A stretch of DNA of 64,000 nucleotides from contig DIET01000014.1 in the NCBI GenBank assembly GCA_002418765.1, positions 48,376-112,375 of the forward strand, written 5' to 3'. Source of the stretch: Peptococcaceae bacterium UBA5767 (GTDB lineage Bacteria; Bacillota; TC1; UBA5767). The translations under genes were made by a program, and so were the position numbers. Positions within the stretch are counted from its first letter, which is position 1; each line of letters starts with the position of its first letter. Under the pieces are notes generated by a model. The model had not been told where the DNA came from. It saw only the letters and a program-made list of their open reading frames with translations, and made no database searches. Below, in pieces: positions 1 through 64,000 of this stretch.

Positions 1-1194
1 ACCGACTCAACGAGAATATCAACACAGGCCCAAGAAGAAGTTGCCCAATACATAAAGACAGAGTATGGGGAAAACTATTTACCACCCAAACAGAGAGTTT
101 ATAGTTCGAAGAAAAGCGCACAGGATGCACACGAGGCCATTCGACCGACAACGATCAATCTTAATCCAGAACAGATCAAGGATTGTCTTTCCAAAGACCA
201 ATTCAAACTATATCAATTGATATGGGTCCGTTTTGTAGCTTCACAAATGGCGAGTGCCATCATTGACACACTTACGATAGACATTGAAGCATCTGGTGAT
301 CATCAACATGCTTTATTCAGATCCAACGGTTCATTGATTAAGTTTTTAGGTTATCTTGTACTTGATCGTGAAGCCAAGAAATCGCTTCAAGAGGTGTCTT
401 TGCCAGATTTGCAAATGGATGAATCATTGTTGTTAGAAAAACTCACGCCTACCCAACATTTCACCCAACCACCCGCTCGTTTCAATGAAGCATCATTGGT
501 CAAAACACTCGAAGAGATGGGCATTGGCAGGCCAAGTACCTATGCCACCATCATTGATACCATTGTCCGTCGGGGATACGTAGTGAAAGAGAATAAGCTA
601 TTTCATTCTACAGAATTGGGTCGGATTGTTTTGGATGTACTCAAATCTAATTTTACACATGTCCTCGATCCTACGTTTACTGCAGATATGGAGACCAAAT
701 TAGACTCTGTAGAAGAAGGAAATGCCAATTGGAAGGTAATTTTAACTGAATTTTATGAAATTTTTGAAAAGGAACTCAAAAAAGCTGAAGAGGAAATTAG
801 TAAAATTGAAATCAAAGATGAAGTATCAGATGAAATTTGTGATAAATGTGGCAGAAATATGGTTATCAAAATGGGACGATATGGAAAATTTTTAGCTTGT
901 CCTGGATTCCCTGAATGTAAAAATACGAAACCAATTATCAAAGGCACTGGAAAGACTTGCCCTAAGTGTGGTGCTGAAATTGTAGAGAAGAGAAGTCGTA
1001 CAGGGAAAATTTTTTATGGGTGTGCCCAATATCCTATATGTGATTTTGTGAGTTGGGATTTACCATTGGATGAACTTTGTCCAAAATGTCATTACCCTCT
1101 GGCACAGAAAAGTAAGCGATTTGGTGGTTATAAATACTGTCTTTCTGAAACCTGTGATTATAGTGAACAAAAAAAGAAGACGAAAGACAAGTAA
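1..1194 (+). CDS. topA: DNA topoisomerase I, C-terminal portion (5' end upstream of window)
   Basis: Frame 1 is open from nt 1 (TDSTRISTQAQEE...) and runs into listed ORF 217..1194. GRPSTYA motif plus C-terminal CxxC...CxxC zinc-ribbon repeats (CDKCG/CPGFPEC, CPKCG/CAQYPIC, CPKC/CLSETC). topA-trmFO-xerC synteny. Confidence 0.93.
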   Translation, partial: TDSTRISTQAQEEVAQYIKTEYGENYLPPKQRVYSSKKSAQDAHEAIRPTTINLNPEQIKDCLSKDQFKLYQLIWVRFVASQMASAIIDTLTIDIEASGDHQHALFRSNGSLIKFLGYLVLDREAKKSLQEVSLPDLQMDESLLLEKLTPTQHFTQPPARFNEASLVKTLEEMGIGRPSTYATIIDTIVRRGYVVKENKLFHSTELGRIVLDVLKSNFTHVLDPTFTADMETKLDSVEEGNANWKVILTEFYEIFEKELKKAEEEISKIEIKDEVSDEICDKCGRNMVIKMGRYGKFLACPGFPECKNTKPIIKGTGKTCPKCGAEIVEKRSRTGKIFYGCAQYPICDFVSWDLPLDELCPKCHYPLAQKSKRFGGYKYCLSETCDYSEQKKKTKDK

Positions 1195-1233
1195 AGATCT
1201 GACCGTATCCTAGGAATGAAAAGGTATAAAATT

Positions 1234-2553
1234 ATGCAGGTTACCATCATCGGAGGAGGTTTGGCCGGAGTTGAAGCTGCTTATCAGCTGGCCAATCAAG
1301 GGGTAGATGTTGTTCTCTATGAACAGCGACCCATTCAAACATCCAAAGCCCATCACACAGAGTATCTTTCGGAGTTGGTCTGCAGCAATTCATTGCGCTC
1401 CAATGAGATCGGGAATGCATCAGGATTATTGAAGGAAGAGTTAAGAATCTGTGGATCATTGGTAATGCAAGTTGCCGATAAAAACAAGGTGCCTGCTGGG
1501 GGCGCATTGGCAGTTGATCGAGAGAAATTCTCCCAGAGCATAACCAAGATTATTGAAGAGCACGAACATATCCAGCTTATCAGACAACCAGTTAACGAGA
1601 TACCCACTAAGGGATATATTGTCGTGGCTACAGGTCCTCTTACGGAAGGTCCTATTGCTGATTCCATCCGCTTCGTTTGTGGACAAGATTATTTTCATTT
1701 TTTTGATGCAGCTGCACCTGTTGTGACGCTGGAATCCATCAATATGGAGAAATCCTGGTGGGCTTCTCGTTACGATAAAGGAGAAAAAGATTACATCAAT
1801 TGCCCGCTGACGGAAGAAGAATACCATAGGCTGATTGCGTTTCTCGTTCAAGCCAAAAAGCATAAACCGGATATGGAAGGGGAAGAGATTTATTTTGAAG
1901 GTTGCATGCCCGTAGAAGAGATGGCTAGACGCGGCGAGAAGACTTTGGCATTTGGGCCACTGAAACCAGTCGGACTCATTGATCCGCATACCAAGCAAGA
2001 ACCATATGCTGTGGTGCAGCTTCGGATTGACAACAAAGAGAAGACTTTATTTAATTTGGTGGGATTTCAAACCAGTCTTGTTTTTTCTGAACAAAAGAAG
2101 ATGCTATCGCTCATTCCTGGATTAGAAGAGGCAGAGATTGTTCGCTATGGTGTAATGCATCAGAATTCTTATATCAACAGTCCTCTATTGTTAGGATCAG
2201 ATGGCTCGCTACAGGCTGATCCACGAATTTATTTTGCCGGACAAATTACAGGTGTAGAAGGCTATATTGAGAGTGTGGCAAGTGGATTGGCGAGCGCCTG
2301 GAGTTTGGCTGCGAAGATCCATGGACAACCATATGAGGCTTTTCCAGATACTACAGCCATAGGAAGCTTGATGCGTTACATTAGCACTTCGGCTGATGCT
2401 AGATATTTCCAACCTATGAATATCAATTGGGGCATAGTGACGGAACTTATTCCTCGTATACGGCAGAAAAAATTGAGGAATGAAGCTCTGGGCAAACGTG
2501 CGTTGACTGATCTTGATGCTTATATAAATAGGTACAGGAGTCAAAAAAAATGA
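1234..2553 (+). CDS. trmFO: methylenetetrahydrofolate--tRNA-(uracil-5-)-methyltransferase TrmFO
   Basis: N-terminal FAD fold VTIIGGGLAGVEAAYQLA, then SELVCSNSLRS and FAGQITGVEGYIES motifs. ATG 1234 is preferred over 1216 because AAGG lies 9 nt upstream, whereas 1216 has no spacer after AGGA. Confidence 0.9.
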   Translation: MQVTIIGGGLAGVEAAYQLANQGVDVVLYEQRPIQTSKAHHTEYLSELVCSNSLRSNEIGNASGLLKEELRICGSLVMQVADKNKVPAGGALAVDREKFSQSITKIIEEHEHIQLIRQPVNEIPTKGYIVVATGPLTEGPIADSIRFVCGQDYFHFFDAAAPVVTLESINMEKSWWASRYDKGEKDYINCPLTEEEYHRLIAFLVQAKKHKPDMEGEEIYFEGCMPVEEMARRGEKTLAFGPLKPVGLIDPHTKQEPYAVVQLRIDNKEKTLFNLVGFQTSLVFSEQKKMLSLIPGLEEAEIVRYGVMHQNSYINSPLLLGSDGSLQADPRIYFAGQITGVEGYIESVASGLASAWSLAAKIHGQPYEAFPDTTAIGSLMRYISTSADARYFQPMNINWGIVTELIPRIRQKKLRNEALGKRALTDLDAYINRYRSQKK

Positions 2554-3476
2554 ATGCTTCAAAACATTTGGATGAATATTTGAGGATGTTAGGCAATGAA
2601 AAAAATTACTCTCAACATACATTGAAAGCATATAAGAAAGATATCGAGGATTTCTTTTTGTTCTTGCAAGAATATGAGGGTTTAGATGAAGGTTTATTGG
2701 ATAGCATTACCCATTTACAAATTCGACGTTATTTGGGGCAAATGAATAAATTGGATTATAAATCAACTACCTTGTCCAGACACTTGTCATCGATCAGGGC
2801 CTTTTTCTCTTATCTTGAGTCTGAAGAGTTGATAGCTCATAATCCCATGGATAGGATCACCAGTCCTAAACTGAACAAGAAAATTCCCAAATTTCTTTAT
2901 CAGGAGCAAATTAATAGATTGATGGAACTGCCTGATATGCAAGATGCGATTGGTGTTCGTGACCGAGTCATTTTGGAGATGCTTTATGGCACTGGAATCA
3001 GGGTAGGCGAGATGGTCCTTTTGAACAAAGAAGACATTGATTTTTCCCGTAGATTTATTCGTGTTCTTGGCAAAGGGAATAAGGAGAGGATTGTTCCTTT
3101 TGGTATCATCCTCCAAGATGTATTGTTGGATTATCTAAACCAGTGGATTGAGACTTTAACAGCAGGAATGGACACCCCATATTTGCTGGTCAACAAGTAT
3201 CAAAGACGTTTGTCCGATCGCAGTATCAGAAAAATACTAGAGCACTATGGTAAGATGTTGGGTGTTGGTAGTATCCATCCTCATATGCTTCGTCATTCCT
3301 ATGCTACGCATTTATTGGAAAATGGGGCGGATTTACGTATAGTTCAAGAGCTTCTTGGACATGAGCATCTCTCCACCACACAGATTTATACTCACTTGAC
3401 CAAGCAACACCTTAAGGAAGTATATAGCAAAGCCCATCCTCATGGGCAACATGGGAAAAAGGACTTGTTGAAATAA
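2550..3476 (+). CDS. xerC: tyrosine recombinase XerC/CodV-type
   Basis: Phage-integrase fold with R...HxxR...Y catalytic signature (GIRVGE, HPHMLRHSYATHLL, GHEHLSTTQIYTH). Start overlaps trmFO stop (ATGA). Conserved position after trmFO. Confidence 0.88.
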   Translation: MNASKHLDEYLRMLGNEKNYSQHTLKAYKKDIEDFFLFLQEYEGLDEGLLDSITHLQIRRYLGQMNKLDYKSTTLSRHLSSIRAFFSYLESEELIAHNPMDRITSPKLNKKIPKFLYQEQINRLMELPDMQDAIGVRDRVILEMLYGTGIRVGEMVLLNKEDIDFSRRFIRVLGKGNKERIVPFGIILQDVLLDYLNQWIETLTAGMDTPYLLVNKYQRRLSDRSIRKILEHYGKMLGVGSIHPHMLRHSYATHLLENGADLRIVQELLGHEHLSTTQIYTHLTKQHLKEVYSKAHPHGQHGKKDLLK

Positions 3477-3595
3477 GAAGGGTATGGTATACTTTTTTGC
3501 GTATGAAAAATCACACAATCGGAATTGGAAAGGGGTGCCCGAGTGGTACTTTCTGATGAAGAAGGTTGTGGAAGAAAAACCAAGGAGGAATTGAA

Positions 3596-4453
3596 ATGGC
3601 AGTTATTTCAATGAAACAATTATTAGAATCAGGTGTTCACTTTGGACATCAAACTCGGCGCTGGAATCCTAAAATGGCTCGTTATATTTTTACGGACCGC
3701 AATGGAATCTACATTATTGATTTGCAACAAACGGTAAAACTACTGGATGACGCATATAATTTTTTGCGTGATGTTTCAGCAGAAGGCAAAAAGGTAATCT
3801 TCGTAGGCACCAAGAAACAAGCACAAGATGCCATTAAGGAAGAGTCCATCCGTTCAGGATCATTCTTCATCAACCAGAGATGGTTGGGAGGCATGCTGAC
3901 CAATTTTAATACGATAAAGAAACGTGTTACCCGTTTGAAAAAGTTGGAAGAGATGGCTGCTGATGGTACGTTTGATGTTCTTCCTAAAAAAGAAGTTATC
4001 AAGCTGAACAATGAAAAAGACAAATTAGAAAGATATCTGGGCGGAATCAAAGAAATGAACAGTCTGCCAGGAGCCCTTTTTGTCGTAGACCCTAAAAAAG
4101 AGCGTATTGCCATTGCTGAAGCGAGAAGACTGCACATTCCGATTGTTGCGATTGTAGACACGAACTGTGATCCCGATGAGATTGATTACGTGATTCCAGG
4201 CAATGATGATGCCATTAGAGCAGTTAAATTGATCACCAAAAAAATGGCAGACGCTGTCATTGAGGGATCGCAAAGCAAAGTAGATGACATGGATTTTGAA
4301 GATGTCACAACGGAAGAGATTGCTGAGGATGTGGAAGCAACTACAGTAGATGAAGTGAAAATCGAAGACACAGCCGTACAGGAAGATAGTAATGAAACTC
4401 TTGCTACAGCAACTTCTGAGGTTGTGTTGAAAGAGACAACCATAGAAGTCTAA
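3596..4453 (+). CDS. rpsB: 30S ribosomal protein S2
   Basis: [27 protein letters not shown]... is canonical S2. AGGAGGA RBS precedes ATG 3596, so the listed 3566 start is an upstream extension. Acidic C-terminal tail. Confidence 0.95.
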
Positions 4454-4488
4454 ATTCATATGATGAAGTAGTCAGGAGGAGGTTATCA

Positions 4489-5133
4489 ATGATAAGTGCT
4501 AATTTGGTAAAAGAATTGCGTGAAATGACCGGTTCAGGGATGATGGACTGTAAAAAAGCTCTTACTGAAACTGGTGGAGATATCAACAAGGCAATTGAGT
4601 ATTTAAGGGAACATGGATTGGCAGCCGCAGCCAAAAAAGCGGGTAGAATTGCTACTGAAGGATTGGTCGAGTCTTATATTCATGGGGGAGGCCGAATCGG
4701 TGTCCTGGTTGAGGTAAACTGTGAAACAGATTTTGTAGCCAATACAGATGAATTCAGAACATTTGTCAAGGATATTGCTATGCAGATTGCTGCGGCCAAG
4801 CCTGAATTCGTACGTGAAGAAGAAGTTCCACAAGAAGCCATTGAAAAGGAAAAGGAAATTCTTCGTAATCAAGCATTGAATGAAGGAAAACCAGCTGCTA
4901 TTGTTGATAAAATGGTCGAGGGTAGAATTAAAAAGTATTATGAGCAAGTTTGCCTGATGAATCAGACATTTGTCAAAAATCCGGATCAGAAAATTAGTGA
5001 TATTGTCACCGAAAAAATTGCAAAAATTGGAGAGAACATCTCTATTAGGAGATTTGCTCGCTATGAATTGGGTGAAGGATTAGAAAAAAAACAGGATAAT
5101 TTTGCTGATGAAGTTGCTTCCATGATAAAATAA
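4489..5133 (+). CDS. tsf: elongation factor Ts
   Basis: [23 protein letters not shown]-like N-terminus, [11 protein letters not shown] motif, AGGAGGAGG RBS, rpsB-tsf synteny. Confidence 0.95.
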
Positions 5134-5146
5134 TGGAAATTCCTGT

Positions 5147-5174
5147 AGGGAACACTTTTGTGTTCCCTTTTTTT
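5147..5174 (+). terminator. intrinsic terminator after tsf
   Basis: AGGGAACAC-tttt-GTGTTCCCT hairpin followed by TTTTTT. Confidence 0.8.
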
Positions 5175-5211
5175 GAAGTAAAATAGAAGAAATGAAAGTC
5201 GAGGCAGAGGC

Positions 5212-5928
5212 ATGAAGCAACCCCAATACAGCCGGATATTATTAAAAATTAGCGGAGAAGCCTTGGCAGGCGAAAAAGGATTTGGCATAGATAATGATAC
5301 AGTTGCCGGTATTGCCAAAGAAATCAAGGATGTTGTTGAATTGGGTGTGCAAGTTGTTATTGTCGTCGGAGGCGGAAATATTTGGAGAGGCGCTGATAAA
5401 GGTGCTTCAGGCATTGATCGTTCTACGGCAGACTATATGGGTATGCTGGCCACCATCATGAATTCTCTTGCTATTCAAGGTTCACTGGAACGTATTGGTG
5501 TTCCCACCAGGGTACAGAGTTCCATTGAAATGAAAGAAGTGGCTGAACCATTCATCAGAAGACGTGCGCTACGGCATCTGGAGAAAGGTAGGGTAGTTAT
5601 TTTCGGTGGAGGTACTGGCAATCCTTATTTTTCAACGGATACAGCTGCAGCACTAAGAGCTACAGAGATGAATTGTGAGATCATTTTGATGGCCAAAAAA
5701 GTTGATGGAGTATATGATCAAGACCCTCATGTATATCCAGACGCAAAATTTTATTCTAAGATTTCTTTCCGTGATGTATTAAACCAGGGATTGAAAGTGA
5801 TGGATGCAACAGCGGCTTCTTTGTGTATGGAAAATGATATTAATCTTCTTGTTTTCAATCTAACGGTGAAAGGGAATATAATTAAAGCTGTTTTTGGCGA
5901 AAAAATTGGAACCATAGTCGGGAGGTAA
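5212..5928 (+). CDS. pyrH: UMP kinase
   Basis: [10 protein letters not shown]..., [10 protein letters not shown] and [17 protein letters not shown] motifs. Confidence 0.95.
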
Positions 5929-5930
5929 AA

Positions 5931-6491
5931 ATGAGTATAGCGAAGACCATAAGTGATGCAGAACAAAAAATGTTGATTGCCATTGAAGCCTATAAACACG
6001 AATTGTCTACCATTCGTACTGGTAGGGCTAATCCTTCCATTTTGGAAGGTATCCGGGTTGACTACTACGGCGTGCCGACACCCCTCAATCAGGTAGGTAA
6101 TATTAGTGCACCTGAGCCCCGCATGTTGATTATCCAACCTTGGGATAAATCTATTATCAATGGCATAGAAAAAGCCATTTTGGCTGCCAATATAGGTATT
6201 AATCCTGGTAATGACGGTGAAGTGATTCGTCTTCCCATTCCTCAACTGACAGAGGAGAGAAGGAAAGAGCTCGTGAAGCAAGTCAAGAAAAAAGGGGAAG
6301 ATTTTAAGGTCGAGATAAGAAACATTCGAAGGCAGACTAATGATTTGCTTAAAAAATTGGAAAAAGATGAAGGCGTCTCTGAAGATGCAGTAAAGAATGG
6401 TGAGGCTGAAGTTCAAGAATTAACCAAGAAATATTCTGAACTCATCGATAGCATTGGTGTTCATAAAGAAGAAGCAATACTAGAGGTTTAA
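5931..6491 (+). CDS. frr: ribosome recycling factor
   Basis: LSTIRTGRANPSILEGIRVDYYG and PIPQLTEERRKELVK motifs. pyrH-frr synteny. Confidence 0.95.
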   Translation: MSIAKTISDAEQKMLIAIEAYKHELSTIRTGRANPSILEGIRVDYYGVPTPLNQVGNISAPEPRMLIIQPWDKSIINGIEKAILAANIGINPGNDGEVIRLPIPQLTEERRKELVKQVKKKGEDFKVEIRNIRRQTNDLLKKLEKDEGVSEDAVKNGEAEVQELTKKYSELIDSIGVHKEEAILEV

Positions 6492-6493
6492 GG

Positions 6494-6519
6494 AAAACCC
6501 CCTATTCTTAGGGGGTTTT
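6494..6519 (+). terminator. intrinsic terminator after frr
   Basis: AAAACCCCCTA-ttct-TAGGGGGTTTT hairpin whose 3' arm ends in a T-run. Confidence 0.8.
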
Positions 6520-6534
6520 CATCAAGGAGAATGT

Positions 6535-7251
6535 ATGGTGAAACATCAATCGATGCATGCTGAACGCCAGATGCCAAGGCATATTGGCATAATCATGGAT
6601 GGTAATGGACGCTGGGCCAAAAGACGTGGATTGCCTAGAACCATGGGACATAAGGCAGGTATGAAAACACTGAAAGAAATTGTAAAAATATCTGTTGAAT
6701 GGGGCCTGGAAATGGTTACCGTGTATGCATTTTCCTCTGAGAACTGGAAAAGACCAGGTGAGGAAATACATTTTTTGATGCAGCTTATGATTGAGGTCAT
6801 GAACAATGAGATCATGGAATTGCATCAAGCTGGTGTCAAAATCAATATATTGGGTGATCTGGACTCCTTGCCAGAAGATACAAAGGTAGCAATCAACAAG
6901 GGCTTACAGTTAACACAAAATAATCAAGTGATGACTTTGAACATTGCTTTCAATTACGGCGGAAGACAAGAAATCATAAGAGCAGTGCGATTGGCCTTGG
7001 AATTGGATCTCATGCCAGAAGAAATTACTGAAGAAAAACTGTCTTCTCTGATGTATACTAAGGACATGCCAGATCCTGATTTGATTATTCGGACTTCTGG
7101 AGAAATGCGTATTAGTAATTTTTTGTTGTGGCAAATTGCGTATTCAGAACTCTATGTTACCGATGCATACTGGCCGGACTTTGATCGTAAGGAATATGAA
7201 AAGGCTGTACACAATTACCAGAACCGGGGTAGAAGGTTTGGAGGCATATGA
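6535..7251 (+). CDS. uppS: isoprenyl transferase (undecaprenyl diphosphate synthase)
   Basis: HIGIIMDGNGRWAKRRGLPR and IRTSGEMRISNFLLWQIAYSE signature motifs. Confidence 0.93.
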   Translation: MVKHQSMHAERQMPRHIGIIMDGNGRWAKRRGLPRTMGHKAGMKTLKEIVKISVEWGLEMVTVYAFSSENWKRPGEEIHFLMQLMIEVMNNEIMELHQAGVKINILGDLDSLPEDTKVAINKGLQLTQNNQVMTLNIAFNYGGRQEIIRAVRLALELDLMPEEITEEKLSSLMYTKDMPDPDLIIRTSGEMRISNFLLWQIAYSELYVTDAYWPDFDRKEYEKAVHNYQNRGRRFGGI

Positions 7252-8057
7252 TGAAATTGGATAAAGAAAATCTTATCTACCGTACGCTAACTGCAGTTCT
7301 AGGCATTATTGTATTGCTTTTCATATTTTATTGGGGAGGATATATCTATTCTCTACTTATTGTGGCCATTGCCATAGCTGCTTATATTGAATACGTGCAA
7401 ATCAGCCAGCATATGGGCAAGAAAATCCCTGCTGTTTTGGGAGCCATTGCTGGCTTAACATTCCTACTACATCATATTGTGGATATGTCGCTGAGTTGGG
7501 GTACATTGTTCGTACCTATTATTGTATTGATGTGTTTTGAAATGATTGTGAAATACCCTAGGATGAAATTTGATGATTTGACGATGGGTTTCTTTGGCAT
7601 ATTCTATATTTTTGTATTGATATCATATTTCCTCAACATACGAGCACTGGAAAATGGATTCCTATGGATTCTGTTTGTGATGATTCTTATTTGGGTGGGA
7701 GACAGTGCAGCCTATTTTGTCGGTGTCAAATGGGGCCAGCATAAACTGGCTGCATCGCTCAGCCCCAAAAAAAGCGTTGAGGGTGCAATTGGGTCATTGT
7801 GCTTCACGGTGATGATATCCATATTGGGGGGCCTATTCTTTTTTTCTTTTGATCCGTTAAGCGGTTTGTTGTTTGGTATCGTTGTATCTGTATCAGGAAT
7901 ATTTGGTGATTTATTTGAGTCAGCATTGAAAAGAACGGCCAATGTCAAAGATTCCGGTAAATTACTTCCTGGTCATGGTGGTATTTTAGACCGTTTTGAC
8001 AGTGCCTTGTTTGTGGTTCCAATCGCCTATTTCTTTATCACGAGATTTTTGCTGTAG
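7248..8057 (+). CDS. cdsA: phosphatidate cytidylyltransferase
   Basis: Polytopic membrane protein with CDS signature SALKRTANVKDSGKLLPGHGGILDRFDS. Start overlaps uppS stop. Confidence 0.9.
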   Translation: MMKLDKENLIYRTLTAVLGIIVLLFIFYWGGYIYSLLIVAIAIAAYIEYVQISQHMGKKIPAVLGAIAGLTFLLHHIVDMSLSWGTLFVPIIVLMCFEMIVKYPRMKFDDLTMGFFGIFYIFVLISYFLNIRALENGFLWILFVMILIWVGDSAAYFVGVKWGQHKLAASLSPKKSVEGAIGSLCFTVMISILGGLFFFSFDPLSGLLFGIVVSVSGIFGDLFESALKRTANVKDSGKLLPGHGGILDRFDSALFVVPIAYFFITRFLL

Positions 8058-8065
8058 GAGAAGAT

Positions 8066-9223
8066 ATGGAAAAAATAGCTGTGCTCGGATCAACTGGTTC
8101 CATAGGCACTCAGACTTTAGAAGTCTTGAAAGAACATGCCGATTCCTTTCAAATATCCTTACTTTCAGCCAACACCAATGTTCCTTTGTTGGCAAAACAG
8201 ATTACATTGTTTCGGCCGACCTATGTTTATCTGGCGGACCAGAGCAAACACAGGGATCTGATGTTTACTGTTTCTGATCAAGATTTTCATCTTATCGCCA
8301 CCCAGGATGAATTACATCAACTGTTGCAGTCTGATCTGATAGATACCATAGTGGCTGCTGTGAGTGGATTTGCAGGATTGGCATCTGTTTGGGCGGGTGT
8401 TATGGGTGGTAAAAAAATTGCTTTGGCCAATAAAGAATCTTTGGTGACAGCCGGATCTCTTTTGATGCCATTGGTCCATAGAATGAACGCTAGTCTCATA
8501 CCTGTTGATAGTGAGCACTCAGCAATTTTTCAATGTATTGAGAATACAAAACGAGAGATTGAAAAAGTCATTTTAACAGGCAGTGGAGGTCCGTTTCGAG
8601 ATACGAAGAAAAAAGACTTCAGCAACATCACAGTAGAACAAGCTTTGCGACATCCCAATTGGTCTATGGGACGAAAGATTACCATCGATTCAGCTACATT
8701 GGCCAACAAAGGTTTAGAGATGATAGAAGCTTCATATCTCTTTGATTTGCCATATGAAAAAATTGAAGTGATCATTCATCGTCAGAGTATTGTGCATTCT
8801 CTTGTTCAGTTTGTTGATGGATCCGTTTTGGCGCAAATGGGATTACCTGATATGAAACTGCCGATTCAATATGCGCTGAGTAGTCCTTATAGCATTCCCA
8901 ATCAATGGAAACGTCTTGATTTGACACAAATGAATTCACTCACCTTTGAAAACCCCAGGTATGATGATTTCCCTGCATTGAAACTTGCTTATCAGACGAG
9001 AAAAGATTCGGGCTGTGGTGGTTTATGCTACAACACCGGAAATGAAGTGGGAGTGGATCTGTTCTTAAAGGGGAAGATTGGTTTTACTGAAATACCATGG
9101 ATGATCGAACGCGCCATGGAGCGTTTTATGTACCGAGAGATTGAATCGATCGACCATATTTTTGATTTGGATCAAGAGATTCGTCGGACGCTCTATGCAT
9201 TGGTGGAAAGGAATAGGATATGA
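8066..9223 (+). CDS. dxr: 1-deoxy-D-xylulose 5-phosphate reductoisomerase
   Basis: IAVLGSTGSIGTQTL NADPH motif, LANKESLV, PVDSEHSAIFQC, RHPNWSMG motifs. Confidence 0.93.
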   Translation: MEKIAVLGSTGSIGTQTLEVLKEHADSFQISLLSANTNVPLLAKQITLFRPTYVYLADQSKHRDLMFTVSDQDFHLIATQDELHQLLQSDLIDTIVAAVSGFAGLASVWAGVMGGKKIALANKESLVTAGSLLMPLVHRMNASLIPVDSEHSAIFQCIENTKREIEKVILTGSGGPFRDTKKKDFSNITVEQALRHPNWSMGRKITIDSATLANKGLEMIEASYLFDLPYEKIEVIIHRQSIVHSLVQFVDGSVLAQMGLPDMKLPIQYALSSPYSIPNQWKRLDLTQMNSLTFENPRYDDFPALKLAYQTRKDSGCGGLCYNTGNEVGVDLFLKGKIGFTEIPWMIERAMERFMYREIESIDHIFDLDQEIRRTLYALVERNRI

Positions 9224-10230
9224 CATTTTTATTAACACTTTTGGTCATTGGTATCATTGCTACTGTGCATGAATTGGGACATTATTTTGTGGCCAAAAGG
9301 CAACACATACCCGTGAAGGAACTTTCTATAGGTATTGGACCCAAGATTATGCAAAAATCCTTTCATGAAACGATGTTTTCTTTACGTTTGATTCCTATAT
9401 TTGCTTACGTTCAACTGGGTGGAACTACACCTGATGAAGAGCAAATGAGGAATGGTTTTATGAATGCATCACCTGGCGCAAAAGCAAAAGTCCTTTTTGC
9501 TGGCAGTGTGATGAATGTGGTTCTGGCTATTGTTATCTTTATCATTCTGTTTATGGGAATCGGCATCTATTCAGAAGAAGCGGAAATTGGTCAAGTATAT
9601 GAGAATTCGGCTGCTCAGTTGGCTGGAATAGAAGCGGGAGACGAGATTGTCGCCATTGATGGGACAACCGTATCTTCTTGGGAAGAGATGAGTCAACTTA
9701 TTCAGGATTCCAAAGATGAAATCCTGTTAAGCGTTTCACGCGACGAACAACAGATGGATATATCATTGACCCCCGCTATAGATGAGGAAACCGGTAGGAA
9801 ACTCATCGGGATTGAACGGGCGCGCATTCGACTAAATCTATTCCAGGCTGTTTACCAAGGAACCATGCAGTCCCTGGCTTTTATCATCATGATGCTTCAA
9901 GGTTTATGGATGATGATATCAGGCACTGCTCCAGCGGATGTAAGCGGTCCTGTTGGCATCGCCAACATGGTGCGTGAAGCATCATCAATGGGTTTAACCT
10001 CGCTCGCTCATTTTACGGCGATACTAAGTCTCAATCTAGCAATAATTAATCTTTTGCCAATCCCAGGTCTAGACGGTGGTAAACTGATGATTGTATTGTT
10101 GGAAAAGGTAAGAGGAAAAAGATTGCCTTTTGAAAAGGAAGCAGCCATCAATTTGATTGGATTCGCCTTATTGATAGCAATCATGCTCATCGCCACCTAT
10201 AAAGATCTCATGAAACTTATAGGAGTCTGA
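9220..10230 (+). CDS. rseP: RIP site-2 metalloprotease RseP/RasP family
   Basis: HELGHY zinc motif, central PDZ-like segment (GIEAGDEIVAIDG), NLLPIPGLDGG motif, multiple TM segments. Confidence 0.88.
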   Translation: MTFLLTLLVIGIIATVHELGHYFVAKRQHIPVKELSIGIGPKIMQKSFHETMFSLRLIPIFAYVQLGGTTPDEEQMRNGFMNASPGAKAKVLFAGSVMNVVLAIVIFIILFMGIGIYSEEAEIGQVYENSAAQLAGIEAGDEIVAIDGTTVSSWEEMSQLIQDSKDEILLSVSRDEQQMDISLTPAIDEETGRKLIGIERARIRLNLFQAVYQGTMQSLAFIIMMLQGLWMMISGTAPADVSGPVGIANMVREASSMGLTSLAHFTAILSLNLAIINLLPIPGLDGGKLMIVLLEKVRGKRLPFEKEAAINLIGFALLIAIMLIATYKDLMKLIGV

Positions 10231-10232
10231 AT

Positions 10233-11303
10233 ATGAGCATGCAAAGAAGAAATAGTAAAAAAATATGGATTGGGGAGGTGCCTATCGGTAACGATGCTCC
10301 AATCAGTATTCAGTCTATGACCAATACGGACACCCGAGACAAGGAGGCCACGATCAAGCAGATTTTGGCTTTGCAAGAGAGTGGTTGTGAAATTGTACGG
10401 TTGGCTGTCATAGATGAAGATGCGGCTGTGGCCATGAAGTATTTGGTTGCGCACTCACCGATTCCTGTCATTGCTGATATTCATTTTGATCATACATTGG
10501 CAATAAAGGCATTGGAAGCAGGTGTTCACGGTCTTAGAATCAATCCAGGGAATATTGGATCAAAAGAAAAAATCAAGAAGGTTATTGATGGTGCGAAAGA
10601 GCGACTTGTGCCTATTCGTATAGGCGTCAATAGTGGCTCTGTCGAAAAAGATTTGTTGGAAAAGCACCATGGTCCGAGCGTTGAAGCCATGGTTGAGAGT
10701 GCGCTTCGCCATATCGCCATTTTGGAAGAGCTGAATTACGATGAAATCAAGGTATCTATCAAGAGTACTGATGTTGCTTCTACGATTGCAGCCAATCGCA
10801 TATTGGCCGGTCAAATGCCATATCCGATCCATGTCGGGGTAACAGAAGCTGGTTTGAGTGAGCGAGCTATCGTTAAATCTGCCATAGGAATTGGAACATT
10901 GCTTTCTGAAGGTATCGGCGACACCATACGTGTGTCCTTAACTGGTAGCCCTCTGGATGAAATCAGTGTAGCCAAAAACATTTTGGCTGCTTTGGATTTG
11001 CGTATATTCGGACCAACATTGATCTCTTGTCCGACATGCGGAAGAACACAGATGAATTTGATAGAGACGGCAAAACGTGTAGAAGAAATGCTCACGGTTA
11101 CCAACAAACCCATTAAAGTGGCTGTTATGGGATGCGCTGTGAATGGACCCGGCGAAGCCAGAGAAGCTGATTTGGGTATAGCAGGAGGAAAAGGTTTGGG
11201 TTTGATTTTCCGTAAAGGGAAAATTATCAAAAAAGTGAAGCAAGAACAGCTCATTGAAGCATTCAAAGAAGAATTGGACAAATTATTAAAAGAAATGGAG
11301 TAG
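10233..11303 (+). CDS. ispG: 4-hydroxy-3-methylbut-2-en-1-yl diphosphate synthase (flavodoxin)
   Basis: IQSMTNTDTRD, LRINPGNIG, ISCPTCGRT and GCAVNGPGEA motifs (GcpE family). Confidence 0.93.
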   Translation: MSMQRRNSKKIWIGEVPIGNDAPISIQSMTNTDTRDKEATIKQILALQESGCEIVRLAVIDEDAAVAMKYLVAHSPIPVIADIHFDHTLAIKALEAGVHGLRINPGNIGSKEKIKKVIDGAKERLVPIRIGVNSGSVEKDLLEKHHGPSVEAMVESALRHIAILEELNYDEIKVSIKSTDVASTIAANRILAGQMPYPIHVGVTEAGLSERAIVKSAIGIGTLLSEGIGDTIRVSLTGSPLDEISVAKNILAALDLRIFGPTLISCPTCGRTQMNLIETAKRVEEMLTVTNKPIKVAVMGCAVNGPGEAREADLGIAGGKGLGLIFRKGKIIKKVKQEQLIEAFKEELDKLLKEME

Positions 11304-11309
11304 GAACAA

Positions 11310-13022
11310 ATGCAATCCTCAAAGCTTATCATACCAACGCTCAAAGAAACACCTGCAGATGCTGAGATCATCAGCCATCAGCTTCTTCTTAGAGCGGGTT
11401 TCATCAAAAAACAAGCGCAAGGAATTTATACATATCTTCCATTAGGATGGAAGGTAATGAAAAAGATTTCAGATATTGTGCGCATAGAAATGAACAAACG
11501 AGATGCACAAGAGATTATGATGCCCATTATTCAACCAGCGGAGTTATGGCAAGAAAGTGGGCGTTGGCATGTATATGGCAAAGAATTGATGCGTTTAACG
11601 GATCGTCATGAAAACGATTTTTGCCTAGGGCCCACACATGAAGAAGTTGTTACTGATGTAATAAGAAGCTTTGTCAATTCCTATAAACAGTTACCTGTCA
11701 ATCTATATCAGATTCAAAACAAATACCGAGATGAGAGAAGACCACGTTTTGGACTGATTCGAAGCAGAGAGTTTCTGATGAAAGATGGGTATTCCTTCGA
11801 CCGAGATGAAGCCGGACTGGACAAATCATACCAAGCGATGTATGAAGCCTATTCAGCAATTTTTACTCGCTGCGGGCTGTCCTATAGAGCGGTAGAAGCT
11901 GATTCAGGTGCGATTGGAGGAAGCAATACACATGAGTTTATGGTTTTGGCGGATTCAGGTGAAGCAGCCATCGTTTTTTGTGAACACTGTGATTATTCAG
12001 CCAATATCGAAAAGGCAAAAATGGATCTTTCTTATCAAGATCATGAACCAATGGATGTTTTAGAAAAGGTATTGACTCCGAATCAAAAAACCATCGTGGA
12101 TGTCTCTACCTATTTGCAGCGTGATCCAAAAAAATCCATCAAGGCATTATTGTACAAAGCGAGATATGAAGACCGTCAGGAAATAATAGTCGCTTTTGTA
12201 CGTGGTGACCGCGAGGGTAATGAGATCAAAATTCAAAATAGTTTGGGTGCCTTGTCTATCGATATGGATATAGATGAACAAGAAATACTGGATCTGGGTA
12301 TTCATCGAGGTTATATCGGCCCAATCAAGCTTGCCAAGGTCAAGATCGTTCTGGATGAAGAGATTATGCGATTACGGAATCTAGTATGTGGCGCCAATGA
12401 GGATGATCATCATTATATTAATGTCAATTATGACAGAGATTTTCAGTGTGATCTCATTGCTGATATTAAGGAAGTACGAGAAGGTGATTTATGCCCCATT
12501 TGTCGTTCGCCTCTGTCTTCTGCTCGGGGTACTGAAGTAGGTCAAGTCTTCAAACTCGGAACCAAGTACTCTCAATCGATGCATGCTACTTTTTTAGATG
12601 AAAACGGAAAAGCTCAGCCTTTGGTGATGGGCTGCTATGGTATCGGCATAAGTAGAACCATGCAAGCCTGCGTAGAGCAGAATCATGATGAACGGGGTAT
12701 GATATGGCCGGTATCGATTGCACCATTCGAAGTTGTTATTTTGCCGGCAGTTCATAAAAATATTGAGCAGATGAATATGGCCAGAGACCTGTATCATGAA
12801 ATGCAAGAAATGGGCATTGATATATTGCTTGATGATACACCCGAACGTACAGGTGTGAAATTCGCCAATAGTGAGCTCATAGGATATCCTATTCGCATTA
12901 CTGTTGGCAAGTTGATAGAGCAGGGAAAAGTGGAAATTACTATACGCAAGTCCATGGAAACCACGGAAGTCTCCATTGCAGAGGTTAGCGAGAAAGTAAA
13001 AGAATTATTGGGTACAATATAA
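11310..13022 (+). CDS. proS: proline--tRNA ligase (bacterial type with editing insertion)
   Basis: Class II aaRS motifs (YQIQNKYRDERRPRFGLIRSREFLMKD, GCYGIGISR). 570 aa length fits the INS-domain form. Confidence 0.95.
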   Translation: MQSSKLIIPTLKETPADAEIISHQLLLRAGFIKKQAQGIYTYLPLGWKVMKKISDIVRIEMNKRDAQEIMMPIIQPAELWQESGRWHVYGKELMRLTDRHENDFCLGPTHEEVVTDVIRSFVNSYKQLPVNLYQIQNKYRDERRPRFGLIRSREFLMKDGYSFDRDEAGLDKSYQAMYEAYSAIFTRCGLSYRAVEADSGAIGGSNTHEFMVLADSGEAAIVFCEHCDYSANIEKAKMDLSYQDHEPMDVLEKVLTPNQKTIVDVSTYLQRDPKKSIKALLYKARYEDRQEIIVAFVRGDREGNEIKIQNSLGALSIDMDIDEQEILDLGIHRGYIGPIKLAKVKIVLDEEIMRLRNLVCGANEDDHHYINVNYDRDFQCDLIADIKEVREGDLCPICRSPLSSARGTEVGQVFKLGTKYSQSMHATFLDENGKAQPLVMGCYGIGISRTMQACVEQNHDERGMIWPVSIAPFEVVILPAVHKNIEQMNMARDLYHEMQEMGIDILLDDTPERTGVKFANSELIGYPIRITVGKLIEQGKVEITIRKSMETTEVSIAEVSEKVKELLGTI

Positions 13023-13049
13023 AAATTTAGGAGGATTTCTTCCTTCTTA

Positions 13050-16000
13050 ATGATAAGAGGTTCTTCATTGGAAATCAAACGACTGTTGGAACAAGCAGCA
13101 AAGCGAGCACAATTTGATGATGAAACAAAAGAAAAGATTCTGCGTTGGGAGATCATACAAGTATATTTGAGTGAAAAAAAAAGAAGCTTATTACTTTGTG
13201 CTCAACATCAGGATTTGATGAATTACCAAGATATGTTGAGAATATCTCATCAGATAGAACAAATTCTCTTATTGAATCGCGTGAGAATTCTGCCTTTTTT
13301 TATGCTAGACTCTTGGAATGAGTCTAGCGCTGTATTGTTGGCTCAAGTACTTCGTGAAGAAATGGGCGAGAAAGATTTGGTGATAAAAGGAAGTATAGCG
13401 AGCATCATAAGAGTAGATAGAACTCTAAAAATGGGAGTTCATTCCAAATTGGCAATCAAACATTGGGAACAAAAAGGCAAGAGAAAAATATTGGATCAGA
13501 TTTTGGCCACCATGTTGCCCTGGATGGATCGAATGGAGTTTTTTGTTGTTGAAGATACTTCATTCAAAGAAAAAATGATTGATTTGGAAAAAGAAAGACT
13601 GATTTGTTTCCATGAAACAAATCAGTCGACAGATGATTATGCGTGTGAGGTTTCTCTAACAGAGAGAGTCATTCTCGGTCATGATTTTGCTACCATTCCT
13701 CTGAATTTAGAATCCATTCAAGAGGAAGAAAAGTCAGCTGCAATCTATGGAAAAGTAATCAATTTGGAGATTCGAGAGCTGCGTAGCGGACGAATATTGA
13801 TTACATTTGATGTCATAAGCAAGAAGTGTGGTTTGAGTGTAAAGTATTTTCAACCAGAAAATGGCCAGCGAACTGTGTTGTTGGAAAATGGCCAGTTTAT
13901 CAAGGCGCGTGGGTCCATACAACAAGATCGATATAGTCAAGAACTGACTATGCAGGTGAAAGATATTGTTTTGGTGGAAGAAGCGAAACGCAAAGATTCT
14001 TATGACAAGAAAAGAATTGAATTGCATCTGCATACTACCATGAGCGCACTTGATGGCCTTACCGACATAAAGGAAGCCCTCAACAGAGCGAAAGAGTGGG
14101 GTCATTCTGCTTTGGCGATTACCGATCATGGCGGAGCACAAGCTTTCCCTGCGGCTTTTCAATGGACCAAGAAAGATGGTTCCAATGTCAAAGTAATATA
14201 TGGAATGGAAGCTTACTTTGTGGACGATTCTTATGAAGAGGGATTGACTAAAAAACCTTATCATATGATTATTCTTGTAAAATCAACCAAAGGATTTCAA
14301 AATCTATATCAGTTGATCACCAGTTCGAATTTGCGCCATTTCTATCGCAAACCACGTGTTATGAAAAGTGAATTGGATTCCTTGAGAGAAGGGTTGATCA
14401 TTGGTAGTGCATGTGAAGCAGGCGAGCTTTACCAAAGTATACTGCATCACAAGAGCGATGAAGAAATCGAAAACATAGCGAAATACTATGACTATTTGGA
14501 AGTACAGCCTATCGGAAACAATGCGTTTCTGATTCGAGAAGGCTGGATTGAGAATGAAGAAGTATTAAAAGAATTGAATCGAAGGATTGTATTGTTGGGC
14601 AAGAAACTGGGAATTCCTGTTGTCGCGACAGGTGATGTGCATTTTTTGGATCCTGATGATGAAATATATCGTAAAATCATTCAAACAGGACAAGGGTACA
14701 AAGATACTACCCAACCTCCGCTTTTTTACCGAACTACGGAAGAAATGCTTGCAGAATTTTCTTACTTAAATAAGGAACTTGCGTATGAAATTGTTGTAGA
14801 GAATACACATCATATAGCCAATTTGATCGATGATAATCTGGTCCCCATACAAACGAAACTGCATACACCGAAAATGGATGGTGCGGATGTTGAAATCAAA
14901 GATACATGTGTCACTAGAGCCAAAGAACTATATGGCGATCCTTTGCCAAGTATCGTTGAAAATCGACTAAATCGCGAACTTGAGTCCATCATCAACAATG
15001 GATTTGCCGTCCTCTATCTGATTGCAGAAAAACTAGTTAAGAAATCCAATGAAGATGGCTATCTGGTTGGTTCAAGGGGATCTGTGGGATCTTCATTTGT
15101 CGCTACTCTTTTGGGTATCACCGAGGTCAATCCATTGGCCCCTCATTACATATGCAGTACCTGTTATTACAATGAATTCATATTGGATGGTTCCATTGGC
15201 AGTGGTGCCGATCTACCACAAAAGGACTGTCCAAATTGTGGTATGCCAATGATCAAGGATGGACATGAAATCCCTTTTGAGACGTTTTTAGGATTTGATG
15301 GAGATAAGATTCCAGACATAGATTTGAATTTCTCAGGAGATTATCAGTCAACCATTCATAAATATACAGAAGTTTTGTTTGGCAAAGATCATGTTTTTAA
15401 AGCAGGTACCATTGCTACCATTGCGGAAAAAACTGCCTATGGTTTTAGTAAAAAATATTTAGAAGAGCAAGGTGAGCATGCCTATCGTTCAGCTCAACTG
15501 GCGGCTTTGGCACATGGATGCACTGGCGTGAAGCGAACCACAGGGCAACATCCTGGCGGTATTATTGTTCTTCCGCGTGGTGAGAACGTCAATTGTTTCA
15601 CTCCGTTGCAACGACCTGCTGAAGATACTGAATCTGATATTGTAACCAGTCATTTCGATTATCATTCCATAGATTCTAGTTTGGTAAAACTTGATTTGCT
15701 GGGGCATGATGATCCTACTGTAATCAAAATGCTTGAAGATTTGACCCATACAAATGCCAAGAGCATCTCATTGGACGATGAAAAGACCTTAAGCTTATTT
15801 CGTTCATCGGAAGCATTGCATTTAGACCCAAAAATATTGGATATGGACATTGGTTCCTTGGGTATTCCTGAATTTGGTACCAAATTTGTGCGCCAGATGC
15901 TTCAAGACACCAGGCCCATTGCCTTTTCTGAACTTGTTCGTATTTCAGGATTTTCTCATGGTACTGATGTATGGTTGAATAATGCACAGGAATTGATCTT

Positions 16001-16736
16001 TGCGAAAATTGCCAAATTATCTGAGGCAATTTCGACACGAGATGACATTATGTCGTACCTGTTGCACAAGAATCTTCCACCGCTTATTGCGTTTCGTATT
16101 ATGGAAGATGTGAGAAAGGGTAAAGGGCTTAAAGAAGAATATGAGGAGGAGATGCGCAAGTTCCATGTGCCTGATTGGTATATAGATTCCTGCAAAAAAA
16201 TAAAGTATATGTTCCCTAAGGCACATGCCGTAGCCTATGTTACCATGGCTTTTCGCATTGCTTGGTATAAAATTAATCATCCAGAGGCATTCTATGCGAC
16301 CTATTTTACGGTTCGTGCGGATGAATTTGATCTTGACATTATTCGCAAAGGGCCAGAGAATATACAGCATGAATTGAAAAAGCTTAGGGCTTTGTCACGA
16401 CAGACGGCCAGGGAACGAAGCATCGAAACGATTTTAGAGATCGCCTTGGAAATGTATGCACGGGGTATCCATTTGATGCCATTAAACTTATATACATCCA
16501 AGGCAGCAGAATTTACTGTATGTGACGGGGCGCTTTTGCCACCATTTAATACGATACCAGGTTTGGGTATAAAAGCAGCCAAAAATATTGTTGTCATGCG
16601 TGAAGAGAAACCAATCATATCTGTAGAAGATTTACGTATTCGTGCAAGGCTGAGTAATACGGTCATTGAACTGATGAGAGATTTGGGAATGCTTACGGAT
16701 TTGCCAGAGAGTGAACAGATGAGTTTGTTTGCTTGA
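13050..16736 (+). CDS. polC: PolC-type DNA polymerase III alpha subunit, lacking the internal 3'-5' exonuclease domain
   Basis: OB fold, PHP motifs (ELHLHTTMSALDG, AITDHGG), Cys4 module (CSTC...CPNCG), PDIDLNFSG, GQHPGGIIV, KKIKYMFPKAHAVAYV and C-terminal QMSLFA all fit PolC. Only about 9 residues occupy the site where the ~200 aa DEDDh exonuclease normally sits. An alternative TTG start exists at 13068. Confidence 0.9.
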   Translation: MIRGSSLEIKRLLEQAAKRAQFDDETKEKILRWEIIQVYLSEKKRSLLLCAQHQDLMNYQDMLRISHQIEQILLLNRVRILPFFMLDSWNESSAVLLAQVLREEMGEKDLVIKGSIASIIRVDRTLKMGVHSKLAIKHWEQKGKRKILDQILATMLPWMDRMEFFVVEDTSFKEKMIDLEKERLICFHETNQSTDDYACEVSLTERVILGHDFATIPLNLESIQEEEKSAAIYGKVINLEIRELRSGRILITFDVISKKCGLSVKYFQPENGQRTVLLENGQFIKARGSIQQDRYSQELTMQVKDIVLVEEAKRKDSYDKKRIELHLHTTMSALDGLTDIKEALNRAKEWGHSALAITDHGGAQAFPAAFQWTKKDGSNVKVIYGMEAYFVDDSYEEGLTKKPYHMIILVKSTKGFQNLYQLITSSNLRHFYRKPRVMKSELDSLREGLIIGSACEAGELYQSILHHKSDEEIENIAKYYDYLEVQPIGNNAFLIREGWIENEEVLKELNRRIVLLGKKLGIPVVATGDVHFLDPDDEIYRKIIQTGQGYKDTTQPPLFYRTTEEMLAEFSYLNKELAYEIVVENTHHIANLIDDNLVPIQTKLHTPKMDGADVEIKDTCVTRAKELYGDPLPSIVENRLNRELESIINNGFAVLYLIAEKLVKKSNEDGYLVGSRGSVGSSFVATLLGITEVNPLAPHYICSTCYYNEFILDGSIGSGADLPQKDCPNCGMPMIKDGHEIPFETFLGFDGDKIPDIDLNFSGDYQSTIHKYTEVLFGKDHVFKAGTIATIAEKTAYGFSKKYLEEQGEHAYRSAQLAALAHGCTGVKRTTGQHPGGIIVLPRGENVNCFTPLQRPAEDTESDIVTSHFDYHSIDSSLVKLDLLGHDDPTVIKMLEDLTHTNAKSISLDDEKTLSLFRSSEALHLDPKILDMDIGSLGIPEFGTKFVRQMLQDTRPIAFSELVRISGFSHGTDVWLNNAQELIFAKIAKLSEAISTRDDIMSYLLHKNLPPLIAFRIMEDVRKGKGLKEEYEEEMRKFHVPDWYIDSCKKIKYMFPKAHAVAYVTMAFRIAWYKINHPEAFYATYFTVRADEFDLDIIRKGPENIQHELKKLRALSRQTARERSIETILEIALEMYARGIHLMPLNLYTSKAAEFTVCDGALLPPFNTIPGLGIKAAKNIVVMREEKPIISVEDLRIRARLSNTVIELMRDLGMLTDLPESEQMSLFA

Positions 16737-16773
16737 GTCGGTATGATGAAATGAAGTACGCTTGGATTGATTC

Positions 16774-16817
16774 AAAAAGTATGAAAGCAAGTCCGTGGAC
16801 TTGCTTTCATACTTTTT
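16774..16817. terminator. bidirectional intrinsic terminator between convergent polC and oxidoreductase beta gene
   Basis: AAAAAGTATGAAAGCAAGTC / GACTTGCTTTCATACTTTTT perfect long hairpin flanked by A-run and T-run. Confidence 0.85.
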
Positions 16818-17673
16818 ATGATGGATAGTCGATCAATGATTGAACGTCTTTTTGATTTCTTTTTCTATGAATCAATATCGTCTTATTCTCTTTATAAATT
16901 GGCAAACATGCTTCAAAGGTTGGACGACCAATATGGCGATAGAGAATGCCCAGTGGATAAGGATCATGCTCCTGGGCTTTGGTAAAGGCGACTGCCAAGG
17001 AATCCTTTTTATACGCCTGCTCAAGCATGTAAGTATGCTTCTTATACCAAGCGAAATTGTTGATTTTATTAAAACTGGGGCAGGGTTGCATGACATCAAT
17101 AAGAGCATAACCTGGATGCAGGATTGCTTTTTGTATGAGTTCACTCAAATGTTCCTGATAGCCTGAAAAGCCTCTGGCGATGAATGTCGCTCCCAATGAA
17201 AGCGCAACCAATAATGGATTGAATGGTTCGTTAATGACTCCTTGTTCCTGCAATGGGGTGGTAAATCCTATTGATGAAGTGGGCGAAGCTTGTCCCTTTG
17301 TTAATCCATAAACCATATTGTTGTGTACAATGTGGGTTATGTCAATATTTCTTCTGATATTGTGAATCAGATGGTTTCCGCCTTCGCCATACATATCACC
17401 GTCACCGCCTTCTGCAATGACTGTCAACTCAGGATTAACCGATTTTATGGCACAAGCCACTGGTAATGCTCTGCCATGCAGACCATTAAAATAATTGGTC
17501 TCCAAATATTGAGGCATTTTTGCTGCTTGTCCTATGCCGGATGAAACAACCAATTGGTGCGGGTCCATATGAAGCTTCGAGAGTGCATCAATCAGTGCCT
17601 CTCGGATAGCATAGTTGCCACAACCAGGGCACCAGGCCACATTTTCATCATTACGATATTCATATGTGCTCAT
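16816..17673 (-). CDS. 2-oxoacid:ferredoxin oxidoreductase, beta (TPP-binding) subunit
   Basis: N-terminal WCPGCGNY motif, GDGDMYGEGGNH TPP-binding motif. Translationally coupled to the upstream alpha gene (overlap). Substrate (2-oxoglutarate or other) cannot be assigned from sequence. Confidence 0.85.
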   Translation of the reverse strand: MSTYEYRNDENVAWCPGCGNYAIREALIDALSKLHMDPHQLVVSSGIGQAAKMPQYLETNYFNGLHGRALPVACAIKSVNPELTVIAEGGDGDMYGEGGNHLIHNIRRNIDITHIVHNNMVYGLTKGQASPTSSIGFTTPLQEQGVINEPFNPLLVALSLGATFIARGFSGYQEHLSELIQKAILHPGYALIDVMQPCPSFNKINNFAWYKKHTYMLEQAYKKDSLAVAFTKAQEHDPYPLGILYRHIGRPTFEACLPIYKENKTILIHRKRNQKDVQSLIDYPS

Positions 17674-19370
17674 TGCATCACCTCATTCCATTTTTGCAGG
17701 ATATCTTCTAGGGAGAATGGCGCACCATTGTATTTGTTGATACGATGCGTGACAGTGATATTGAGTTCAACTTTCAAAAGATTCGCCAGTTGCCCGGTCG
17801 CATTATTTTCTATACATATGATTGTCTTTTCTTTCAATTCTCTTTGTAATCGCTCAGGAAGGGGAAGCAATTGTTTCAGATGAATATAGGTCACATCATC
17901 AAGTGTGGTAGAAGCCAACCATTCTTTGATAACACCATAGGTTGAACCCCAGGAAATAATAATGTGCTTGGCATTGGTGTTGCCAATCCATTCTTCTGTC
18001 ACATAATCGTTTAGAATACTTTCTCGTTTCTTTAAGCGTTTTTCGTTCATCGCAACTCGTACTGTGAAGCTTTCCGTAATGAGTCCTTCTTCGGTATGCT
18101 CATCACTGTCAACCTTTACAAACCCCTCACCCCAACCGGGAATGCCTCGTGGTGATATACCATCTTCGGAAAGACAGTAACGCTGGTAATCGGATTCGCT
18201 TTTCACAACGAAGGATTCAGGTTCTGCCGGTAAAGTCATCTTTTTCATCAGTCCAAGAGAATCCGTATAGAATTGATCTGTCAGTAAAAAAACTGGAACC
18301 TGATATCGATCAGCCAACGTGAATGCCCTTTGAGTCAAAAGAACACCATCTTCAAGCGAGCCCGGTGATAAAATGATTCGCGGAAACTCGCCATGCCCTG
18401 CGTATTGAACCAAAGACAAATCTGCTTGTTCAGTACGGGTAGGGAGGCCAGTGGCTGGCCCGGGCCTTTGAGCAACGTGGATGACACAAGGTGTTTCTGT
18501 CATACCTGATAAAGAAATGGCCTCTTGCATGAGTGCCAAACCACCCCCTGATGTCGTTGCCAGCCCTCTTGCTCCTGCATACCATGCACCCAACACCATA
18601 TTGAGTGCTGCTATTTCGTCCTCGGATTGTTCCACAAGGACATCAAATTGCTGACCTTTCTGACTAAGGTATACCAATACTCCTGTAGAAGGGGACATGG
18701 GGTAGGAAGCAACATAGTTGCATCCCCCTGCCAATGCACCGATACCGACGGCTTCAGTACCGTCTATAACTTTATATTCGGAAGGATCATACAAGATAGG
18801 GCTTTCAATATCATCTCCGATACTAGGGATATTTTCGTGAGCAAATGTGTAACCCAGTTGCAGAGCATTCTCATTGTTGGCGACGATATCTTGACCTTTG
18901 GTTTTGAATTTGTCCCTCAATTGTTGTTTGAGGAATTCAATATTCAATTCTAGAACGGCTGTTAGCACTCCAACAACAACTGTATTTTCAAACAATTTTC
19001 CTCCTGATGCCTTCGCTAGTTCCGAGAAAGGAATGGGATAGACCGTCAGTCCTCGTTTTAATATTTGAGGATGTGCCAGAAACTCTTTTTCACCGAGAAT
19101 GATGGTATGAGGCTGAATTCGTTGCCACAAGCGTTCTATGGCATGATCGTTTAACAGAAACAGCAAGTCAATCGTCTCTTCATAAGCAAAACTTTGTTGT
19201 GATGTGATTCTGATTTCTGTAGTATTGTTTCCTCCACGAATACGACTCATGATATCTTTGGATGAACAGACGAAATGGTTTTTTGCGATCGCGCGTACAA
19301 GAAACTCTTCAATGGTTTGGATACCTTGTCCAGCTTCACCTGAAATAACAATGCAAAATGAATTTTTCAT
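17670..19370 (-). CDS. 2-oxoacid:ferredoxin oxidoreductase, fused gamma-alpha subunit
   Basis: N-terminal gamma-type domain (ISGEAGQGIQT) followed by alpha-type pyrimidine-binding domain (GTEAVGIGALAGGCNYVASYPMSPST). 566 aa. Confidence 0.85.
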   Translation of the reverse strand: MKNSFCIVISGEAGQGIQTIEEFLVRAIAKNHFVCSSKDIMSRIRGGNNTTEIRITSQQSFAYEETIDLLFLLNDHAIERLWQRIQPHTIILGEKEFLAHPQILKRGLTVYPIPFSELAKASGGKLFENTVVVGVLTAVLELNIEFLKQQLRDKFKTKGQDIVANNENALQLGYTFAHENIPSIGDDIESPILYDPSEYKVIDGTEAVGIGALAGGCNYVASYPMSPSTGVLVYLSQKGQQFDVLVEQSEDEIAALNMVLGAWYAGARGLATTSGGGLALMQEAISLSGMTETPCVIHVAQRPGPATGLPTRTEQADLSLVQYAGHGEFPRIILSPGSLEDGVLLTQRAFTLADRYQVPVFLLTDQFYTDSLGLMKKMTLPAEPESFVVKSESDYQRYCLSEDGISPRGIPGWGEGFVKVDSDEHTEEGLITESFTVRVAMNEKRLKKRESILNDYVTEEWIGNTNAKHIIISWGSTYGVIKEWLASTTLDDVTYIHLKQLLPLPERLQRELKEKTIICIENNATGQLANLLKVELNITVTHRINKYNGAPFSLEDILQKWNEVMQ

Positions 19371-19497
19371 GAAAACCTCCTTACTAAGACTAGGTGTGCT
19401 TTTCCATTTGATATTGAAATTTAAAGATTCAAAACGAGGTTGAAAAATAGCAACTGTTGCTCTCTTGCATTATAATAGTATTGGAAAGAGAGGCGAT

Positions 19498-20208
19498 ATG
19501 AAAAAAATTGGAGTGGTTATATTGGTTATGATATTCTTGACAGGTTGCCAAACATCTTCTGTGGCAGTGGATACCAGTGCTTTGGAAAAGGAGTTGTCTG
19601 ACGCATACGTATCTATTGCAGAATTATCGACTCAAATCGAAGATTTAAATCATGACATCTCTGAAATGCAGACTCAGCTAGAAGCAGTACAAGTGGCGCC
19701 AAGCAACTCGTTATCGTTGCTTTCTCAGGCAGCACAAACGGTACAATGGTTAGGAGAAGAAAATTATACTTCTTTATCCACACTAGTGCATCCCACGAAA
19801 GGAGTCCGGTTTTCACCTTATGGTTATGTGGACATAAACAACCATTTGATTTTTACTGGCGCGGAAGTGGCTGGTTTTTCCACCAACACACAAATATATA
19901 ATTGGGGAAACTATGATGGGACAGGAGACCCCATTGCGTTGACATTTGATGATTTCTATACGGATTTCATTTTCGATCAAGATTTTACACAGGCCCCATA
20001 CTTGGGAAACAATACGATTATCGGTACCGGGAACACTCTAATCAATATGGCTACAGCCTATCCAGATGGTGAATTCATTGAATTTCATTATGATGAGCTA
20101 GATGCACAGTATATGGGTATGGATTGGACAAGTTTACGATTGGTCTTTGAGTTATATCAAGGGGAATATCTGCTCATTGGTATTATTTCCGATCAGTGGA
20201 CCATTTGA
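19498..20208 (+). CDS. lipoprotein of unknown function
   Basis: MKKIGVVILVMIFLTGCQ signal peptide with lipobox LTGC. AAAGAGAGG RBS before ATG 19498. Coiled-coil-like N-terminal stretch, then an aromatic/Gly-rich domain I cannot place in a family. Confidence 0.6.
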   Translation: MKKIGVVILVMIFLTGCQTSSVAVDTSALEKELSDAYVSIAELSTQIEDLNHDISEMQTQLEAVQVAPSNSLSLLSQAAQTVQWLGEENYTSLSTLVHPTKGVRFSPYGYVDINNHLIFTGAEVAGFSTNTQIYNWGNYDGTGDPIALTFDDFYTDFIFDQDFTQAPYLGNNTIIGTGNTLINMATAYPDGEFIEFHYDELDAQYMGMDWTSLRLVFELYQGEYLLIGIISDQWTI

Positions 20209-20227
20209 TACAGAACCTTTTTTTCGA

Positions 20228-20830
20228 CTATTCTGGATAAATGCGCATGCGCTCGGATAAAGGCAGAAATGTTTTTTCTTCCGGTTCTGCAACAATTCCT
20301 CCAAAAGGCATTTGGGAAATAAGTTTCCAGTTTCTTGGTATGTTGTACTGCAAGGTGACATATTCATTGATGATTTCAGTGTAGTGTTGTAATGAAGCTC
20401 CTATGTTAACGCTTGATAGCGCTGTCCAGATGATATACTGCAATATGCCAGAAGATTGCATCGACCAATCTGGGTAATTGTGTGCATATTTGGGATATTT
20501 GGTTTGCAGACCAGTGACTGTTTCTTGGTCTTCAAAAAAAAGAATCGTTCCATATCCAGCGTTGAATTCATCAATCTTGAGGGCTGTTTTTGGGAATTTT
20601 TCAGGTTTAATCATTTCTTGAAGCAATGTTTTCAACGTCTCCCAGAATTTGTTGTGATGTTCTTGTAATAAGACAACAATTCTGCCTGATTGAGAATTGT
20701 TAGCGGAAGGACAGTATTTTAAAGCGTTTTCGACGAGCAATAAAAATTCCTCTTGAGACAATGGGAGCTTGTTTTCAATCGCATAACGAGAACGACGATG
20801 GATGACATCTTTAAGGTAACGAGACTGCAT
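20228..20830 (-). CDS. nitroreductase family protein
   Basis: HRRSRYAI... N-terminal motif, about 200 aa, overall resemblance to FMN nitroreductase fold proteins. Assignment from memory of family consensus only. Confidence 0.65.
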   Translation of the reverse strand: MQSRYLKDVIHRRSRYAIENKLPLSQEEFLLLVENALKYCPSANNSQSGRIVVLLQEHHNKFWETLKTLLQEMIKPEKFPKTALKIDEFNAGYGTILFFEDQETVTGLQTKYPKYAHNYPDWSMQSSGILQYIIWTALSSVNIGASLQHYTEIINEYVTLQYNIPRNWKLISQMPFGGIVAEPEEKTFLPLSERMRIYPE

Positions 20831-21011
20831 AAAAACCTCCTTGATTTCTTTCAGTCTATCATAATTCCCGCATCTTGTATAAGTGTAATCCTTTGTGGTA
20901 TTACGATATCCATACTATGATTTGGCTCATTAGTGATAATAATTTCAATTCGTAGTGTCATTCGTGTATACTTATATCAATCACATGAAAAATTAAATTC
21001 AGGAGGATGCT

Positions 21012-21290
21012 ATGTGGACACATGTTGAGGGAATGGAAGGAAGAAAACTGAAATTGTATGCGTTATCAACTTGCGGATGGTGCAAAAAAACAAAAGATCT
21101 GCTTGGTGAAAATGGTGTTGCCTATGATTATGTTTTTGTAGATTTGTTGTCATCAGCTGACAAAGATTCTGCCATTGCCGAAATGGAAAAAATGGTTAGT
21201 GATTTGGCCTTTCCACTACTGGTAATTGACGAAGAGTTATCGATTCAAGGTTATAAACCAGAAGATATTCAGGTTGCTATTCATGGATAA
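21012..21290 (+). CDS. glutaredoxin-like protein (YruB/NrdH-like, CGWC active site)
   Basis: KLKLYALSTCGWCKKTKDLL... thioredoxin-fold CxxC motif, 92 aa, AGGAGGA RBS. Confidence 0.72.
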   Translation: MWTHVEGMEGRKLKLYALSTCGWCKKTKDLLGENGVAYDYVFVDLLSSADKDSAIAEMEKMVSDLAFPLLVIDEELSIQGYKPEDIQVAIHG

Positions 21291-21780
21291 ATCAGATAAA
21301 GAGAGAGTCAATGAGTTCTATCAAAGTATCCAGGCGGAGATTGAGGGAAAGGGCTACTATTTAAATCCTGACCGTTCATTTGTGGATGAGTTGTTGCTTG
21401 GCCTTTTGCAAAACAACGATCGCTATGGCTATCCTTCATGCCCTTGTCGTCTATCTGCCGGGATAAAAGAGCAGGATATGGATTTGATTTGTCCTTGTGA
21501 TTACAGAGATGATGACCTGGCTGAATTCGGAGCATGTTATTGTGCTCTGTATGTGGATGAAGATGTATGGGCAGGATTGAAGACGATTTCTTCAATCCCA
21601 GAACGAAGAAAAAAGAGAACCGATAGTCAATCCATGGATCTCTTGGATTCTTCTAATCCATCCTTGGCTTACCCAGTCTATCGCTGCAAGGTTTGTGGCT
21701 ATTTGATGGCCAAAGATCAGCCACCTTCTAAATGTCCCATTTGTGGCGTTAGCAAAGAGAGATTTGAACGATTCATGTAG
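21283..21780 (+). CDS. ferredoxin:thioredoxin reductase catalytic-subunit-like protein fused to a C-terminal rubredoxin-type zinc/iron ribbon
   Basis: CPC...CPC...CYC cysteine pattern (SCPCRLS, LICPCDY, GACYCALYV) typical of FTR catalytic chain. C-terminus has CKVCG...CPICG. ATG 21283 overlaps the upstream stop (ATGGATAA), so the listed 21226 start is rejected. Confidence 0.75.
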   Translation: MDKSDKERVNEFYQSIQAEIEGKGYYLNPDRSFVDELLLGLLQNNDRYGYPSCPCRLSAGIKEQDMDLICPCDYRDDDLAEFGACYCALYVDEDVWAGLKTISSIPERRKKRTDSQSMDLLDSSNPSLAYPVYRCKVCGYLMAKDQPPSKCPICGVSKERFERFM

Positions 21781-21790
21781 GAGGAAAACA

Positions 21791-22282
21791 ATGGATATAT
21801 TGAAAACAGCGATGGGTATGGAACAAATGAGCATCAAGTATTATCAAGAGTTGGGTGAAAAGGTAGGGTTAGCAGCTGTTCGTGGAGCAACCAAGCTTTT
21901 GGTTGAGGAAGAAGAGAAACATGTTCAATTTATACGAGAGTATTTGGCTGACAAGAATGCCTGTTTAGAAGATTCTGATGAGAGTTTTGATATTGCTGAT
22001 ATATTTTTTCAATTTAAAAATGAAATCAGGAGTCCATTAAGCATTGACAATTCCATTCTTACTTTGTATCAAAAAGGGATAGAAATGGAACAAAAGAGCA
22101 TCGACTTATATGAAGGCTTGCTTGGCTCGATGGATGCTGAAAATGATCGTGCGATTATTAAGAAACTGATACTCGAAGAAAAGAAACATAAAGATTTTTT
22201 AGAAGGCCTTTTGGATTTGACCAGAACCAGTGAAGAGTGGATCGAGGATCCAGAGTTTAACCATATTGGCGAAAACTATTAA
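21791..22282 (+). CDS. ferritin-like di-iron protein (rubrerythrin-type four-helix bundle without rubredoxin domain)
   Basis: Two E...ExxH pairs (MEQMS...EEEEKH and MEQKS...EEKKHKDF). AGGAGGA RBS before ATG 21791, 10 nt after the preceding stop. Confidence 0.7.
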   Translation: MDILKTAMGMEQMSIKYYQELGEKVGLAAVRGATKLLVEEEEKHVQFIREYLADKNACLEDSDESFDIADIFFQFKNEIRSPLSIDNSILTLYQKGIEMEQKSIDLYEGLLGSMDAENDRAIIKKLILEEKKHKDFLEGLLDLTRTSEEWIEDPEFNHIGENY

Positions 22283-22412
22283 TATGGTTATGTAAACGGA
22301 TAAATTGAATGGGAACGATTAGCCTTGTTATGGAATATGTTTGAAGATATTTGTATTGTATCTCATTAAGAATTTGATCGTTTGATGGTGACGTTGAACC
22401 TTAAAAAACTAC

Positions 22413-22441
22413 TTGATTTTAGAATTACTTTCCTGTATAAT
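22413..22441 (+). promoter_or_regulatory. sigmaA-type promoter of the rimP-nusA-infB operon
   Basis: TTGATT-17 nt-TATAAT. Confidence 0.6.
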
Positions 22442-22470
22442 AAGCAATGCAAACATAAGGACGACATGGG

Positions 22471-22495
22471 AAGTGGGCAATGAGCCCACTTTTTA
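22471..22495 (+). terminator. terminator-like hairpin in the rimP-nusA leader (candidate attenuator)
   Basis: AAGTGGGC-aatga-GCCCACTT followed by TTT, about 25 nt downstream of the predicted start site and 12 nt upstream of the rimP RBS. Confidence 0.55.
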
Positions 22496-22518
22496 TATTA
22501 TACACAGGAGGTTGAACG

Positions 22519-22983
22519 ATGAGTTCTAAAGATATTCAACAACGTCTAGAAGATAGATTTGAAAGAGATATACAAGAATTAGGTTTTTCACTTCGTTATG
22601 TTGAATGGATTAAAGAAGGTGCGGAACAATACTTGAGATTCTTTATTTCTAGTCCTGAAGGAATCAGTGTAGATGATTGTGAAAAGGTTTCAAGATTTTT
22701 GGATCCTTTGCTGGATAGTGAAATAGACTTAAATCAAGAAGGTTATATCCTGGAAGTATCTTCACCCGGTATTGAAGCTCCACTTAGAAAAGAACGTGAT
22801 TATGTGGAAGCCATTGATGCCTGGATTTCTGTTAAACTTTATCAAAAGCTTGATGGTAAAAAGCAATTTGAAGGTATTTTGAAGCGCTTTGATCCTTCCA
22901 GCATTACCTTAGAAATTAATGGAATAGAAAGGACGCTTAACCGAGATATGATTAGCTCTGCCCGATTGGCAGTACAATTGTAA
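22519..22983 (+). CDS. rimP: ribosome maturation factor RimP
   Basis: LEVSSPGIEAPL motif, 154 aa, position immediately upstream of nusA. Confidence 0.9.
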   Translation: MSSKDIQQRLEDRFERDIQELGFSLRYVEWIKEGAEQYLRFFISSPEGISVDDCEKVSRFLDPLLDSEIDLNQEGYILEVSSPGIEAPLRKERDYVEAIDAWISVKLYQKLDGKKQFEGILKRFDPSSITLEINGIERTLNRDMISSARLAVQL

Positions 22984-23006
22984 GGATTGCGCTGGAGGAG
23001 AAGACC

Positions 23007-24188
23007 ATGAACAAGGAATTTATTTCTGCATTAAAAGAGATTGAGAAGGAAAAAGGAATCTCAATAGACATTTTAATTGAAGCATTAGAAGCCGCTCTGA
23101 TATCTGCTTATAAAAAGAATTTTAGCACCCCTCAAAGTGTACGGGTGGTCATTGACAAGGATCTTGGCAGTATTCAGGTTTTTGCACAGAAATTCATTGT
23201 TGAGGAAGTAAATGATGATCGACTTGAGGTTTCTTTGGAAGAGGCCAAAATAATCGATTCCTCATACGATATTGGTGATGTTATAGAAAATGAAGTTACT
23301 CCGCGTGATTTCGGAAGAATTGCAGCCCAAACTGCCAAACAAGTAGTTGTGCAGCGAATCAGAGAAGCAGAACGAAACATTATTTTTGAAGAGTTCAGTA
23401 ATCGTGAAAGTGATATCATCACAGGTGTCGTACAAAGAATCGAAAATGGCAACATATTTATCGATTTTGGTAAGACTGAAGGCATGTTGCCCGTAGCAGA
23501 ACAAATTTCAAAAGAGCGATATACGACTGGTGAACGCATCAAGGTCTATATTGTTGAAGTTAAGAAGACCAATAAAGGACCTCAGATTATTATATCAAGA
23601 ACTCATCCTGGCTTGATCAAACGGTTATTTGAATTAGAGGTGCCTGAAATCCATGATGGAACTGTTGAAATTAAAAGTGTTTCTCGTGAACCGGGAGCCA
23701 GAAGCAAAGTTGCCGTCTATTCAGAGAGTGATGCGATAGATGCAGTTGGTTCTTGCGTTGGGCCAAAAGGAGCACGTGTTCAGAGAATTGTTGATGAGCT
23801 TGCCGGGGAAAAAATTGATATTGTCAATTGGGATGAAGATCCTAAGGTCTTTGTTGCCAATGCATTGTCTCCATCCAAAGTTGTAGAAATATTTTTAGAG
23901 GATGGAAACAACGCCGCCAGGGTCGTGGTCCCCGACAATCAATTATCACTGGCTATTGGGAAAGAAGGTCAGAATGTTCGATTGGCTGCCAAATTAACAG
24001 GCTGGAAAATTGATATCAAAAGCGAAACTCAAATGGAGCAATATATAGAGGAGCATGGCGGAGAAGATGCTTTTCAATCTGAGGGATCCGAATTTACCAT
24101 GAGATTGGCAGCCTTAATGCAAGAGGATGAAGATATTATCGATGTTTTTGGTGAATTGGAGGAAGAAAATTTAGAGAATGAAGAATAA
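23007..24188 (+). CDS. nusA: transcription termination/antitermination factor NusA
   Basis: N-terminal domain, S1 domain (GVVQRIENGNIFIDFGKTEG), two KH domains (GPKGARVQRI, GKEGQNVRLA). Confidence 0.95.
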   Translation: MNKEFISALKEIEKEKGISIDILIEALEAALISAYKKNFSTPQSVRVVIDKDLGSIQVFAQKFIVEEVNDDRLEVSLEEAKIIDSSYDIGDVIENEVTPRDFGRIAAQTAKQVVVQRIREAERNIIFEEFSNRESDIITGVVQRIENGNIFIDFGKTEGMLPVAEQISKERYTTGERIKVYIVEVKKTNKGPQIIISRTHPGLIKRLFELEVPEIHDGTVEIKSVSREPGARSKVAVYSESDAIDAVGSCVGPKGARVQRIVDELAGEKIDIVNWDEDPKVFVANALSPSKVVEIFLEDGNNAARVVVPDNQLSLAIGKEGQNVRLAAKLTGWKIDIKSETQMEQYIEEHGGEDAFQSEGSEFTMRLAALMQEDEDIIDVFGELEEENLENEE

Positions 24189-24450
24189 AAAGATTCCTAT
24201 GAGAAGCTGTGTCGGTTGCAGAGAAAAAAAGGAAAAAAAATATTTGATTCGTATTGTGCGAACACCTGATCAACAGGTGCAACTAGATCCCGGTGGAAAA
24301 ATGCCTGGACGAGGTGCTTACATATGTAGGAATGAAGACTGTTTTAAGAAGGCCATTAAGAGCAAGAGTCTGGCAAAAGCACTGGATATGGATTTGGATG
24401 ATGACTTGATTGTCGAGATAAGCAATATGGTTTTGAAAAATGGATCATAA
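24178..24450 (+). CDS. ylxR: YlxR/RnpM family (DUF448) RNA-binding protein
   Basis: MRSCVGCREKKEKKYLIRIV and GRGAYIC motifs. Conserved nusA-ylxR-ylxQ-infB order. Confidence 0.85.
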   Translation: MKNKKIPMRSCVGCREKKEKKYLIRIVRTPDQQVQLDPGGKMPGRGAYICRNEDCFKKAIKSKSLAKALDMDLDDDLIVEISNMVLKNGS

Positions 24451-24727
24451 ATTGGCTACGCTATTGGGATTTGCATCAAAATCCGGTAATCTTGTATCAG
24501 GCGATAATACATGCCGGGCTCATCTGCGTTCCATAAAATTAATTATTATGAGCACAGATTGCAAAGAAGAGGCAGCGAATTTTTTTGCCAGACAATTTCA
24601 AAATAAATGCTATACCGTAGGAAATCGCTACGAACTGGGATTGGCTATAGGAAAATCACCTAGAACTGTCATTGGCATTACTGATGCGCAATTTGCAAAA
24701 AGCATAGAGAAATCTATGAGAGGTTAA
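24440..24727 (+). CDS. ylxQ: L7Ae/L30e-family ribosomal-protein-like YlxQ
   Basis: LLGFASKSGNLVSG motif, about 95 aa, conserved position before infB. Confidence 0.8.
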   Translation: MDHKLATLLGFASKSGNLVSGDNTCRAHLRSIKLIIMSTDCKEEAANFFARQFQNKCYTVGNRYELGLAIGKSPRTVIGITDAQFAKSIEKSMRG

Positions 24728-24745
24728 ATAACGGAGGTATACAGC

Positions 24746-27130
24746 ATGGCAAAAAAAAGATTATATGAACTGGCGAAGGAACTAAAAACAACCAATCAAG
24801 AAATGTTATGGGTAACAAAAAAATTAGGTGTTGATGTAAAAAACCATATGAGCACCATATCGGAAGAGGATGAAACAAAAGTTAGAAGCTTCATTGCAGA
24901 AGCTTTCAAACGTCTAGAACAGAAGGAAAAAGAACGCAAACAAGCTTTGCAAGATAAAAGAGATGCTGAGCAAAAGGCGGCGCAACAACAGGTTGCTCCC
25001 CAAAAGAAACCTACTCCGGTAAAAAAATCCGAGCAAGAGGTTCGGAAGCCTGCTACAGCACGGCCAAGACCTGCAACCACGGATAGGCCAAGACCTGCAA
25101 CCACAGATAAGCCAAGGCCTATTTCCAGAAAACCAGCTGATGCTAAAAACACCAAATCGGTTGAAAAGGAATCGGTGGATGAACTTTTTATCGCACCAGC
25201 ACGCAAGAAGATCAAACCAGTCGAGAAAAAGAAAAAACCACTGGAAGAGGAAGAGGATCGTTTCAGTAAAAAAGCAAAGAAAGAAAAAATTGATCGCAAT
25301 AAGTCTTTGAGTGATAGAAAAAGTTCACAAAGAGACAGAAGAAAGAAGTCCAAGTCACCGAAACAGGCACCAGCATTGGTTACTGAGGTAACCATTGGTG
25401 AAGAAATTATGATTAAAGATCTTGCTATGAAAATCAGTAAAACAGCATCTGATGTGATTTCTAAACTCATGAAACTTGGCGTACTTGTGACCATCAATGA
25501 AACGATTGACTATGATACGGCTGCCTTGGTTCTCGATGAATACAACATCAAAGTAGAATTCAAAAGCAACAAACGAATCACGCAAATCGAGTTACCCAAG
25601 ACACATGTAGATGGTGACGCAATCAAAAGACCTCCCATCATTACAGTGATGGGCCATGTGGACCATGGTAAAACATCCTTGTTAGATGCTATTCGATCTA
25701 CCAAGGTCACCGAAGGAGAGGCCGGCGGAATCACGCAGCATATAGGTGCTTATCAAGTTGAACACAACAATGAAAAGTTAACATTTATTGATACTCCTGG
25801 CCATGCTGCCTTTACATCCATGAGAGCGCGTGGAGCACAGGTTACTGACATTGCTATTCTTGTGGTTGCCGCCGATGATGGTGTGAAGCCGCAGACCATA
25901 GAAGCGATTGCTCACTCTAAAGCAGCCAAAGTACCTATCATTGTTGCCATCAACAAAATGGACAAAGAAGGGGCGAACCCCGAACGCGTGATGCAACAGT
26001 TAACTGAATACGAACTGGTTTCCGAAGAGTGGGGCGGCGATACAATCTTTTGTAAGGTATCTGCCATCACCAAAGATGGATTGGAAAATCTTTTAGAAAT
26101 GATTCTTCTGGTTTCAGAGATGTTGGAATTAAGAGCCGTACCCGACAGGTTGGCAGATGGTTTTGTCATCGAAGCAGAACTTGACAAGGGGAAAGGGCCT
26201 GTCGCGACTTTGTTGGTGAAACAAGGAACCTTGAAAGTAGGGGATGTCGTCGTTACTGGGCAGTGTGTAGGACGAGTACGTGCTATGTATGATGAACGTG
26301 GAGACAGTGTGGAAATGGCGCCTCCTTCTACGCCAGTAGAAGTCTTGGGCTTGAGTACGGTTCCACAAGCTGGCGATATTTTCCAATGTGTGGATGATGA
26401 AAAATATGGAAGAGACATTGTGGAACAGCGTTGCATTGTCGAAAAAGAAGAAGCTGTATCTAAGAATCGAAAGGTTACCCTAGAAGACTTGTTTAAAGGT
26501 TTGAATGAGGGTGAGAAAAAAGAACTGAATTTGATTATCAAAGGTGACGTCCAAGGTAGCGTTGAAGCATTGATCCAATCCTTACGTAATTTAAATACAG
26601 ATGAGGTTAAAGTATCCATTATCCACAGTGGAGTTGGTGCTATCACAGAAACAGATGTGATTCTTGCTTCGGCTTCAAGTGCTATCATCATTGGTTTTAA
26701 TGTGAGACCAGATGCCAATGCCAAGAAAGCGGCTGAGCTAGAAGAAGTGGACATCAAGCTTTATCGTATCATCTATGAAGCGATTGATGATGTTAAGGCA
26801 GCCATGTCTGGTTTACTGGATCCTGAGATCAAGGAAGTGGAATTGGGCGTGGTAGAAGTTCGAGATATCTTCAAAGTACCCAAGGTCGGGACCATTGCCG
26901 GATGTTATGTAACCAGTGGAAAAATAACCAATACAGCTAACGTTCGTATAGTGCGTGATGGTATTATCGTTTTCGATGGCAAACTAAGTTCATTAAAACG
27001 ATTCAAGGATGATGCCAAAGAGGTGGCCAGTGGATTTGAATGCGGGATAGGATTTGAGAAGTTTAATGATTTAAAAGAAGGTGATGTTATCGAAGCCTAT
27101 ACTTATGTCAAGCACGCAAGAGAACTCTAA
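24746..27130 (+). CDS. infB: translation initiation factor IF-2
   Basis: Lys/Glu/Pro-rich N-terminal region, G domain ([23 protein letters not shown]), C-terminal beta-barrels. Confidence 0.96.
25062..25120 (+). repeat. 24-bp in-frame tandem repeat (about 2.5 copies) in the IF-2 N-terminal region
   Basis: GGCCAAGACCTGCAACCAC(G/A)GATA x2 plus partial copy. Encodes [20 protein letters not shown]. Confidence 0.85.
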
Positions 27131-27158
27131 ACCGATTGCAAGAAATGGAAGTGATAAA

Positions 27159-27515
27159 ATGAGTAAACAAAGAGCCAGAAGGGTTTCAGAGGAATTAAAG
27201 AAGGAAGTTTCTATTATACTACGTGATCAGGTCAAAGATCCGAGGATGGGATTCATTACGATTACCAGTGTAGATGTGTCCAATGATCTTAGTGATGCCA
27301 AGATATATTTTAGCGTTCTTGGCGAAGCACATGATATCGAAGAAACTATTAAAGCTTTTGAAAGTGCAAAAGGATATATCCGTAGAGAAATTGGACAAAG
27401 GATCCAATTGCGTCATGTCCCGGAAATTAGATTTATCTACGATCATTCAATTGAACAGGGAAGTCATATCGATTCCTTATTAGAGCAAATAAAAAAAGGA
27501 GAATCCAGTGAATAA
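27159..27515 (+). CDS. rbfA: ribosome-binding factor A
   Basis: RARRVSEELKKEVSIILRD...ITSVDVSNDLSDAKIYFSV is typical RbfA. ATG 27159 is downstream of the infB stop, and the listed 27081 start would overlap infB. Confidence 0.92.
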   Translation: MSKQRARRVSEELKKEVSIILRDQVKDPRMGFITITSVDVSNDLSDAKIYFSVLGEAHDIEETIKAFESAKGYIRREIGQRIQLRHVPEIRFIYDHSIEQGSHIDSLLEQIKKGESSE

Positions 27516-28506
27516 CCATATCCATAAAATTCTGGAAGCTCTCAAAGACCAAAAAATATTGATTACCAGCCACAGGGACCCAGACGGGGATTGTCTGGGT
27601 TCTACAGTGGCTATGACATTGGCTTTACAGCAATTGGGCTATGAGGTAACAGCTGTCAATCGTGACATGATTCCCTATCGTTACGCATTCTTAGACCCCT
27701 CAGGTATCATAAAAACACCACATGCGTTATCTGATTATGATCACCAAGTTGCTATCGTATTGGATGCGAGTGATCTTCTGAGATTGGGTTATGACATGCA
27801 TGCATTGTTTCCGCACGTCAAGACTATCATCAATATTGACCATCATATGAGCAATCAATTGTTTGGTGATATCAATCTTATAAAGGTCAAAGCGGCTGCC
27901 AATTGTGAAATACTGTATGATGTTCTTACATTGATGAATGTTGTTGTCAATGAGGATATAGCCAATGCCCTTTATGTGGGAATAACGACAGATACAGGTT
28001 CTTTTAAATATGAGGCTACTTCGTCCAAAACACTTAGAATTGCTGCGTCGTTGATTGATCATGGGGCTGATATCAATCTTATTCGTACCAATGTATGGGA
28101 GAATGAACCTTTCAATCGGATTTTGGCTCTTAGCGAGGTATTGGATAATTTAAAGATATCTGAGGACGGCCGTCTCTCTTGGATTAAAATATCTCAAGGT
28201 GCTATTCTTAAACATCAGTTGACCAACGGTGATCTTGAATCCTTTGTGGACTATCCTCGCACCATTACAGGTGTTGAAGTTGCTTTGTTCATCAAAGAAA
28301 TTGAAGAAGGTTTTCTTAAGGTTTCGATTCGAACAAAATCATTGGTAGATGCTACAAAAATAGCTGGTATATTTGGCGGCGGAGGACATAAACGAGCTGC
28401 AGGCTTTAAAATCAAAGGTGATTTACTAGATCAAGAAGCTCACATCATTGAAAAAGTAAAACAAGAAATCGACAGGGAATTCTCATGCATGGATTTATCA
28501 ATGTAA
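27508..28506 (+). CDS. nrnA: DHH-family phosphoesterase NrnA-like (oligoribonuclease/pAp phosphatase)
   Basis: DPDGDCLGS, IDHH and GGGGHKRAAG (DHHA1) motifs. GTG start with AAGGAG RBS. Confidence 0.85.
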   Translation: MNNHIHKILEALKDQKILITSHRDPDGDCLGSTVAMTLALQQLGYEVTAVNRDMIPYRYAFLDPSGIIKTPHALSDYDHQVAIVLDASDLLRLGYDMHALFPHVKTIINIDHHMSNQLFGDINLIKVKAAANCEILYDVLTLMNVVVNEDIANALYVGITTDTGSFKYEATSSKTLRIAASLIDHGADINLIRTNVWENEPFNRILALSEVLDNLKISEDGRLSWIKISQGAILKHQLTNGDLESFVDYPRTITGVEVALFIKEIEEGFLKVSIRTKSLVDATKIAGIFGGGGHKRAAGFKIKGDLLDQEAHIIEKVKQEIDREFSCMDLSM

Positions 28507-29417
28507 AAAAAGAAGCTGGATGGACATCACATGATGTGGTGGCAAAATTAAGGGGAGTACTTAAGAATAAACGAATCGGTCATACAGGTACCCTGGACCC
28601 TGAAGCGGAGGGAGTTCTGGTGGTAGCCGTTGGCCAAGCTACTAAGTTTATTCAGTACATGGAAGACGTTCCCAAAACCTACCTTGCAACAATGATTTTT
28701 GGTCTTGCCACGGATACCGAAGACATTCATGGTGAAGTTGTGGAGACCAGAGAGATTCATGAGGTAGATGGGAGTCTGTTTGAAGCGTGTCTAACTTCTA
28801 TGAAGGGTAATCTTTGCCAAACGCCCCCCATGTATTCTGCTATAAAGATAAAGGGAAAGAAACTGTATCAACTTGCTCGTAAAGGGATCGAAATCGATCG
28901 ACCTTCTCGCAGCATTATTGTTTACGATAATAGAATATTGCAGATTCCCAGACAAGATGAAAATGGTCAATGGAAGGCAATATTTGAAGTCCATTGTTCA
29001 AAAGGAACCTATATCCGCACCTATTGTAAGGATTTGGCTCTATGCATGAATACGATAGGTGTAATGAGTGAATTATGCAGGACAGCAGTAGGTTCTTTTG
29101 CAATGAAAGAAGCACTTACTGTGCAGCAGATTATGGATTATGTCGATCGAGATGATTTTTCTTTCTTATTGCCTATTCCAGACGTTTTACCAGGGAAAAA
29201 GTACCAGGCGCAAAGTGATATCGCACAAAACAGAGTGATGCATGGTAATTATTTGGAATGGAATGATCTTGGAATCCATGGCCGTGAGGATATTGATGAC
29301 CCTCTCAATATGATCATAGTATCTCCCCATGGTGATTTCCTGGCTATGGGCCAATGTGCTGATGAGAACGATCGGATTGTTAAAATGAAGAAGGTGATGG
29401 CCCATGAAGATAATTGA
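28485..29417 (+). CDS. truB: tRNA pseudouridine(55) synthase
   Basis: GFINVKKEAGWTSHDVV and GHTGTLDPEAEGVL catalytic Asp motif. Confidence 0.93.
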   Translation: MHGFINVKKEAGWTSHDVVAKLRGVLKNKRIGHTGTLDPEAEGVLVVAVGQATKFIQYMEDVPKTYLATMIFGLATDTEDIHGEVVETREIHEVDGSLFEACLTSMKGNLCQTPPMYSAIKIKGKKLYQLARKGIEIDRPSRSIIVYDNRILQIPRQDENGQWKAIFEVHCSKGTYIRTYCKDLALCMNTIGVMSELCRTAVGSFAMKEALTVQQIMDYVDRDDFSFLLPIPDVLPGKKYQAQSDIAQNRVMHGNYLEWNDLGIHGREDIDDPLNMIIVSPHGDFLAMGQCADENDRIVKMKKVMAHEDN

Positions 29418-30360
29418 GAATCTCAAGTGTATACGTGAACCGGTATGTATCTCATTGGGGAACTTTGACGGCTTACATATAGCCCATAGGAGACTCATTG
29501 AACAAACTGTGCAGATGTCACGCGAGAACAACATAGCCTCAGCTATTCTGACGTTTTCACCGCACCCTAAAGAATACTTCTTCGGCAGAGGACCAGAGCA
29601 AATACTGCCTCATCATATCAAAGACAAATTACTTACCCAAATGGGGGTTGATTACCTTGTTATTCTTCCGTTTGATGCCCAAATGGCCACCATGCCTCCA
29701 GAAAAATTTGTCAAAGAAATACTGATTGATCGTTTCCACGCCCAGTGTATTTTCGCTGGCTACAATTATCATTTTGGAAATAAACAGATGGGCAATGTAT
29801 TCTTGTTGCAGGAGATGCAACAAGAATACAACATAAAGGTATGGGTTCAAAATGAAATCCGAATCAACAACATCAGTGTCAGTAGTACTGCTGTTCGTGA
29901 CTATATAAAAGAAGGAAAGGTTCACATTGCAGGAGCGTTGCTGGGCTATTATCCCCTCATAGAGGGTTCAGTAGTAAGAGGAAACAAATTGGGAACTTCC
30001 ATGGGATTTCCTACTGCCAATCTTGATTTACAAGAAAATTTATTGGTACCCAAAGAGGGTGTCTATATTGGGTATGTCAAATTTTCAGGAAATCTGTATA
30101 AATCTTTAATCAATGTGGGAACCAAACCGACCATTGGTGCTGGATTCAAAAAGAATATCGAAGCATATATGTTGGATTTTAAGGGAGATTTGTATGATAA
30201 GATGATCCAGGTTTGCTTTACCGAACGTATACGTGATGAGATGAAGTTCGATAGTTTACATGATTTGATGGCGCAAATGCACCTTGATGAACAAAAAGCA
30301 CGACATCAAGCATTTCCCACCAGGAGTAACATTGCTCTTTTTCCCGAATCTTTGTACTAG
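29404..30360 (+). CDS. ribF: bifunctional riboflavin kinase / FAD synthetase
   Basis: LGNFDGLHIAH nucleotidyltransferase motif. C-terminal kinase domain (GFPTANL, GVY, PTIG). Confidence 0.93.
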   Translation: MKIIENLKCIREPVCISLGNFDGLHIAHRRLIEQTVQMSRENNIASAILTFSPHPKEYFFGRGPEQILPHHIKDKLLTQMGVDYLVILPFDAQMATMPPEKFVKEILIDRFHAQCIFAGYNYHFGNKQMGNVFLLQEMQQEYNIKVWVQNEIRINNISVSSTAVRDYIKEGKVHIAGALLGYYPLIEGSVVRGNKLGTSMGFPTANLDLQENLLVPKEGVYIGYVKFSGNLYKSLINVGTKPTIGAGFKKNIEAYMLDFKGDLYDKMIQVCFTERIRDEMKFDSLHDLMAQMHLDEQKARHQAFPTRSNIALFPESLY

Positions 30361-30363
30361 TAC

Positions 30364-30392
30364 TTGTCAACTATAGACTTTTTTGTTATGAT
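30364..30392 (+). promoter_or_regulatory. sigmaA-type promoter of rpsO
   Basis: TTGTCA-17 nt-TATGAT with TGt extended -10. Confidence 0.55.
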
Positions 30393-30481
30393 AGCTTTTG
30401 TGGAACCTTAAGTTTGGTTAAACATTTCCTCGATGTGGTACGAGACTTAGGGCGATTATGAAAAAAAAGGAGGAAACCAAA

Positions 30482-30745
30482 ATGGCATTAAAAGTGAAAC
30501 AAGAGGTCATCGATGCTTATAAATTGAGTGACAATGACACTGGATCTTCTGAGGTTCAGATTGCATTATTGACCAACAGAATCAATCATCTGACGGCGCA
30601 TGTTCAGGTTCATAAAAAAGACCACCATACCCGAAGAGGTCTTTTGAAACTGGTTGGAAAACGCAAAAGGCTTCTAAAGTATCTGCGTGAAAATGATTTC
30701 GATCGTTATAGAACGGTAATTCAAAGTTTGGGTATTAGACGCTAA
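30482..30745 (+). CDS. rpsO: 30S ribosomal protein S15
   Basis: [48 protein letters not shown] is canonical S15. AAGGAGGA RBS before ATG 30482. Confidence 0.95.
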
Positions 30746-30759
30746 ATGACGTCATAGTA

Positions 30760-30789
30760 AGAACAGGTAATCATAGCCTGTTCTTTTTT
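30760..30789 (+). terminator. intrinsic terminator after rpsO
   Basis: AGAACAGG-loop-CCTGTTCT followed by TTTTT. Confidence 0.8.
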
Positions 30790-30790
30790 C

Positions 30791-30819
30791 TTGTTTTTTA
30801 ACGGGCAGACAATTATACT
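30791..30819 (+). promoter_or_regulatory. candidate sigmaA-type promoter of pnp
   Basis: TTGTTT-17 nt-TATACT directly after the rpsO terminator. Confidence 0.45.
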
Positions 30820-30882
30820 GGAAAAGAAGATGCAGAGAAAAATGAAAGTAGGGTTGGGAAGGCTCAACCGAAGGAGGACGTT

Positions 30883-33039
30883 TTGAAAAAAGTATTGAAG
30901 AAATCAATGGACATTGCAGGTAGAGAATTCTCTCTAGAATGTGGGAAAATGGCTATGCTGGCCAATGGATCGGTGGTAGCCAGGTATGGAGATACACTTA
31001 TCCTGTCTACAGCCACTATGGCAAAGGAGCCTCGTCAGGGAATGGATTTTTTTCCGCTTACTGTTGATTTCGAAGAAAAGATGTATTCAGCAGGTAAGAT
31101 TCCCGGCGGATTTATCAAACGTGAAGGGCGACCGGGTGAGAAAGGTATTTTGGCCTGCAGATTAACTGACAGACCAATCAGACCATTGTTCCCCAAAGGA
31201 TTCAAAAACGATATTCAGATTGTGAATACCGTTCTATCGAATGATGAAGACAATGAATTTGATGTAATTGGCATCATTGGATCATCTGTTGCACTACACT
31301 TGTCTGATGCTCCATTTTTAGGACCCATTGCCGCCATTCGAGTTGGTCTGATCGAGGATGAATATGTTTTCAATCCCACCATGGAACAGCATAGGGAAAG
31401 TTTACTGAATCTTACGGTGGCTGGGACTTTTGATGCGGTCATGATGGTAGAAGCCGGCGCCAATATGGTCTCAGAGGGAAAAGTGCTGGAAGCGATTTTG
31501 CTGGCGCATGAGGAAATTAAAAAAATTGTTCGTTTTATTGAAAAATTCAGGGATGAAGCTTTGGCTTTAGGACTAGCCAAAGACAAGTTGATATTTGTTC
31601 CGGAAGAAATAGATCCTGATTACAAGCAGACAGTTGTGACACATATTCAAGAACGGTTGACTGAGGTGGTGCAGCGTGCAAAAAATGAAAAAGCGAGCAA
31701 GCAAGAACGTGATGCCTTGTTTCATGAATGCAAATCATTAGCCAAAGAGAGCTTCTTTGAACAGTATGAATCGTTGCTGGAAGAAAATCCTGAATATAAA
31801 GGATGGTTTTCCAATATTTATAGTGAAACCGAGAAGAAGACCATAAGACAAATGATCATCAAAGAAGGCGTTCGCATCGATGGACGATTACTGGATCAAG
31901 TACGCAACATTCAGTGTGAAGTCGGTTTATTGCCCCGGGTGCATGGTTCTGCTTTGTTTACACGTGGCGAAACGCAAATTCTATCCTCCGTTACCTTGGG
32001 TACGGGTGCTGATGAGCAGATGATTGACGGATTAAATACACAGGAGCTAACCAAACGGTATATACATCACTACAATTTTCCACCCTATAGTGTAGGAGAA
32101 GTGAGACCGATGAGAGGCCCAGGAAGAAGAGAAATTGGACACGGAAATCTCGCAGAACGTGCATTGATACCAGTTGTTCCCAGCAATGATGCTTTTCCTT
32201 ATGTGATTCGTGTCGTATCTGAGGCCCTTAGTTCCAATGGTTCTACTTCCATGGGTAGTGTTTGTGGATCCAGTATGAGTCTCATGAATGCAGGTGTCCC
32301 TATATCGGCAGGGGTATCAGGTATTGCCATGGGATTAATCAAAGAAGGGGAAGACGTGATCGTCTTGACCGACATTCAGGGGTTGGAAGACCATTTAGGA
32401 GATATGGATTTTAAGGTAACTGGTACTAGAGAAGGCGTTACTGCAATGCAGATGGATATCAAATGTGATGGAATCAATAGAGAAATTCTGCATGAAGCTT
32501 TACAGGCTGCTCTGAAGGGTCGGTTGCATATTCTTGATAAAATGGAGGAAGCCATTCAGGTTCCCAATGAGGAGCTTTCACCCTATGCGCCTAAAATTAC
32601 TACTCTGTGGATCAGTACAGACAAGATACGCGAAGTGATAGGACCAGGGGGAAAAGTCATCAAGAAGATCATTGAAGAAACCGGGGTTCAAATCAATATC
32701 ACGGATGATGGGCGTGTCGACATAGCGGCTGTTGATCAAGAAGCAGGTCAAAAAGCCATCGATATTATCACAGCCATTACCGCAGAAGTTGAACCAGGTA
32801 AGATCTATGAAGGAAAAGTTGTAAAAGTTATGGAATTTGGTGCTTTTGTTGAGGTAATCCCTGGTGTGTATGGAGCCAGTGGGAAAGAAGGTCTTGTTCA
32901 TATTTCCCAACTAGACTATAAACGTGTCGAAAAGGTTGAGGATGTAGTTAAAGAAGGTGAGTCCATTCGTGTAAAAGCTATGGGATATGATAAACAAGGA
33001 CGTCTAAAATTGTCTAGAAAAGATGCCATAAAAGAGTAA
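30883..33039 (+). CDS. pnp: polyribonucleotide nucleotidyltransferase (PNPase)
   Basis: Two RNase PH domains, KH ([10 protein letters not shown]) and S1 ([15 protein letters not shown]) domains. TTG start 8 nt after AAGGAGG; ATG 30907 is an alternative. Confidence 0.95.
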
Positions 33040-33060
33040 CTAACTCCAAACGGTAGGATA

Positions 33061-33119
33061 CCTCTCAAGTAGATAGTCTAATGAATCAGAATTAGACTAT
33101 CTACTTTGGAGGTTTTTTT
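33061..33119 (+). terminator. strong intrinsic terminator after pnp
   Basis: Long (>20 bp) hairpin with core AGTAGATAGTCTAAT / ATTAGACTATCTACT, extended by CCTC.../...GGAGG, followed directly by TTTTTTT. Confidence 0.85.
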
Positions 33120-33120
33120 A

Positions 33121-33149
33121 TTGACAATATGTTATGTATTCAATATAAT
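33121..33149 (+). promoter_or_regulatory. sigmaA-type promoter of the ars cluster
   Basis: Consensus TTGACA-17 nt-TATAAT. Confidence 0.65.
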
Positions 33150-33150
33150 C

Positions 33151-33170
33151 ATATACGGATATACGAATAT
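33151..33170 (+). promoter_or_regulatory. candidate ArsR operator
   Basis: ATATACGGATATACGAATAT lies immediately downstream of the -10. It has 8-bp periodic ATATACG repeats and is also a 16/20 imperfect palindrome. Confidence 0.4.
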
Positions 33171-33188
33171 GGAAGCGAGGTACGGCAA

Positions 33189-33587
33189 ATGAAAATTGGT
33201 ATGATCTGCATTGGTAATTCATGCCGCAGTCAAATGGCAGAAGGATTCTTAAAACATAGGGAAGATCCTAATGTTGAAGTGTATAGCGCCGGGACGGAAC
33301 CGGGAGATCAAATCAATCCAAATGCTATATTGGTCATGGAAGAGCTGGGCATTGATCTTACTGGCCAATATCCAAAATATGTGGAGGATATTCCCGATTT
33401 GGATATACTGGTTACGATGGGGTGTGGTGTTCAATGTCCATCTAAACCGGCGAAATACCGGGTAGCCTGGGAGATTGACGACCCCGTGGGCAAAGATCTC
33501 GATGTTTTTCGTCAAACAAGGGATATCATACAAGAAAACATTAATAATTTGTTGTATGATATGGAAAGTGGCAAATTCCATGAATAA
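33189..33587 (+). CDS. arsC: arsenate reductase, LMW-PTPase (thioredoxin-coupled) family
   Basis: CIGNSCRSQMAEG CX5R P-loop and downstream GCGVQCP cysteines. Adjacent arsR. Confidence 0.85.
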   Translation: MKIGMICIGNSCRSQMAEGFLKHREDPNVEVYSAGTEPGDQINPNAILVMEELGIDLTGQYPKYVEDIPDLDILVTMGCGVQCPSKPAKYRVAWEIDDPVGKDLDVFRQTRDIIQENINNLLYDMESGKFHE

Positions 33588-33921
33588 ATTAGAGGATTTT
33601 TTTAAACTTTTGGCTGATGAGACAAGACTGAGAGTGTTGCATCTTTTGTCATATGGCCCATTGTGTGTTTGTCAATTGACGGGAATCATGAAGGAGCCTC
33701 AAGCAAAAGTTTCCAGACACTTATCCAAGTTAAGAGATGGAAAACTGGTGAAAACGACTCGGCAGGAGCAGTTTATCGAGTATCGTTTAGCAGATGATCA
33801 TGCGTTGCTGATGGCTTTGATATCCATTTTGCATGATTACCAAAATGATGAATACTGGAAACAAGATATACAGAATTTGGCATTCAAAGATGTCTTTCTC
33901 AACGAGTGTAAACACAAATAA
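33580..33921 (+). CDS. arsR: ArsR/SmtB family metalloregulator
   Basis: FKLLADETRLRVLHLL...LCVCQL (As(III)-binding CVC motif in the HTH region). ATG 33580 overlaps the arsC stop. Confidence 0.85.
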   Translation: MNKLEDFFKLLADETRLRVLHLLSYGPLCVCQLTGIMKEPQAKVSRHLSKLRDGKLVKTTRQEQFIEYRLADDHALLMALISILHDYQNDEYWKQDIQNLAFKDVFLNECKHK

Positions 33922-33935
33922 GCGGAGGCAATAGT

Positions 33936-34952
33936 ATGCAAAGCATTTCTGATATTTTGAGTTGGATGAACCAACAACTTTTACGTATGGATTGGCTTTA
34001 CCAACTCATTTGGAATTTATTGGGCCAGGTATTTGGGATAGACATGCAATCCCGTATGGGTGAGAGTCTGCATTTTTTTATTTATGATGTTATCAAAATT
34101 TTCATTCTTCTTACTGTCTTGATTTACGGTATTTCTTTCATACAAAGTTATTTCCCGCCAGAGAAAACAAAGCGAATTTTGGGTGGTGTGAAGGGGATAA
34201 AAGGCAATATTCTGGGTGCTCTACTAGGTACCATAACACCATTTTGCAGTTGCTCCAGCATCCCAATATTCATTGGATTCACATCTGCCGGGCTGCCAAT
34301 GGGGGTTGTTTTTTCATTTTTGATCTCTTCTCCTTTTGTTGATTTGGCTTCTTTGTTGGTTTTAAGCTCGTTTTTCGGCTTCAAAATCGCTATAGCCTAT
34401 GTTTTGGTTGGACTTCTTTTGGCCATAGCCGGTGGAACACTCATTGAAGCGTTGCATATGGAAGAATATGTTGAAGCCTATGTTCGTAATGCTCAGAATG
34501 TTCAGACTGATATGGAAGAGATGACCATGAAAGAACGTGGTGAGTATTCTTTAGAGCAGGTGAAGAGTATATTTATCAAAGTTTGGAAATTTGTTCTTCT
34601 GGGGGTAGGTATTGGTGCTGTTATCCATAACTGGATCCCGCAGTCTGTCATTGAAAGTGTCATCGGCAGTAGTAATCCTTTTGCAGTCTTGTTGGCTACT
34701 TTGGTAGGTATACCTATGTATGCTGATATTTTTGGAACGATACCGATTGCAGAAGCGTTGTTTCTTAAGGGAGTCAATGTGGGTACAGTTCTCTCTTTCA
34801 TGATGGCGGTTACTGCCTTATCCTTGCCTTCCATCATCATGATCAGTAAAGTGATCAAAGGGCGACTGTTGTATACATTTGTAGGAATTATAGCAGGAGG
34901 GATCGTTCTTATCGGCTATTTCTTCAATGCATTTTCCTTTTTGCTCATTTAA
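33936..34952 (+). CDS. permease of the ArsP/DUF318 (UPF0718) family
   Basis: About 8-10 TM segments and the family-typical TPFCSCSSIP motif. Followed by the small redox-active disulfide protein usually paired with this family. Confidence 0.75.
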   Translation: MQSISDILSWMNQQLLRMDWLYQLIWNLLGQVFGIDMQSRMGESLHFFIYDVIKIFILLTVLIYGISFIQSYFPPEKTKRILGGVKGIKGNILGALLGTITPFCSCSSIPIFIGFTSAGLPMGVVFSFLISSPFVDLASLLVLSSFFGFKIAIAYVLVGLLLAIAGGTLIEALHMEEYVEAYVRNAQNVQTDMEEMTMKERGEYSLEQVKSIFIKVWKFVLLGVGIGAVIHNWIPQSVIESVIGSSNPFAVLLATLVGIPMYADIFGTIPIAEALFLKGVNVGTVLSFMMAVTALSLPSIIMISKVIKGRLLYTFVGIIAGGIVLIGYFFNAFSFLLI

Positions 34953-34997
34953 CAGCTTTACATTACAATACAATTTATGATTATGGAAAGGGATATT

Positions 34998-35228
34998 ATG
35001 AAAATTGAAATTTTAGGAACTGGATGTAAAAAATGTAAACAGTTGCAATTGGAAGCGGAAAAAGCCGTTTCTATGTCAGGGATTACAGCTGATGTGATCA
35101 AGATAGACAACCCTATAGATATCGCTGCCTATGGGGTCATGAATACACCTGCCATTGCTATTGATGGAAAGATCATGGCCAGTGGCAAAGTGATAGACGC
35201 CAAAAAAATCATGGAATGGTTGTCTTAA
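34998..35228 (+). CDS. thioredoxin-fold redox-active disulfide protein 2 family
   Basis: MKIEILGTGCKKCKQL CxxC motif, about 77 aa. Confidence 0.75.
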   Translation: MKIEILGTGCKKCKQLQLEAEKAVSMSGITADVIKIDNPIDIAAYGVMNTPAIAIDGKIMASGKVIDAKKIMEWLS

Positions 35229-35326
35229 AAAAATGCGAATCCATGGCCATGGAACCGATGCGAAATCTTGCAATTACCAGTTGATTATCCATGGTATTTC
35301 CTTTAGGGTATAAGAAAGGAGTTGCC

Positions 35327-35872
35327 ATGACCATCCAAACCATGTTTTTCGATTTTTTTAAGATTGCTTTGTTCACACTAGGTGGCGGATATGCCATATT
35401 GCCTGTGATGCACAATCATTTTGTGAAGAAAAAAAAACTTATATCAGAAAATGAGTTTCAAGAATTTCTTTCGGTAGTACAAGGTCTTCCTGGGTCTTTG
35501 GCAGCCAATTGTGCAACCTTGATAGGATACAAACTCTATGGGGTTTTTGGTTCCATCATTGCTGTTCTAGGAAGTATTATGCCTTCGTTTATCACCATCA
35601 CATTGATCAGCATCTTTTTTTCACAAATCAGCAGTGTCACGGTCGTGGCCAAATTCTTTTTGGGAATTCGCCCTGCCGTAGTGGCTCTGATTCTGTACTT
35701 TGGGATCGGGATGATGAGAAAAACGAGATGGAATATCATCAAGGGCATCATGCTGGTATTCTTCTTATGTATGTTTATCTTTCTTAACATAAATCCTATC
35801 ATGATGATTCTATTGGGAATATTTTCAGGCCTTTTGTATACTGCTTGGATTATCAGAAAGGGAAAAGCATGA
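35327..35872 (+). CDS. chrA: chromate transporter family protein (short-chain CHR, N-half type)
   Basis: FFKIALFTLGGGYAILPVM CHR motif, about 180 aa. AAGGAG RBS before ATG 35327. Confidence 0.8.
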   Translation: MTIQTMFFDFFKIALFTLGGGYAILPVMHNHFVKKKKLISENEFQEFLSVVQGLPGSLAANCATLIGYKLYGVFGSIIAVLGSIMPSFITITLISIFFSQISSVTVVAKFFLGIRPAVVALILYFGIGMMRKTRWNIIKGIMLVFFLCMFIFLNINPIMMILLGIFSGLLYTAWIIRKGKA

Positions 35873-36390
35873 TCTATTGGCAGCTTTTTTGTATTTTTTT
35901 TAAGGTCGGCCTATTCAGCTTCGGAGGTGGGTTGGCCATGATTCCACTTATTCAGAATGAAGTTGTCCTGAAGATGAATTGGCTAAGTCCATTTGAATTT
36001 TTAGATGCCATCGCTTTTGCACAGCTTACACCTGGACCTATTGCACTCAATGTGGCTACATATGCAGGCCATCAGACGGGTGGGATCTTTGGTGGGGTCG
36101 TAGCCACAGCTGGAGTTGTGATGCCCTCGTTTATGATTAGTCTTGCCCTGGCTGTATTGTTTTCTCGCGTGAGGGGACATATGGCTTATCAGAATGTATT
36201 GGAAATCATCAAATTGGTCGCGATTGCTTTGATTGTATCAACAGCCATTCTACTTTGGCCTAATTCCATAATAGACAGCCGAGGTATTCTCATTTTTGCT
36301 GCTAGTTTTCTTCTGTTCAATTTAGAACGTTTCAATCCTGCCCTGATCATCATTTTGGCGGGGTTTGCTGGATTGATTGTATACGCATAA
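35869..36390 (+). CDS. chrA: chromate transporter family protein (short-chain CHR, C-half type)
   Basis: FFKVGLFSFGGGLAMIPLI CHR motif. ATGA overlap with the preceding gene. Confidence 0.8.
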   Translation: MIYWQLFCIFFKVGLFSFGGGLAMIPLIQNEVVLKMNWLSPFEFLDAIAFAQLTPGPIALNVATYAGHQTGGIFGGVVATAGVVMPSFMISLALAVLFSRVRGHMAYQNVLEIIKLVAIALIVSTAILLWPNSIIDSRGILIFAASFLLFNLERFNPALIIILAGFAGLIVYA

Positions 36391-36418
36391 AAAAAGGCTT
36401 CTATATAAGAAGCCTTTT
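36391..36418. terminator. bidirectional terminator between chrA and rpmB
   Basis: AAAAGGCTTCT-atata-AGAAGCCTTTT. Confidence 0.8.
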
Positions 36419-36420
36419 CA

Positions 36421-36609
36421 TTATACTGCCCTTTTCACACTACCCGAACGTAAACAACGGGTGCAGACGTTCATCTTTTTGTTTGAGCCACCAACGTTGA
36501 CGCGTACTTTTTGGATATTTGCACGCCAAACCCTTTTGTTCTTTATATTTGAGTGGGACGCTGTCATACCAGCAACGGTTGTTTTTCCACAGATATCACA
36601 TTTTGCCAT
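36421..36609 (-). CDS. rpmB: 50S ribosomal protein L28
   Basis: MAKCDICGKTTVAGMTASHSNIKNKRVWRANIQKVRV... is canonical L28. Divergent from asp23-yloV, as in Bacillus. Confidence 0.95.
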   Translation of the reverse strand: MAKCDICGKTTVAGMTASHSNIKNKRVWRANIQKVRVNVGGSNKKMNVCTRCLRSGSVKRAV

Positions 36610-36710
36610 TCTATCGCACCTCCTTTAGTTTGAACAATTTCTTTTTTACATACCCTTAGAGTATAGCAGTCCACCATGCTTTACGCAACCCCCAGACTCC
36701 TTTTATTAGT

Positions 36711-36739
36711 TTGAGGTTTAAATTTATTCATGTTATAAT
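36711..36739 (+). promoter_or_regulatory. sigmaA-type promoter of asp23-yloV
   Basis: TTGAGG-17 nt-TATAAT with TGt extended -10. Confidence 0.55.
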
Positions 36740-36761
36740 CCATTCAGGAAAGGAGAGTATC

Positions 36762-37118
36762 ATGCCAAATAAAATGAAAACAAAAGATGGTACAATCACC
36801 ATTACAAAGGATGTCATTGCTGATATTGCTGGTGCCGCAACGACAGAATGCTATGGAATTGTCGGTATGGCCAGCCAAAAGATTCAAGATGGTTTGTTTC
36901 AGCTTATCGGTTCCGAATCTATGAACAAAGGAATCATTGTTCGCACAAAGAATGAGAGAATAACGATAGATTTATACATTTTGGTGAGCTATGGAACAAA
37001 AATTAGTGTTGTTGCCCAAAATATAATAGAAAATGTGAGATACAAAGTTGAAACGCTGACCGGCGTAAAAATTGAAAAAATAAATGTCATCGTACAGGGT
37101 GTAAGAACGATTGACTAG
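36762..37118 (+). CDS. Asp23/Gls24 family envelope stress protein (YloU-like)
   Basis: ITKDVIADIAGAATTECYGIVGM is typical Asp23. RBS GGAAAGGAGAG before ATG 36762. Confidence 0.85.
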   Translation: MPNKMKTKDGTITITKDVIADIAGAATTECYGIVGMASQKIQDGLFQLIGSESMNKGIIVRTKNERITIDLYILVSYGTKISVVAQNIIENVRYKVETLTGVKIEKINVIVQGVRTID

Positions 37119-37131
37119 GAGGTGCATGCAT

Positions 37132-38736
37132 ATGATGAAAGACTATTTTGATGCATCTCAGCTAAAGGACATGTTTATTGCTGGTGCAAACAATTTAGCA
37201 GCCAATAAGGAAATGATCAACAACTTGAATGTATTTCCCGTTCCGGACGGGGATACAGGTACCAACATGAGTCTGACAGTCATGTCTGCTACCAAAGAAT
37301 TGGAGAAATATGACAAGTTGAGCTACAACGAATTTGCTAAAGCATTGTCTACAGGTGCTCTGATGGGAGCGAGAGGTAATTCAGGCGTTATTTTATCCCA
37401 AATATTCAGAGGTTTTGCCAATGTCATTGCTGATGCTGAACAGGTAGACCAGCAGACGTTGGCTGATGCTACACATCATGCTGTGGAAATTGCTTATAAA
37501 GCGGTCATCAAACCGGTTGAAGGTACTATTCTTACCATCATTCGTGCCCTTAGCCAAGCTGCCAAAGAGGCTCTTTCACTCTCAATGAGCATGGAAGATA
37601 TGATATCTTACATGATATCTGAGGGGTACAAAATGTTGGACAAGACACCGGATATGCTACCAATACTTAAGCAGGCCAACGTCGTGGACGCTGGTGGGAT
37701 GGGATTGTTGGTCATGCTTCAAGGGGCAGAGGCTCATTTGAAAGGCATTGAAATCGAAAATGTATTTTCTGCTGATGTTGAAGTGGAAATCAAGGACCAT
37801 AGAGAATTGAGAGAAGAAGATATTATTTATCCATATTGTACGGAATTATTCATCAAAGGAATTAATCTGAAAAAAGAAATAATTATTCATGAATTAAACA
37901 AACTCGTTGGAGACAGCTTGGTGGTAGTCGTTCAAGACGATATAGCTAAAATTCACATGCATACGGATGACCCTGGAAAAATTCTGGGTTATGGTGTAAC
38001 ACTCGGAAGTTTGCATGATATAAAAATAGAAAACATGAGAGAACAATTTGAAGTTCGTCAAAAAAAGCCTGAAGAACGCAAAGCATTTGGCTTCATGACG
38101 GTTGCATCTGGAGATGGACTTAGGGAAATAGCCAAAAGTATGGGTGTCGACTACACGGTTTCAGGTGGGCAAACCATGAATCCCAGCACAGAAGACATTG
38201 TTGCTGGTATCAAGGAAGTTCATGCCGAAACTGTTTATGTTCTTCCCAACAATAAGAATATCATCATGGCAGCAGAGCAATCGGTTCATTTATTGCCTGA
38301 TTTGCATGTGGTTGTGATTCCAAGCACCTCATTTGCGCAAGGCATGGCATCCCTGATTGCTTTCAACCCAGAGTTGACATCGGCAGAGAACAAAGAGAAC
38401 ATGTTGGGTGCAATGGAGCAAATTGTATCTTGTGAGGTTACCTATGCTGTGCGCGACACTGAATTTGACGGTCATACGATCAAGGAAGGTGGTATTTTAG
38501 GTTTAGCAGATGGAAAAATCGTGCTTACTGGAGATGAAGTCAGAAAAACAACCCTGGATCTAATTAGCGAGGTTGAGAATGGCCATGAAATTATTACCAT
38601 TTATTATGGCGAAGATGTCTTAGAAGAAGATGCCAATGAACTGATATCGGAACTGGAAAAGCGATACGAAGATGCTGAAATTGAGTTGTATTATGGCGGT
38701 CAGCCGCTATACTACTATTTGATATCCATTGAATAA
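37132..38736 (+). CDS. yloV: DAK2 domain fusion protein YloV
   Basis: NVFPVPDGDTGTNM Dak2 motif plus C-terminal DegV-like/uncharacterised domain. Conserved pairing with asp23. Confidence 0.85.
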   Translation: MMKDYFDASQLKDMFIAGANNLAANKEMINNLNVFPVPDGDTGTNMSLTVMSATKELEKYDKLSYNEFAKALSTGALMGARGNSGVILSQIFRGFANVIADAEQVDQQTLADATHHAVEIAYKAVIKPVEGTILTIIRALSQAAKEALSLSMSMEDMISYMISEGYKMLDKTPDMLPILKQANVVDAGGMGLLVMLQGAEAHLKGIEIENVFSADVEVEIKDHRELREEDIIYPYCTELFIKGINLKKEIIIHELNKLVGDSLVVVVQDDIAKIHMHTDDPGKILGYGVTLGSLHDIKIENMREQFEVRQKKPEERKAFGFMTVASGDGLREIAKSMGVDYTVSGGQTMNPSTEDIVAGIKEVHAETVYVLPNNKNIIMAAEQSVHLLPDLHVVVIPSTSFAQGMASLIAFNPELTSAENKENMLGAMEQIVSCEVTYAVRDTEFDGHTIKEGGILGLADGKIVLTGDEVRKTTLDLISEVENGHEIITIYYGEDVLEEDANELISELEKRYEDAEIELYYGGQPLYYYLISIE

Positions 38737-38742
38737 TTCCAG

Positions 38743-38766
38743 GGGCCTGATTATTCAGGCCCTTTT
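38743..38766 (+). terminator. intrinsic terminator after yloV
   Basis: GGGCCTGA-ttat-TCAGGCCC followed by TTTT. Confidence 0.8.
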
Positions 38767-38836
38767 GATGTTTTTATAGCCATGCGATGAAAATGGCCTT
38801 GTAGAATTCAATAATACTCAAGAGTTGGAGAACGAA

Positions 38837-41074
38837 ATGAGCAACACCAGTAACATTTTCACCATTGAACATCTCGTGGATAAGGTAAAAGCATACAATC
38901 CGGATGTTGATCAGAAACTCATCTATAAAGCTTATCAAATTGCTTCTGAAGCACACAAGGGTCAAGTGCGTAAATCCGGCGAAGATTATATCACACATCC
39001 TCTTTCAGTAGCATTCATATTGACAGATTTTCAAATGGATACATCTTCTATAGTGGCAGGACTGTTGCATGATGTAGTTGAGGATACTGTTATTTCACTA
39101 GAAGAAGTACAGGACCAGTTTGGAGATGAAATTGCTCATCTGGTCGATGGTGTAACCAAGCTGTCCATGATTGAATATAAAGACAGAGAAGAACACCAAG
39201 TTGAAAACTTGCGAAAAATGTTATTGGCGATGGCCAAGGATATTCGTGTTATCCTCATTAAATTATCAGACAGATTGCATAATATGAGAACATTAAAGTA
39301 CATGACCATAGAGAAACAAAAACGAACAGCACAAGAGACGTTGGAAATCTATTCTCCTTTAGCACATCGACTTGGTGTGTTTAAAATCAAATGGGAGCTC
39401 GAAGATTTGGCTTTAAAACACCTGGAACCAGAAAGTTACAGACAATTGGTGCAAACCATTTCCATGAAGCGGTTGGAAAGAGAAGAATACATCAATAGTG
39501 TTATCGATATTTTAAAACATGAAATCAAAGAATTGAATATTGAAGTTGATATTCAGGGGAGACCCAAACATTTCTATAGCATTTACAACAAAATGACCAA
39601 GCAACACAAAGAGCTAAGTGAGATTTATGATCTTATTGCCATTCGCATCATTCTTGATTCTGTCCGAGACTGTTATGCTGTTTTGGGTATCATTCACACC
39701 CTATGGAAACCTATTCCTGGAAGATTTAAAGATTATATTGCCATGCCCAAACCCAATATGTATCAATCCCTGCATACGACAGTGATTGGCCCAGGAGGAG
39801 AACCTTTCGAGGTACAGATCAGAACTTGGGAGATGCATCGGACCTCTGAGTTTGGCGTAGCGGCTCATTGGGAGTACAAAGAAGGAAAACAGCAACGAAG
39901 TACGGGAGACCTCAATAAACAATTTACTTGGTTTCGGAACACCATTATGGATTTACAAAAGGATACTGGTACAGCTAAGGATTTCATTGATACCCTAAAA
40001 ACGGATATCTTTTCAGACCGTGTATATGTATTTACCCCCAAAGGTGACGTAGTTGAGTTGAAACAAGATTCTACACCGATAGATTTTGCTTACATGATTC
40101 ATACAGATGTAGGCAACCGAATGATTGGGGTCAAAGTAAACGGAAAAATGGTTCAGTTTGATCATAAATTGAAAACGGGTGATATTGTAGAAGTCAAAAT
40201 CGCAAGGACTGGCAAACCCAGCATGGATTGGCTGAAAATAGTATCGACAACACAAGCCCGCAACAAAATTCGTAACTATTTTAAAAAGCTGAATCGTGAT
40301 CAAAAAGTAGCACTGGGGAAAGAACTGTTGCTCAAAGAGATCAACAAAGAACATTTGGATCATAAATATCTGAATGATATCTATTTAAATGAACTATTGA
40401 AGGTTTATTCCATGAATGCGCTAAGCGATATGTATGCTGCCATTGGAGACAATGGGCTTACAGCTACGCAAATCGTCAATCGCTTAAAAGACATGGCGCG
40501 TAAAGAAAATAAGGAGTCATTGGCTTTTTATGAAAGCACCATTAAACCATGGGATGATTTTGGAAAAGCATCCAACGGTATACGCGTCAAAGGTATTGAT
40601 GATACTTTGATCCGTATTTCGCGTTGTTGCAACCCTATTCCTGATGATGCTATTGGCGGCTATATCAGCAGGGGGGCAGGGGTATCTGTTCACCGACAAG
40701 ATTGTGCCAATTTTCAATATTTGAAGAAAACGGAACCAGAACGTATTATTGAGGTTGCTTGGGACAATAAACAGAATAGCATTTATCAAGTTAAAATAGA
40801 AATTATTGGTTTCAACCGAGATCAGCTGGCTTTGGATATCATGAAAGTACTCAATGAAGCCAAAACAACCATCAATTCCTTTAATGCACGCATCACCAAA
40901 GATTCCATGGCTCAGATTGATATTAAGATATTGATCAATGATCTAGGCCATTTGGAATACATTATCCAAAAACTCAATGGAATCAATGATGTTATCAATG
41001 TAAAACGAGTAACCCCTGGTAAACTTGGAGGGAAAAGCATTGAGAGTAGTCATGCAAAGAGCAAAAAACAGTAA
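38837..41074 (+). CDS. relA: bifunctional (p)ppGpp synthetase/hydrolase (RelA/SpoT homolog)
   Basis: HD hydrolase domain (HPLSVA...LLHDVVEDT), synthetase domain (YQSLHTTV), TGS and ACT domains. Confidence 0.93.
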   Translation: MSNTSNIFTIEHLVDKVKAYNPDVDQKLIYKAYQIASEAHKGQVRKSGEDYITHPLSVAFILTDFQMDTSSIVAGLLHDVVEDTVISLEEVQDQFGDEIAHLVDGVTKLSMIEYKDREEHQVENLRKMLLAMAKDIRVILIKLSDRLHNMRTLKYMTIEKQKRTAQETLEIYSPLAHRLGVFKIKWELEDLALKHLEPESYRQLVQTISMKRLEREEYINSVIDILKHEIKELNIEVDIQGRPKHFYSIYNKMTKQHKELSEIYDLIAIRIILDSVRDCYAVLGIIHTLWKPIPGRFKDYIAMPKPNMYQSLHTTVIGPGGEPFEVQIRTWEMHRTSEFGVAAHWEYKEGKQQRSTGDLNKQFTWFRNTIMDLQKDTGTAKDFIDTLKTDIFSDRVYVFTPKGDVVELKQDSTPIDFAYMIHTDVGNRMIGVKVNGKMVQFDHKLKTGDIVEVKIARTGKPSMDWLKIVSTTQARNKIRNYFKKLNRDQKVALGKELLLKEINKEHLDHKYLNDIYLNELLKVYSMNALSDMYAAIGDNGLTATQIVNRLKDMARKENKESLAFYESTIKPWDDFGKASNGIRVKGIDDTLIRISRCCNPIPDDAIGGYISRGAGVSVHRQDCANFQYLKKTEPERIIEVAWDNKQNSIYQVKIEIIGFNRDQLALDIMKVLNEAKTTINSFNARITKDSMAQIDIKILINDLGHLEYIIQKLNGINDVINVKRVTPGKLGGKSIESSHAKSKKQ

Positions 41075-41489
41075 GGTTAGTGTGGATGGAATTACAATTG
41101 GAGCCATTGAACATGGTTTGGTGGTATTTCTAGGTGTGGAAAATACGGATACCTTGCACGATGTGGATTATTTGGCCAGAAAAATTGCTCGAATAAGAAT
41201 CTTCCCTGATGAAGATGGGAAAATGAACCGATCTATCCTCGATGTGCAAGGACAAATTTTGTTGATTTCACAATTTACACTTTTTGGAGATGCGCACAAA
41301 GGCAATCGACCAAGTTTCGTCCAAGCGGCCGATCCCGTTCTTGCCAATCAATTGTACCAATCGTTGATTAATGCTCTAGAACAATACAATATAGTAGTGG
41401 AAACCGGCCAATTCCAGCAGCAAATGTCGGTTTCCCTGATCAATGAAGGTCCTGTTACCATAATCATGGATTCGAATAAGAAATTTTAA
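41040..41489 (+). CDS. dtd: D-aminoacyl-tRNA deacylase
   Basis: (L->M)RVVMQRAKNSKVSVDG... and SQFTLFGD, NEGPVT motifs. TTG 41040 sits 7 nt after GGAGGG and reproduces the canonical MRxVxQR N-terminus. Overlaps the relA 3' end. Confidence 0.88.
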   Translation: MRVVMQRAKNSKVSVDGITIGAIEHGLVVFLGVENTDTLHDVDYLARKIARIRIFPDEDGKMNRSILDVQGQILLISQFTLFGDAHKGNRPSFVQAADPVLANQLYQSLINALEQYNIVVETGQFQQQMSVSLINEGPVTIIMDSNKKF

Positions 41490-41499
41490 GGAGACAGTG

Positions 41500-42147
41500 A
41501 TGATTTATAAACGATTTACGTCGGGAACGATTGCTTCTTGTACTTATATATTGGCAGATGAATTTACCAAGGAAGCTGTGATGATTGATCCTGGTTATAC
41601 GCAAAAAGAAGCAGATGTATTTATTGAAGAAGAAAATTTGACATTAAAGTATATTATCGACACCCATGGCCATGCTGATCATATCCACAACAATGCATAT
41701 TTCAAGACAAAATACGGTTCAGAAATTCTTATTCATCCTCTAGATGCCAATTATCTTGAGAATCCCAATATGAATCTAAGTGAATACTTGGGATATGCTC
41801 TACAAAGCCCTCCTGCGGATAGATTGGTGAATGATGGAGATGAAATCAAATTCGGGCGTGAAATACTGACTGTCCACCATACACCGGGACACACACCGGG
41901 GAGTATCTCATTAAGCCGTGACGGCGCCTGGTTTGTTGGTGATTTGGTTTTTAATGGTTCTGTAGGCAGAACGGATCTTACAGGTGGAGATGCCGATTTG
42001 TTGATGAAAACCCTTAAAGAGAAAATCATCAACCTACCCGAAGAAACCAAAATATATTCCGGACATGGCTATTATGAAACGACTATTAAAGAACAAAAAA
42101 GAGTTAATCCTTTTTTTCTTAACTTGATGGGAGGCCAAGATGAATGA
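41500..42147 (+). CDS. MBL-fold metallo-hydrolase (glyoxalase II-like)
   Basis: THGHADHI (HxHxDH) motif, HTPGHTPGS, GRTD. Confidence 0.8.
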   Translation: MIYKRFTSGTIASCTYILADEFTKEAVMIDPGYTQKEADVFIEEENLTLKYIIDTHGHADHIHNNAYFKTKYGSEILIHPLDANYLENPNMNLSEYLGYALQSPPADRLVNDGDEIKFGREILTVHHTPGHTPGSISLSRDGAWFVGDLVFNGSVGRTDLTGGDADLLMKTLKEKIINLPEETKIYSGHGYYETTIKEQKRVNPFFLNLMGGQDE

Positions 42148-43246
42148 AATAAAATATGTTGATTTCGAAACACTTGAAAAACTCATGCAACAAATATTGA
42201 TGGCAGCAGGTGTTCCGGAACAAGATGCCAAGATTGTGGCAGATGTCCTGATTCAGGCAGACAAGCTAGGGATTGATTCTCATGGGATCAATCGACTTAA
42301 ACCGATTTACATTGATCGCATCAAACAGGGTATTTTAAATCCAGTAACCGAAATTGAAGTAATTAAGGATTCGCCAACCACTACGATATTCGATGGGCAT
42401 AATGGCATGGGGCATGTTGTTGCCAAAACTGCGATGCAACGAGCTATCGACAAGGCAAGACGTTACGGTCTAGGGATGAGTGCTGTTCGCAATTCCACTC
42501 ACTATGGCATAGCTGGTTATTATGCGCTGATGGCTACCAAACAAGATATGATTGGTATAACAGGGACCAATGCCAGGCCATCGATTGCTCCCACATTCGG
42601 AGTAGAAAACATGATGGGAACAAATCCATTGACCTTTGGCATTCCTACAGATGAGGCATTTCCATTTTTATTGGATTGCGCCACATCTGTAACCCAAAGA
42701 GGAAAAATAGAATATTATGCAAGAAATGGAATGGATACACCACCTGGATTGGTTATTGATCAATCTGGAGATGAAATGACTGACAGCGTAAAAATTCTTC
42801 AAGCCTTGGTGGCAGGCGAAGCCGCTTTGCTGCCACTTGGTGGTAAAGGCGAAGAGAATGGTGGCTACAAAGGATATGGCTATGCTGCCGTGGTGGAAAT
42901 TCTTTCAGCAGCCTTGGCTGGAGGAAGTTTTCTGAAAATGCTGACTGGTTTTGATGAACAGGGCAATCGCATTCCTTATCCGTTGGGTCATTTCTTTTTG
43001 GCCATCGATACCGATCACTTTATTGGAAAGGATGCTTTTAAAAAAATTGCCGGGCAAATTGTAGAAGAATTACGCCAGTCTGCCGTAGCGCCAGGAGAAG
43101 AACGGATTTATACAGCAGGGGAGAAGGAATACTTGGTTTATGCGCAAAGAAAGAATCAAGGCATCCCCATAGGAGAAACCTTGCAAAAAGAGATCAATGA
43201 CATGATCAAAGAATTCTCTATCAAAGGATTTGACTTGCCGTTTTAA
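42140..43246 (+). CDS. Ldh_2 family (malate/L-lactate/sulfolactate dehydrogenase-type) oxidoreductase
   Basis: SHGINRL, NSTHYGIAGYY, GTNPLTFGIP motifs as I recall them for the family. Substrate unknown. Confidence 0.72.
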   Translation: MNEIKYVDFETLEKLMQQILMAAGVPEQDAKIVADVLIQADKLGIDSHGINRLKPIYIDRIKQGILNPVTEIEVIKDSPTTTIFDGHNGMGHVVAKTAMQRAIDKARRYGLGMSAVRNSTHYGIAGYYALMATKQDMIGITGTNARPSIAPTFGVENMMGTNPLTFGIPTDEAFPFLLDCATSVTQRGKIEYYARNGMDTPPGLVIDQSGDEMTDSVKILQALVAGEAALLPLGGKGEENGGYKGYGYAAVVEILSAALAGGSFLKMLTGFDEQGNRIPYPLGHFFLAIDTDHFIGKDAFKKIAGQIVEELRQSAVAPGEERIYTAGEKEYLVYAQRKNQGIPIGETLQKEINDMIKEFSIKGFDLPF

Positions 43247-43274
43247 AACTGACAAGAAGATCAATAATCTGTTG

Positions 43275-43304
43275 TTGACAAGCCACAGATATATCCTATA
43301 GAAT
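43275..43304 (+). promoter_or_regulatory. promoter of the hisS-aspS T-box leader
   Basis: TTGACA followed at 16-18 nt by TATAGAAT. Confidence 0.55.
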
Positions 43305-43319
43305 TGGTATATAATTTAA

Positions 43320-43511
43320 TAATTCGTGATGATGGGATACAGGAAATGGAAACGCATACCAAGAGAAAGAAGTCCAGGCTGAGAGCTTCTGATGATATCC
43401 ATAGACAAAAGACACCCCTGAACGAAAGCTTTTGAGAGGGACAAAGAGATTTGTTCAATCAGGGTGGCAACGCGGAACTAGCTTTCGTCCCTGGCCGGGC
43501 GAAAGCTTTTT
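43320..43511 (+). promoter_or_regulatory. T-box leader (tRNA-sensing transcription attenuator) of hisS-aspS
   Basis: AGAGA / GCTGAGAG stem I elements. Conserved T-box sequence AATCAGGGTGGCAACGCGG (43457..43475). Terminator AGCTTTCG(T)CCC-tggcc-GGGCGAAAGCT + TTTT (43480..43511). His codons CAT (43400) and CAC (43413) lie in the specifier region. Confidence 0.85.
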
Positions 43512-43529
43512 ATATGGAAAAAGGAGAAG

Positions 43530-44798
43530 ATGATGGCAATCAATAGACCTAAAGGAACCAATGATATTCTGCCTCAGGACATGAGAGTATGGCATGCCAT
43601 AGAGCAAAACATAAGAGATATTTGTCAAGTATATGGCTATGAAGAGATACGCACGCCCATATTTGAACACACAGAACTTTTTCAACGAGGGGTTGGTGAA
43701 ACCTCTGATATCGTAGAAAAGGAAATGTACACCTTTCATGATAAAGGAAATCGAAGTATTACCTTAAGACCAGAAGGTACGGCCTCGGTGGTTCGTGCTT
43801 TTGTAGAGAGCAGAAATTTTGCAGAGGCACAACCCATAAAATACTATTATCAAGGACCCATGTTTCGATACGCTCGACCACAAGCTGGACGTTTCAGACA
43901 GTTTCATCAATTTGGCGTAGAAGCATTTGGAACCCAAGATCCATTGATTGATGCTGAAGTCATTCACCTATGTATGCGTTTTTTCTATGGATTGGGACTT
44001 AAAAATTTGCAGTTGCATATCAACAGTGTGGGGTGCAAGACCTGCCGCCCGATACACAAAGAAGCCTTGAAAGATTACCTTCGACCTTCTTATGATGCAT
44101 TGTGCGAAACGTGTCAAAATCGCTTTGAGAGCAATCCTCTACGAATCTTTGATTGTAAAAACGAATCCTGTCAAAAGATTGTCAAGAATGCACCCACCAT
44201 TACCAGCTGTTTGTGTGAGGATTGTAAAAATCATCTTGAAGAACTCGAGGGTATTCTAAAAACCAGTGGGGTGGATTATGTCTTGGATGAACATTTGGTA
44301 AGAGGATTGGATTACTATACCAAAACAGCCTTTGAAATTATGGTTTCTGATATTGGAGCACAAAGTTCCATTGGCGGCGGAGGGAGATATGATTCCTTGG
44401 TTGAAGAAGTGGGAGGACCCGACATGCCAGGTATTGGTTTTGCTATTGGACTGGAAAGAACCATCAAGGCCTTGGAGGCGCAAGGTGTTCTTGCTTGGAA
44501 AAAGGAAAAAACCAAAGTTTTCGTTGCTTGTGTCAGTTCGTTAGAGAAAAGAGATGCATATCAATTGCTTCTTCAACTACGAGGAGCCAATATTGCTTCT
44601 GAAATGGATGTCATGGATAGGAGTCTGAAGGCTCAATTTAAATATGCCAATAAACAGAATTTTTCTTATGTTATTACCGTGGGGGAAGAAGAGATCGCTC
44701 ACAATCGTTTTGCGCTTAAGAACATGCAGGATGGAACAGAAAATCAATTGTCTACGAAAGAAATTATCGACCTTTTGAAGGAGGAATCAACATGTTAG
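43530..44798 (+). CDS. hisS: histidine--tRNA ligase
   Basis: Class II motifs (KYYYQGPMFRYARPQAGRFRQFHQFGVE, GGGGRYD, GFAIGLER). Confidence 0.95.
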   Translation: MMAINRPKGTNDILPQDMRVWHAIEQNIRDICQVYGYEEIRTPIFEHTELFQRGVGETSDIVEKEMYTFHDKGNRSITLRPEGTASVVRAFVESRNFAEAQPIKYYYQGPMFRYARPQAGRFRQFHQFGVEAFGTQDPLIDAEVIHLCMRFFYGLGLKNLQLHINSVGCKTCRPIHKEALKDYLRPSYDALCETCQNRFESNPLRIFDCKNESCQKIVKNAPTITSCLCEDCKNHLEELEGILKTSGVDYVLDEHLVRGLDYYTKTAFEIMVSDIGAQSSIGGGGRYDSLVEEVGGPDMPGIGFAIGLERTIKALEAQGVLAWKKEKTKVFVACVSSLEKRDAYQLLLQLRGANIASEMDVMDRSLKAQFKYANKQNFSYVITVGEEEIAHNRFALKNMQDGTENQLSTKEIIDLLKEESTC

Positions 44799-46570
44799 CA
44801 TTACAAAGAACAATCTATTGCGGTGAGGTTCATAAAAATATGGTTGGTCAAGATATCATCTTGAATGGTTGGGTGCACAAACGAAGAGACCATGGCGGAT
44901 TGATTTTTGTGGATTTGCGGGATCGTACCGGCATCATTCAAATTGTTTTTAATGAAGAACTTTCCAAAGAAACATTGGAAATGGCTGAATCCATTCGCAA
45001 TGAATATGTACTAGCCATAAAAGGAAGAGTTGTTGCCCGAGCGTCAGAAGCGATCAATGACAAAATGGTCACCGGCGAGATAGAAGTAGTATGCCATGAG
45101 ATTTTGGTGCTCAATAAGTCGAAAACACCGGTCTTTGACATTGCTGATGGTATCAATGTGGATGAAAACATTCGTTTGAAATATCGGTACCTGGATTTGC
45201 GTCGTCCGGAAATGCAACAAAACATGATGTTGCGCCACAGCGTAACCATGGCCATGAGGAACTATTTGGATCAAAAAGGGTTTTTAGAAATTGAAACACC
45301 AATGTTAACCAAAAGTACTCCAGAAGGCGCCAGAGATTATTTGGTACCCAGCAGAGTCAATCCGGGTCATTTTTTTGCCTTGCCCCAATCACCACAAATA
45401 TTCAAACAAATTCTCATGGTATCAGGTCTGGAAAAGTATTTTCAGATTGCCAGATGTTTTCGTGATGAAGATCTTAGGGCTGATCGCCAACCTGAATTTA
45501 CCCAATTGGACATGGAAATGTCCTTTGTGAATCAAAAGGACATTATGGATTTGATTGAAAGTATGATGATTCATATTTTTAAAGAAACGATGAACACAAC
45601 TTTGAATCCTTCGTTTCCAGTGATTACATATCAGGAAGCCATGAAAAAGTATGGTTCCGACAGACCTGACATGAGATTCGACATGGAATTGGTAGACATA
45701 TCTGATTTGGTAAAGAATGTGAAATTTCAAGTGTTTTCATCCGTTATCGCAAACAATGGACAAGTCAAAGGAATCAGAGTTCCTGAATGTGCCACGTATT
45801 CCAGAAGAGAGATTGACGCACTTATGGAAATCGCTGCTACCTTCGGCGCCAAAGGATTGGCTTGGATTGCCATTACTGCAGAAGAGATCAAATCTCCCAT
45901 CAAAAAGTTCCTGCAAGAAGATGAATTGGAAGCCATTATGAACCTCATGCAGGCTCAACAGGGGGACTTGTTGCTTTTCGTTGCGGATCAACCGTCTATC
46001 GTCGCAGCCTCGCTGGGAGCTCTTCGTTTGGAATTCGGTAAAAGATTGCATCTCATCGATGAAAAAGAACTTCATTTCTGTTGGGTTGTAGATTTCCCAT
46101 TACTGGAATATGATGAAGAAAATGAACGATATGTGGCAATACATCATATGTTCACGGCTCCCAAAGACGAGGATGTCGCATTGTTGGATAGTCATCCTTT
46201 GGATGTACGTGCCCAAGCATATGATCTGATCTTGAATGGTATAGAACTTGGTGGTGGATCCATACGAATCCATCAAAAAAAGATGCAACAGAAGATATTT
46301 GATCTCATAGGATTTAGTGCAGAAGAAGCTGACGAAAAATTCGGTTTCCTGTTAGAAGCCTTTGAATTTGGAGCTCCTCCACATGGGGGTGTGGCATTTG
46401 GTCTTGATCGCATGATTATGTTGATGCGAAATCGCCCCAGCATTAGGGACGTTATCGCTTTTCCTAAAACCCAAAGTGCGTCTGATCTGATGGTACAAGC
46501 GCCCAGTAACGTTATCGATCGACAGCTTCAAGAACTCTTTATTAAAACCACTGTACCCAAAACCAAATAA
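44792..46570 (+). CDS. aspS: aspartate--tRNA ligase
   Basis: OB anticodon-binding N-terminus (GWVHKRRDHGGLIFVDLRD), FRDEDLRADRQPEFTQLD, GGGSIRIH, GLDR motifs. Confidence 0.95.
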   Translation: MLALQRTIYCGEVHKNMVGQDIILNGWVHKRRDHGGLIFVDLRDRTGIIQIVFNEELSKETLEMAESIRNEYVLAIKGRVVARASEAINDKMVTGEIEVVCHEILVLNKSKTPVFDIADGINVDENIRLKYRYLDLRRPEMQQNMMLRHSVTMAMRNYLDQKGFLEIETPMLTKSTPEGARDYLVPSRVNPGHFFALPQSPQIFKQILMVSGLEKYFQIARCFRDEDLRADRQPEFTQLDMEMSFVNQKDIMDLIESMMIHIFKETMNTTLNPSFPVITYQEAMKKYGSDRPDMRFDMELVDISDLVKNVKFQVFSSVIANNGQVKGIRVPECATYSRREIDALMEIAATFGAKGLAWIAITAEEIKSPIKKFLQEDELEAIMNLMQAQQGDLLLFVADQPSIVAASLGALRLEFGKRLHLIDEKELHFCWVVDFPLLEYDEENERYVAIHHMFTAPKDEDVALLDSHPLDVRAQAYDLILNGIELGGGSIRIHQKKMQQKIFDLIGFSAEEADEKFGFLLEAFEFGAPPHGGVAFGLDRMIMLMRNRPSIRDVIAFPKTQSASDLMVQAPSNVIDRQLQELFIKTTVPKTK

Positions 46571-46579
46571 GAGGGTGTC

Positions 46580-47275
46580 ATGAAAAAACAGCACGAAAGA
46601 ACCCTTCTTCTCATTGGAGAGGAAGGGTTGAAACGCTTAAGCAACCAGCATGTTTTGATTATTGGTATTGGTGGAGTAGGTTCATTTGTTGTGGAAGGAT
46701 TGGTTCGTGCCGGCATAGGTGCCATCACCTTGATTGATTTTGATGTTATTCAAGAATCCAACATCAATCGACAAATTATGGCTTATTATTCTACAATAGG
46801 ACAATACAAGGTAAATGCCATGAAGACTCGAATCTTGGACATAAATCCGGAATGTCAAGTTACTGCACTGCCTGATTATTTCAAACCTGATCATTTGCTC
46901 ATGCATTCTTATGATTATGTCATCGATGCGATTGATTCAGTGGATGCCAAGGTTAATCTTCTTAAGCTCTGTTATGAGAGACGTATTCCAGTCATTTCCT
47001 CCATGGGTACGGGAAACAAACTCGACAATGAATCTTTTCAGATTACAGATATTTCTAAGACGCATACTTGCCCATTGGCTAGAATCATACGAAAGAAACT
47101 AAGAGAAAATGGCATTGAAAAAGGCATCAAGGTATTGTTTTCTACAGCGATACCTAGCATGCATTCTAATCATACGTCAGGAGAACACATTGGCAGTATA
47201 TCCACAGTTCCTTCTGTGGCCGGACTATTGATTGCAGGAAATGTCATTACAGAAATATTGAAGAGAAAGGAGTAA
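46580..47275 (+). CDS. tcdA: tRNA threonylcarbamoyladenosine dehydratase (ThiF/MoeB-fold, YrvM-like)
   Basis: VLIIGIGGVGSFVVEGLVRAGIG Rossmann motif, NINRQ. Conserved position after aspS, as in Bacillus yrvM. Confidence 0.8.
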   Translation: MKKQHERTLLLIGEEGLKRLSNQHVLIIGIGGVGSFVVEGLVRAGIGAITLIDFDVIQESNINRQIMAYYSTIGQYKVNAMKTRILDINPECQVTALPDYFKPDHLLMHSYDYVIDAIDSVDAKVNLLKLCYERRIPVISSMGTGNKLDNESFQITDISKTHTCPLARIIRKKLRENGIEKGIKVLFSTAIPSMHSNHTSGEHIGSISTVPSVAGLLIAGNVITEILKRKE

Positions 47276-47280
47276 CCATC

Positions 47281-47826
47281 ATGGTGGAATCAACCCATCT
47301 GCGTCATTCTTTGGTCATTCGTTTCAAAAAGATACGAGGACAGATCCAAGCAATAGAGCGTATGCTTCAGGATAAGTCGTGTCAGGATATCTTCATTCAA
47401 CTCTCAGCGGTTAAATCTGCTCTTGACAAGGCGTCCTTGCTGGTCTTGGAGAATCATATGCAATCTTGTCTTTTGAGTGCCTCAAACAATACATCACTGG
47501 ATGATCAAAAAAACAATCTTATCCAATTTATTCGTAATTACAAGTACGGCAATAGCAGCATGCCTTATGTACGACAGGACATAGATACGCTCCTTTACGA
47601 ATCCGCTGAACGCACAGGTTTCGTAATTAAAACGTTAGAGGATTTTCAAGAAGATCGTTGTAGTGATGTTTTGAAGAATACTTCGGAGATAAGAGGTCTT
47701 TTGGGTAGAGTAGGACTTATTCTATTTGAAAGTGAAATTGAACATTCCGTGATCAAATGTGATGAATCAGATGAATTTGACAATCTTGAAAATATCCTGA
47801 ACATGGCAAAAAAGTTCATCATTTGA
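47281..47826 (+). CDS. tandem-duplicated CsoR/RcnR/FrmR-family (DUF156) metal-sensing repressor-like protein
   Basis: Residues 10-85 match the CsoR pattern (RFKKIRGQIQAIERML..SCQDIFIQLSAVKSAL...LENHMQSC). Residues 100-181 repeat the same helix pattern (RCSDVLKNTSEIRGLLGRVGLILFESEIEH). 181 aa versus about 90-100 for the family. Confidence 0.65.
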   Translation: MVESTHLRHSLVIRFKKIRGQIQAIERMLQDKSCQDIFIQLSAVKSALDKASLLVLENHMQSCLLSASNNTSLDDQKNNLIQFIRNYKYGNSSMPYVRQDIDTLLYESAERTGFVIKTLEDFQEDRCSDVLKNTSEIRGLLGRVGLILFESEIEHSVIKCDESDEFDNLENILNMAKKFII

Positions 47827-47857
47827 TGTAATGATCAACGATACAAGGGAGGATAAG

Positions 47858-49123
47858 ATGGATTTATTTGATGCAATCCGGGAAAAGGAAATGGATAAAA
47901 ATGCTCCATTGGCCAGCAGGATGACACCAAGAAATTTTGGTGAATATGTCGGGCAAGAACATATCCTAGGCAAAGATCGACTCCTTCGGCGCTGCATCGA
48001 TACTGACCAATTGACCTCTATTATTTTATATGGGCCTCCAGGCACAGGAAAAACGGCGCTAGCCAGATTGATAGCCAAAACAACGCAGGCACAATTCAGA
48101 ACATTAAATGCGGTCACATCAGGAATCAAAGATATCAAGGATGTCATTTTAGAAGCATCGGATAACCTAGGATTACTGTCGCAAAAGACAATTTTATTCA
48201 TTGACGAGATTCATCGTTTCAATAAAACCCAACAAGATGCCTTGCTTCCTCATGTAGAGAAGGGATTGGTTACTCTTATAGGCGCCACGACGGAAAATCC
48301 ATATGTGGAGGTCAACAGGGCACTCTTATCGCGTTCAACCATTTATCGACTCAATCCATTGACACCAGAAAATATCCACGCCATCTTACTCCATGCGATG
48401 AAGGACAAAGAACGCGGTTATGGGCATGTAAACATCCAAATGACCTCCACAGCCTCCAACCATCTGTGCACCATGTGTAATGGAGACGCGAGGATGGCTT
48501 TAAATGCATTAGAACTGGCAGTCCTAAGTACCAAGCCTAATCAGCAGAATATAATCCATATAGACCTTCCTATTGCTTCAGAATCAATACAACGTCGTTC
48601 TATCCAATATGACAAACAAGGAGACAATCATTTTGATGTCATTTCAGCTTTCATCAAGAGCATGCGGGCATCAAAACCTGATGCGGCTTTACATTATATG
48701 ATCCGCATGATTGAGGCAGGGGAGGACCCCAAGTACATCACCCGGAGAATGATGATTTTTGCGGGAGAAGATATTGGACTTCAAGATCCACAAGCAATGC
48801 AGATAGCTACCAGCTGTGACTATGCTTTGAAGAATTTGGGTATGCCCGAGGCTTATTATCCCTTGGTAGAAGCTTGTCTTTATCTCAGTCTAGCACCCAA
48901 GTCAAATGCTTGTAAGGTGGCGCTTGGGGAGGCCAAAAAGGACATTTTAAACCATGATATTGGAGATGTTCCTCTTTTTTTGCAGGATCAAAGCTTTGAA
49001 AAACCACAAACGGATTGTCAAGAAGAATCACTTTACAAGTATCCTCCAGATCATCATTATGTCACAGATCAGGAATATATGCCCAAACCGTTGATAGGAA
49101 AAGTATACTATCGAGAGAAGTAA
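47858..49123 (+). CDS. rarA: replication-associated recombination protein A (AAA+ ATPase)
   Basis: LYGPPGTGKTALA Walker A, LFIDEIHRFNK Walker B/sensor, MgsA C-terminal domain. GGGAGGA RBS before ATG 47858. Confidence 0.9.
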   Translation: MDLFDAIREKEMDKNAPLASRMTPRNFGEYVGQEHILGKDRLLRRCIDTDQLTSIILYGPPGTGKTALARLIAKTTQAQFRTLNAVTSGIKDIKDVILEASDNLGLLSQKTILFIDEIHRFNKTQQDALLPHVEKGLVTLIGATTENPYVEVNRALLSRSTIYRLNPLTPENIHAILLHAMKDKERGYGHVNIQMTSTASNHLCTMCNGDARMALNALELAVLSTKPNQQNIIHIDLPIASESIQRRSIQYDKQGDNHFDVISAFIKSMRASKPDAALHYMIRMIEAGEDPKYITRRMMIFAGEDIGLQDPQAMQIATSCDYALKNLGMPEAYYPLVEACLYLSLAPKSNACKVALGEAKKDILNHDIGDVPLFLQDQSFEKPQTDCQEESLYKYPPDHHYVTDQEYMPKPLIGKVYYREK

Positions 49124-49252
49124 ATAATGCGGAAATGCCTATAAAAATAAGGCTTTTAGAATACATACCAGCTCGATACACTATTCGTTCTGTCGAGTTG
49201 ACAAAACTCTATTGAAATACTAGGATAAAGAAAAGTAAACAAAGAAGAGGCC

Positions 49253-49687
49253 ATGATGAAGATTTCAACGAAAGGCACCTATGGGTTGCGAGCCATGATT
49301 GATTTGGCAATATTTAGCCAGTTTCATCCTGTTTCTATCAAGAAGATTGCAGCACGACAAGAGATATCCGAATTATACCTGGAACAAATTTTTGCCAAAC
49401 TCAAGCAAGGTGGTTTGGTGAAAAGCAAGCGAGGCATCTACGGGGGCTATTTCCTGGGTAAAGATCCGCAGCATATCAATGTTAAAGAAATTCTCAATAT
49501 CTTAGAAGATAATCTTAGTGTTCATTCATGCCAAAATGACAACATGAAAATATGCCAACGCGCTTCTCGTTGCCCGACCAGGGTTTTGTGGAAGCGGATT
49601 GACCGTGCAGTACATGATATCATGGAGTCGTATACGTTAGAAGATTTGGTTGTAGAAGCGAAATTTCAAGACAATAGTCTTTTGTGA
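49253..49687 (+). CDS. Rrf2 family transcriptional regulator (IscR-like, three-Cys cluster motif)
   Basis: STKGTYGLRAMIDLA wHTH N-terminus. C-x7-C-x5-C (CQNDNMKICQRASRC). Precedes the cysteine desulfurase gene. Confidence 0.85.
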   Translation: MMKISTKGTYGLRAMIDLAIFSQFHPVSIKKIAARQEISELYLEQIFAKLKQGGLVKSKRGIYGGYFLGKDPQHINVKEILNILEDNLSVHSCQNDNMKICQRASRCPTRVLWKRIDRAVHDIMESYTLEDLVVEAKFQDNSLL

Positions 49688-49701
49688 ATGATGAGGAAAC
49701 C

Positions 49702-50889
49702 ATGAAGTATTTTGATAACAGTGCCACAACACCACTTGCTCCGGAAGTAAAGGAAAGCATACAACACTATATGGACTGGACTTATGGTAATCCTTCCAGC
49801 CCCTATCATGAAGGCCGGATGGCCAAAAAGGCACTTCAAGCTGCCCGTAGCACGATAGCTGACCTTATAGGAGCTAAAAATGCGGACGAAGAAAACCCTG
49901 GTGAGGTTTTTTTTACCAGTTCTGGGACTGAATCGGACAATTTGGCCATTTTAGGCTCACTCGCTGCCAGAAGAGACAATAGAAAACATTGTATTACCAG
50001 TTCTATTGAACATCCAGCAGTGCTCAACACATTTAGGTACTTGGAAACGCAAGGATACCATGTTGACTATTTACCAGTCGATCGGCAGGGGAACATAAAT
50101 CCTGACGATTTAGCCAAAGCATTGGACAATGAAACGGCTTTGGTGAGTATCATGATGGCCAACAATGAGGTTGGAACCGTTCAACCTATACAGCTGATGG
50201 CCGATATGGCTCATCAGTATGGCTCGTTGTTTCATACGGATGCCGTTCAGGCTTTAGGAAAGCTAACGCTCAACACTGCTGAATTGGGTATCGATTTGAT
50301 GAGTTTATCTGCTCATAAAATCTATGGTCCCAAGGGTATTGGTGCTTTGTATGTGAAAGAGAATACCCCTTTGATCAACATCATGCATGGAGGGCACCAG
50401 GAAAACGGTATTAGACCTGGTACTGAAAACATGCTAGGCATCGTTGGTTTTGCCAAAGCTTGCGAACTTTTGCAAGGAACCATAGAAATGGAAGCCCGGC
50501 AGAAAGAACGCTTGGCATTGCGACTTTCTCAGGGACTTCAAGAATCCATACCGGACATCGAATTGAATGGCAATCCCCACTCGAAAATTCCAGGTCATGT
50601 ACACGTTACGTTTCGCTTTGTTGAAGGAGAGGCACTCTTGATGGCTCTTAATCTCAAAGAAATCGCTTGTTCGAGTGGTTCTGCTTGTAGCACTGGATCG
50701 AATCTTCCTTCACACGTACTTTTGGCCATGGGTTTTGATTATCTCGATGCCCAAAGTTCTATTCGTTTTACAGTAGGCCGGTACAATACCGCAGACGAAA
50801 TCGATGAGTTGCTTCGTGATATCCCAGTCATTGTACAGCGCCTTCGGGCTATGTCTCCTTTGGCGCGACATAGAAGCAGGGAAAGGTAA
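49702..50889 (+). CDS. cysteine desulfurase (NifS/IscS class I)
   Basis: YFDNSATTP, SAHKIYGPKG (PLP lysine), SSGSACS (active-site Cys). ATG 49702 preceded by GAGGAA. Confidence 0.9.
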   Translation: MKYFDNSATTPLAPEVKESIQHYMDWTYGNPSSPYHEGRMAKKALQAARSTIADLIGAKNADEENPGEVFFTSSGTESDNLAILGSLAARRDNRKHCITSSIEHPAVLNTFRYLETQGYHVDYLPVDRQGNINPDDLAKALDNETALVSIMMANNEVGTVQPIQLMADMAHQYGSLFHTDAVQALGKLTLNTAELGIDLMSLSAHKIYGPKGIGALYVKENTPLINIMHGGHQENGIRPGTENMLGIVGFAKACELLQGTIEMEARQKERLALRLSQGLQESIPDIELNGNPHSKIPGHVHVTFRFVEGEALLMALNLKEIACSSGSACSTGSNLPSHVLLAMGFDYLDAQSSIRFTVGRYNTADEIDELLRDIPVIVQRLRAMSPLARHRSRER

Positions 50890-50900
50890 AAGTGTAATCC

Positions 50901-51992
50901 ATGTTGAAAAATAAAATACTGGTTGCCATGAGTGGAGGTATTGATAGCTCATCGACCGCCTATTTACTAAAAGAACAAGGTTACACTGTGCGTGGTGTGA
51001 TGATGCGATTGCTACCGGAAGATATGGAGTCCATAAGCCATTTCAAAGAGTCGCGTGATGATGCTGCCAGAGTGTGTGATTTACTGCAAATTCCCTTTAC
51101 TGTACTTGATTTACGTCATGATTTTCATGAACAGGTCATTGCACCTTTTATGCATGCTTATATGGTAGGGGAGACACCCAATCCCTGTGTCAACTGCAAC
51201 CGTTTTCTTAAATTTGGCCGATTGATTTCTTATGCCCGCGAACTGGGTATGAACCAAATCGCTACAGGACATTATGTTCGTTTGGCCTACCGAGAGACCT
51301 ATGGCAGAAAAGTATTGTTGCAAGGCCATGACCGGGGGAAAGACCAGTCCTATTTCATGTATCGTTTAACTCCAGAACAACTTGATTTTTCACTTTTTCC
51401 GTTAGGAGAATACCAAAAAGATGAAATTAGAGTCATAGCGAAATCCCTCGGTATAGATGTTGAGAAAAAGGGTGAGAGTCAGGAGATTTGCTTTATTCCT
51501 GATGATGATTATCGGTCTTTTCTTAAAGAAAAAAGTACAGGAGGATTAGTACCGGGAAACTTCGTCGATGGGAACAAAAAAGTCTTGGGCACCCACCAAG
51601 GTTTGGCATTTTATACAGTAGGGCAGAGAAAGGGTTTACAAATCGCATTGGGGTATCCCGCTTATGTTATTGATATGGATCCTATCAGCAATACCATCAG
51701 ATTGGGCAAGAAAGAAGAGTTGGAACGATCTGTTTTTTTTGTGAAGAATTGTAATTTTAACGCCATTTTGGATCCCATAGCGCCATATCAAGCGCTCATA
51801 AAAGTACGTTATCGAAGTCCTGCAGTGGAAGGGATTGTTTATCCTGAGCACAATGGCCTTCGAAGAATTGAATTGAGCAATACTGCCAGCGCCATTGCAC
51901 CTGGTCAGTCTTCTGTATTTTATGATAGAGAGGGCGTACTATTGGGAGGGGGCATCATTGTTAGGGAATCAGGCTTTGAATCTGTTTCATAA
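50901..51992 (+). CDS. mnmA: tRNA 2-thiouridine(34) synthase
   Basis: VAMSGGIDSS PP-loop, NPCVNCN, ATGHY motifs. Desulfurase-mnmA synteny. Confidence 0.93.
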   Translation: MLKNKILVAMSGGIDSSSTAYLLKEQGYTVRGVMMRLLPEDMESISHFKESRDDAARVCDLLQIPFTVLDLRHDFHEQVIAPFMHAYMVGETPNPCVNCNRFLKFGRLISYARELGMNQIATGHYVRLAYRETYGRKVLLQGHDRGKDQSYFMYRLTPEQLDFSLFPLGEYQKDEIRVIAKSLGIDVEKKGESQEICFIPDDDYRSFLKEKSTGGLVPGNFVDGNKKVLGTHQGLAFYTVGQRKGLQIALGYPAYVIDMDPISNTIRLGKKEELERSVFFVKNCNFNAILDPIAPYQALIKVRYRSPAVEGIVYPEHNGLRRIELSNTASAIAPGQSSVFYDREGVLLGGGIIVRESGFESVS

Positions 51993-52067
51993 ATCTTTTA
52001 ATAATTTTACATAATATATATTATCGGACTTTTGTGTTTTGATTATTTTCTGAAAGGTTGGTCTCCT

Positions 52068-52430
52068 ATGGTTTTGGCAATGCAATTCGGCCTCATACTG
52101 TTGATATGGCAAATCGGTGAATGGATCTCGCTTACGTTTCATTTGGTCGTCCCGGGTTCTATTGTCGGTATGTTGCTATTACTTTTTCTTTTACAAACTG
52201 GAATTTTAAAAGAAAAGTATATTCGGGATGCTGGTGATATGTTTCTAAAAATCATATCCTTTTTTTTCATCCCTTCCGGTGTGGCTATTTTGGCACATAG
52301 GGACCTCATAGCAAATATTTGGATATATATGCTTATAGCACTCATTGTCAGCGTTGTTTTGGTCATGTTGGTTTCCGGACGTGTGACCCAGTTTCTTATC
52401 GATGTAAAAGGTGAGTCGCATGATGTATGA
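52068..52430 (+). CDS. lrgA: CidA/LrgA family holin-like protein
   Basis: About 120 aa, four TM segments, followed by an overlapping lrgB. Confidence 0.8.
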   Translation: MVLAMQFGLILLIWQIGEWISLTFHLVVPGSIVGMLLLLFLLQTGILKEKYIRDAGDMFLKIISFFFIPSGVAILAHRDLIANIWIYMLIALIVSVVLVMLVSGRVTQFLIDVKGESHDV

Positions 52431-53139
52431 TTTCAACTCGTTGGTCGCTCTTTTGCTTGGTATCTTGTTGACAATATTGCTGTATGTAATTGGTCTGAAG
52501 TTATACCAACGCTATCACATTGATCTGTTTACGCCCAATATTTTTGGTATTGTATCCCTGGTAATCATCATGAGCATTTTTCGCATCGATTATGCATGGT
52601 ATGAGCCTAGTGCTACGGCCATTAACTTTTTTCTTAAACCCGCCGTTGTGGTATTGGCGCTTCCTCTCTATCGCCGTCTTCCCCTACTTATGAAGAATAA
52701 ATTGCCTATTCTTCTAGGAATATTTTCTGGTGTCTTGGTATCTAGTTTCAGCATAGTATTTTTTTCATTTCTGGGAAATTTTGATATGATTACCATGTTA
52801 TCCCTATTGCCCAAATCCATAACAACACCCATGGGTATTGAGGTTTCTCAAAGCATGCAGGCTATCCCATCCATCACCGTTCTGGCCATTCTCATTACTG
52901 GCGTGGTAGGTACGGTTCTGGCCAAGACCATTTTGTCTCTGGGAAACATTCATCATCCCATTGCCAAAGGTGTAGCCATTGGGACAAGTGCTCATGTGCT
53001 GGGCACTACCAAAGCGTTGGAAATCGGTGAAGTAGAAGGTGCCATTTCCGGTTTATCGTTGGCTCTGGCCGGCATTATTTCCGTCTTTTACCTACCATTT
53101 TTGGCTTATCTAATACGGATGATTTATAAAATGATATAG
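52420..53139 (+). CDS. lrgB: LrgB family protein
   Basis: About 240 aa polytopic membrane protein, KSITTPMGIEVS motif, overlaps lrgA 3' end. Confidence 0.85.
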   Translation: MMYDFNSLVALLLGILLTILLYVIGLKLYQRYHIDLFTPNIFGIVSLVIIMSIFRIDYAWYEPSATAINFFLKPAVVVLALPLYRRLPLLMKNKLPILLGIFSGVLVSSFSIVFFSFLGNFDMITMLSLLPKSITTPMGIEVSQSMQAIPSITVLAILITGVVGTVLAKTILSLGNIHHPIAKGVAIGTSAHVLGTTKALEIGEVEGAISGLSLALAGIISVFYLPFLAYLIRMIYKMI

Positions 53140-53170
53140 CAATGGGGATGATTTTTTCCATCCCCATTGC
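53139..53170. terminator. bidirectional terminator between lrgB and ABC ATPase gene
   Basis: GCAATGGGGATG-attttttc-CATCCCCATTGC. Confidence 0.8.
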
Positions 53171-53196
53171 TTAGCATATTCCCTTGTCTTTCGTAT

Positions 53197-53967
53197 TTAA
53201 AGCACCGATTCTCGTTCATCTTTCAACTTGCAGTAACAAGGCGCTAGATCCTGCCAAATTTCCCCTTCTTCTTTCTCTTTGGTCATAAAGTCCTTGGTAA
53301 TATTCCCATCCTTGATCTCAATGACGCGGTCTGATTTGGCTGCAATATGATCATTGTGAGTAACAATGAGAAAAGATGTTTGCAACTTCTCATTTAAATC
53401 CCTCATCAATGCATATACCTGTTCTGTTGTATCGCTGTCTAAATTTCCTGTAGGTTCATCTGCTAAGATCAACGATGGCTCATTGATCAGGGCTCTGGCA
53501 ATAGCCACACGTTGCTGTTGCCCGCCAGAAATGTCATTGGCATTGTTGTTGATCCGATCCTTTAGTCCCACCATCTCCAATAATTCTTTGGCTCTTTCTA
53601 TCCTATTCTTATTGGCAGTACCATCTTTGATCCATGTTGGGATCAAAACATTTTCTAAAACAGAAAAATCGGGTAACAAATGATGGAACTGAAAAATAAA
53701 ACCTAGATTACTGTTGCGAAAATAAGCCAGTTCTTCATCTTGCATAGCCGAAATCTTCTGCCCATTAAACTTGACCTCTCCTTCGGTTGGCTTGTCAAGC
53801 GCCCCTAAAATATTGAGCAGTGTAGTTTTTCCACTCCCAGAATAACCAATCAAACTTGCAAACTCTCCTTGCTGAATGGATAAATCTATTCCTTTTAGAA
53901 CTTCTGTCTTCACAACGGTCCCATAAGTTTTTTTGATGTTGCATGCTTGTAATAAACAATTCGACAT
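53197..53967 (-). CDS. ABC transporter ATP-binding protein (MacB/LolD/YknY type)
   Basis: GYSGSGKTT Walker [16 protein letters not shown] signature, [12 protein letters not shown] Walker B. About 30 extra C-terminal residues. Confidence 0.9.
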
Positions 53968-53970
53968 AGC

Positions 53971-55185
53971 TTATCCTTTCATTACATCAATAGGATTCAG
54001 TTTGGCGGAATTCCTTGCCGGTATAACGGCTGAAATGATACTGGCTAACGTGGTGATCAACAAGATAACCATGGTCTGATTGAAGCGTATATTCAATGCA
54101 AACAAAGGATCCCCTGTGGCTGCAGCTGTACCAAACAAAAAGCCTTGAATTAACAGGAAGCCCAAAAATACACCCAGCATGGCCCCTAAAAAACCTAAAA
54201 TCGCACCTTGTAAGATAAAGATATTTCTAGCACTTTTACTTGAAGTCCCCATGGCCTTTAGAATGCCAATTTGCCTTTGTTTTTGCACAACACTGACAGC
54301 CAAAACGCTGGCAATGCCCAAGGTAATTGCCATCAGTACAAAGAACTGAATCGTGTATGAAGATGAACTTTGACTGTTTAATGCAGACAGTAAACTGGCA
54401 TTTTCATCTTTCCAATTTGTAAAATCCGCACCAATGAGTTCTCTGTCCAACTGATTTGCAATTTGATCAGCTTTAAATACTTCGCTTACCTGTAATTCTA
54501 TGGAGGAGATATTTCCTCCGAAATCAAGAAGGCGCTGCGCTCGTATCAGATCCAGAAAAACCCAGGTTTCATTAATGCCTTGGGTGCCCAAATCAAAGAT
54601 GCCTGAAACAATGAAGATTTCGCTGGTACCTCCGGCCAATTCAATAAGAAAGCTATCTCCGATATCCAATGCATACGTACGTGCGATTTCCGAGCCGATC
54701 AGGGATTGATTACCAGATAATTGATATGATCCAGACGTAGTAACCTCCTCGAAACGATAAATATCATCCGCCCTGTCACTGTCAATACCTCGAATAACCA
54801 ATGGTGATCTTAGTCCGCTTTTGATTAGAAAAGCATTCCCTGAAACCACAGGCGATACGGCTGTAAGCTGCTCTTGTGAATCCAAATACGTGAGAAATGG
54901 TTCCCAGTTGCTCAAGGATCTTTCATCCTTTATAAAATTACCTTCAGTGGAAAGCAATGAATCATCATCTTGTTCCCTCTGCGTTATCTTTGTTGATTCA
55001 CTCCTGAGTACAATGTGAGGAGACTTGCCCACTGTAGCATTGACCAAATCTTCTTGCAACCCTGTTATTAGAGTCCCAAGAAAAATCTGGACAGCAACTC
55101 CGATGGCAATACCCAACATAATAAACAACGTTTGTCCTTTACCTGCCTTAAGAAAGCGCAAGGCCAATTTGAGCTCAAATTTCAT
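53971..55185 (-). CDS. ABC transporter permease, FtsX/MacB-type (YknZ-like)
   Basis: TM1, large extracytoplasmic domain, three C-terminal TMs (FtsX fold), 404 aa. Confidence 0.85.
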   Translation of the reverse strand: MKFELKLALRFLKAGKGQTLFIMLGIAIGVAVQIFLGTLITGLQEDLVNATVGKSPHIVLRSESTKITQREQDDDSLLSTEGNFIKDERSLSNWEPFLTYLDSQEQLTAVSPVVSGNAFLIKSGLRSPLVIRGIDSDRADDIYRFEEVTTSGSYQLSGNQSLIGSEIARTYALDIGDSFLIELAGGTSEIFIVSGIFDLGTQGINETWVFLDLIRAQRLLDFGGNISSIELQVSEVFKADQIANQLDRELIGADFTNWKDENASLLSALNSQSSSSYTIQFFVLMAITLGIASVLAVSVVQKQRQIGILKAMGTSSKSARNIFILQGAILGFLGAMLGVFLGFLLIQGFLFGTAAATGDPLFALNIRFNQTMVILLITTLASIISAVIPARNSAKLNPIDVMKG

Positions 55186-55197
55186 GGAATACCCCTA

Positions 55198-56370
55198 TCA
55201 ATCGTTACGTTCTACAGATGAATCCGGATACAAAATAACATCACCTGGGACGAGTCCCTCTAAAACCAGATATTCTTTTAGACCTACTGCTTCCAACAGA
55301 ACATCCTGAATCTGAACCTCATCCTTTTGAAGTAAAACCGTGGTCGGATTATCGGTATACAAGTACTCTGCCGGGATAACAAGCGCTTTTTCTAAATTAC
55401 GCACCTCAATGTCAGTTCGGACTGTTAAATCTTGAATGATGAATTCTTCAGAGGTCAATAGTTCCAGCCGAACTTGCACCGTACCTGTATTGGCATTGAC
55501 CTTGGAATCAATTCTCTCTACAACAGCTTCAATGGTCTTAGAAGGAAATCCTTCCGGCCAAACTGTAGCAGGTTGACCAAGAGATAATAAACTAATATTC
55601 CGTTCATCAATATCCAGTTCGACATAAAAACGGTCCTCTGTGATGATGGTGGCCAGATTCATACCTGGCTGAATAATTTCACCAACTTCATGCTCAAGTA
55701 CTGTCACTATGCCATCCAAAGGGCTTCTTATGATATGCTTATCTACACGAAGCTCAGCAGTCAGAACACCGTTTTGAGCCTGTCTGACGGCTGTTAAAGC
55801 GCTTTCATATCCAGAACCATTCTCCAACAAAGCAGCATATGAAGCATTGGCGCTAACATACTGTGATTCCAGCTTTTCCAATGTTGCTTGTGCGGATTCG
55901 AGCATTTGCTGATCAATAGCCCCTTCTTCAAACAATCGCTTATAATCATCATACAATTCTTGTTGGCTATTTTTAGCAATACGGATTTGATCCAGTGATT
56001 CTCTGGCCACAGTCCTTTTTGAGATTTCAATGTCTCGCAGGGATTCTTCTGCCATGGTGAGATTGATCTGTGCTGCTATGAGAGCGCTTTGTGCATCCTC
56101 ATCATCAATAATGGCGATGATATCATTCTCATTCACATGTTCTCCTTGTGAAAAGGGCAATGATTCGATTGTTCCAGAAATCTGTGATTGAAGATCAACA
56201 GCTTTTTGGGGGACAACTTTTCCCGTAGCGCTAAGTATTTGCTGGATTGGTTTTTCTTCCAGAATCAACCCGGTTGATTCATCAGTAACTGAAAATGGGT
56301 TAAGAATAACCATTATTGCTAAAAGGGAAATACCCCCCAATCCCAAGTAGATTTTCTTCTGTTTCGTCAT
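55198..56370 (-). CDS. efflux transporter periplasmic adaptor subunit (HlyD/MacA/YknX-like)
   Basis: N-terminal TM anchor, lipoyl/coiled-coil/beta-barrel pattern. ATG at 56370 is preceded by GGAGGA, and the listed start 56382 lies inside that RBS. Confidence 0.8.
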   Translation of the reverse strand: MTKQKKIYLGLGGISLLAIMVILNPFSVTDESTGLILEEKPIQQILSATGKVVPQKAVDLQSQISGTIESLPFSQGEHVNENDIIAIIDDEDAQSALIAAQINLTMAEESLRDIEISKRTVARESLDQIRIAKNSQQELYDDYKRLFEEGAIDQQMLESAQATLEKLESQYVSANASYAALLENGSGYESALTAVRQAQNGVLTAELRVDKHIIRSPLDGIVTVLEHEVGEIIQPGMNLATIITEDRFYVELDIDERNISLLSLGQPATVWPEGFPSKTIEAVVERIDSKVNANTGTVQVRLELLTSEEFIIQDLTVRTDIEVRNLEKALVIPAEYLYTDNPTTVLLQKDEVQIQDVLLEAVGLKEYLVLEGLVPGDVILYPDSSVERND

Positions 56371-56382
56371 AGATTCCTCCAT

Positions 56383-56411
56383 AAAAAGAGTTGCAAGTTT
56401 CCTTGCAACTC
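56383..56411 (-). terminator. intrinsic terminator after the yneA-like gene
   Basis: On the minus strand, GAGTTGCAAG-gaaa-CTTGCAACTC followed by TTTTT. Confidence 0.7.
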
Positions 56412-56447
56412 ATTATATTATATATTTCATAATTAAGTAAAATATTA

Positions 56448-56798
56448 TCAGCCAATGGGAATAATCAAATGTTGTCCGGGATAAATGGTGGTTCCAATTT
56501 GATTAATTTCCTTTATCGTGTATATCACTTTTCGAATATCACGTTTACCTTGATAATATTCATTCGCAAGTTTCCACAGATTGTCGCCTTCTTGAACATA
56601 AACATCCATGTAATGGACTTCTTCCATAGCTTCAAAGGTTTCTTGTTGCAAGGGTTTTTCCTCTCGATTACCAACCGTGAGTGCATGGGCGGTTGGGATG
56701 ACCATCAAATTGACCACGAGTACAAGTCCCAAAACACGAACAACGAAAGCACCCATGCTAATACGAATGACGATTCTTTTCTTGGATTTTCTTTTCAT
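56448..56798 (-). CDS. yneA: LysM-domain membrane protein, YneA-like SOS cell-division inhibitor candidate
   Basis: Basic N-terminus plus one TM plus C-terminal LysM (YVQEGDNLWKLANEYY...PGQHLIIP). Divergent from lexA with LexA boxes in its promoter, as for B. subtilis yneA. Confidence 0.7.
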   Translation of the reverse strand: MKRKSKKRIVIRISMGAFVVRVLGLVLVVNLMVIPTAHALTVGNREEKPLQQETFEAMEEVHYMDVYVQEGDNLWKLANEYYQGKRDIRKVIYTIKEINQIGTTIYPGQHLIIPIG

Positions 56799-56818
56799 TT
56801 ATCCCATCCCCCTTATCA

Positions 56819-56832
56819 CGAACACTTGTTCT
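56819..56832. promoter_or_regulatory. LexA (Cheo) box 1
   Basis: CGAACACTTGTTCT matches the Gram-positive GAAC-N4-GTTC consensus. Confidence 0.8.
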
Positions 56833-56847
56833 TAGTTGCATTTTAAC

Positions 56848-56861
56848 AGAACATTTGTTCT
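56848..56861. promoter_or_regulatory. LexA (Cheo) box 2
   Basis: AGAACATTTGTTCT is a perfect GAAC-N4-GTTC. It lies in the spacer of the minus-strand promoter TTTACA(56868..56863)-17 nt-TAAAAT(56845..56840). Confidence 0.85.
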
Positions 56862-56876
56862 GTGTAAAGCCTAAAT

Positions 56877-56892
56877 AGAAACATTTGTTTGT
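56877..56892. promoter_or_regulatory. degenerate LexA box 3 overlapping the lexA -35
   Basis: AGAAACATTTGTTTGT (AAAC-N4-GTTT palindrome). Confidence 0.5.
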
Positions 56893-56917
56893 ATAAAAAA
56901 ATCTTGTGTGTTATAAT
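56889..56917 (+). promoter_or_regulatory. lexA promoter
   Basis: TTGTAT-17 nt-TATAAT with TGt extended -10. Confidence 0.6.
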
Positions 56918-56936
56918 TCTGACAGGAGGGTTGATT

Positions 56937-57575
56937 ATGATGGATTTAACCAAAAGGCAGCAGCAGATTTATACAATGATTCAACAATTTATTCTAGAAA
57001 ATGCTTATCCGCCCACAGTCCGCGAAATCGCAGAGGTTGTTGGTCTGAACTCCATATCGACCGTTCATAGGCATTTAAAAAACTTGGAATCATTGGGATG
57101 CATTCGCAGGAATCCTGCCATGTCTAGAGCCATAGAAATTGTAGATAACGCATCATTTGACTCTCATAGCCAACACCATTCCTGGAATGACATGCAGATG
57201 GTCAACGTTCCCCTATTGGGCCGAGTAACAGCTGGTATCCCTATTGAAGCCATAGAAAATATACAAGAAACCTATCCCCTACCTTTGTCCTTGATTGGCA
57301 GTAAGGATGCTTACATTCTTGAAGTGGTTGGTGAATCCATGATTGAAGCAGGTATCCATGATGGAGACTTGGCTATCGTTGAAAAACGAAACACAGCCAG
57401 TAATGGTGATATTGTCGTAGCCATGCTCGAAAGCAATGAAGCTACCATCAAGAGGTTTTATCGGGAGAATAACCGGTATCGACTGCAACCAGAGAATTCC
57501 ACCATGGAACCCATTTATACAGATCATGTGGATATCTTGGGAAAAGTCATTGGACTATATCGCAATATACACTGA
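56937..57575 (+). CDS. lexA: LexA repressor
   Basis: LTKRQQQIYTMIQQFI...PPTVREIAE wHTH, AG cleavage site (VTAGIP), Ser/Lys dyad (VGESM ... IKRF). AGGAGGG RBS before ATG 56937. Confidence 0.93.
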   Translation: MMDLTKRQQQIYTMIQQFILENAYPPTVREIAEVVGLNSISTVHRHLKNLESLGCIRRNPAMSRAIEIVDNASFDSHSQHHSWNDMQMVNVPLLGRVTAGIPIEAIENIQETYPLPLSLIGSKDAYILEVVGESMIEAGIHDGDLAIVEKRNTASNGDIVVAMLESNEATIKRFYRENNRYRLQPENSTMEPIYTDHVDILGKVIGLYRNIH

Positions 57576-57605
57576 TCTATACTATGATATTAAACGAATA
57601 TGTGT

Positions 57606-57645
57606 ACAAATAAGGGCTCATTCTGAAGAATGAGCCCTTATTTGT
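57606..57645. terminator. bidirectional terminator between lexA and ynbB
   Basis: 18-bp perfect hairpin ACAAATAAGGGCTCATTC-tgaa-GAATGAGCCCTTATTTGT. Confidence 0.85.
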
Positions 57646-57715
57646 ATTACTGATCACAATAAATAGAATGCACTGCCTTGACATCTCTTCACCAAAAAAG
57701 CAAATATATTCAGGT

Positions 57716-58960
57716 CTATGAAAGATTTGCTTTTATGACACTTTGGAAGGCTGCGTCAATGGCCAATCTCGAATATTCAAAGCTTAATCCTCCTTGAAGA
57801 TATAAAGCATACGGTTCTCGAAGAGGTGCATCACAGCTTAATTCACTGGTGGCGCCCCCAATGAATGTGCCTGCAGCCATAATCACCTGATTGGTGTATC
57901 CTGGCATATCCCACGGTTCTGGGACTACAAAAGAGTCCACTGGTGAATAATGCTGTATGGCCTGACAAAAAGCAATCATTTCTTCTTGTCCGCCAAATCT
58001 TATGGCCTGGACGATATCTGTTCTATCTTCGTCCAGCGCAGGAGAAACAAGGTAACCTTGTTGCTGAAACAAGGAAGCAGCATACACAGCGCCCTTAAGC
58101 GCTTCCTCCACCACATGAGGAGCCATGTATAGGCCCTGGTACATCAATCTACTCAACGTTCCATCAGTGGATCCAACTTCTCTACCGATTCCTGGCGATG
58201 TCAGTCGATATGAAATTTGTTCAATATAGTGTTTCTTACCAACGATATATCCTCCCGTTGGAGCCAGTCCACCTCCAGGATTTTTAATCAAGGAGCCAAC
58301 CACCACATCTGCGCCTACTTCAGAAGGCTCTCTTTCTTCTACAAACTCACCATAACAATTATCTACTAGAATAACAACATGTGGAAATTTTGCTTTGATA
58401 CGACGAATGATGCTTGCGAGATCGGTCATGTTCAATGAACGTCTCCAATCGTATCCTCTGGAACGCTGCATCAATACCACCTTTGTATCTTCAGGCAATT
58501 GCTCCACCCGATCTTCCCATGTTTGCTTCATGCTCATTTCAGTATACAGAATACCAAATTCCTGAAGGCTTCCCCTATCGCTATTACCAATGCCTATCAC
58601 ATCTCGAAGAGTATCGTAAGGTGCACCCATAAAGCTCACAAGGCGATCACCGGGCCTGAGAAGACCAAACAAGCTCACAGCCAACGTATGGGTGCCTGAT
58701 ACCAATTGGGAACGAACCAGAGCATCTTCTGCATGAAAAACATGAGCAAAAACACGATCCAATAAATCGCGTCCGTGATCTCCATAGCCATATCCTGTAC
58801 TTCCAGAAAAGCATTCCTGTGATACACGCAAGTCTTGAAAGGCTTGGATCACTTTTTTATGGTTGTGTTCCACTATACTCTTTCGCTGCAAACAATAGCG
58901 TGTCACTTCTGCTAAGGCCTTCTCTCTATATTGATTGAAGGAATTACGATCATTAAACAT
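57716..58960 (-). CDS. ynbB: methionine gamma-lyase family / aluminium-resistance-type PLP enzyme (YnbB-like)
   Basis: GSTGYGYGDHGRD N-terminal motif and overall resemblance to the YnbB family. Function unknown. Confidence 0.72.
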   Translation of the reverse strand: MFNDRNSFNQYREKALAEVTRYCLQRKSIVEHNHKKVIQAFQDLRVSQECFSGSTGYGYGDHGRDLLDRVFAHVFHAEDALVRSQLVSGTHTLAVSLFGLLRPGDRLVSFMGAPYDTLRDVIGIGNSDRGSLQEFGILYTEMSMKQTWEDRVEQLPEDTKVVLMQRSRGYDWRRSLNMTDLASIIRRIKAKFPHVVILVDNCYGEFVEEREPSEVGADVVVGSLIKNPGGGLAPTGGYIVGKKHYIEQISYRLTSPGIGREVGSTDGTLSRLMYQGLYMAPHVVEEALKGAVYAASLFQQQGYLVSPALDEDRTDIVQAIRFGGQEEMIAFCQAIQHYSPVDSFVVPEPWDMPGYTNQVIMAAGTFIGGATSELSCDAPLREPYALYLQGGLSFEYSRLAIDAAFQSVIKANLS

Positions 58961-58967
58961 AAATCAC

Positions 58968-59939
58968 CTATACCAAAATATCCCTAAAATGATTTGGGAA
59001 CTCTTTCCCCAAGGCCATTTCACAAATGAGTTCTACCAGTTGTTCAAAAGAAATGCCCATATATCTAGCTGCATCAGGAATAAGACTTGTTTCTGTCATC
59101 CCTGGAATAGTATTGGCTTCTAAAATATAGGGTTGAAATGCATAATCGATCATAAAATCAATGCGGCCGAATCCTTGCAATCCTAGTGTCTGATAAGCTT
59201 TAGAAGCCATTTTTCGACATAAAACTCGTGTATCCTCCGGCAGCCTTGCTGGTATGATATGCTGACTCATGCCAGGCGTATATTTTGTCGTATAATCATA
59301 TCGACCTGTCGTTGTAGTGATTTCAAGGGTAGGCATAGGAAACGGATTATCATTACCCAAAACAGATACAGTGATCTCCATACCCAATATCATTTTCTCT
59401 AGTAGCAAATGCGACTCATAAGCAAAAGCCAACTCGATTCCCTCTTTCAATTCTTGCAGATTGTGGCAGAAGTAAATCCCTATTGAAGATCCTTGAGACG
59501 GGGCCTTCACGACCATCGGGAAGCCTATTTTTTTTATTGCAAGTGCAAGATTCGCCTCTTGGCTTTCGCTGTAGTATTCCTTCTTTCTAATGGTTGTAAA
59601 GGTAGGTACTGGTAATCCATTGGACTGAAGAATCTGCTGTGCATAGATCTTGTTCATGGCCAAGGCACTTGCTAGCACACCCGAACCCGTATATGCATAT
59701 CCTTTGGTTTGCAAGTATCCCTGTATCGTCCCATCTTCCCCTTCCAAACCATGAAGCCCGATAAAGACAACATCCGGTTTGAATTCATCTAGCCATATTG
59801 TCCATTCAGGATGAATAATATCTATCGACTTCACTTCATAATCTAACGCCATCAAGGCAGCTGCAACAGCTTTGCCCGTCTTGATGGATATTTTATTTTC
59901 TGTGGAAGAACCTCCCATCAGAACAGCAATTTTTTTCAT
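58968..59939 (-). CDS. ddl: D-alanine--D-alanine ligase
   Basis: KIAVLMGGSSTENKISIKTG, FIGLHGLEGEDGTIQG, ATP-grasp C-terminus (EANTIPGMT). Confidence 0.93.
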   Translation of the reverse strand: MKKIAVLMGGSSTENKISIKTGKAVAAALMALDYEVKSIDIIHPEWTIWLDEFKPDVVFIGLHGLEGEDGTIQGYLQTKGYAYTGSGVLASALAMNKIYAQQILQSNGLPVPTFTTIRKKEYYSESQEANLALAIKKIGFPMVVKAPSQGSSIGIYFCHNLQELKEGIELAFAYESHLLLEKMILGMEITVSVLGNDNPFPMPTLEITTTTGRYDYTTKYTPGMSQHIIPARLPEDTRVLCRKMASKAYQTLGLQGFGRIDFMIDYAFQPYILEANTIPGMTETSLIPDAARYMGISFEQLVELICEMALGKEFPNHFRDILV

Positions 59940-60481
59940 TGTTGCCCCCCCATTAATTCATAGGCATCCTGTCCTATCGTATCATTCACCACCATCACGG
60001 GAAAGTTCTCCACTTCTAGTTCGTAAATGGCTTCCGGGCCAAGTTCTTCATAGGCGATGCATTTGGCATTCTTTACACACCCGGCCAACAAAGCTCCTGC
60101 TCCTCCCCAAGCAGCACAATATACCGCCTCATGATCGATCATGGCTTGCTGAACCAATTTATTTCTAGACCCTTTACCAATCATCATACTCAAACCTTCT
60201 TCAATAAGTCTTGGCGCATAGCTGTCCATGCGATAACTTGTAGTAGGGCCAATTGATCCTATAGGCTTTCCTGGTGGCGCTGGAGCTGGACCGGCATAGT
60301 AAATGATTGATCCCGGCAAAGGAATGGGCAATGGTCTATGATTATCCAGGGCTTCGATCATCCTTCGATGGGCAGAGTCTCTCGCAGTATACATGATCCC
60401 ACTAATCAAAAGATAATCTCCTGCACGCAATCCCTTGACATCTTCTTGTTTTAATGGTGTTTGTAAATGTATGACCTCCAT
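59936..60481 (-). CDS. Fe-S type hydro-lyase (class I fumarate/tartrate hydratase), beta subunit
   Basis: GDYLLISGIMYTARDSAHRR, GPTTSYRMD, IGKG motifs. ATG 60481 is 7 nt after AAAGGAG. Confidence 0.85.
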   Translation of the reverse strand: MEVIHLQTPLKQEDVKGLRAGDYLLISGIMYTARDSAHRRMIEALDNHRPLPIPLPGSIIYYAGPAPAPPGKPIGSIGPTTSYRMDSYAPRLIEEGLSMMIGKGSRNKLVQQAMIDHEAVYCAAWGGAGALLAGCVKNAKCIAYEELGPEAIYELEVENFPVMVVNDTIGQDAYELMGGQQ

Positions 60482-60493
60482 GACCAATCTCCT

Positions 60494-61144
60494 TTAGCTT
60501 CCTGATAACTTATCAATACTGTTAAGACCAAGACGGTAATAAAACAAAACCAAAATAGGGAAAACAACCACTGAAAATATCCCATGCTCCAAAAAGATCA
60601 AAAAATTATACAGACCATGGATAACTATCGGATAAACGAGTGCTTTAATGAATGAAATTGTCTTTTTTTGGGGTCTAAATCTAGCATAGCTTAGATACTG
60701 TCCCATGATAATGCCACAAACTGTATGCAATGGCACTGCTGTTAAGGCCCTCACTACGCCTGTCTGAAAACCATAACTCCAGACATAGAAAATGTTCTCC
60801 ACGGTAGCGAAGCCCAAAGAAATGAATACAGCATAAACAATGCCATCATAATTTTCATCATAGGCTTTATAGCCATTCCAAATCAAGCGGTAAAATACCA
60901 AAAATTTCAATCCCTCTTCAATAATTGCAATATTAAAAAAAGATAGCAGAAAAAGATCATACGGTGTATTGCCTTGAGGGTTGATCCACCAGTTGCTTTC
61001 CAAAAAACCAGCAGGAATAACCAATAAAGCACCCCAGAAAAAAACCTTCCAGAGCATCCTTGTCGGCTCTTTTTTTATGGTGTCCTTATAATAGATATAG
61101 ATCAGAATAAATATGGTAGGCAAAATGGAGATCAATAAATTCAT
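60494..61144 (-). CDS. PrsW-family intramembrane metalloprotease
   Basis: Seven or eight TM segments with EEGLKF (EExxK) and HGLYNF (HxxxN) motifs characteristic of PrsW. Confidence 0.75.
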   Translation of the reverse strand: MNLLISILPTIFILIYIYYKDTIKKEPTRMLWKVFFWGALLVIPAGFLESNWWINPQGNTPYDLFLLSFFNIAIIEEGLKFLVFYRLIWNGYKAYDENYDGIVYAVFISLGFATVENIFYVWSYGFQTGVVRALTAVPLHTVCGIIMGQYLSYARFRPQKKTISFIKALVYPIVIHGLYNFLIFLEHGIFSVVVFPILVLFYYRLGLNSIDKLSGS

Positions 61145-61165
61145 GTTACCTCCTGATTCCCAAGT

Positions 61166-62008
61166 TTAAAGTTCAAACTGTTGATGCCTGGATACATGAC
61201 AGTTCAGATTGACTGCAGCAGGCATACTGGCTATATGACAAGGTAAGAACTCCAAGTGAACGTCGAAAGCCGTAGTTTTCCCGCCAAATCCTTGGGGACC
61301 AATATGGAGCGCATTGATCTCCTCAAGCCATTTCTCTTCCAATATACTTAATTCCGGGTCACTATGACGTTGTCCAATGGGCCGTAATAGGTTCTTCTTG
61401 GCTTGTAGTGCACATGATTCAAAATTGCCTCCCAAACAAGCACCCACTACGATTGGTGGGCAGGGATTGGGTCCAGCCAAGCGAATCGTTTCAAAAACGA
61501 ATTCTTTGAACCCTTCCAAGCCTTCAGACGGAGTAAGCATTTTAAGACGAGACATGTTCTCGCTACCTCCGCCTTTGGGCGCCACAGTGACCTTAAAGAC
61601 ATCCTCAGCGACAATGTCAACATGAATCACTGCTGGCGTATTGTTCCCCGTATTTTTTCTTGTCAAAGGATGCGATACAATCGACTTTCTAAGGTAACCC
61701 TTTTGATAGCCATCAGCAACACCTTCTTGAAAAGCATCCATCAAAAAACCGCCATCAATCAAGACGTTTTGCCCTATTTCCAAAAAAATAACCGCTGTTC
61801 CAGTATCTTGACAAATTGGAAGATGATGACTCTTAGCCAGTTTGGCATTTTCATACAAATCATGCATGATACGACCAGACAACTCATCGACCTCTTTGGT
61901 TATGGCTCGTTGATAAGCTTCAATCAGGTCACTGGAAGCAATGATATTCGCCTCAATGCATGCCTTCGCTGTGGCTTCAACAATATCACGGTAAAGAATT
62001 TTCCGCAT
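61166..62008 (-). CDS. Fe-S type hydro-lyase (class I fumarate/tartrate hydratase), alpha subunit
   Basis: LPICQDTGTAVIF, KGGGSENMS, cluster Cys residues. ATG 62008 preceded by AGAGAGG. Confidence 0.85.
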   Translation of the reverse strand: MRKILYRDIVEATAKACIEANIIASSDLIEAYQRAITKEVDELSGRIMHDLYENAKLAKSHHLPICQDTGTAVIFLEIGQNVLIDGGFLMDAFQEGVADGYQKGYLRKSIVSHPLTRKNTGNNTPAVIHVDIVAEDVFKVTVAPKGGGSENMSRLKMLTPSEGLEGFKEFVFETIRLAGPNPCPPIVVGACLGGNFESCALQAKKNLLRPIGQRHSDPELSILEEKWLEEINALHIGPQGFGGKTTAFDVHLEFLPCHIASMPAAVNLNCHVSRHQQFEL

Positions 62009-62022
62009 GAATAAACCTCTCT

Positions 62023-62051
62023 TTGACAATTCTGATTATTTTCAGTATACT
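62023..62051 (+). promoter_or_regulatory. promoter of tRNA-Arg
   Basis: TTGACA-17 nt-TATACT, 11 nt upstream of the mature tRNA 5' end. Confidence 0.6.
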
Positions 62052-62062
62052 TCTAGTTGTTT

Positions 62063-62138
62063 GCGCCTGTAGCTCAGTGGATAGAGCGTTAGTCTCCGGA
62101 ACTAAAAGTCGCAGGTTCGACTCCTGTCAGGCGCACCA
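62063..62138 (+). tRNA. tRNA-Arg (anticodon CCG), CCA encoded
   Basis: Manual cloverleaf: acceptor GCGCCTG/CAGGCGC, D arm GCTC-AGTGGATA-GAGC, anticodon arm TTAGT-CTCCGGA-ACTAA, T arm GCAGG-TTCGACT-CCTGT, discriminator A, CCA. Confidence 0.9.
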
Positions 62139-62207
62139 TAACTCTTGTTATTCTAACATGTTTCTACATAGAATTTGCTACTTTTTCATCAAAACCTTAT
62201 TCATTTG

Positions 62208-62239
62208 GGATTGGCTATCATGAGGCCAATCCTTCTTTT
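62208..62239 (+). terminator. terminator after tRNA-Arg
   Basis: GGATTGGC-9 nt loop-GCCAATCC followed by TTCTTTT. Confidence 0.6.
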
Positions 62240-62307
62240 GATTATGCCAAAGTTTCGCATCAAACTCATCCAGATACCAAAAGATACAATTTGGTGTCTT
62301 CCAAATC

Positions 62308-62362
62308 AGAAAACTCCCCTCATGTTGGACAGCTTAAACAAACTGTCTGCCATGAGGGGAGT
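62308..62362 (-). terminator. terminator of the ispH-rpsA fusion gene
   Basis: On the minus strand, ACTCCCCTCATG...(inner GACAG/CTGTC stem)...CATGAGGGGAGT followed by TTTCTGATTT. Confidence 0.65.
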
Positions 62363-62386
62363 CAATCAATCGCACAATCTTTTCAT

Positions 62387-64000
62387 CTATACTTCTTCGG
62401 TTTTTTCCTGCACTGCAATATCTTCGGTTTCTTCCTGCACTGCAATTTTTTCTGGTTCTTCCTGCACTGCGATTTTTTCTGGTTCTATTGTCTCATTTTT
62501 AACAGATTTTGCTTCTTTTGCTTCTTCTTCTTTTTTTAAATCAAGCAATTCACCGAACATATCGCCCAGTGTTAAAGGCACATCCTCTTCTGTGGAATAC
62601 TGGAATTCCTGTTTGTCAACTTTGGGTGTTATTTTCTTCTTTGGCTTGGGTTTTACAGGCATTTCCGGTTTTTCTAATGTCGCTTTGATGGACAACCCGA
62701 TTTTCTTGTCATCAGGATTAACCTTAATGATTTTTACTTCAATCGTATCTCCTGGCTTGACAACATCTTCCACTTTTTCCACACGTTCATAAGCCAACTC
62801 GGAAATATGCAATAATCCCTCAAATCCTGACTCAATTTCTACAAATGCGCCAAAGTCAGTGGTTCTAAGAACTTTGCCGTGAACCAATGACCCTTCAGGA
62901 TGATTGGCCAATGCTACTGCCCAAGGATCTTCTTGAAGTGCTTTCAAACTCAATGCAATTTTTTCTTTGTCGCGATCTATTGATAAAACCTTGACTTCAA
63001 TAACATCACCAATATTAACAGCATCTTCTGGTTTGTCGACTTTATTCCAACCCATTTCGGAGATATGAAGCAGCCCGTCGATGCCGCCCAAATCAACGAA
63101 TGCACCGAATTTGGCTGTTCTACAAACAGTGCCCTGAATGACGGTGCCTTCTGCCAACTTCTCCCAGGTTTCTTCCTTCATACTTGAGCGTTCTTCTGCC
63201 AAAATGTCTTTTTGCGACAAAACAATACGATTTTTCTTTTTATCCAACTCGATAATCCGAACGCGCAATTTTTGTCCGACATATTTTGAAAGATCATTGA
63301 CGAACCCGATTTCCAGATGCGAGGCCGGAACAAATCCTCTCAACCCATCGAGATCGACGACGACACCACCCTTTACTTCTTCTGTTACCTCTACTTCAAA
63401 CTCCGTTTTGTCCTCGAAGCTCTGTGTCAATTCATCAAACTTCTTGGCCATTTCACGCTTTTGTTTTTTCTTTTCGTTATCATATTTTTTTCTGGTAATC
63501 GCTTTTTTTGAAAGAACAGGAGCTCCTTCCCGGTTACTTTTCTTCACCAGCATCAACTCAAGCTCATCACCAGCTTTTAGCTCATCAAAGTTATCCAGTT
63601 CTTTGGCCGCCACAACACCTTCTCTTTTGGCACCAATGTCAACCAGAATCTCATCTTGACCTACTTTTACAACAATGGCGTTTAAGATATCACCAACCTT
63701 ATACGTTTCATCGCTGCTAGGTGTAAAGATATCAGCCATCGTTAATTCACCTGAATTATCCTCCACCGTTTCATTCTTCAACTCTTCCATAGCTACAACA
63801 ACCTCCTTAATTATCCAGTCTGGTGTAGATGCACCAGCTGTTACCCCAACAGTTTGCATACCTTTGAACCATTCGCTTTTTAATTCTTCAGGTTTCTCGA
63901 TATGATATACTGGGATATTTTTTTCTCTAATGATAGAGAATAATTTATTGGTATTGGCGCTGTGTTTCCCGCCAATGACAATCATAATATCAGAAATTTC
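62387..64000 (-). CDS. ispH: bifunctional 4-hydroxy-3-methylbut-2-enyl diphosphate reductase / ribosomal protein S1-like fusion, 3' portion (5' end beyond window)
   Basis: The frame stays open to nt 64000 ([20 protein letters not shown]... is the IspH C-terminus). It is followed by four S1 domains ([32 protein letters not shown] etc.) and an acidic repeat tail. Confidence 0.88.
62390..62486 (-). repeat. 27-bp in-frame tandem repeat (about 3.3 copies) at the 3' end of ispH-rpsA
   Basis: The TTCCTGCACTGC(A/G)AT core recurs at 62405, 62432 and 62459 (plus strand). Encodes [32 protein letters not shown]. Confidence 0.85.

Follow-up and report, generated by a model that had tools for sequence, protein, structure and literature searches.

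Known PolC architectures and PHP active sites

An integral DnaQ-like exonuclease of the DEDDh type, inserted in the PHP domain, is the hallmark of about 94% of PolC polymerases. PolCs without this Exo insertion (exo-less PolCs) account for 6% of PolCs overall, or for 16% if only systems with both PolC and DnaE1 are counted; nearly all belong to Clostridia and Negativicutes and have DnaE1 as partner, a DnaE1 partner being reported for all members of these two groups (PMC3919608). The crystallised PolC of Geobacillus kaustophilus (Gka) is likewise an exo-deleted construct (PMC12592400).

An active PHP domain is defined by a motif of nine residues, HHDHEH[C/H]DH, and PolC PHP domains are described as active in Clostridia and often inactive in systems combining PolC and DnaE3 (PMC12926913). 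A change from Asp to Asn at the eighth ligand alone explains the absent PHP exonuclease activity in Gka PolC, and the substitutions D23N and D226N abolish that of Mycobacterium tuberculosis (Mtb) DnaE1, PHP ligand mutants being also less stable (PMC5636811).

The polC gene and its locus

The window (the whole 64-kb stretch of DNA analyzed here) harbors a polC gene coding for a protein of 1228 aa. The gene order is rpsB-tsf-pyrH-frr-uppS-cdsA-dxr-rseP-ispG-proS-polC, followed further on by rimP-nusA-infB, and of 18 further loci with a short polC, 17 also have ispG 5' of the gene. The conserved gene block from rpsB to polC indicates that this is the orthologous polC locus. An identical protein was found on the 10 contigs examined, which come from several public sources (NCBI, JGI, ENA, Logan). 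A promoter and terminator scan around polC gave only background level. The features of the locus are:

11310..13022, + strand: proS, directly 5' of polC (gene list with Pfam)
13030..13035, + strand: AGGAGG, Shine-Dalgarno-like, 14 nt 5' of the ATG start (read from the sequence)
13050..16736, + strand, stop codon included: polC, 1228 aa, exo-less PolC-type DNA polymerase III alpha subunit (ORF, NCBIfam, match to PDB 3F2B)
13050..13664, + strand: PolC N-terminal domain, residues ~1-205 (low-conservation alignment to other PolC N-termini; no Pfam match)
13728..13976, + strand: OB fold, residues ~227-309, N-terminal to PHP (weak tRNA_anti-codon match at 232-308)
14013..14228, + strand: N-terminal part of PHP, residues 322-393 (Pfam PHP at 324-480; ligands H326, H328, D335, H360, E387)
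14229..14255, + strand: junction linker SYEEGLTKK, residues 394-402, replacing the ~195-200-aa DnaQ-like exonuclease
14256..14729, + strand: C-terminal part of PHP, residues 403-560 (alignments; ligands H405, C455, D529, H531)
14895..16154, + strand: polymerase core (palm, thumb, fingers), residues 616-1035 (Pfam DNA_pol3_alpha, DNA_pol3_finger)
15153..15239, + strand: Cys4 zinc module C702, C705, C727, C730 (all four invariant in alignments of 12 and 120 sequences)
15312..15338, + strand: palm motif PDIDLNFSG, within the polymerase core
16464..16709, + strand: tandem helix-hairpin-helix (HhH) DNA-binding module, residues 1139-1220 (HHH_6 at 3.3e-08)
16716..16730, + strand: C-terminal beta-clamp-binding motif QMSLF, residues 1223-1227, near the PolC consensus QL[S/D]LF (PMC3919608)

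The first-pass annotation had described a PolC architecture from end to end, and all the motifs that it quoted are present in the translation: ELHLHTTMSALDG (residues 324-336), AITDHGG (356-362), CSTC (702-705), CPNCG (727-731), PDIDLNFSG (755-763), GQHPGGIIV (832-840), KAHAVAYV (1057-1064) and QMSLFA (1223-1228). The whole-protein scores exceed the cut-offs of the NCBIfam PolC models (1478.6 bits against 873 for NF001688, 1382 bits against 1043.45 for TIGR01405) and lie far under those of the DnaE models. The matches to the PolC models are split in two, residues 401-1227 of the query falling on profile positions 612-1444, and the sequence match to 3F2B has E=0. A Pfam scan of the ORF (E<=1) recovered PHP, DNA_pol3_alpha, the finger domain and HHH_6. 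The OB fold forms a five-strand beta unit at residues 13-95 of the structure model and superposes on 3F2B, which starts at the OB domain; the model matches that structure from there through to its C-terminus. The order of domains is that of PolCs, i.e. N-terminal domain (NTD), OB, PHP, Pol3 core, HhH and a clamp motif at the extreme C-terminus. Around 190 alignment columns are invariant across 120 PolC homologues, including the Cys4 module, Q1223 of the clamp motif (L1226 and F1227 are present in at least 90% of the sequences) and D756, D758 and D887, which we infer from the alignment to Gka PolC to be the catalytic aspartates of the palm.

Absence of the exonuclease domain

The profile search suggested by the first-pass annotation gave no match to RNase_T (PF00929, DEDDh) in the ORF (Pfam, E<=1). 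In an alignment of 12 sequences, the exo block (columns ~451-648), where long forms carry the motifs FDLETTG, HNAxFD and HHRAxxDA, is a clean gap in the window PolC. About 195-200 residues are missing between PHP strands 3 and 4, at nt 14229..14255, exactly where the junction SYEEGLTKK had been placed, in agreement with the earlier estimate of a deficit of one exonuclease domain. The E. faecium PolC structure 9QPC pairs with the protein as chain residues 360-433 and 632-804, leaving 198 chain residues without counterpart, and E387 and H405 are spaced by 17 residues, against 210-220 in exo-bearing PolCs. An HMM of the exo block run against all six frames of the 64-kb window reached a best E of only 0.4, so there is no frameshifted exonuclease remnant in the window. 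The deletion is in-frame, the gap is closed by a loop of 9 residues and all remaining PolC modules are intact, which, together with the locus, the contigs and the structure model, bears out the proposal of a clean evolutionary excision and not a pseudogene. The missing domain does not bar membership in PolC, since exo-less enzymes are recognised as PolCs in the literature (PMC3919608). The gene is almost certainly a genuine and intact exo-less PolC of this already known class.

The AlphaFold model of the protein (pLDDT 88.9) predicts the same fold as in the Geobacillus PolC engineered to lack its exonuclease (3F2B; TM 0.94/0.96, rmsd 2.0 A), with the junction linker as a loop between model strands 167-177 and 190-196. 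The statement in the first-pass annotation that the crystallised enzyme was such a construct proved correct: the 3F2B chain carries a GSGSG linker a few residues off the natural junction. The two proteins (PDB 3F2B/3F2C/3F2D for Gka) have the same fold, 51% identity and the deletion at the same loop, but the Gka deletion is artificial, the native enzyme having a DnaQ domain, whereas that of the window PolC is natural. Canonical PolCs (B. subtilis, S. aureus, E. faecium 9QPC) are orthologous, with 41-43% identity and shared domains outside the exonuclease; the structural match is close (TMq 0.93), and the ~198-residue DEDDh domain lacking in the window PolC is reflected in a TMt of only 0.78.

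Distribution of exo-less PolCs among relatives

The first-pass annotation had implied that such a form is rare, but the architecture is not new: exo-less PolCs were described in 2013-14 (PMC3919608) and are abundant in public data. No architectural difference separates the window PolC from those described by Timinskas et al. 2014 (PMC3919608), which have the same NTD-OB-PHP-Pol3-HhH order and no Exo insertion; nearest relatives in Clostridia-class Bacillota, a conserved PHP metal site and a consensus-like clamp motif are also shared. Among 200 related PolCs gathered in this analysis, in which junction length was measured by the spacing equivalent to E387-H405, 110 are exo-less. These include the four nearest homologues (P0002-P0005), which are 59-66% identical to the window PolC and equally short. 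The clade formed by these five sequences comprises uncultured lineages. The nearest named PolCs are those of a “Clostridia bacterium” (66%), Zhaonella formicivorans, heliobacteria, Desulfosporosinus and Propionispora, which is consistent with a host in Clostridia or Negativicutes but is a ranking by similarity and not a taxonomic assignment.

On a crude neighbour-joining tree of PolC, the Fitch count of exo-state changes is 9 (8-10 in 50 bootstraps), and the linker sequence differs between exo-less clades. We read these changes as probable independent losses of the exonuclease.

The PHP metal site as candidate proofreader

All nine PHP residues are intact in the window PolC (H326, H328, D335, H360, E387, H405, C455, D529 and H531, i.e. 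HHDHEHCDH), and alignments and comparison with Taq PolIII alpha indicate a complete active-PHP motif. The first five are invariant in the alignments of 12 and 120 sequences and align with the Taq ligands. The eighth ligand, D529, lies in ATGDVHF, which aligns with ATNDGHY of Taq; the corresponding stretch of Gka and E. faecium PolC is ATGNVHY, with Asn at this position. PolCs of the PolC+DnaE3 type are often “inactive” at this site (PMC12926913), in contrast to the complete nonad of the window PolC.

The complete nine-ligand trinuclear metal site is shared with Thermus PolIII alpha and Mtb DnaE1 (PDB 5LEW/7PU7), which likewise do without a built-in DEDDh domain and join PHP strands 3 and 4 by a short loop. 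Exonuclease activity has been demonstrated for these enzymes, to which the window PolC is likened by sequence and model. Unlike them, it belongs to the other branch of the C family (~18-20% identity, TM ~0.65), with an OB fold that is N-terminal where that of DnaE1 polymerases is C-terminal, and with a primer-path loop of only 17 residues against 29 in Mtb DnaE1. We know of no PolC with demonstrated PHP exonuclease activity, and the literature searched contains no biochemical assay of any exo-less PolC. The C669Y mutant of C. thermocellum PolC, at the position equivalent to C455, is a ~30-fold mutator (bioRxiv 10.1101/2021.07.30.454558). This indirectly supports proofreading by the PHP domain, but it could also reflect structural destabilisation instead of lost catalysis.

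The nonad is present in all 110 exo-less relatives. It is also intact in 87/88 exo-bearing clostridial PolCs, so that its conservation is not specific to exo-less forms and PHP integrity does not discriminate between the two within Clostridia; a contrast appears only with respect to the Bacilli-type PolCs in the PDB (Gka, E. faecium). The constant presence of the nonad in exo-less PolCs and the repeated change of exo state with clade-specific linkers go slightly beyond the cited papers, and both are consistent with redundancy of two proofreaders.

The DnaQ-like 3'-5' exonuclease has been lost from between PHP strands 3 and 4, and we propose that the trinuclear-metal exonuclease site of PHP would proofread instead, the way it does in Thermus PolIII alpha and M. 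tuberculosis DnaE1. The partner polymerase DnaE1, with its own PHP site, may contribute. A PolC with an intact PHP site would have no need of a DnaQ domain, and this would explain the repeated loss of that domain in these lineages and its retention in Bacilli. As all nine ligands are intact, PHP-based proofreading is the best candidate explanation. We hold, with modest confidence for the statement as a whole, that the window polC codes for the functional, orthologous PolC replicase of the organism, an exo-less enzyme of known class that would proofread by its PHP site. The broader proposal that PHP is the sole proofreader of exo-less PolCs, and that DnaQ was shed at least eight times in Clostridia as redundant, is more tentative and may have somewhat under an even chance of being right.

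Other possible sources of fidelity

DnaE1, proofreading by an intact PHP site of its own, could perform the bulk of high-fidelity synthesis, leaving to PolC a restricted role in which a proofreader is dispensable. Timinskas et al. raise this option, and exo-less PolCs occur only with a DnaE1 partner, some Clostridia even having DnaE1 alone (PMC3919608). No dnaE gene is present in the 64-kb window. We consider this explanation unlikely: the near-consensus clamp motif, the full set of catalytic residues, the canonical locus and the strong conservation of the window PolC are as expected of a main replicase, and a nonad kept without exception in exo-less forms would be needless if the polymerase were no longer held to high fidelity.

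Less probable still is a separate DnaQ/epsilon-like DEDDh exonuclease proofreading in trans, either bound to PolC or at the fork, like epsilon with E. coli DnaE. Bacterial proteomes contain on average more than three stand-alone DnaQ homologues (PMC12926913), and candidates are thus probably present elsewhere in the genome; moreover, work cited in that article indicates that, in B. subtilis, DNA made by DnaE3 can be corrected in trans by the exonuclease of PolC. Against this, the six-frame search detected no DEDDh signal in the window, Pfam scans of the window ORFs gave no match to RNase_T, and the +-10 kb flanks of polC in 81 loci, those of 21 other short forms among them, contain no stand-alone exonuclease-like ORF. 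In addition, no epsilon-binding surface has been described on PolC. Among the three options listed in the first-pass annotation, the PHP domain is favored by its nine intact ligands, while a DnaQ acting in trans finds no support in the window or in the flanks of these short polC genes.

The third option, a lineage that has no compensating proofreader and tolerates a higher mutation rate, has no direct support, being a merely logical consequence of the DEDDh loss. It appears very improbable, as exo-less PolCs persist with highly conserved sequences in many deep clostridial lineages, and the invariant PHP ligands argue for selection on this site. Finally, we found no support for an assembly deletion, a decaying pseudogene or a paralogue, whose probability is negligible given the identical protein on the 10 contigs examined, the uninterrupted frame, the canonical locus, the equally short nearest homologues and the confident structure model.

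Implications for clostridial replisomes

As a discovery, the window PolC carries little weight, because its architecture has been in the literature for years and abounds in public data; it has some value as a lead on proofreading and the division of labour in replisomes combining PolC and DnaE1. Such a compact enzyme, exo-less by nature but complete at its PHP site, would offer a clean system in which to test for exonuclease activity of a PolC PHP domain. If proofreading by the PHP site is true, exo-less PolCs would by nature proofread in the manner of DnaE1 within a single polypeptide, and the full-length PolCs of Clostridia would carry two working proofreaders.

The polC gene and the missing exonuclease domain

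The window carries a gene for a PolC-type DNA polymerase III alpha subunit that lacks the DnaQ-like DEDDh 3'-5' exonuclease (exo) domain normally inserted in the PHP domain. The features concerned are:

13050..16736, + strand: polC, uninterrupted frame of 1228 aa with an ATG start
14 nt upstream of the polC ATG, + strand: AGGAGG
14229..14255, + strand: junction linker SYEEGLTKK, residues 394-402

The protein scores 1478.6 bits against the NCBIfam PolC equivalog NF001688 (cut-off 873) and 1382 bits against TIGR01405 (cut-off 1043), and all NCBIfam DnaE models remain far under their cut-offs. The ORF is real, and every motif listed in the first-pass annotation was found at its place in the translation. 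Pfam matches comprise PHP (324-480), DNA_pol3_alpha, the finger domain and HHH_6; the profile search of the ORF found no RNase_T (PF00929) match even at E<=1, in line with the claimed absence of a built-in proofreading domain. In an alignment with 120 homologues about 190 columns are invariant; among these are three palm residues (D756, D758, D887), the four cysteines of the Cys4 module (C702, C705, C727, C730) and Q1223 in the QMSLF clamp motif at the C-terminus.

The gap is precisely located. The NCBIfam PolC match is broken in two, residues 401-1227 corresponding to profile positions 612-1444, and in full-length Enterococcus faecium PolC (9QPC) chain residues 360-433 and 632-804 align with the window PolC, so that 198 residues of that chain stay unmatched. 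When 12 sequences are aligned, four exo-bearing (long) PolCs share a block of ~195 residues with FDLETTG, HNAxFD and HHRAxxDA, where the window PolC and seven other exo-less (short) PolCs show a clean gap; the linker falls at residues 394-402, in exact agreement with the junction first proposed. The PHP ligands E387 and H405 are 17 residues apart, versus 210-220 in exo-bearing PolCs. When all six frames of the entire window were searched with an exo-block HMM, no match appeared (best E=0.4), and there is therefore no frameshifted relic of the domain.

An AlphaFold model of residues 215-1228 (mean pLDDT 88.9, pTM 0.79) shows the junction as a short loop (pLDDT ~71) joining two confident beta-strands. 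It superposes on the engineered exo-deleted Geobacillus kaustophilus PolC structure 3F2B with TM 0.94/0.96 and rmsd 2.0 A, and on full-length E. faecium PolC with TMq 0.93 and TMt 0.78, the lower target value indicating one extra domain in the latter. In full-length PolC the exo domain lies between PHP strands 3 and 4, and the Geobacillus domain was taken out for crystallisation (PMC12592400), in agreement with the first reading; the engineered GSGSG linker of 3F2B sits at most a few residues away from where the natural junction lies. Both the observation and its interpretation as an intact PolC with an excised exo domain are correct.

Genomic context

The gene lies in a canonical Firmicute polC neighbourhood, with rpsB-tsf-pyrH-frr-uppS-cdsA-dxr-rseP-ispG-proS upstream and, beyond a redox-gene insertion of ~5.5 kb, rimP-nusA-ylxR-L7Ae-infB downstream. 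Of 18 other short-form loci, 17 likewise have ispG ahead of polC. The identical 1228-aa protein is present in NCBI, JGI, ENA and Logan, on 10 contigs examined (longest 402.6 kb), and the four homologues closest to it, at 59-66% identity, are equally short (1221-1243 aa) and exo-less. Together with the conserved catalytic, Cys4 and clamp residues, the confident model and the superposition on 3F2B, these findings show that the gene is neither an assembly artefact nor a pseudogene, and they argue strongly against a paralogue.

The redox cluster (16816-22282) breaks the usual polC-rimP adjacency and encodes 2-oxoacid:ferredoxin oxidoreductase beta and alpha subunits (minus strand), a nitroreductase, a glutaredoxin, a FeThRed_B/rubredoxin-like protein and a rubrerythrin, together with a 247-aa ORF with no Pfam match (19465-20208, +; 236-aa gene call in the Logan contig). 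The position of proS (11310-13022) between ispG and polC resembles the Bacilli-type rseP-proS-polC order; proS is not adjacent to polC at any of the 64 related loci (among L002-L081) whose upstream sequence extends far enough.

Elsewhere in the window, genes for an MgsA/RarA-type AAA+ ATPase (47831-49123) and LexA (56889-57575) represent replication-stress/SOS components, neither being an exonuclease. At ~52000-53200 the GC skew, positive up to ~52 kb, turns negative and gene orientation switches from almost all + to mostly -, which could mark the edge of an inversion or a change of polarity as at a replication terminus or origin. An ORF at 62387-63985 (-) joins four S1 RNA-binding domains to the LytB/IspH C-terminal end (profile 201-266); it is an IspH-S1 fusion-type protein that may in fact begin further upstream than listed.

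Distribution and probable repeated loss

The novelty implied in the first-pass annotation did not hold, as exo-less PolCs were described more than a decade ago and abound in current data. Those reported by Timinskas et al. (PMC3919608) were all in Clostridia and Negativicutes, where PolC is paired with DnaE1, except for one extra Thermotogae copy. The window PolC is a further member of this class, from a Clostridia-like lineage. The suggested survey of relatives recovered short PolCs as 89 of the best 120 database matches (including Heliophilum, Heliorestis, Desulfosporosinus, Peptococcaceae, Syntrophomonadaceae, Zhaonella and Propionispora) and at 21 of 80 GTDB species loci among the matches listed (including Cuneatibacter, Aminipila, Lentihominibacter, and Anaerovoracaceae, Lachnospiraceae and Oscillospiraceae MAGs).

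On a neighbour-joining tree of 198 PolCs (998 columns), which is crude and needs maximum-likelihood and species-tree checks, Fitch parsimony requires 9 changes of exo state (8-10 in 50 bootstraps). Some short forms resemble long ones more closely than they resemble other short ones: that of Cuneatibacter (L006) has 68% identity to the exo-bearing Sellimonas PolC (L078) and only ~50% to the window PolC. Linkers also vary in sequence and length among short-form clades (12 to 28 residues; outliers 33 and 52). Repeated loss of the exo domain would be the simplest reading of this crude tree.

An exo-less PolC from a Lachnospiraceae MAG (L046, 9590-13252) has an unusually long, acidic, proline-rich junction linker of ~50 residues, versus the usual 12-28; this segment may be what is left of the domain or may have taken its place. 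The exo-bearing PolC on Desulfosporosinus metallidurans contig00047 (L069, 3993-8354) shares 81% identity with its Clostridium carboxidivorans counterpart and only 56% with short PolCs labelled Desulfosporosinus (L040, P0045, P0038); this could be explained by a contaminant contig, by horizontal transfer or by the presence of two polC copies.

PHP metal site and probable source of proofreading

The full PHP motif HHDHEHCDH is kept in all 110 exo-less PolCs of a 200-sequence set and in 87 of 88 assessable exo-bearing clostridial PolCs; the sole deviation among the 198 assessable sequences is NHDYEHCDH in one exo-bearing protein. Each of the nine residues in the window PolC is matched in the alignment by a metal ligand of Taq PolIII alpha. 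The eighth is Asp in both (ATGDVHF, Taq ATNDGHY), whereas both solved PolCs, from G. kaustophilus and E. faecium, have Asn (ATGNVHY). In the Mycobacterium tuberculosis DnaE1 PHP exonuclease nine residues bind three zinc ions, D23N and D226N abolish activity, and the site of the PolC exo insertion corresponds to a loop lining the primer path; G. kaustophilus PolC, with one PHP ligand mutated, has no PHP exonuclease activity (PMC5636811). The same nine-residue motif has served as the criterion for an 'active' PHP domain, typical of both PolC and DnaE1 in Clostridia, while PHP is often inactive in PolC+DnaE3 systems (PMC12926913).

Because the ligands are intact and aligned with those of Taq, and in view of these published data, proofreading by the protein's own PHP site, possibly together with a DnaE1 partner, appears the most likely mechanism and a reasonably probable one. 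That DnaE1 is instead the main replicase and PolC specialised, an idea raised by Timinskas et al. (PMC3919608), seems doubtful, as strict conservation of the clamp motif, catalytic residues and PHP ligands argues for continued replicase-type constraint. A DnaQ acting in trans is somewhat less probable still, DEDDh signal being absent from the 64-kb window and from the 10 kb on either side of polC at 81 loci. A mutator lifestyle with no proofreading is unlikely given the wide and deep persistence of the short form. The literature searched contained no assay of any exo-less PolC or of any PolC PHP domain. The residual interest sits with the hypothesis of PHP-based proofreading, for which compact natural exo-less PolCs would be good experimental material.
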